The position numbers and the translations under genes were made by a program. A model generated the notes under the pieces. It was given only the letters and a program-made list of their open reading frames with translations, did no database searches and had not been told where the DNA came from. 24,000 bases of DNA from Candidatus Aenigmatarchaeota archaeon (GTDB taxonomy: Archaea > Aenigmatarchaeota > Aenigmatarchaeia > GW2011-AR5 > JAHLMP01), in contig JAGGUE010000030.1 in the NCBI GenBank assembly GCA_021158665.1, forward strand, positions 9,023-33,022, given 5' to 3'. Each line of letters begins with the position of its first letter. Positions within the stretch are counted from its first letter, which is position 1. Of this stretch, positions 1 to 24,000 are shown piece by piece.

Positions 1-626
1 TTTTTTAGTTCAACGGCGACTTCTCTGCTAATTCCCGCGCCGGTTTCTTTTACTATAATCGGCTTATCCAATTTCGTGCAAAGTTCTTTTATCTTTTTCA
101 GACAATTTCCCCAGTTCGTATCGCCTTCTGGCTGGCAAACCTCCTGTAATGGGTTCAAATGCAGCGCCAGCGCATCCGCGTCTATCATTTCTATTGCTTT
201 TTTCGCCTCATTTATTGAGTATCCTTCGTTGAACTGGATGATACCCAAATTTGCAACAAGAAATATGTCTGGAGCAACGCTCCTGACCTTATATGTTTTT
301 TCTAAATCCGGATTCTCTATCGCGGCTCTTTGCGAACCAACACCCATTGCTATGCCAAACGACTGCGCGGCTTCCGCTATGTTCTTGTTTATTTTCTCTG
401 CTTCATCGGTCCCGCCTGTCATCGCAGAAATAATTATTGGCGCATTTAATTTTTTTCCAAGAAAGACGCATCCCGTGCCGATATCTTTCAGGTTTACCTC
501 CGGCAATGCCCGATGTACGAGGTCAATATCCTTAAAATTTATGTTATCGAAACCCGTTTTGTTCGTCTCAACTTTTTTTTCCAAACAGATTCTGATGTGG
601 TCTGATTTTCTTTTTGAAATCGACAT
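1..626 (-). CDS. fni: Isopentenyl-diphosphate delta-isomerase, type 2 (FMN-dependent); N-terminal ~208 codons, 3' end runs off the left window edge
   Basis: This gene is absent from the ORF track because it is open at the window edge. My reverse-strand translation from the ATG at 626-624 reads MSISKRKSDHIRICLEKKVETNKTGFDNINFKDIDLVHRALPEVNLKDIGTGCVFLGKKLNAPIIISAMTGGTDEAEKINKNIAEAAQSFGIAMGVGSQRAAIENPDLEKTYKVRSVAPDIFLVANLG...KPIIVKETGAGIS. The RK..HI, ISAMTGG, GVGSQR and KETG.G motifs are typical of type-2 IDI. The + strand ORF 76-639 is its antisense shadow. Confidence 0.85.
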   Translation of the reverse strand, partial: MSISKRKSDHIRICLEKKVETNKTGFDNINFKDIDLVHRALPEVNLKDIGTGCVFLGKKLNAPIIISAMTGGTDEAEKINKNIAEAAQSFGIAMGVGSQRAAIENPDLEKTYKVRSVAPDIFLVANLGIIQFNEGYSINEAKKAIEMIDADALALHLNPLQEVCQPEGDTNWGNCLKKIKELCTKLDKPIIVKETGAGISREVAVELK

Positions 627-652
627 ATTAATAAATTAAAGCGTTAAAAGAA

Positions 653-1765
653 TTAAAAAGAATTCTCATTTCGAACCCCGTCGCCGTCGATATCCGCATT
701 AACGATATGTAATCCGTTTTTCTTCCACAGATATTTTACCTTCTCCGCAACTTTTTTGTCAAAACAGACCGCTATGCCGCAATCTCCTCCCCCGGCTCCG
801 GATAACTTTCCAGATGCTCCGCATTTATTTGCAAGTTCCGACATTTTTTTCAGTTCCGCGGTTTCAATATCAATATTGCTTTTCTCTCCCAAATCTCTTA
901 TATAATCTTCGTTCCGTCTTAACATCTTCAGAATTTCTCCACCGTTTTCATTTTTCCATGCCATTATTAATGAATGAACGAGATTTGATATTTTTTTATG
1001 CACTTTTTTATATTCTCCGGGGTTGGTTTTTTTAAATTTTTTCATCCGTTTTATCATAGACGGCGTGTGGGCGCTCTTGCCGGTCCATCCTATTAATAAA
1101 ATAAAATTATCGGGTATTTTCAATTTCTCAATATAAAATCCTTTCCATTTCCTATTAACTATTTCTTTCAGCGTCCTTCGTTTCAATTCGTCAGTCAGCC
1201 AATTGGGGTCAAATCTTTTGTAAACAATAATGCCGCCATATGTTGAAGCGGCGATATCAAATGCGGAGCCCATTCTCTTCTGGGCAAAATAATGGGCTAT
1301 GCTCGATAATTTGTAAATTATGTTTTTTGATTTTTTCGTATCGATATCAAATCCGTTAAACTTCAGTAGCCCGGCAACCGTTGAAACAACGGACGCGGAA
1401 GAGGAACCGAACCCAATTTTTTTTGTTATGTCATCGATTTGTTCATTCCACGTCCTTATTTTAAATCGATTTCGTTCTTCCAGATACCGCAAAGACGTTT
1501 CTATCGCGCATTTTATAAACATTAGCTTCTCTTTCTCCCAATTTGATATTTCGCTTTTCCATATCAAATTTTTTCCATCGAACTCCGCTTTAACGTTTTT
1601 TATATTAAAATTATCTATATTGACAGAAATTTCATTACTATCTTCTATTTGGGCATGCACCCGTTTATTAATGGCGGAAACTATGCACGGAGAAAATTCT
1701 AAGACCGCCCATTCCCCCGAAATCATCAGCTTTCTTGGCGCAGAAATATGTATCATAACAATCAC
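653..1765 (-). CDS. mvaK2: Phosphomevalonate kinase (GHMP kinase, ERG8/MvaK2 type)
   Basis: The N-terminus has SAPRKLMISGEWAVLE (compare the SAPGKL..GEY motif). The GHMP motif II is GFGSSSASVVSTVAG. The C-terminal KLSGAGGGDCGIAV matches Gram-positive PMKs. The likely true start is the ATG at 1756 (MIHISAPRK), which is preceded by GAGAGTGAT 4 nt upstream; the GTG at 1765 is the track start. Confidence 0.8.
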   Translation of the reverse strand: MIVMIHISAPRKLMISGEWAVLEFSPCIVSAINKRVHAQIEDSNEISVNIDNFNIKNVKAEFDGKNLIWKSEISNWEKEKLMFIKCAIETSLRYLEERNRFKIRTWNEQIDDITKKIGFGSSSASVVSTVAGLLKFNGFDIDTKKSKNIIYKLSSIAHYFAQKRMGSAFDIAASTYGGIIVYKRFDPNWLTDELKRRTLKEIVNRKWKGFYIEKLKIPDNFILLIGWTGKSAHTPSMIKRMKKFKKTNPGEYKKVHKKISNLVHSLIMAWKNENGGEILKMLRRNEDYIRDLGEKSNIDIETAELKKMSELANKCGASGKLSGAGGGDCGIAVCFDKKVAEKVKYLWKKNGLHIVNADIDGDGVRNENSF

Positions 1766-1781
1766 TCTCTAGGGGGTCAAT

Positions 1782-2831
1782 TTATTCGTTTTCAATTCTC
1801 ACGCCGTCTACACCCAATTCGGTTTCCCAGTACTTATATCCAAGAGATTTTATCGTATCTATTAATTTGCTTTTATCCTCATGATAACACAGCATCGCTC
1901 CTCCCCCGCCAGCACCGCAAAGTTTTGCCGCCCCGGCTATATTTTTGACATGTTCGTATACATCATCTATCTCTTTTACCGACAGCCCAAGTTCCGATAG
2001 ATTTTTTTGTGCCATATTTATTATTTCTTTCATTCTTTTGAAGTTCTTGTTTTTCAATGCTTCTCTCATTTCATATGTCAATTCGCGGAGTGCGTTTATT
2101 CTTTCGTTTCTAAAATCTTCATTTAAATTTCTCACCATCTGCACCAGCTCTCCCGTTGTTTTTTCTGGCTTTTTTGTATATACTAAAATAAAATTCCTTA
2201 ATTTATACGGTATTTCTTTTTTCAACGATTTTATGATGTTTTTCGGTGCCGATTTTTGGAACCATATCAAACCGCCAAAACAGCATGCAGAATTATCACC
2301 TCCGGATGGCGTTCCGTGACTAAATTGTTCTATGCCAAATGCGATGTTGTTTACTTCTTCGACAGAAAGTTTCTTCTCATAAAGTTCTGATATCGCCTTT
2401 GTTATCGCAACGGCTAAAGCCGATGATGACCCGAGTCCGGAGCCAATCAAAATATCCGATTTTATATCCAAAAAAATCCCGTGATTTATATTTAGTCTGA
2501 GCAAAATATCGCCGATAGCAGCTTTTATCAGAGTAAATTGATCATTTTTTAACAATTTGAATAATTCAGAGAAATCATTTTTTTCACTACACCGCTTGTG
2601 CAAGTCCCTTATTTTTCTCGTTATAGATAAGACATCTTTTATTTCAAACTTTTGTTCTGAGGATAGTTCCCTGCTTTTTATTATTATTGAATCATTCTTT
2701 TCCGCCCTGACATAACAACGCTTGTCAATGGCAGCTATTATCGCCGGTTTACCGTAGACGGCGGCATGCTCTCCGATCATGTGAATTTTGCCCGGCGCGG
2801 AAACTTTTACCGTTTTTCTCATAATTTTCAA
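1782..2831 (-). CDS. mvk: Mevalonate kinase
   Basis: The supporting motifs are VSAPGKIHMIGEHAAVYGKPAIIAAID, GSGLGSSSALAVA and KLCGAGGGGAMLC, which are classic MVK/GHMP motifs. The track start at 2831 is a TTG. The ATG at 2822 (MRKTVKVSAPGK) sits 20-27 nt downstream of TTTAAAAA, so a leaderless start at 2822 is more likely. Confidence 0.9.
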   Translation of the reverse strand: MKIMRKTVKVSAPGKIHMIGEHAAVYGKPAIIAAIDKRCYVRAEKNDSIIIKSRELSSEQKFEIKDVLSITRKIRDLHKRCSEKNDFSELFKLLKNDQFTLIKAAIGDILLRLNINHGIFLDIKSDILIGSGLGSSSALAVAITKAISELYEKKLSVEEVNNIAFGIEQFSHGTPSGGDNSACCFGGLIWFQKSAPKNIIKSLKKEIPYKLRNFILVYTKKPEKTTGELVQMVRNLNEDFRNERINALRELTYEMREALKNKNFKRMKEIINMAQKNLSELGLSVKEIDDVYEHVKNIAGAAKLCGAGGGGAMLCYHEDKSKLIDTIKSLGYKYWETELGVDGVRIENE

Positions 2832-2887
2832 TAATGAAGCATTTTTAAACTTTAAAAGGTTTTCGTCTCTACAATAAAGATATATTT
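2832..2887. promoter_or_regulatory. Divergent promoter region between mvk (-) and tfs (+)
   Basis: This is a 56-nt AT-rich spacer. On the minus strand, TTTAAAAA (2842-2849) lies at -27 to -20 of the mvk ATG at 2822. On the plus strand, CTTTAAAAGG (about 2850-2859) lies roughly 30-40 nt upstream of the tfs start region. The call is by position and composition only. Confidence 0.4.
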
Positions 2888-3226
2888 TTGGTGATAATCA
2901 TCAAAATAGAAATTTGTAAGAAATGCGGTTCGATAATGGTCCCCAAAAAAAGCCGTAAAAATATATATATGAAATGCACGAGATGTGGGCATGAAGAGAA
3001 AAGAAACGATATAAAAGACGTAAAAATTGTAGAAAAAGAGAAAAAGGATAAAGGAGTATTTGTTTTTGAGAAAGATAAATTAGAATTACCTATAACAAAA
3101 AAAATGTGCCCCAAATGCGAAAACACGAGAGCTTACTATTTCTTAAGGCAGACGAGAGCCGCGGACGAACCGCCAACACAATTCTTTAAGTGCACAAAAT
3201 GCGGATATGTTTGGAGAGAATATTGA
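2888..3226 (+). CDS. tfs: Transcription factor S / RNA polymerase subunit M (TFS, TFIIS-like)
   Basis: The protein has an N-terminal zinc ribbon (CKKCGSIMVP...CTRCGHE) and a C-terminal zinc ribbon (CPKCENTRAYYFLRQTRAADEPPTQFFKCTKCGYVWREY). The latter includes the RSADEP-like acidic loop typical of TFS/TFIIS domain III. The start codon is ambiguous; see findings. Confidence 0.85.
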   Translation: MVIIIKIEICKKCGSIMVPKKSRKNIYMKCTRCGHEEKRNDIKDVKIVEKEKKDKGVFVFEKDKLELPITKKMCPKCENTRAYYFLRQTRAADEPPTQFFKCTKCGYVWREY

Positions 3227-3237
3227 TTAAGGATTAT

Positions 3238-3999
3238 CTAAATCATTTTTTCGAATTCTTCAAATTTTTTACCTTGAATATAAAACAATGCTTCTTTTTT
3301 ATATTTTTCATCTTCTTTGAATTTTGGCTCAAAATTTTTTATCAATTTCTCAATCGGCAATTTTTTACTACCATATTCATATCCAATCCTTTCTAAATAT
3401 AGAGCCCATTCTTCTTTTCTTTTAAATGCGTTCAGAAAATGTAAAGGCCAATAATATTGATAAGTAATAAGCTTTGAGAATTTTTTATGAAAAACTGATG
3501 GATTAAATTTTTTCATTCTCCATGTATAATGGTAAATTGTCGCTTCTTCTAAACTCATGCCAGAAAAGTCAGATGATTCTGCATGATAAATCGCTCTTCT
3601 AAAAACTACATAAGCCCCCATTGCCTCTAAGATTTTATCAGCAAGAAAAACAGATTGTTGCAAAACATCTTTTTGTATACCGGGTTCTCCATGCATTTTT
3701 ATAGCTTCAATAATTTTATTAGTAACTGTTTTTTCCAACTTAAATTGTTCTAAAATTTTTCTCGTCTTTTCTACCCCATTTTTTATATGAGATATTTTAT
3801 CAGTAGGTGCTCTTACAATATCATGCAATAAACCTGCTATATAAGCCAAATCTTGCTCTTTTTTATCACCATTTAAAATTTTAACAAACCACCGTGCTCC
3901 GATAGCGGTTCTTTTAAGATGACCGAAATCATGTGCAATAGAATCGACATTTTTAGTTTCGGATTTAACAAATTCTTCTATTTCTTTGATCGGTAGCAT
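3238..3999 (-). CDS. HD-domain metal-dependent phosphohydrolase (specific function unknown)
   Basis: The H...HD signature is present as HDFGHLKRT ... AGLLHDIVR ... MHGEP. The gene sits 17 nt downstream of mvaD on the same strand. Confidence 0.7.
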   Translation of the reverse strand: MLPIKEIEEFVKSETKNVDSIAHDFGHLKRTAIGARWFVKILNGDKKEQDLAYIAGLLHDIVRAPTDKISHIKNGVEKTRKILEQFKLEKTVTNKIIEAIKMHGEPGIQKDVLQQSVFLADKILEAMGAYVVFRRAIYHAESSDFSGMSLEEATIYHYTWRMKKFNPSVFHKKFSKLITYQYYWPLHFLNAFKRKEEWALYLERIGYEYGSKKLPIEKLIKNFEPKFKEDEKYKKEALFYIQGKKFEEFEKMI

Positions 4000-4016
4000 A
4001 ATATCTATCCAGAATT

Positions 4017-5006
4017 TTAAAACAAGTGTTTATCAATTATCTTTGCGCCGTCTCCGGGCCCGCATATTATAGTTTTCATTACACCGCCAAGTTCTGAGAG
4101 TTTTTTGTTTATCTTTTTTTCATTTTTTTTCAGGCACATTACAATGACATTTGGTCCGGCATCTATTGTGAAGTAGCATTCTATTCCCTCCTCTCGCTGT
4201 TCCCGAACGAAATCAATGATTTCCATCGTGGCGGGGGTCCAATAAATAATGGGCGGTTTTGTAGTAATCATCAATGCATGCATTTTCAGACAATTGTATT
4301 CCGCCGTTTGTCCGACTGATGAAAAATCCCTGTTTTTTATGCCATTTCTAATCAATTCCAAATCCCTGTCTATAGTCTCTAACCAACATTTATAATACGG
4401 ACATGTATTAACTGTTTGTGCCATCCCAGACCTTGAGCTGACTTTTTTCTCGGTTTTTGTAACAATTGCCGTGATCATTCTGAACTCATTCCAATGATTT
4501 TTATTAACTATGGATTCTGCGTAGCTGTCGCTTCCATCATCTTTATCGCCTTTATACCACTCAACAAAACCTTCGCAGACAGAGCGTGAAGCAGAACCAG
4601 AACCCTGACGGGTTAAAATTGTAAGGTCTTTTTCATTTAATTCTAATTTTGCCGCTTTTGTAGCGGCTAGTGTTAGTGCCGCAAAGCCGCTCGCAGAGCT
4701 TGCCAACCCGGCAGCAATTGGAAAGTTTGATTTTGAGACAATTTTCGATTTTTCTTTAATATTTGCAAGATTTCTTATTCGTTCTATATGATTTAATATG
4801 CCTTTTTCATCTTTTACGAGTTCTTTGCCATTTATGATAATACTATCTTTTTCATACTTTTTAGAAAATTCTACGGTCGTTACTGTGCTAAGTCCATCCA
4901 ACGTCATCGATATCGAGCTGTTGTACGGCAAAACAAGTTTTTTATCTCTTTTTCCCCAGTATTTTACCAATGCTATGTTTGCATTTGCTATGGCCGTTGC
5001 TTTCAT
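4017..5006 (-). CDS. mvaD: Diphosphomevalonate decarboxylase (MDD family GHMP enzyme)
   Basis: The supporting motifs are NIALVKYWGKRD, AAGLASSASGFAAL, GSGSASRS and TIDAGPNV, which are characteristic of MDD. An SD-like GAGGTAAT lies 3-4 nt upstream of the ATG. Diphospho- versus monophospho-substrate specificity cannot be judged by eye. Confidence 0.85.
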   Translation of the reverse strand: MKATAIANANIALVKYWGKRDKKLVLPYNSSISMTLDGLSTVTTVEFSKKYEKDSIIINGKELVKDEKGILNHIERIRNLANIKEKSKIVSKSNFPIAAGLASSASGFAALTLAATKAAKLELNEKDLTILTRQGSGSASRSVCEGFVEWYKGDKDDGSDSYAESIVNKNHWNEFRMITAIVTKTEKKVSSRSGMAQTVNTCPYYKCWLETIDRDLELIRNGIKNRDFSSVGQTAEYNCLKMHALMITTKPPIIYWTPATMEIIDFVREQREEGIECYFTIDAGPNVIVMCLKKNEKKINKKLSELGGVMKTIICGPGDGAKIIDKHLF

Positions 5007-5048
5007 TTTATTACCTCATAATTTGTCAATACAATAAAAATATTAATA

Positions 5049-5121
5049 TGGGTTTGGGGAGAATCGAACTCCCGATCTCCGCGATGTGAACGCGGCGTCA
5101 TTGCCACTAGACCACAAACCC
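5049..5121 (-). tRNA. tRNA-Val (anticodon CAC), 73 nt, no intron, no encoded CCA
   Basis: The reverse complement is GGGTTTGTGGTCTAGTGGCAATGACGCCGCGTTCACATCGCGGAGATCGGGAGTTCGATTCTCCCCAAACCCA. The acceptor stem is GGGTTTG/CAAACCC. The anticodon stem is CCGCG/CGCGG with loop TTCACAT. The T arm is GGGAG-TTCGATT-CTCCC and the discriminator is A. Confidence 0.9.
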
Positions 5122-5142
5122 AGCTCACAATAAATATTTAAA

Positions 5143-6036
5143 TTAAATATTTCTCATGAGCGATTTAATATCTATTAGAAATCTTTCAAACAATGATGAT
5201 TTGTCCCTTTGGGCAGAACACTTGATAAATTCAAGCAATCTGCTAATAATATCCATATTTATTACTTTTTCAACATCTTTAACCGGAGGCGATAAATCGA
5301 TGTTTAAAATTTTTTCACCTATCATATCTACTCTGGCAAACTCCGTGCCAATTATTTTCGCCGTTTTTATTGCCGCATTTTTTATTTTATCCGGTATTTT
5401 GCATCCCATCATTTTACCTTCTCCGAAGAAAATATCAGATTTCTTCGCGGGCTTTCTTTTTAGTCCAAACACATTGTCGCCTATCACATATATTTGCAGA
5501 TAACTTGTGTTTAGATATTCTTCAATATAAATCGTGTCTTTGAATGTCTCCAACGTATCGAGCATGGCTCTGAGCTCTGTGTTATTGTTCGCAAACATTA
5601 TTCCTTTTTCTTTGCTAGACAATCTTATAGAAATCGGGAACTTGATAGAATTTGCAATTGCTTGGGCCGATTTCTGGGAATTTAATAAATAAATTTCGGG
5701 TGTCTGTAATCCGTTTTTCATTATTTCACTAAACATTATAAATCTGTCGGATGTTATAAAATATGCTTTTGGTGATATCGGTGAATATACTTTAAGATTA
5801 TTTAAAACGCTATAAGCAAACAAACTTCTGCTTTTAGGTATTATCGGTAAAACGGAATCGAATTTTGACAAATCTACATTTTTGTAAATTATTTCATCAT
5901 TCCCCAAACTCATTAAAGAAAACGGAACATACAATACTGTATCAAAAAATTTTTTCGCTTTCTCTAAAAGTTCCAGATTGCTATGTGTTCTTTTCTCTGG
6001 GCCAATAATACACAGTTTCATAAAATCACTGAACAC
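5143..6036 (-). CDS. RimK-like ATP-grasp paralog with degenerate catalytic motifs
   Basis: The protein is collinear with the adjacent RimK (for example YIEEYL, YVIG, ARVDM). However, the Gly-rich loop GFGGRGV is replaced by SSKEKGI, R.N..GG by FGEGKMMG, and E.N by NID. The likely start is the ATG at 6021 (MKLCIIG), preceded by AGTGAT 3 nt upstream. Confidence 0.55.
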   Translation of the reverse strand: MFSDFMKLCIIGPEKRTHSNLELLEKAKKFFDTVLYVPFSLMSLGNDEIIYKNVDLSKFDSVLPIIPKSRSLFAYSVLNNLKVYSPISPKAYFITSDRFIMFSEIMKNGLQTPEIYLLNSQKSAQAIANSIKFPISIRLSSKEKGIMFANNNTELRAMLDTLETFKDTIYIEEYLNTSYLQIYVIGDNVFGLKRKPAKKSDIFFGEGKMMGCKIPDKIKNAAIKTAKIIGTEFARVDMIGEKILNIDLSPPVKDVEKVINMDIISRLLEFIKCSAQRDKSSLFERFLIDIKSLMRNI

Positions 6037-6044
6037 ATTTTTTA

Positions 6045-6926
6045 TTATTCCTCAACTTTTGACGCCATATATTCCACAATAAGTTTTGCGACATTAACAA
6101 ACGGTTGGATGCCTTTTAACCCGGGGTTTATATTTACTTCAATAACTTTTGGACCGTCTTTACTTTCAAGCATATCAACGGCAACGATATCGGAGTCTAT
6201 GGCCGATGCCGCCTTTATCGCAATGTCTTGCAACTCTTCGGATAGGGTAATGTATTCCGCGGTTCCGCCAGCCAAAATATTTGACCTGAATTCATCTTTT
6301 TTGCATTTTCTTCTATAACCGGCGACGACTCTGCCCCCGATTACATAAGCCCTTTTATCCTCATTTTTATTTTTTACATACTCTTCTATAATAAGTTGCT
6401 GTCTCATGAGTTTCAGTGTTTCCACGACGGATATTGCCGCCTCTAGATTCTCCAATAGCATTACACCGCGTCCGCCAAAACCGGATACAATCTTTATGAT
6501 AACGGGGTATTTCATTTTTTTCAATAATAGTTTTGCGGACTCTATTGATGAAACTAGGTACGTCTCCGGTACCGGGACACCCGCTCTTTTTAAGACATCC
6601 AATGACATAAATTTATTATGGGCTATTAATACCGTCTCGGCAGAGTATGGTTTTTTCATTCCTTTAATATCCATGAATTTAATTACATGATACCCATGCT
6701 GCGCCCGAGCGGCATCTATTCTTGGCAGGCAATAATCATAATTGCTTAAGTTCTCTTTTTTATAAAACATTTCCGATGACTTTTCATTAATTTTGAGGAC
6801 TATATCATTGAGTGGCACATACTTAACTTTATAAAATACCTTTTCAGCTTCTTTAATTATGGTCTTGGTAGTTATTCCGGCATTCTTCGCGCCAATTATT
6901 AATAAAGATTTTTTAATCATTTTCAA
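6045..6926 (-). CDS. rimK: RimK-family alpha-L-glutamate ligase (ATP-grasp)
   Basis: The supporting sequence is YPVIIKIVSGFGGRGVMLL, LIIEEYV, DKRAYVIGGRVV, FRSNILAGGTAE and VAVDMLESKDGPKVIEVNINPGL, a full set of ATP-grasp/RimK motifs. The likely start is the ATG at 6920 (AGTGAT 5 nt upstream), which overlaps the upstream gene stop as ATGATTAA. Confidence 0.85.
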   Translation of the reverse strand: MKMIKKSLLIIGAKNAGITTKTIIKEAEKVFYKVKYVPLNDIVLKINEKSSEMFYKKENLSNYDYCLPRIDAARAQHGYHVIKFMDIKGMKKPYSAETVLIAHNKFMSLDVLKRAGVPVPETYLVSSIESAKLLLKKMKYPVIIKIVSGFGGRGVMLLENLEAAISVVETLKLMRQQLIIEEYVKNKNEDKRAYVIGGRVVAGYRRKCKKDEFRSNILAGGTAEYITLSEELQDIAIKAASAIDSDIVAVDMLESKDGPKVIEVNINPGLKGIQPFVNVAKLIVEYMASKVEE

Positions 6927-7311
6927 TCACTAATCTTTTACCGTCTCTCAGATCCTTTTCATTGGGACTGAAATTAGATTTTTCAACATCTACAACAAAA
7001 TTTCCATATATTAGATTCCTGCCTATCAAAACCGGATATTCTAATTTACTTCTGTCGGCAATATTGGCTTTTGTTACGAATTTCTTACCTTTTATCTCAA
7101 AAATAACATCAACCACTCTTCGTCTTTCCATACCCAAGACGTTTTTTACTTTGGATGTTGATATGGTTTTAAGTCCGATTTTTTCTGCAATTTTTTTGTC
7201 GATCGAATTACATTTTGCTCCTGTATCAAATTTTGCTAATAGAGTAAGATTCTTCTTCCCGATTATTTTAATTTTTTCCACCAGCCCAACAACTTTTTTC
7301 ATTTTATTCAC
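6913..7311 (-). CDS. Retropepsin-like aspartic protease (COG4067 / 'putative ATP-dependent zinc protease' family, RimB-like)
   Basis: This is a ~130-aa protein with AKFDTGAKCNSI (a D-T-G-A retropepsin-type motif) and a later VLIGRN motif. Its size, motif and position immediately upstream of rimK match the RimK-associated protease family known from bacterial rimABK loci. Confidence 0.6.
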   Translation of the reverse strand: MNKMKKVVGLVEKIKIIGKKNLTLLAKFDTGAKCNSIDKKIAEKIGLKTISTSKVKNVLGMERRRVVDVIFEIKGKKFVTKANIADRSKLEYPVLIGRNLIYGNFVVDVEKSNFSPNEKDLRDGKRLVIEND

Positions 7312-7318
7312 AACATTT

Positions 7319-8311
7319 TTATAAAAATTTCAATATTTGAGTTTGTGTAAAACCTAGTTTTTTATACTCTTCAACTTCTTTTATTTTATTAATGATGTCA
7401 ATAATTATGCTTACGGTTTCTTTAGGGTACCATGTGCTCATAAATGAGTTTATTTCTATTTCGATCGCAACTTTGTTGCCATTTTTTATTATCTCTTTTT
7501 TCGGTCCTATTGCACTCTCTGCTGAAAAAATTTTTTCCAATGTAATGGACGGTTTTGGCATATTTCTGAGCGCTGATTTGCACGCAACCAAAAAATTATT
7601 CTTCGTTGCCTCGTTTTTTAACTTATTATAAATTTTTGAGTCCGCATATTGCTTAATGATTTTTACGGCATCCCTTTTTTCTGTTTCGAAAAAATCTTTC
7701 AATTCAAATGTTCTTAATTCTTCCATATATGTCACGTTCTTAAAATTATTTTCTATCTTAGAAAAAAAATCTTTATTCGAATCGTTTACATCATCAACTA
7801 TTTTTTTAAGCACATCTCTTCTTATTCCGCAATCATTAAATGTGATTAAGTCCATCACGCTTGGATAATTTTTTATTAATGCATATTCTCTGTGAAGAAA
7901 TATAATTAAATCTCCAGAAGCTCTTATATACGACCACAACGCTTTATAAATTCTCAGCCTTTCATAATAGTCTTTTTTATTGCTCGTTACAAATGCGTAT
8001 TTATTTTTATATTGTCTTACATCAGAACCGTTCGTTCGATTTATAAATTTTGGATACATATCAATCGCCATATCTATTGGCGGAACATCTCTATTAAAAT
8101 CGATACCCGTTATTTTATTTCTCGGTATAGTAGAAAGAATCAACGTGCCACCCATGCTTTCATAACACATACCCCCCATTATATCTGTATAATCATCTCT
8201 CGATGAAATGGTTTTCATCATCGGCCCGGTGTGAAGACAAACCCAAACCGGGCCGTAACCATTTTTATAAACTATAAAACCGTCATGAATTTCGGGTTGC
8301 ATGTTGGTCAC
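7319..8311 (-). CDS. Hypothetical hydrolase, N-formylglutamate amidohydrolase (FGase)-like N-terminal region plus an unknown C-terminal ~150 aa
   Basis: The order of motifs resembles the FGase family: CLHTGP, then SRDDYTD, then STIPRNKITGIDFNRD (compare SR..D.NR), then YYERL..GDLIIFLH, then IEIEIN (compare QiEi). This is recognised from memory and not searched. Start options are the GTG at 8311 or the ATG at 8302. Confidence 0.4.
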   Translation of the reverse strand: MTNMQPEIHDGFIVYKNGYGPVWVCLHTGPMMKTISSRDDYTDIMGGMCYESMGGTLILSTIPRNKITGIDFNRDVPPIDMAIDMYPKFINRTNGSDVRQYKNKYAFVTSNKKDYYERLRIYKALWSYIRASGDLIIFLHREYALIKNYPSVMDLITFNDCGIRRDVLKKIVDDVNDSNKDFFSKIENNFKNVTYMEELRTFELKDFFETEKRDAVKIIKQYADSKIYNKLKNEATKNNFLVACKSALRNMPKPSITLEKIFSAESAIGPKKEIIKNGNKVAIEIEINSFMSTWYPKETVSIIIDIINKIKEVEEYKKLGFTQTQILKFL

Positions 8312-8375
8312 GAATTTATGTCTTGCCGTTTACTTACATTTAAATTTGTATATCTAATAATAAAAATTGTGTTTG

Positions 8376-8502
8376 GGGGTTGTAGTGTAGTCAAATGTGT
8401 CTATAAAGGTCTAGCACATCGATGAGCTAAAAGCTGGCTCCAGCTCAAGATGGAGCGGTGAGATGAAACCAGCCGACTCCGGTTCGAATCCGGACAACCC
8501 CA
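8376..8502 (+). tRNA. tRNA-Trp (anticodon CCA) gene interrupted by about 53 nt of intervening sequence (canonical-position intron plus extra D-arm-side insertions)
   Basis: The acceptor stem is GGGGTTG (8376-8382) paired with CAACCCC (8495-8501), with discriminator A at 8502. The T arm is TCCGG-TTCGAAT-CCGGA (8478-8494). The anticodon stem is GCTGG (8433-8437) paired with CCAGC (8469-8473), with loop start CTCCAG and anticodon CCA at 8440-8442. About 24 nt (8444-8467) lie between position 37 and position 38. The region from U8 to the anticodon stem is 50 nt instead of about 19. A D stem of GTGT (8385-8388) paired with GCAC (8414-8417) is possible. Exact splice junctions are not resolved. Confidence 0.7.
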
Positions 8503-8562
8503 CTTTATAATTATAAAAGAGTGTGTCTAAACAATTTTAAGGTTAAAGAGTAAAATTAATTC

Positions 8563-10221
8563 ATGTACGTTATAGAAAAATTTTATAAGGAGTGTGAAGA
8601 TATTGTAAAAAAAGTTGTGAAAAAAACCGAAAAAAAAATTAAATTTGAAATACCGCCAAGAGAAATAGATGCCGATTTATCGTTGCCATGCTTTACTTTA
8701 AGCAATAATCCAAACGAGTTGGCAAAGAAAATCGAAAAACAAAAATTATCAAAAAATTCTTTGATAGGGTCTATTGATGCTGACGGTCCTTATATAAATT
8801 TTAGCATCAATCGGGATGTATTTCCTTCTTTGGCTTTAAAGGAGATTTTAAATAAAAAAGAAAAATACGGATCAAGACCAAAAAACAACAAAAAGATTTT
8901 GATAGACTTTTCCTCACCAAACATCGCAAAGCCCATGAGCGTTGGCCATTTGCGCAGCACTATAATCGGAAAGTCTTTGTATAATATTTTTGAATTTCTC
9001 GGTTACGAATGCATAGGAGATAATCACCTGGGTGATTGGGGCACTCAGTTTGGAAAATTAATATGCGCCTATAAGAGATGGGGAAATATGACCGAACTGA
9101 AAAATAACCCCATTAGATATCTAAATAACTTATATGTCAAATTTCATGAGAAAGCAAAAACAAACCCAAAACTAAATGATGAAGCAAAATTGTATTTTAA
9201 AAAACTGGAAAACGGGGAAAAAAATATCGTGGAATTGTGGAAATTATTTAGCAAATTAAGCATGGAAGATTTTCAGAAAATATATGACATGTTTGACATA
9301 AAATTCGATTTAAAGCTCGGTGAAAGTTTCTATTATAAAAAAGCTAAAGATATGGTCAAAACATTATTAGATTCTAAAATTGCCTTATTGAGTGACGATG
9401 CAATAATAATTCCTCTCGCAAATTTACCGCCGTTATTAATACAGAAATCGGATGAAACTACATTGTATGCTACGAGAGACTTGGCGGCAATTGATTATAG
9501 AAATAAAAAATTCAAACCAGAAAAAATATTGTATGTTGTCGGTTCTGACCAAAGTTTATATTTTAAACAATTGTTCAGTGCCGCAAAATTATTGGGCTAT
9601 CCGGAAAATTTTGTTCATGTCAATTTTGGTATGGTGTTGCTTGAGAAAAAAATGTCAACGAGGTCTGGACGGGTTGTCTTTTTAGAAGATTTAATAAATA
9701 AGTCAATAAAAATTGCCAGACGTATCGTGGAGGAGAAGAATCCAAAACTAATGAAAAAAGATGAGATTTCTCAACAAATTGGTTTGGGTGCAATAATATT
9801 CAATGACCTTAAGCAGGATAGAATAAAAGACATCAGATTTGATTGGAAAAAAATGTTAAGTTTTGAGGGGGATTCGTGCCCTTATATTCAATATGCTTAT
9901 GTGAGGGCGCTGTCCATACTAAAAAAGGCAAAAACAATTAAATACAAAAAACCGAAATTCAAAACCAAAAAAGAAATAGAATTGATGAAAAAACTTTCGG
10001 AATTCCCAACGGTTATTGAAAAGAGCGCTGAACAATATAAACCTCATTTTATTGCGCAATACTTATTGGAAGTGGCCACAGAATTTAACGAGTTTTATTC
10101 TTCTGAAAGAGTTTTGGGCTCTGAAAGAGAAAAAGAAAGATTATTGCTTGTCTATGCGGTCAGCATAATTTTAAAAAACGGCTTGAATTTATTAAATATA
10201 AAAACTCCGAACGAAATGTAA
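8563..10221 (+). CDS. argS: Arginine--tRNA ligase (class I)
   Basis: The supporting sequence is SSPNIAKPMSVGHLRSTIIG (HIGH-type), HLGDWGTQFGKL, the MSTRSG (KMSKS-like) motif and a C-terminal anticodon-binding DALR-type region. The 552-aa length fits ArgRS. Confidence 0.95.
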   Translation: MYVIEKFYKECEDIVKKVVKKTEKKIKFEIPPREIDADLSLPCFTLSNNPNELAKKIEKQKLSKNSLIGSIDADGPYINFSINRDVFPSLALKEILNKKEKYGSRPKNNKKILIDFSSPNIAKPMSVGHLRSTIIGKSLYNIFEFLGYECIGDNHLGDWGTQFGKLICAYKRWGNMTELKNNPIRYLNNLYVKFHEKAKTNPKLNDEAKLYFKKLENGEKNIVELWKLFSKLSMEDFQKIYDMFDIKFDLKLGESFYYKKAKDMVKTLLDSKIALLSDDAIIIPLANLPPLLIQKSDETTLYATRDLAAIDYRNKKFKPEKILYVVGSDQSLYFKQLFSAAKLLGYPENFVHVNFGMVLLEKKMSTRSGRVVFLEDLINKSIKIARRIVEEKNPKLMKKDEISQQIGLGAIIFNDLKQDRIKDIRFDWKKMLSFEGDSCPYIQYAYVRALSILKKAKTIKYKKPKFKTKKEIELMKKLSEFPTVIEKSAEQYKPHFIAQYLLEVATEFNEFYSSERVLGSEREKERLLLVYAVSIILKNGLNLLNIKTPNEM

Positions 10222-10339
10222 AAATACCGTTCTTAATCTTCATACTTGACCGGCGGGTCTCGCATATTGCATCCAATCTACAATTTAATGCACCGACGCA
10301 TAATCAACGGCGGTAAAATTCATGTAAACTTATCGAGAT

Positions 10340-10810
10340 TTATCTTTTAGGTATTTCAACGACAGATAATGCATTTATATATTTTTCAAGCCTTTTTATC
10401 TCACTTTCCAATATTTTAATCGTTCCCATGATTTTGCTGTCTTTAAGTTTTTTGTATTTTTCAAATTCCAGAAGTGCGCTTGCAATGCTTTTCTGTATTT
10501 TTAAGAATATCACATTTTTCAGGGCATTCACCATGTCTCCGTCAAGTTTTATATAAAGTTTTCTGTCCCTGCTTTTTTTCACCCTTTTTATTACGCCAAA
10601 AAATTCAAGCAAATCCAGACTCAATGATATGGACGCCAGAGAGTAGCGCGTTTTTTTACTTATCTCTTCCAGAGACAGAGGTTTGTTTTCAACAAGCAGG
10701 GTGCTTATTATCCTTCCGTGTATGTCCGAATAACCTATTGATGAGGTTATATTTGCAAATAATGAATGAATTTTTTCTTCAACTTCAGATTTTTTCTGAG
10801 CGCTTGCCAT
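10340..10810 (-). CDS. Winged helix-turn-helix transcriptional regulator (GbsR/COG1510-like)
   Basis: The segment HGRIISTLLVENKPLSLEEISKKTRYSLASISLSLDLLEFFGVIKRVKKSRDRKLYIKL fits the wHTH layout of the GbsR/MarR-type families, and a coiled-coil-like tail follows. The gene is divergent from the radical SAM gene. Confidence 0.6.
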   Translation of the reverse strand: MASAQKKSEVEEKIHSLFANITSSIGYSDIHGRIISTLLVENKPLSLEEISKKTRYSLASISLSLDLLEFFGVIKRVKKSRDRKLYIKLDGDMVNALKNVIFLKIQKSIASALLEFEKYKKLKDSKIMGTIKILESEIKRLEKYINALSVVEIPKR

Positions 10811-10863
10811 TAAAAATTATTTCTCGCTTAAACTTTTTAAACTTTTAAAAAATAATAAAAGTT
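10811..10863. promoter_or_regulatory. Divergent promoter/operator region between the wHTH regulator and the radical SAM gene
   Basis: This is a 53-nt AT-rich spacer that contains a tandem 9-mer, TAAACTTTT x2, at 10829-10846. No SD precedes the radical SAM ATG at 10864, so the transcript may be leaderless. Confidence 0.3.
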
Positions 10864-12456
10864 ATGGATAACATAATTCGCAAGACAAAATCCATTTGCC
10901 CTGAGTGCAACAAGATTCTCGACGCCACCGTATTTGAGAGAGACGGAAAGGTTATGATAAGCAAGGAGTGTCCGGAACACGGAAGATTCGAAGAGGTTTA
11001 TTGGGGCTCTTATGAGATGTATAAAAAAGCAGAAAAATTTTGGCACGACGGAAAGGGGACGAAGAACCCGAACGCGCCGGGCGGTCTTTGCCCGTTCTCA
11101 TGCGGTCTTTGCCCTGCCCACAAAAGCCATACGGCGCTGCTTAACATAGTCGTTACGAACCGATGCGACCTGCAGTGCTGGTATTGCTTCTTTTATTCAA
11201 AAAAAGCCGGTTATGTTTATGAGCCGACATTGGAACAGATAAGAGAGATGCTCAGAACGGCAAAGCGGGAAAAGCCAGTCCCGGCGAATGCGGTGCAAAT
11301 AACCGGAGGCGAGCCGACACTAAGAGATGATTTGCTCGACATAATAAAAATGGCAAAAGAGGAGGGCTATGCGCATGTTCAATTGAATACAAATGGCATA
11401 AGATTATCGCAGGATTTAGAGCTTGCCAAAAAAATCAAAGAAGCGGGCGTCAATACACTGTATCTCAGCTTTGATGGCGTAACGCCAAAAACCAATCCAA
11501 AAAATCATTACGAACTACCGAATGCCGTTGAGAACTGCAGAAAAGCGGGGATAGGAATAGTGCTTGTTCCAACCCTTATAAATACCGTGAATGACCATGA
11601 AATCGGCGACATGATAAGATTCGGCATGGAAAATATTGACATTGTAAGGGGTGTGAACTTCCAGCCAATTTCGCTCGTCGGAAGGACCCCGAAACGGGAA
11701 AGAGAAAAATTCAGAATTACGATACCCGATGCCATCAGGAAAATCGAAGAACAGACAAACGGAGAAATCTCAAAAGACGACTTTTACACGATACCGAGTG
11801 TAGTACCGATTACGCATCTTGTAGAAGCAATCAAGCAGAAACCGCAATATGAATTTTCATGTTCTCCGTTTTGCGGAATGGCAACGTATGTGTTCAAGCG
11901 GGATGACGGAAAGATAATTCCCATAACGAGGTTTGTGGATGTTGACGGGTTCTTGGAATACATCCAGTGCATGGCAGATGAAATTAACAATTCAAGAATA
12001 AAACAAATTAAAAAATGGTATGTATTGCTAAAGGCCGCAAAAAATATCGGAAAATTTATAGACGAAGAAAAACAGCCAAAGGGATTGGACCTGAAGAAAA
12101 TTTTGATTAACATAGCAAAGCGCGGCGGAGATTATAACTCATTGGGAAAATTTCATGTAAAGTCCATGCTTATAGGAATGATGCACTTTCAGGACAAGTT
12201 CAATTATGATATACAAAGGGTTGAAAGATGTATAATACATTATGCAACGCCGGACAGAAAAATAATCCCGTTCTGCGCTTTCAATGTTCTTCCAGAGATT
12301 TATCGCGACAAGATACAGCAAGAATACGGTATTTCCATAGACGAGTGGGAAAAGAAAACCGGAAAGAAATTAGAGGACGACGTATATAAAAGAGATACAG
12401 AAAAATTAAAATCAAGCCCCAATTATCACGAAATTTATAAAAACTTCGTGAAATAA
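10864..12456 (+). CDS. Radical SAM enzyme, MJ0619-type (class D methylase-like / tetraether lipid synthase Tes, GDGT-MAS family)
   Basis: The N-terminal zinc ribbon/rubredoxin-like segment is CPECNKIL...CPEHG. An auxiliary CPFSCGLCPAH (Cx3Cx2C) follows. The canonical radical SAM motif is NRCDLQCWYC, followed by ITGGEPTLR. The ~530-aa size and the C-terminal Cys residues also fit. The radical SAM assignment is solid. The Tes family assignment is from memory of the family architecture. Confidence 0.75.
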   Translation: MDNIIRKTKSICPECNKILDATVFERDGKVMISKECPEHGRFEEVYWGSYEMYKKAEKFWHDGKGTKNPNAPGGLCPFSCGLCPAHKSHTALLNIVVTNRCDLQCWYCFFYSKKAGYVYEPTLEQIREMLRTAKREKPVPANAVQITGGEPTLRDDLLDIIKMAKEEGYAHVQLNTNGIRLSQDLELAKKIKEAGVNTLYLSFDGVTPKTNPKNHYELPNAVENCRKAGIGIVLVPTLINTVNDHEIGDMIRFGMENIDIVRGVNFQPISLVGRTPKREREKFRITIPDAIRKIEEQTNGEISKDDFYTIPSVVPITHLVEAIKQKPQYEFSCSPFCGMATYVFKRDDGKIIPITRFVDVDGFLEYIQCMADEINNSRIKQIKKWYVLLKAAKNIGKFIDEEKQPKGLDLKKILINIAKRGGDYNSLGKFHVKSMLIGMMHFQDKFNYDIQRVERCIIHYATPDRKIIPFCAFNVLPEIYRDKIQQEYGISIDEWEKKTGKKLEDDVYKRDTEKLKSSPNYHEIYKNFVK

Positions 12457-12547
12457 TTTTGTTTTCATTGCAAAGAATTTTGAAAAAGACGCCACAATTT
12501 AGATGGTGCGGTCACTCGTTTAAAAATTTAGAATTCTTATTTTTATC

Positions 12548-13960
12548 ATGACCAAAAAAATTACGGTGATTTTGCTCTCGCTCTTTATCGCGGGCTTGTC
12601 ATTAAGGCTTTACCAGCCTCTCTCAACTGGCCATATAGTCGGGGTTGACGGATATTATCATATACATATTGCAGATTTGTATAAACAAGGAATAATGCCA
12701 TTGTCATCATACCCGCCGGGAATTCATATAACGCTGTTTTTGTTCAATTTCCTGACTGGAATCGGCATGGAGTTCTCCGCGATTCTGCTTTCCTCGTTTT
12801 TTTCGGCAATTGCAGTCATTGCCGCTTTTTTGTTAACGAAAACAGAATTTGGCGGCAAAGCTGGTTTATATGCCGCCATGTTCGTTTCATTATCATCGGC
12901 TATGATAGTTTACGGGTCAAGGGTAAAGAATTTGAATTTCGTTTTGCCGATTCTCCTTTTTGGCTTGCTGCTGAATGCCAAAAACAAGACAATTCCCTTT
13001 ATAGCAACGTTTTCGATTCTCATCCTGTTTTCGCCATTTGACGCATGTCTGCTCGCGATATTCTCAATGCTCTATAATTTTCTGGACTCAAAAACTTGCA
13101 GACATAAACTCATGACAACAAAGTTCTCACTTTATGTTATTCTTTTGATATCGGCCGTTTTTATTGCCTCTTTTTATGTGAATGGTTCGATAATAAGTCT
13201 TTATTTTACAAAAGCGATTCCAGAGGGTATGAACGAAATTCTTTTCTACACGCCAAGCGCTTCAGAGTTGTTGACTTTTTTAAGCCCGATAATGTTAGCG
13301 TTCGGCATTATTGGAATCTTTTATTCGGTGAAAAAAAGAAAATTCATTTCTTTGATAATCCTTTTATCAATTTTGCTGATTATATTCCCGCTTCGCATAA
13401 TTGAGACCGACAGATGCTATGTTTACATAACCGCATTTTTATCCATCTTTTCCGGTTATGGCCTTTTCAAGTTTATGGATTTTGTCGGCAAGACGAGATT
13501 CTCAATAATTACTCAAGCGACAACCATTATAATTATTTTAATGTCGAGCGGTTTCCTGATATCAGAGGGTCTGAAATATAATAACTGGGGAATAATGAAT
13601 GAAAAGAGGTATGACATGTTCAGCTGGCTCAGATACAATACGCCGCAAAACTCCGTTGTTCTTGGGACAATAACAGAAAGTAATTGGATTTCTGGGATTG
13701 GTTCAAGAAAACCCATGGCCGATTCGAATCTCATAGCAGAACCAAGTTTGACACAACACTTTAATGACATATACACAATATATACGACCGAAAACCAAAG
13801 TTTACGCAAAGAATTATTAAACAGATACGATATTTCATATATTATTATTTCGGACAAAACGTACTGGAGATTTGGCGATGTCAGAAATAATTTCAACGCA
13901 ATGGATTTCGAATTGGTTTACAGAAATGAGCCGTATGAGATTTTCAGGTATAAAAGATAA
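12548..13960 (+). CDS. Polytopic membrane protein, GT-C-fold glycosyltransferase-like (STT3/AglB- or ArnT/PMT-like), function uncertain
   Basis: The protein has about 10 or more hydrophobic segments followed by a soluble C-terminal domain of about 120 aa. The first loop has VGVDGYYHIH, reminiscent of the acidic first-loop motif of oligosaccharyltransferases. There is no WWDYG; SNWISGIG occupies the equivalent position. Confidence 0.45.
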   Translation: MTKKITVILLSLFIAGLSLRLYQPLSTGHIVGVDGYYHIHIADLYKQGIMPLSSYPPGIHITLFLFNFLTGIGMEFSAILLSSFFSAIAVIAAFLLTKTEFGGKAGLYAAMFVSLSSAMIVYGSRVKNLNFVLPILLFGLLLNAKNKTIPFIATFSILILFSPFDACLLAIFSMLYNFLDSKTCRHKLMTTKFSLYVILLISAVFIASFYVNGSIISLYFTKAIPEGMNEILFYTPSASELLTFLSPIMLAFGIIGIFYSVKKRKFISLIILLSILLIIFPLRIIETDRCYVYITAFLSIFSGYGLFKFMDFVGKTRFSIITQATTIIIILMSSGFLISEGLKYNNWGIMNEKRYDMFSWLRYNTPQNSVVLGTITESNWISGIGSRKPMADSNLIAEPSLTQHFNDIYTIYTTENQSLRKELLNRYDISYIIISDKTYWRFGDVRNNFNAMDFELVYRNEPYEIFRYKR

Positions 13961-14095
13961 CGCCGACAAATACCTAAAATAATAAAAAAAGAAGAGATGC
14001 GGCACCGCCTCTATAATTTTGAACAGAACGTTTCCAATAATTACAGAAGAAGATTTGTTCTACCATTCTGCCATAATTGAACGTCAGTGACCCGA

Positions 14096-15835
14096 TTAAA
14101 TCAGTCCCTTTATTTTTCCGATCTCTTCGAGCAACTTCTTTTCGTCTCCAGTCAATATTTTTTCAAATCGTTTTAACATGTCATAATCGCGCTGATTCAC
14201 GTTCGTATATAATACATCATTTTCAAAGAGGTTTTTGCCAAAGACCGCATCTGAAATCGAGACCGCGACCTTTTCCCCGCTTTTTGCCTGCTCAATATTC
14301 CTTCCTTCTGACTGAATTTGTTTTATTTTGCCCAAATCTTCTATTTTTTCCCCTTTAATTTTAAAGAGTCCGAAAGACGGTTTGATAACGCCGCCGGTCA
14401 CAAGGCACCCGACTATCGCCGGCTTGCTTGCTCTGAACATGCATCCAGGAAGGACGGTGATTTTTCCGGGCATGGTTACATCTTTCAGCCTTTCTTTTTC
14501 GATTTCCGCTTCTTTTCTCTCCCTCCAGTTTTTATATTTGTCCATCAATTCGTATATTACATCCGATGAAATTATTTTTATCTTCTTTTCTTTTGCGAGT
14601 TTCTCTACATCCTCGCCGGGTTTTATGTTGAAGCATATTATAACTTTTAATAATTCATCTTCGTTTATTTCCGCATTTATTATATCCGTTTTTGTAACAT
14701 CGCCGATGTTACCGTATTTTATTTTTAAGTTCCCGAAGATATTTTTTAGCGCATCAAGACCGCCGAGGGTGTCGGCCTTCAGTATAATACCCTCTCCCCC
14801 TTTTTTACATAATTTTTCCTTTAAAGTCATCTCGCTTTTTATTTTTTCCGCATCTTCTATCGTTTTGACTACCCTGAAATCGGAGCCGGCGACAACATCT
14901 TCCAGGCCGGGCCCGACTATCTTGACGCCGCATGATGCCGTGACGAAGTCAACATATTCAAATTTCTTTTCTGTGCGCAAGTCTTGTAAATGTCTTGGAA
15001 CGAGAAGTGCCTTTATTTTTGTTATTATCGGTTTCTCACCAGAAATTACAATATAGTCACCCTTTTCTATTTTACCGTCACATACTATCGTGTCAATTGT
15101 CGTGCCGAGCCCTTTGACATGTTTAACCTCCAATACAATTCCCCGGCATTTGTTAGTTATCCTCAGATTCATAAATTTTTCTGCGAGACCCGTTATCACA
15201 AAGAGCAACTCCGGGATTCCCTCTCCGGTTTTCGCACTTACGGGGACGACGGCTATCTCCTTTGAGAAATCTCTTATCCTGTCGAATCTGTCCGCCCTGA
15301 AACCATAATCTTCAAGTTTATTTACAATTTCGTAGAACCTCTGCTCGAACTTCGCTTTAACATTTTCATCCTGAATTTCAAAATTTTCAATAAAGTTTTT
15401 TGACTCATTTTTCCACCCAAAAATCTTATCTATTTTATTTAACGCGAGAACAAACGGGGTTCTGGTCTTTTTGAGAATTTCTATTGATTCGATTGTTTGC
15501 GGCATGAACCCCTCATTTATGTCGATTAATAGAACGGCTATGTCTGCGACGTTACTTCCCCTCTCTCTCATCGCCGTAAATGCCTCGTGACCAGGGGTGT
15601 CTATAAACAGCAACCCCTGGAGAACCGGTTCGATGTCAAATTTCTCGAATATCTTCTTGCATATATCTTTTACAATGCTCATCGGCAAAAATGTCGAGCC
15701 TATGGACTGCGTTATTCTCCCCCTCTCCGTCATGGCAATTTTCGTATTTCTTATTTTATCCAATAATGTTGTCTTGCCATGGTCCACGTGAGCAAGCACA
15801 ACTATAACTGGCGAGCGGTACATAACTATCACCAT
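14096..15835 (-). CDS. infB: Translation initiation factor aIF5B (IF2-type GTPase)
   Basis: The supporting sequence is VLAHVDHGKTTLLDKIR (G1), FIDTPGHEAF (G3) and LNKID (G4), in the four-domain aIF5B layout. The likely true start is the ATG at 15823 (MYRSPV), preceded by GGTGAT 4 nt upstream; the track start is at 15835. Confidence 0.95.
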   Translation of the reverse strand: MVIVMYRSPVIVVLAHVDHGKTTLLDKIRNTKIAMTERGRITQSIGSTFLPMSIVKDICKKIFEKFDIEPVLQGLLFIDTPGHEAFTAMRERGSNVADIAVLLIDINEGFMPQTIESIEILKKTRTPFVLALNKIDKIFGWKNESKNFIENFEIQDENVKAKFEQRFYEIVNKLEDYGFRADRFDRIRDFSKEIAVVPVSAKTGEGIPELLFVITGLAEKFMNLRITNKCRGIVLEVKHVKGLGTTIDTIVCDGKIEKGDYIVISGEKPIITKIKALLVPRHLQDLRTEKKFEYVDFVTASCGVKIVGPGLEDVVAGSDFRVVKTIEDAEKIKSEMTLKEKLCKKGGEGIILKADTLGGLDALKNIFGNLKIKYGNIGDVTKTDIINAEINEDELLKVIICFNIKPGEDVEKLAKEKKIKIISSDVIYELMDKYKNWRERKEAEIEKERLKDVTMPGKITVLPGCMFRASKPAIVGCLVTGGVIKPSFGLFKIKGEKIEDLGKIKQIQSEGRNIEQAKSGEKVAVSISDAVFGKNLFENDVLYTNVNQRDYDMLKRFEKILTGDEKKLLEEIGKIKGLI

Positions 15836-16007
15836 ATCATTTTCTATTTGAAAAAATGATCAAAAATTTGGGTTCGCATGCTTGTAAAATGCCCAACCTC
15901 GTCTATAACTATTTCAATGAGAGATAGATTTTTATAATTACCAAAAGACCGAGAAGACCGCCATTTCAATTGGTTGCAGTTTATTGCTAAAAAATCGTTC
16001 AAAATGT

Positions 16008-16646
16008 TCATCTCGCTTTTCTGCAGGTTTTCCTGTAAACGCAATACAGGCACTTGTCAAAGTCCCAGCCGGTTTTGTCCGGCACCGGCGGCAATTCATT
16101 ATTGTCTATCTTTTCTTTCAGTTCTGTGAATTTCGACAGAATATCGTCAATCATCTTTTCATCTTTTTGTATTATAAATTCTTTCAGCTCCTGATTGCCT
16201 TTCGATTCAACGAGAATTATGCCCTTTGAGATGTTGAAATAATGCATGTAAAGTTGTAATTGCATTATATGATTTATGTCCGGCTTGCTCATGGCTCTTT
16301 TTTCAAAAATAAACGGATTCATGCTTTTTATTTCAAGCACATAATTTTCTTTGTTGATGTGAACAATGGCATCTGCCCTGCCGTGAAAAAGTTTGTCCGG
16401 TGGAATTTCAATTTCCGATGCGGTGACGAGCCCCAGTGAATACAGAACAGACATGAGCCTTATATGAACATGATCTCCGTTGTGGAATATTCTATTAACC
16501 CGCGGTTCCATCGGCTCTTTTGGCGCGTTCTTGATTTTGAAAAATATTTTTCTCGGGCAGTCGCCGACCTCTGATACGTAAAAATAATCCCTTTTTTTGT
16601 CGGGTTCCCTTTCCCTGTAAAACTCATCTATTTTTTCTACTAACAT
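16008..16646 (-). CDS. Cas4-like PD-(D/E)xK nuclease with Fe-S cluster cysteines (RecB/Cas4 family, stand-alone)
   Basis: The protein has an N-terminal Cys (SEVGDCPRK). The nuclease core is HGRADAIV ... LEIKS (D...ExK) with QLQLYMHY (QxxxY). The C-terminal Cys triad is CLYCVYRKTC (Cx2Cx5C). I place the start at the ATG at 16646 (MLVEKIDEF). The longer track ORF (to 16769) would overlap proS by 58 nt, and its extension is a hydrophobic/basic junk-like segment. Confidence 0.75.
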   Translation of the reverse strand: MLVEKIDEFYREREPDKKRDYFYVSEVGDCPRKIFFKIKNAPKEPMEPRVNRIFHNGDHVHIRLMSVLYSLGLVTASEIEIPPDKLFHGRADAIVHINKENYVLEIKSMNPFIFEKRAMSKPDINHIMQLQLYMHYFNISKGIILVESKGNQELKEFIIQKDEKMIDDILSKFTELKEKIDNNELPPVPDKTGWDFDKCLYCVYRKTCRKAR

Positions 16647-16670
16647 GCAAAAGTATATATACCCATAAAA

Positions 16671-16684
16671 GAATAAATATAATT
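16671..16684 (-). promoter_or_regulatory. TATA-box-like element for the Cas4-like gene (leaderless configuration)
   Basis: On the minus strand, AATTATATTTATTC lies at -38 to -25 relative to the ATG at 16646. It sits in the 65-nt gap after the proS stop. No SD is present. Confidence 0.35.
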
Positions 16685-16711
16685 TCTTAAACTCCGATGA
16701 TTTTATAAAAG

Positions 16712-18148
16712 CTAATATGCCCTTCCAGCGTAAACAACGCATTTTGCGGGCTTTCCACAAACGATGCATTTCCCCTTTGGTTTTTCTTTTTTATTTAATT
16801 CAATTCCTCTTACTTCCGCTCCGGTCTTTTCTTTCAGAATTTCTGCGCACTTTCTTCCGTCATTTCCGATTGAGCAGAAATTGATTTTAACAAAACCGCC
16901 GTTTTTGTTCATGATTTTCTCAACATCACCTATATCGTCAGCTTCCGTTATCATAGAATTGAAAGATTTGTTTGCTCTGTCTTTCATAGTTTCTAAAATA
17001 ATCTTTTCCTGTTTTTTTATTTCCTTTAACAGGTCTTTCTCTTTCACCGTTTTCTTTCCCGCCACGCGATTGACTAAAATTACTTGTTTTTTTTCGATGT
17101 CTTTTGGTCCTATTTCAATCCTGATGGGCACGCCTTTCATTTCCCAGTAATAGAATTTTTCTCCAGGCCGTTTTTCGCTCGCGTCGATTTCAACCCGAAA
17201 ACCACTTAATTCGTTTTTCAGTTTTTTCGCACATTCCAGAACCTTTTTTCGCGTTTTTTCAAAAATTATGGGAACTATCACGATCTGAACGGGCGCTATG
17301 TCAAAAGGCAATATCAGTCCCTTCTTGTCTCCGTGAATCGATATAAGGGCCGCGAGAGTTCTCGAGATAGGCGGACCATAGCATGTCTGGTAAGGATATT
17401 TTTCCTTTCCGTTTTTGTCAAGAAATTTTATATTAAACGGCTTTGAGAAGTTCTGCCCGAGATAATGCGTTGAGGGCAGCTGCAGGATTTTTCCATCGGG
17501 CATCAGTGTATCTGCGGCATAAGTGCTGACGGCTCCGGCAAACTTGTCAAATTCTGGACGCTGAAAAAATATGAATGGTATTCCCAATTTGTCATAAACA
17601 TTTTTCGTGATTTTCATATCTTCCTTTACTTGGGCCAAGGCTTCGCCTTCTGTTTCAAAGGCATTGTGCGCCTCTATCCACAGGAATTCGCGACCGCGCA
17701 TCAAAGGCTTTGTGGCTTTGGTCTCATGTCTGTAAACAGCACAGCTTTGGTAAAACTTGAATGGAAGGTCATTATAGCTTCTTATCCAAATGGAATACAT
17801 CTGGTAAAATGCGGTCTCGCTCGTCGGCCTTAATGCAAGATTTTCCTTTTCTTTTCCGGCTTTTGTAATCCAGAAAACCTCTGGCTCGAAGCCTTCGATA
17901 TGCTCTTTCTCTTTTTCAAAGTTTTCTGGCGGTATAACTACCGGAAACAGGCATGGGCCGTGTCCCGTTTTTTCAAGTTCTCTTTCCCACATCTCGTATA
18001 ATCTTTTGATTATTTTCATTGCCCACGGCATGTAGACGACAAATCCCTTTACATTGTATCTAATGTCAATGAGATTCGCGCTCTTTAGGATAGTGTTATA
18101 CCATTTTGAAAAATTCTCTTTTTCGATGTCAAATGTTTTCTCGGTCAT
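16712..18148 (-). CDS. proS: Proline--tRNA ligase, archaeal/eukaryotic type
   Basis: The class II core includes FPVVIP, LRPTSET and REFLWIEAH. The C-terminal zinc-binding domain ends in ...CIVCGKPAKCVVYAGRAY, which is typical of archaeal-type ProRS. The start is placed at the ATG at 18148 (MTEKTF), with GGAGG 7 nt upstream. The track start at 18178 adds 10 aa. Confidence 0.95.
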   Translation of the reverse strand: MTEKTFDIEKENFSKWYNTILKSANLIDIRYNVKGFVVYMPWAMKIIKRLYEMWERELEKTGHGPCLFPVVIPPENFEKEKEHIEGFEPEVFWITKAGKEKENLALRPTSETAFYQMYSIWIRSYNDLPFKFYQSCAVYRHETKATKPLMRGREFLWIEAHNAFETEGEALAQVKEDMKITKNVYDKLGIPFIFFQRPEFDKFAGAVSTYAADTLMPDGKILQLPSTHYLGQNFSKPFNIKFLDKNGKEKYPYQTCYGPPISRTLAALISIHGDKKGLILPFDIAPVQIVIVPIIFEKTRKKVLECAKKLKNELSGFRVEIDASEKRPGEKFYYWEMKGVPIRIEIGPKDIEKKQVILVNRVAGKKTVKEKDLLKEIKKQEKIILETMKDRANKSFNSMITEADDIGDVEKIMNKNGGFVKINFCSIGNDGRKCAEILKEKTGAEVRGIELNKKEKPKGKCIVCGKPAKCVVYAGRAY

Positions 18149-18215
18149 GTCATCGCCTCCGATTATAGTCAATGCCATTTAATATTCTGGCTTTTTTGGA
18201 GATTGACCACTCATA

Positions 18216-18728
18216 TTATCGTTTTCCGATTATTATAATTTCGTTTTCCGCACCTTCTATTATGTCTTGTTTCAGTATTTTAAATTTGTTTAATTTTTTC
18301 AATAATAAGTTTTGCGTTTCTTTCAAGTTTTCCATATTGAAAAACATGGACACGACTATGTAACCGCCCTTTTTTGTAACATCGTACATTTCTTCTGCGT
18401 TTTCAATTAGATGAATGGCGTCGAGGCAGAAAATGCGCGAGAATGTTTCCGGCTTGAATGGGAGATAATTTCCACTTCCTAAAACAAAGCCTTTTCTGCT
18501 TTTTGTTTTTTCAATATCCAAACAAACAAACTCTTTTGTATCGATTCCCCTTTCTTCAAGAAATGATTCAAAATAGAACGGTCCGCAGCCTATATCGAGA
18601 ACTGGGTATGTTAACTCTATGTTTTCCATTCTAATCGCCTCGAGAATTTTTTCATATTTTTCTCTTTGCAACGGCTCCCACGAGTCATAGACCTTTGAAA
18701 AGTACGGCATAAAAGATGTATATGACAA
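18216..18728 (-). CDS. Class I SAM-dependent methyltransferase (substrate unknown)
   Basis: Motif I is VLDIGCGPFYF. An acidic residue follows at the end of beta2 (VCLDIE), and a post-II region (IFCLDAIHL) is present. The track start at 18728 is a TTG; an alternative ATG is at 18710. The gene begins 17 nt downstream of the topA stop. Confidence 0.7.
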   Translation of the reverse strand: MSYTSFMPYFSKVYDSWEPLQREKYEKILEAIRMENIELTYPVLDIGCGPFYFESFLEERGIDTKEFVCLDIEKTKSRKGFVLGSGNYLPFKPETFSRIFCLDAIHLIENAEEMYDVTKKGGYIVVSMFFNMENLKETQNLLLKKLNKFKILKQDIIEGAENEIIIIGKR

Positions 18729-18745
18729 AATTATTAAATAATTCT

Positions 18746-20890
18746 CTACTTTTTCTTCTTTTCTTCAGAACTTGTCTCACTTTTGGAACTCTTTTTAGTA
18801 TCCGATTTTTCTTTCTTTTGATTTTTCTTCAATTTGCTTTTGTCTAACCATCCTTTCTTTGTTGGGCAATCCAAACTGAGACACATTCTAAAGGGTTTCG
18901 CGCCCTGCCTGTAAACCTGGATTATTGGCGTCTTGCACTCTGGGCAAATCTTGCCCGTCGGCATGATAACGCCATCGCGCGGGAGAGGGTAGCCCGTTTT
19001 GCAGCCCTTCTTATAATTGGAACATCCCGCGAATCGGCTCCCGGTTTTCCACATCTTGAATACCTTTAATGTGCCGCCGCATTTGGGACACGGTCCCAGA
19101 ACCGATTGTTTGTCCTGCGAAGCGATAACGGACTTTGTCAGCTCGTCCCCTATTTTCTTTTCCTTGCTTTTTATCTTTTTTGATATTTTAATAACGGTCT
19201 TCTTAGCTTCTTTCAAAACCTCTTCGCGCTTTTTCTTCCCGGCTTCGATGGCGTTGCACTCCTTTTCGAGATGCGCCGTCAGTTTTTCAGAAATAATTTC
19301 GGGAACATTTTTTTCAAGTATGTCCGACAAGTTCTGGCCGAGTTCGGTGACTTCGATGGACTTGCCTATCAGGTATCCCCTCTTATAAAGTATTTGCAGG
19401 ATTTCTGCTCTCGTGGATTTTGTCCCCAGATTTTTAGATTCCATCTCTTTTAGCACAGAGCCCTGCGAATATCTTGGCGGAGGCTGGGTTTGCTTCGCAA
19501 TCTGTTCCACCTTTTTGACGTCAATTTTATCCCCGACTTTCATATCCGGCAGGGTCACTTCATCTCTTGCCGCGTATTTTCCATAAAGTGCTGTCCACCC
19601 GGCTTCTAATGTTTTCCTGCCGGATAAATAGAAATTCTCGCCATTCACGTCAAGGCGGATTCTTTGCGACTCCCGCTTTGCCGGGTCTCCAAACACGGCC
19701 ATGAACCTGTGAACGAGTAGGTCATAAACCTTTTGCTGCTTTGCCCCGAGTTTTTTCGGAACCTGCGCGGTCGGGTATATGGCTGGGTGAGCGGCATCTG
19801 TTTTTGAGCCCTGATTTGGAGCAAGTTCTTTTTTTGTCAAAAGAAAATCTGCCAACTTCTGATACCTCGATATTTTTGCAATGCTTCTCAGAATCTTTTT
19901 ATAATCGATATCTTTTGGCAGCTTTTCACTTGAAGTTCTCGGATAACTCATATACCCGCCCTGATAAAGTGATTCGGCAATCTGCATGCCCTGCTGCGGA
20001 GAATAACCGAAATAGCGGTAAATGTCGGCGAGAAACGATGTCGTATTATAAGGTTTTGGAGGTTTTTGCATCAATACCTTTTTCTTTATGTCTTTGACCT
20101 CTGCTTTTTTCCCCTCTACTTTTTTAAGAATATCGTCTGCTCGTTTCTTGTCCCATATCTTGTCTTTTTCGTGCGAGGCTTTCAATATTTGCTTGCCTAT
20201 TTTTACATCGAGCTCTATCTGCCAGAACGGCTTTGGCTTGAATGCCTTGATTTTCTTTTCATGTTTTGCCAAGAAATGTAGTACTGGTCCCTGAACCCTA
20301 CCCGTTGATAATATTCTGAATCTTTTTCCGGAAAGCTTTATTGCATTTGTTAGTGCTCGAGTGAGATTTATTCCAAAATACCAGTCCATTATATGCCTCG
20401 TGAAACCAGCTTCCACGAGATTCTTGTTCAGGTGCTTGTCCATGTGTTCATAACTATGGACAAGTTCGTCCTTTGTCATGGTGCTGAATTTCATCCTCGG
20501 TGCGTCTTCGCGATTGCATATAAATCTTAAGATGTTGGCGCCGATCACTTCTCCCTCATCATCGTAATCCGTGGCAACGATAAAGTCTTTTGCGCCTTTT
20601 GCAAGTTCTTCCATGTTCCTGAAGAATTTTTCAGAGAATTTGGACGCCCTGAATGTATAGCTCGGCACCCATTCGACATCAAACCTCGGGTAGTCCCATC
20701 CCTTTGCCCTTTGTTTTAACATGAACAAATGACCGGCAGCCGGCGCGACCTTGATATTTTTTTTACCTCTTTTTATTTCATACCATCTCGCTCCGTTTTT
20801 CTCGAATTCTTTTACTTCACCGTTTGCGAGCGCCTTTGCAATAGTTTTTGCCGCGCTTGGCTTTTCCGTTATAATCAGAGTGTATGACAA
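18746..20890 (-). CDS. topA: DNA topoisomerase, type IA (TopA/Topo III-like) with C-terminal zinc ribbons and a Lys/Ser-rich tail
   Basis: The Toprim region has LIITEKPSAA and ATDYDDEGE. The active-site region is YMSYPRTSS. C-terminal CxxC zinc ribbons are present (CPKCGG..., CPECKTP...). There is no helicase domain, so this is not reverse gyrase. The start is the TTG at 20890, preceded by GGTGAT 5 nt upstream. Confidence 0.95.
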   Translation of the reverse strand: MSYTLIITEKPSAAKTIAKALANGEVKEFEKNGARWYEIKRGKKNIKVAPAAGHLFMLKQRAKGWDYPRFDVEWVPSYTFRASKFSEKFFRNMEELAKGAKDFIVATDYDDEGEVIGANILRFICNREDAPRMKFSTMTKDELVHSYEHMDKHLNKNLVEAGFTRHIMDWYFGINLTRALTNAIKLSGKRFRILSTGRVQGPVLHFLAKHEKKIKAFKPKPFWQIELDVKIGKQILKASHEKDKIWDKKRADDILKKVEGKKAEVKDIKKKVLMQKPPKPYNTTSFLADIYRYFGYSPQQGMQIAESLYQGGYMSYPRTSSEKLPKDIDYKKILRSIAKISRYQKLADFLLTKKELAPNQGSKTDAAHPAIYPTAQVPKKLGAKQQKVYDLLVHRFMAVFGDPAKRESQRIRLDVNGENFYLSGRKTLEAGWTALYGKYAARDEVTLPDMKVGDKIDVKKVEQIAKQTQPPPRYSQGSVLKEMESKNLGTKSTRAEILQILYKRGYLIGKSIEVTELGQNLSDILEKNVPEIISEKLTAHLEKECNAIEAGKKKREEVLKEAKKTVIKISKKIKSKEKKIGDELTKSVIASQDKQSVLGPCPKCGGTLKVFKMWKTGSRFAGCSNYKKGCKTGYPLPRDGVIMPTGKICPECKTPIIQVYRQGAKPFRMCLSLDCPTKKGWLDKSKLKKNQKKEKSDTKKSSKSETSSEEKKKK

Positions 20891-20947
20891 CCCGTATCAC
20901 CAAAAATAAGTTACCTAAAGTTTAGATTTTAAAATATTAAATACTAA

Positions 20948-22558
20948 TTACCCGCATTCCACTGTTATTCTCAACTTTCCGTTTATTGTTTGCGTTGATA
21001 CAATTTTGCAATTCTCGATGTCAGCGATTTTTTGAGAACCCGTTGCATTCGCGGTTTCAGAAACCGGAACCTCTTTCCAGCCAAACAGCCTGACCTGCTC
21101 GCTTTTCGCATCAACCACAGCAATCGACCTCAATACCATGGCCTCGCGCACACCGGAATAAATTGGTATGACATAAAAATAACCGTCCTTTATTTTTTTG
21201 AAAAGAGGTTGCAAAGGATACCAATCCCTGTACAACGATATCTGGCCCCTTACATCGTCCAATGCCCTTTCCGGTCCTATCAGGCCAAGCGACCTGCAAT
21301 CATATATCGCAATATTACCATAGTTTTGACCCGACGCGTCAATTTCGATAAAATGCGTTATTGATTTTCTTTTCCATCCTTCCGGCTCTAGCTGCATCAA
21401 CGCGTATCTGCGATTCGTCCGTTTTTCATACTGAAAGTACAGGTCTCCGACCGGTTCAAAAACATTTTCGTGCTGGAAATTATAATCTATAAAACCCTTC
21501 CATGAGTTGAATTTTGCCCATTTATAGATTCTCGTTTCCGTGTATTGTTCGTCTATCAGTATCTGCTCCAGCAACCAGTCGGGTACATCCCCGTTTTTAA
21601 TTTCATCTCTTGAATAAAATTTAGCTTTGCCCTCATTATCTATTTCGGCAATCCCAACCTGATCTGTGTAGAATTTTACGATAAAAATGGTTGGAAATCT
21701 CATCTTTGCTGGAGCGATCCACACGGGTTCTCCTTTATCGTTATGAGTAAAAATCGAATCCCCAAAATCAAGATAAGGGTATTTCAACCACAGAATGAGA
21801 TTTATATCCCTTATTTTCCCGTTTATAATCTGGTACAAAATTTCTATCAAACCGTTTCTTTCTTCCGAATAGGAGATGCTTTCACTTATCTTTTTTCTGT
21901 CAGACGGGTTTTGCGCATTTACCATAATATATGCTGGCGAAGGTTCCTTAAAGTTCATAAGCTTGTCGGGTTCGTATGCCATAACCCAGTAAAGCGTTTT
22001 GTTAACTGGATAAATGCCGTCCCAGTCATCTGACAACCGCCATCCGGTTTCCGTTATCAGAGTCTTCGGTATTTGCAATGCATATTCCTGTGCAACAATT
22101 CTCATGTCTTTTATATCATCCCACACGATATCATTTATGTTTGTTGTCGGCAGTTTTTCAAGCTTTGTTATCGGGACATCGTTCATGTAATACCAAGAGA
22201 CTTCGCGAGGCGGTGCAAACACCGCCGCAAGGAGATATAGAAAAATGATTGCTATGATGGGTGCCGCAACCAATGAAATTCCTTCTCTGGACAGCGTGAA
22301 TGCGTCGCCTCTCATCTTGAACGATTTCAAAAGGCCCGTCGCGAGAATGCGGATGAAAACCGCCGCCATTAAAGAGCCGACGGGAGAATTTGATATCAGG
22401 AAAATGCCAAAGAACCACGATATTATAAAGTCGGTGACAATAGATTTTTTGAAAAATTTATTGGCGATTCCAAATATGGATATGCATCCAACCAGAGCAG
22501 CCCATATAGTATAAAATCCGATAAAGCCAAGCGAATTGAAAAGATTTAACCAGAACAT
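20948..22558 (-). CDS. Membrane protein with about 4 N-terminal TM helices and a large extracytoplasmic domain; possible short relative of the UPF0182/COG1615 family
   Basis: The N-terminal 110 aa are hydrophobic. The C-terminal stretch NYGNIAIYDCRSLGLIGPERALDDVRGQISLYRDW...YFYVIPIYSG...LRSIAVVD resembles my recollection of the conserved UPF0182 C-terminus. This is not verified. Confidence 0.35.
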   Translation of the reverse strand: MFWLNLFNSLGFIGFYTIWAALVGCISIFGIANKFFKKSIVTDFIISWFFGIFLISNSPVGSLMAAVFIRILATGLLKSFKMRGDAFTLSREGISLVAAPIIAIIFLYLLAAVFAPPREVSWYYMNDVPITKLEKLPTTNINDIVWDDIKDMRIVAQEYALQIPKTLITETGWRLSDDWDGIYPVNKTLYWVMAYEPDKLMNFKEPSPAYIMVNAQNPSDRKKISESISYSEERNGLIEILYQIINGKIRDINLILWLKYPYLDFGDSIFTHNDKGEPVWIAPAKMRFPTIFIVKFYTDQVGIAEIDNEGKAKFYSRDEIKNGDVPDWLLEQILIDEQYTETRIYKWAKFNSWKGFIDYNFQHENVFEPVGDLYFQYEKRTNRRYALMQLEPEGWKRKSITHFIEIDASGQNYGNIAIYDCRSLGLIGPERALDDVRGQISLYRDWYPLQPLFKKIKDGYFYVIPIYSGVREAMVLRSIAVVDAKSEQVRLFGWKEVPVSETANATGSQKIADIENCKIVSTQTINGKLRITVECG

Positions 22559-22580
22559 GATTATTTTTTATTATTGGGAT

Positions 22581-22590
22581 TTAAATATAG
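22581..22590 (-). promoter_or_regulatory. TATA-box-like element for the membrane-protein gene
   Basis: On the minus strand, TATATTTAAA lies at -32 to -23 of the ATG at 22558. It sits in the 47-nt gap after the rpl44e stop, and no SD is present. Confidence 0.35.
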
Positions 22591-22605
22591 AAAAATCGTC
22601 TGTAT

Positions 22606-22884
22606 TCATTTTATCTCCGCTTTCTTGACCCTAAAACCATCGCCGATGATTTGCATTTTCCCGCATTCGGTGCACTTATACCTTAAGTCGAGCTTTCTTG
22701 TCGGTTTTTCTCTGCCTTTTGGATTGGGCTTTGGGAAAGAGCCGTAACCCTTTAATTTTCTTTTAAAGCTTCTCTGGCTCTTTGAATTTTTTTTCCTGGG
22801 CCTTCTTTTCGCCAGTTCAACCTTCTGCATAGTATACTTCCTGCAAAACCTACAATATCTCCTTTGCTTTTTAGGTATTTTCAA
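22606..22884 (-). CDS. rpl44e: 50S ribosomal protein L44e (eL42)
   Basis: The sequence (M)KIPKKQRRYCRFCRKYTMQKVE...YKCTECGK shows the CxxC...CxxC zinc ribbon, the basic composition and the ~92-aa size typical of L44e. The start is the TTG at 22884-22882, with GGTGAT 5 nt upstream. Confidence 0.9.
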   Translation of the reverse strand: MKIPKKQRRYCRFCRKYTMQKVELAKRRPRKKNSKSQRSFKRKLKGYGSFPKPNPKGREKPTRKLDLRYKCTECGKMQIIGDGFRVKKAEIK

Positions 22885-22910
22885 AACACATCACCAACTA
22901 CCGTTTTGAA
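22878..22910. repeat. Copy 1 of a perfect 33-nt direct repeat that is itself a hairpin; it overlaps the rpl44e SD and TTG start
   Basis: The repeat is TTTTCAAAACACATCACCAACTACCGTTTTGAA. It has an internal inverted repeat, TTCAAAAC/GTTTTGAA (8 bp, extendable to 10 bp in this copy), around a 15-nt loop. On the mRNA strand the loop carries GGUGAU, and the 3' stem arm carries the UUG start. Confidence 0.9.
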
Positions 22911-22914
22911 AATA

Positions 22915-22945
22915 GGAAATCCGACAAACTTCATTGACGATTTCC
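22915..22945. repeat. Inverted repeat (7-bp stem GGAAATC/GATTTCC, 17-nt loop) between the two 33-nt repeats
   Basis: This was read directly from the sequence: GGAAATC at 22915-22921 and GATTTCC at 22939-22945. Confidence 0.7.
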
Positions 22946-22949
22946 GTAG

Positions 22950-22982
22950 TTTTCAAAACACATCACCAACTACCGTTTTGAA
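22950..22982. repeat. Copy 2 of the perfect 33-nt direct repeat/hairpin, 72 nt upstream (in the mRNA sense) of copy 1
   Basis: This 33-mer is identical to 22878-22910, and the period is exactly 72 nt (24 codons). It lies 21 nt downstream of the GINS stop codon. Confidence 0.9.
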
Positions 22983-23003
22983 GTTTTCATATTCAATCGT
23001 TCT

Positions 23004-23510
23004 TTAATCACAAATAGGTGAGCATGCATCATTCTTTATAAGCAATTCTCTTAAATCTTTTGGCAGATAAACTTTATCTCCTTTCTTCAATCTATACGTC
23101 TTCATGTCCGGCCCTATAAAACACGGCAAACTCTCTTTTATTACAACAAAGCCGTCTTTTTCATTTTTTGTTTCAATGGTTTTTTTTGCTTCTTCTTTCA
23201 AATCGATATTAGTAAAAATACCTGTTCTGAAATTTTTTAAACTGTTCAAAACATCCTCAAACAATATTTTCTCTTTTTCTGTTAGCCCGGACGGATAAGT
23301 CTTGGTTTTTATGTGCGACAAAGCCATGTTCAATACCTTTCGGTTCCTTCTGTTTATTAAATCCATTACAACGTTTCTTATATTTTCGTCTTCCCTTTTC
23401 TTTAAATAATCGGCGACATCCTCAAAAAAGTTTTTGGGCAATTCCTGAAGTTTTTGGCTGTCTTTTTCATTCCAGTATAACTCGCGAATTTTTTCAAATG
23501 TCAATATCAT
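23004..23510 (-). CDS. GINS complex subunit (archaeal Gins51/Gins15-like)
   Basis: The N-terminal helical A-domain pattern is LTFEKIRELYWNEKDSQKLQELPKNFFEDVADYL. The C-terminal B-domain pattern is LPCFIGPDMKTYRLKKGDKVYLPKDLRELLIKNDA (compare fvG.D...Y.l.kGDv..lp...a..Li..g.A). The gene is adjacent to a primase subunit gene, a known archaeal linkage. The ATG directly abuts the priL stop, with GGTGATG inside the priL 3' end. Confidence 0.65.
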   Translation of the reverse strand: MILTFEKIRELYWNEKDSQKLQELPKNFFEDVADYLKKREDENIRNVVMDLINRRNRKVLNMALSHIKTKTYPSGLTEKEKILFEDVLNSLKNFRTGIFTNIDLKEEAKKTIETKNEKDGFVVIKESLPCFIGPDMKTYRLKKGDKVYLPKDLRELLIKNDACSPICD

Positions 23511-24000
23511 CTACATCACCCTGTCGCCGTGCATCCTCGCCTGATGCATTTTCAAACTTTTTTCATTTTTAAATATTCTTCCGCAGATGCGGCATCTTAT
23601 AGCCTTTTTCTCATAAGATTTGCTTATACCCATTTTTTTAAATGGATATGCTATCGGGTTTTTTATTTTTTTGCAGATATCGTCGGGGTTGCATATCCGA
23701 ATGCTTTTATAAAATAAATCATTGCCACAACTCGCCGGAAATATCTTGTTTTGCTGATTATTCCAGTTCAACTGCCCGGTGATGAACGATGTCGGGAGCG
23801 GGGGAGAGTTTTTCCGGTTCCACTCGGTTATTTTATTTTCTATTTCTTCCCATGACCAGTTCATCATTCTGAGAAAGTTTATGAGCGTAAACGTACTTCT
23901 TTTTTTGCCATCCCCGAGCCCTTTAAGGATATTCTTTATGCACGGCGGGAAGAATTGTTCAGAGATTTTTTTGGACGATTCAATATACACGATTTTTTTC
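23511..24000 (-). CDS. priL: DNA primase large subunit PriL, C-terminal Fe-S domain fused to a terminal C2H2 zinc finger; the ORF is open to the right window edge (probably 5'-truncated here)
   Basis: The sequence FFPPCIKNILKGLGDGKKRSTFTLINFLRMMNWSWEEIE matches the PriL-CTD FPPC(M/I) region, and later Cys residues (SCGN, CNPDDIC) follow. The C-terminus CRICGRIFKNEKSLKMHQARMH is a Cx2Cx12Hx4H finger. There is no in-frame stop between the M at 23990 and position 24000. Confidence 0.7.
   Translation of the reverse strand, partial: KKIVYIESSKKISEQFFPPCIKNILKGLGDGKKRSTFTLINFLRMMNWSWEEIENKITEWNRKNSPPLPTSFITGQLNWNNQQNKIFPASCGNDLFYKSIRICNPDDICKKIKNPIAYPFKKMGISKSYEKKAIRCRICGRIFKNEKSLKMHQARMHGDRVM

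Follow-up and report, generated by a model that had tools for sequence, protein, structure and literature searches.

The window analyzed here is a 24,000-nt stretch of contig JAGGUE010000030.1 (GCA_021158665.1, positions 9,023 to 33,022 of the forward strand) from an archaeon of the Aenigmarchaeota (DPANN), and all coordinates below are window-based. According to the ORF listing, positions 5143 to 8311 hold four densely packed, co-directional genes on the minus strand, in the order A-B-C-D (Table 1). Inspection of the sequence showed 7 nt between the stop codon of A and the GTG of B and 8 nt between the stop codon of C and the GTG of D. The stop codon of B and the ATG of C overlap in ATGATTAA, which is read as translational coupling. 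The true starts of A, C and D are suggested to lie slightly downstream of the longest ORFs, at 8302, 6920 and 6021, respectively. Homologue alignment favors ATG 8302 for A, where the homologue P0001 begins with MQPEIH, and backs ATG 6021 for D, which gives the N-terminus MKLCIIG.

Table 1. Genes and other features of the A-B-C-D cassette and its boundaries
Feature	Position (nt)	Strand	Basis and remarks
Gene A	7319..8311	-	ORF listing; 330 aa; 327 aa from probable start ATG 8302
Gene B	6913..7311	-	ORF listing; 132 aa; start codon GTG
Gene C	6045..6920	-	291 aa from ATG 6920; longest ORF 6045-6926, 293 aa
Gene D	5143..6036	-	ORF listing; 297 aa with GTG start; 292 aa if ATG 6021
B-stop/C-start overlap ATGATTAA	6913..6920	-	Read from sequence; 8 nt
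AGTGAT, Shine-Dalgarno-like	6926..6931	-	6 nt upstream of C ATG, inside B 3' end
AGTGAT, Shine-Dalgarno-like	6025..6030	-	4 nt upstream of probable D ATG 6021
tRNA-Val(CAC)	5048..5122	-	ARAGORN and Rfam; 20 nt downstream of D; downstream cassette boundary
tRNA-Leu(CAA), intron-containing, divergent	8376..8503	+	ARAGORN with intron option; upstream cassette boundary

The gene bounds, the gaps and the overlap agree with the preliminary description of this DNA, which had also proposed a single operon. Genes B, C and D are packed tightly in three related loci as well (L001, L006 and L011), with 0-nt gaps or overlaps of 1 or 4 nt, and in the window, L001 and L011 A is separated from B by just 5 to 17 nt. 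Since the tight coupling of B, C and D is repeated in these loci, the packing is not due to chance, and the operon reading is supported by the conserved coupling. The (A/G)GTGAT Shine-Dalgarno-like motifs of the preliminary description were recovered as AGTGAT before C and D, but no motif of this type was found ahead of B, and the motif was not significantly enriched across the whole window (20 found versus 17 expected). Several minus-strand copies of the motif sit just upstream of gene starts in the window. The tRNA-Leu(CAA) gene escaped the default tRNA scans (ARAGORN and Rfam) and was detected only with the intron option. A methanopterin link was considered for the neighboring radical-SAM gene, which has the Pfam "HMPTM zinc ribbon", but was rejected because the gene was identified at 746 bits as Tes, the tetraether lipid synthase. 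A defense-system reading was likewise dropped, as PADLOC gave no matches.

Gene C scored above the cut-off of TIGR00768 (197.6 bits versus 143.4) and of PF08443 (2.3e-43, 148.4 bits versus 21, residues 102 to 286), and the Rimk_N pre-ATP-grasp domain was also present. The solved structures nearest to C are the RimK proteins of Pseudomonas and E. coli (1.6e-38 to 1e-37), while the similarity to solved LysX and ArgX structures is far weaker (1e-20 to 1e-25). The catalytic set K143, G149, G150, G152, D188, R190, N214, D249, E261 and N263 was invariant in 112 of 112 family members, among which the ATP-, Mg- and acceptor-binding positions were 100% conserved. The equivalents of RimK_PA R189, N262, D248 and E260, which are catalytic and contact poly-Glu, were invariant in the 112 relatives, and the RimK_PA poly-Glu contacts S7 and R8 were not conserved in C (residue roles from PMC10092738). 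These results indicate that C is an intact RimK-family alpha-L-glutamate ligase of the ATP-grasp type, with its activity predicted, and the original identification as RimK is retained. MptN, CofF, LysX and ArgX share the ATP-grasp subfamily TIGR00768 with C, but C scored below the cut-offs for MptN (157.1 bits versus 350), CofF (109.1 versus 300) and LysX (155.7 versus 275.6), and genes of a cofactor or LysW pathway are absent from its surroundings. A cofactor ligase, the outcome that would have spoken against the first interpretation of the locus, is thus not indicated. Gene C also scored below the S6-ligase equivalog NF007764 (151.8 bits versus 331). RimK proteins of the C type are widespread in DPANN and often solitary.

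Gene B passed PF05618 (1.4e-11, 44.9 bits versus a gathering cut-off of 27) and carries the catalytic DTG motif in FD29TGAK. In a sequence search it was aligned to PDB entries 2pma, 9g58 and 9g59, with matching DTGAK and YPxLxGR motifs. In RimB, D31 in the DTG motif is catalytic (PMC11957791). B missed the RimB equivalog NF052261 (19.2 bits versus a cut-off of 200) and the RloA equivalogs (RloA3, 44.2 bits versus 210). The product of B is therefore classed by its family match and motif as a RimB-like retropepsin-type aspartic protease (PF05618) with predicted protease activity, as the preliminary description had it, and a retropepsin-like assignment for positions 6913 to 7311 stands.

The product of gene D is 27% identical to that of C. 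It passed PF08443 (43.2 bits versus 21) but missed the TIGR00768 cut-off (60.6 bits versus 143.4). Its AF2 model (pLDDT 86.6) matched RimK structures 5zct, 7qyr and 7qys with Foldseek TM scores of 0.80 to 0.86, and ArgX and LysX were matched as well. Among 16 D-family sequences, K143 is changed to R, G149 is deleted, D188 is changed to Y, M or V, R190 to Q or S, N214 to I or V, E261 to N and N263 to E or D, each of these catalytic losses holding in 13 to 16 of the 16 members. The family has a motif of its own, VVNIELNP, and a family-specific C-terminal helix, indicating that D is under selection and not a decaying pseudogene. Thus, D keeps the full RimK fold with the catalytic residues replaced across its family, in line with its first description as a degenerate RimK paralogue, and is predicted to be a non-catalytic partner.

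Gene A gave no match in Pfam, NCBIfam, PHROG or PADLOC. Against Pfam nothing was found at E <= 1, including PF05013, either for A or for 10 of its distant relatives, and sequence-profile searches of PDB chains with profiles A1 and A3 gave no match. Homologues of A form 35 clusters, with 87 representatives among 1.84 billion proteins, and by these searches A is a previously undescribed DPANN protein family. The AF2 model of A is confident (pLDDT 90.3). The best Foldseek matches were five chains of 2odf (E 1.4e-4 to 7.3e-4, prob 1.0, TM 0.53 to 0.56 normalized to the target), the only ones under 1e-3. They were followed by zinc carboxypeptidases and amidases, namely, TAFI, CCP5, AmiC/AmiC2, Csd4, AstE and CPA, with the tubulin deglutamylase CCP5 (8v3p) at E 0.04. 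A viral structure library gave weak matches, again to the FGase-like/Zn-carboxypeptidase superfamily, to which A belongs by structure. The FGase- or carboxypeptidase-like fold proposed earlier for positions 7319 to 8311 is therefore present in the predicted structure.

The motifs listed for A in the preliminary description are real, and most are invariant across the 35 homologues. The invariant residues H27, G29, R38, D39, R64, D71, N73, R74, H140 and E286 run in the order H...D...R...N-R...H...E, and the same motif order, H / D / (D)xNR / H / E, is found in the N-formylglutamate amidohydrolase family (PF05013; 2odf and 2q7s), which also provides the best fold match. Sequence profiles, however, do not link A to PF05013 or to any PDB chain, and a helical insertion of about 85 residues (residues ~165 to 250) makes it about 80 residues longer than members of that family. 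The invariant residues H27, D39, H140 and E286 lie at strand ends in the AF2 model. We take this placement and the residue order to resemble those of carboxypeptidase A. The structure 2odf has been grouped with the FGase 2q7s, and PghP and PghL, two poly-gamma-glutamate hydrolases, have this pair as their nearest structural neighbors; both enzymes cleave glutamate polymers with a catalytic Glu and a zinc site of the His/Glu/His type (PMC6506827). From the model, A is predicted to be a metal-dependent amidohydrolase or carboxypeptidase of FGase-like fold.

The four-gene cassette, of the A-B-C-D or the B-C-D-x-A type, was found in eight distinct Aenigmarchaeota loci with differing flanks. A-B-C-D is the gene order of the window and of L001, L006 and L011, whose flanking genes differ from locus to locus, and L018, L026, L027 and L033 have B-C-D-x-A or C-D-A. 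In other loci A lies beside B only (L003, L005, L020 and L023), in the arrangement D-x-A with neither B nor C in the nearest 8 kb or more (L021, L025 and L029), or adjoining other ATP-grasp ligases (L012, L017 and L048). Taking the different arrangements together, about 18 distinct loci place A adjacent to B, to C/D or to a further ATP-grasp ligase, or to more than one of these. No ATP-grasp or RimB-like neighbor accompanies A in about 27 of about 45 distinct loci, including nearly all Woesearchaeota/Nanoarchaeia loci, suggesting that the function of A may not depend on RimK. A divergent RsmB/F-type methyltransferase is the gene conserved next to A in Woesearchaeota. In 11 loci of a sister clade, A is followed by a GNAT acetyltransferase (with a 4-nt overlap in L008), and in 9 an MscS-like channel lies ahead of A; the window itself contains no GNAT, MscS or cofactor-pathway gene. 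The co-conservation claimed for the four genes thus holds for eight Aenigmarchaeota loci but covers only part of the Aenigmarchaeota, and A and C are often solitary.

The core of the cassette resembles the Pseudomonas RimABK module acting on S6 (RpsF), in that a RimK ligase is adjacent to and translationally coupled with a PF05618 DTG protease and the solved structure nearest to C and D is RimK. It differs in its archaeal host without bS6/RpsF, in lacking a RimA (EAL) gene, in its two extra conserved parts, the eroded RimK paralogue D and the FGase-like A, and in the scores of B and C, which are far under the RimB and S6-ligase equivalog cut-offs. To our knowledge, archaea in general have no bS6. 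An amidoligase survey by Iyer et al. from 2009 reportedly discussed operons in which RimK is accompanied by COG4067 proteases and enzymes of the carboxypeptidase fold. Within the literature collection searched, no paper linked RimK to FGase, to succinylglutamate desuccinylase or to Aenigmarchaeota. As the RimK-RimB core is already a characterized bacterial system (PMC11957791, PMC7343187), what is new is confined to A, D and the archaeal setting, and the earlier view of the four-part combination as uncharacterized holds for these parts and not for the core. RimB cuts runs of at least five glutamates and boosts poly-alpha-Glu synthesis by RimK (PMC11957791).

We give about even chances to the reading that the cassette encodes a cycle of poly-alpha-glutamate synthesis or C-terminal glutamylation, with C as the writer, B cutting within the chain, A taking off terminal glutamate and D as a non-catalytic partner. 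The module would be an expanded archaeal RimK-RimB system that makes and dismantles alpha-linked glutamate chains. C would add L-glutamate in an ATP-driven reaction to a carboxyl acceptor, either a protein C-terminus or a free glutamate or oligo-glutamate primer. B would act as a dimeric retropepsin-type endopeptidase that cuts inside oligo-Glu runs, and it may modulate C, like RimB on Pseudomonas RimK. A would be a metal-dependent hydrolase whose active site is laid out like that of a carboxypeptidase, with H27, D39 and H140 as putative metal ligands, E286 as general base and R64, N73 and R74 as carboxylate clamp. It would release glutamate bearing a free alpha-carboxylate, through end-trimming of tails or conversion of oligo-Glu fragments made by B to monomers. 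D, which keeps the RimK fold without the ATP-binding lysine, the glycine loop, the acceptor-binding arginine and the Mg ligands, would most likely be a non-catalytic subunit, in a complex with C as a RimK-type tetramer partner or as a poly-Glu-binding adaptor serving A. An ATP-grasp glutamate ligase together with a carboxypeptidase-fold hydrolase is also found in eukaryotic tubulin glutamylation by TTLL and CCP, the latter being M14 erasers. This is an analogy only, since the families differ and nothing here indicates a cytoskeletal or other specific protein target.

Several points count against the glutamate-chain reading, namely, the lack of bS6 in archaea and of any candidate substrate in the searches described below, the roughly 27 loci in which A has no ATP-grasp or RimB-like neighbor, the substrates of characterized FGase-family enzymes, which are small molecules, and the non-conservation of S7 and R8 in C. 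A small-molecule pathway was also weighed, in which the acceptor for glutamate ligation by C is a metabolite or N-acyl amino acid, perhaps yielding a compatible solute, and A hydrolyzes the N-acyl-glutamate-type product. Precedents for such a ligase are MptN, CofF and the mammalian NAAG synthases RIMKLA/B. In this reading's favor, A matches the FGase-like 2odf best in fold, known FGases work on small N-acyl-glutamates, the MptN score of C (157 bits) is as high as its S6-ligase score (152 bits), and the GNAT (11 loci) and the MscS-like channel (9 loci) of the sister clade fit osmolyte handling. That synteny, though, is seen in a single clade, where it may reflect inheritance of the gene order, and the window is without GNAT, MscS and cofactor-pathway genes, its radical-SAM neighbor being Tes and not a pterin methylase. 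C is far under the cut-offs for MptN (350), CofF (300) and LysX (276), and we know of no RimB-like protease partner of MptN, CofF, LysX or ArgX. The family of B consists of peptide endopeptidases, and its sole characterized RimK partner cuts poly-Glu (PMC11957791). Taken together, a small-molecule pathway seems rather unlikely. An amino-group carrier pathway of the LysX/ArgX type, in which C and D would load a LysW-like carrier with an amino-acid precursor and A would free the product like LysK, draws on the 155.7 bits of C on the LysX model and on ArgX and LysX among the fold matches of D. It is highly improbable, given the missed cut-off (275.6 bits), the closer similarity of C to RimK (1e-38) than to LysX/ArgX (1e-20 to 1e-25), the absence of LysW-, LysZ-, LysY- and LysJ-like genes from the window and related cassettes (L001, L006 and L011), and the presence of B, which has no role in such a pathway.

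Alternatively, A may be a stand-alone DPANN housekeeping hydrolase that neighbors the RimK genes by chance, the system then consisting of B, C and D only. The solitary occurrence of A in about 27 of about 45 loci, the methyltransferase as its conserved neighbor in Woesearchaeota and the often solitary relatives of C would be expected in that case. The roughly 18 loci with A beside B, C/D or another ATP-grasp ligase argue against it, since inherited synteny alone is insufficient to explain such varied arrangements and differing flanks, as does the short distance between A and B. We consider a chance association improbable.

The glutamyl write/erase module of the preliminary description is thus backed by the family assignments and the conserved linkage, whereas its function and substrate stay at the level of prediction, and no candidate substrate was found. 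Among acidic-tail ORFs in the window, no conserved candidate ended in Glu, and a search of related loci totaling about 800 kb gave no conserved protein with a Glu-Glu end. Two candidates were rejected, namely, a 97-aa ORF that precedes the solitary RimK gene of L055 and ends in ...KLTK, and C itself, whose C-terminal ...VEE tail is not conserved.

A wider version of the glutamate-chain reading, which we regard as speculative and doubtful, is a four-component DPANN cycle without bacterial counterpart, with C as writer, D as poly-Glu-binding pseudo-enzyme reader, B as endo-eraser and A as exo-eraser. Such a cycle might serve as a reversible protein polyglutamylation code or as a fast osmotic or charge buffer that polymerizes and depolymerizes cytoplasmic glutamate; the buffer role would be in keeping with the MscS channel and GNAT that sister lineages have within the cluster.

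RimK-type polyglutamylation has so far been understood for bacterial ribosomal protein S6 only. Here, the ligase-protease core is kept in archaea that lack S6, along with two conserved partners, a predicted pseudo-ligase and a family absent from Pfam. If the proposed roles are true, the cassette would be a prokaryotic parallel of the eukaryotic TTLL/CCP writer-eraser pair and would provide the first function for the DPANN-specific hydrolase family A, and the target of RimK in the absence of S6 would become directly testable with four small soluble proteins.

The ORF listing matched exactly the preliminary description of four minus-strand genes filling positions 5143-8311: a candidate FGase-like hydrolase (gene A), a RimB-like retropepsin (gene B), a RimK ligase (gene C) and an eroded RimK paralogue (gene D). 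Read from the sequence, the intergenic gaps are 7 nt (A-B) and 8 nt (C-D), B and C overlap in the stretch ATGATTAA, and an AGTGAT motif precedes the start codons of C and D by 6 and 4 nt, respectively. The cassette is bordered by two tRNA genes. That of tRNA-Leu(CAA), which has a 38-nt intron, was detected only with the ARAGORN intron option; neither ARAGORN with default settings nor Rfam at its gathering threshold picked it up. The informational genes of archaeal kind in the window encode aIF5B, an archaeal-type ProRS, TFS, GINS and PriL. Two ORFs of 470 and 536 aa had no match in Pfam or NCBIfam.

Positions of the cassette genes and of other features in the window
Feature	Position	Strand	Remarks
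Gene A	7319-8311	-	ORF
Gene B	6913-7311	-	ORF
Gene C	6045-6926	-	True start probably ATG 6920
Gene D	5143-6036	-	True start probably ATG 6021
tRNA-Val(CAC)	5048-5122		One border of the cassette
tRNA-Leu(CAA)	8376-8503	+	Other border, opposite strand to the cassette; intron-containing
Two GHMP kinases and a diphosphomevalonate-decarboxylase-like gene	653-1765, 1782-2831, 4017-5006	-	Near Tes
Tes	10864-12456	+	Radical-SAM protein
470-aa ORF	12548-13960	+	
536-aa ORF	20948-22558	-	

The arrangement was compared across 45 genome loci encoding relatives of A, together with contigs from protein look-ups, whose ORFs were searched with A to D. The contiguous, tightly coupled order A-B-C-D was found in the window and at loci L001, L006 (same contig as L010) and L011, with different flanking genes each time. 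The order was B-C-D-MscS-A at three loci (L018, L026 and L027) and C-D-A at L033, where the contig end cuts the locus. At L021, L025 and L029 it was D-MscS-A-GNAT, and B and C were absent within at least 8 kb. B was the sole partner of A, at a distance of 0-1.6 kb, at L003, L005, L020 and L023, and another ATP-grasp ligase adjoined A at L012 and L017 (YheC/D-like) and at L048 (RimK-like). About 27 A loci, including nearly all of those from Woesearchaeota/Nanoarchaeia, had no B, C, D or other ATP-grasp partner within the available flanks; the conserved neighbour of A in Woesearchaeota/Nanoarchaeia is a divergent RsmB/F-type methyltransferase. These arrangements indicate that the four-gene cassette is conserved as a unit among some of the Aenigmarchaeota and that A associates recurrently, but not obligatorily, with amide-bond ligases and B. 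It is improbable that A is an unrelated neighbour.

L012 and L017 are Aenigmarchaeota loci without RimK genes, and their YheC/D-like genes (8979-9923 and 2337-3335, respectively, both on the minus strand) adjoin A divergently and have a weak TTL match. In a sister clade (L008, L009, L018, L021, L025-L027, L029, L033 and L045), a GNAT acetyltransferase gene directly follows A, overlapping it by 4 nt at L008, and an MscS-like mechanosensitive channel gene precedes it. D, sometimes with B and C, lies upstream of MscS-A-GNAT, so that as many as six genes cluster together. Tandem adjacent A paralogues of 302 and 339 aa were present at L018 (5803-7752) and L019 (106-2055).

Judged from its sequence, gene C encodes an intact ligase of the RimK family. 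It exceeded the TIGR00768 cut-off of 143.4 with a score of 197.6 bits and matched PF08443 at 2.3e-43, and the nearest solved structures by sequence were Pseudomonas and E. coli RimK (1.6e-38 to 1e-37), with much weaker matches to ArgX and LysX (1e-25 to 1e-20). It remained below all equivalog cut-offs (bits/cut-off: S6 ligase, 152/331; MptN, 157/350; LysX, 156/276; CofF, 109/300). An annotated protein of a Candidatus Aenigmarchaeota MAG is 100% identical to C. Ten key residues were invariant across 112 DPANN relatives, namely, the ATP lysine, three flexible-loop glycines, the arginine of D-x-R, the asparagine of R/K-x-N and the Mg ligands D...E-x-N. This arginine and the asparagine of E-x-N are the counterparts of R189 and N262 of RimK_PA, which contact bound poly-Glu (PMC10092738). 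C-type RimK is far more widespread (>100 clusters) and frequently solitary (L055-L057). On two DPANN contigs (L056, 6168-8879, and L057), the solitary gene lies close to, or immediately downstream of, the gene for the catalytic subunit of the A-type ATPase.

Gene D shares 27% identity with C, and its AlphaFold model (pLDDT 86.6) superimposes on RimK structures with a TM of 0.80-0.86. In 16 sequences of the D family, the catalytic residues have been exchanged: Arg stands in place of the ATP lysine, the loop has lost one glycine and carries Lys or Glu in place of another, D188, R190 and N214 have non-equivalent residues, and N-x-E/D occurs where RimK has E-x-N. The family conserves these replacements, and D has a C-terminal helix specific to its family, indicating that it is a maintained pseudo-ligase and not a decaying gene. 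Gene B passed the PF05618 cut-off (44.9 bits; cut-off 27), and contains the motif FD29TGAK, which corresponds in the alignment to DTGAK in 2pma, 9g58 and 9g59. The equivalent of the motif Asp in Pseudomonas RimB, D31, is catalytic (PMC11957791).

Gene A had no match in Pfam, NCBIfam, PHROGs, PADLOC or PDB sequence profiles. Its family is small: clustering at 90% identity gave 35 clusters, and a search of 1.84 billion proteins gave 87 representatives. These members are exclusively from DPANN archaea. In a Foldseek search of the PDB with the confident AlphaFold model (pLDDT 90.3, pTM 0.88), the only matches below 1e-3 were five chains of 2odf (Atu2144), followed by TAFI, the deglutamylase CCP5, AmiC-type amidases, Csd4, succinylglutamate desuccinylase and carboxypeptidases A and T. 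The invariant residues H27, D39, R64, D71, N73, R74, H140 and E286 are placed at strand ends or in the next loops of the model. Their order agrees with that in carboxypeptidase A, namely, zinc ligands, Asn-Arg carboxylate clamp and catalytic Glu. The Foldseek matches and this residue order support the earlier FGase-like assignment at the level of fold and motif, but not as PF05013 membership. In a subgroup of distant relatives of A (P0106-P0125; alignments A2 and A3), the beta-strand/PHxG/Asp module is shifted from its N-terminal place in A by about 110 residues towards the C-terminus, to a site between the long helix and the strand that bears the His (hhalign 99.8%). Such a shift resembles a permutation of the fold inside a single family.

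To our knowledge, Pseudomonas RimK-RimB is the sole characterised RimK-PF05618 pair, and we know of no bS6 in Archaea. Pseudomonas RimK adds alpha-linked Glu tails to RpsF and also forms free poly-alpha-Glu, and RimB stimulates RimK and cleaves stretches of five or more Glu (PMC11957791). By analogy, C would write alpha-Glu chains and B would cut them internally. A may use a carboxypeptidase-like, metal-dependent mechanism to remove or recycle terminal glutamate. D would be a subunit that has the RimK fold but no catalytic activity; it would either join C in a tetramer or, as its linkage to A in loci without C suggests, bind poly-Glu and serve A as an adaptor. We infer all of these activities, and the scheme is about equally likely to be right or wrong. 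Gene C might instead be a metabolite glutamate ligase and A an N-acyl-Glu amidase, as the FGase-like fold of A and its GNAT and MscS neighbours in the sister clade would suggest; B in the cassette and the failure of C at the MptN and CofF cut-offs argue against such a small-molecule role, which we regard as rather unlikely. A LysW-type carrier pathway is very unlikely. In the search for a substrate under the preferred reading, glutamyl chain writing and trimming, neither the window nor ~800 kb of related loci yielded a conserved Glu-terminated protein.

The radical-SAM gene near the cassette encodes the tetraether (GDGT) lipid synthase Tes (NF045702, 746 bits; cut-off 450), and a methanopterin link, prompted by its Pfam domain name, was therefore rejected. 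Many DPANN are thought to depend on a host for lipids, which makes mevalonate-pathway and tetraether-synthesis genes in an Aenigmarchaeota genome notable.

The RimK-RimB core of the cassette is an already known kind of system; what is new is its occurrence in archaea, together with the conserved pseudo-RimK and a family of FGase-like hydrolases that had not been described. In the literature library searched, no paper linked RimK with FGase-like enzymes or with Aenigmarchaeota. The cassette represents a concrete, testable system of four proteins with predicted functions, together with a new protein family.
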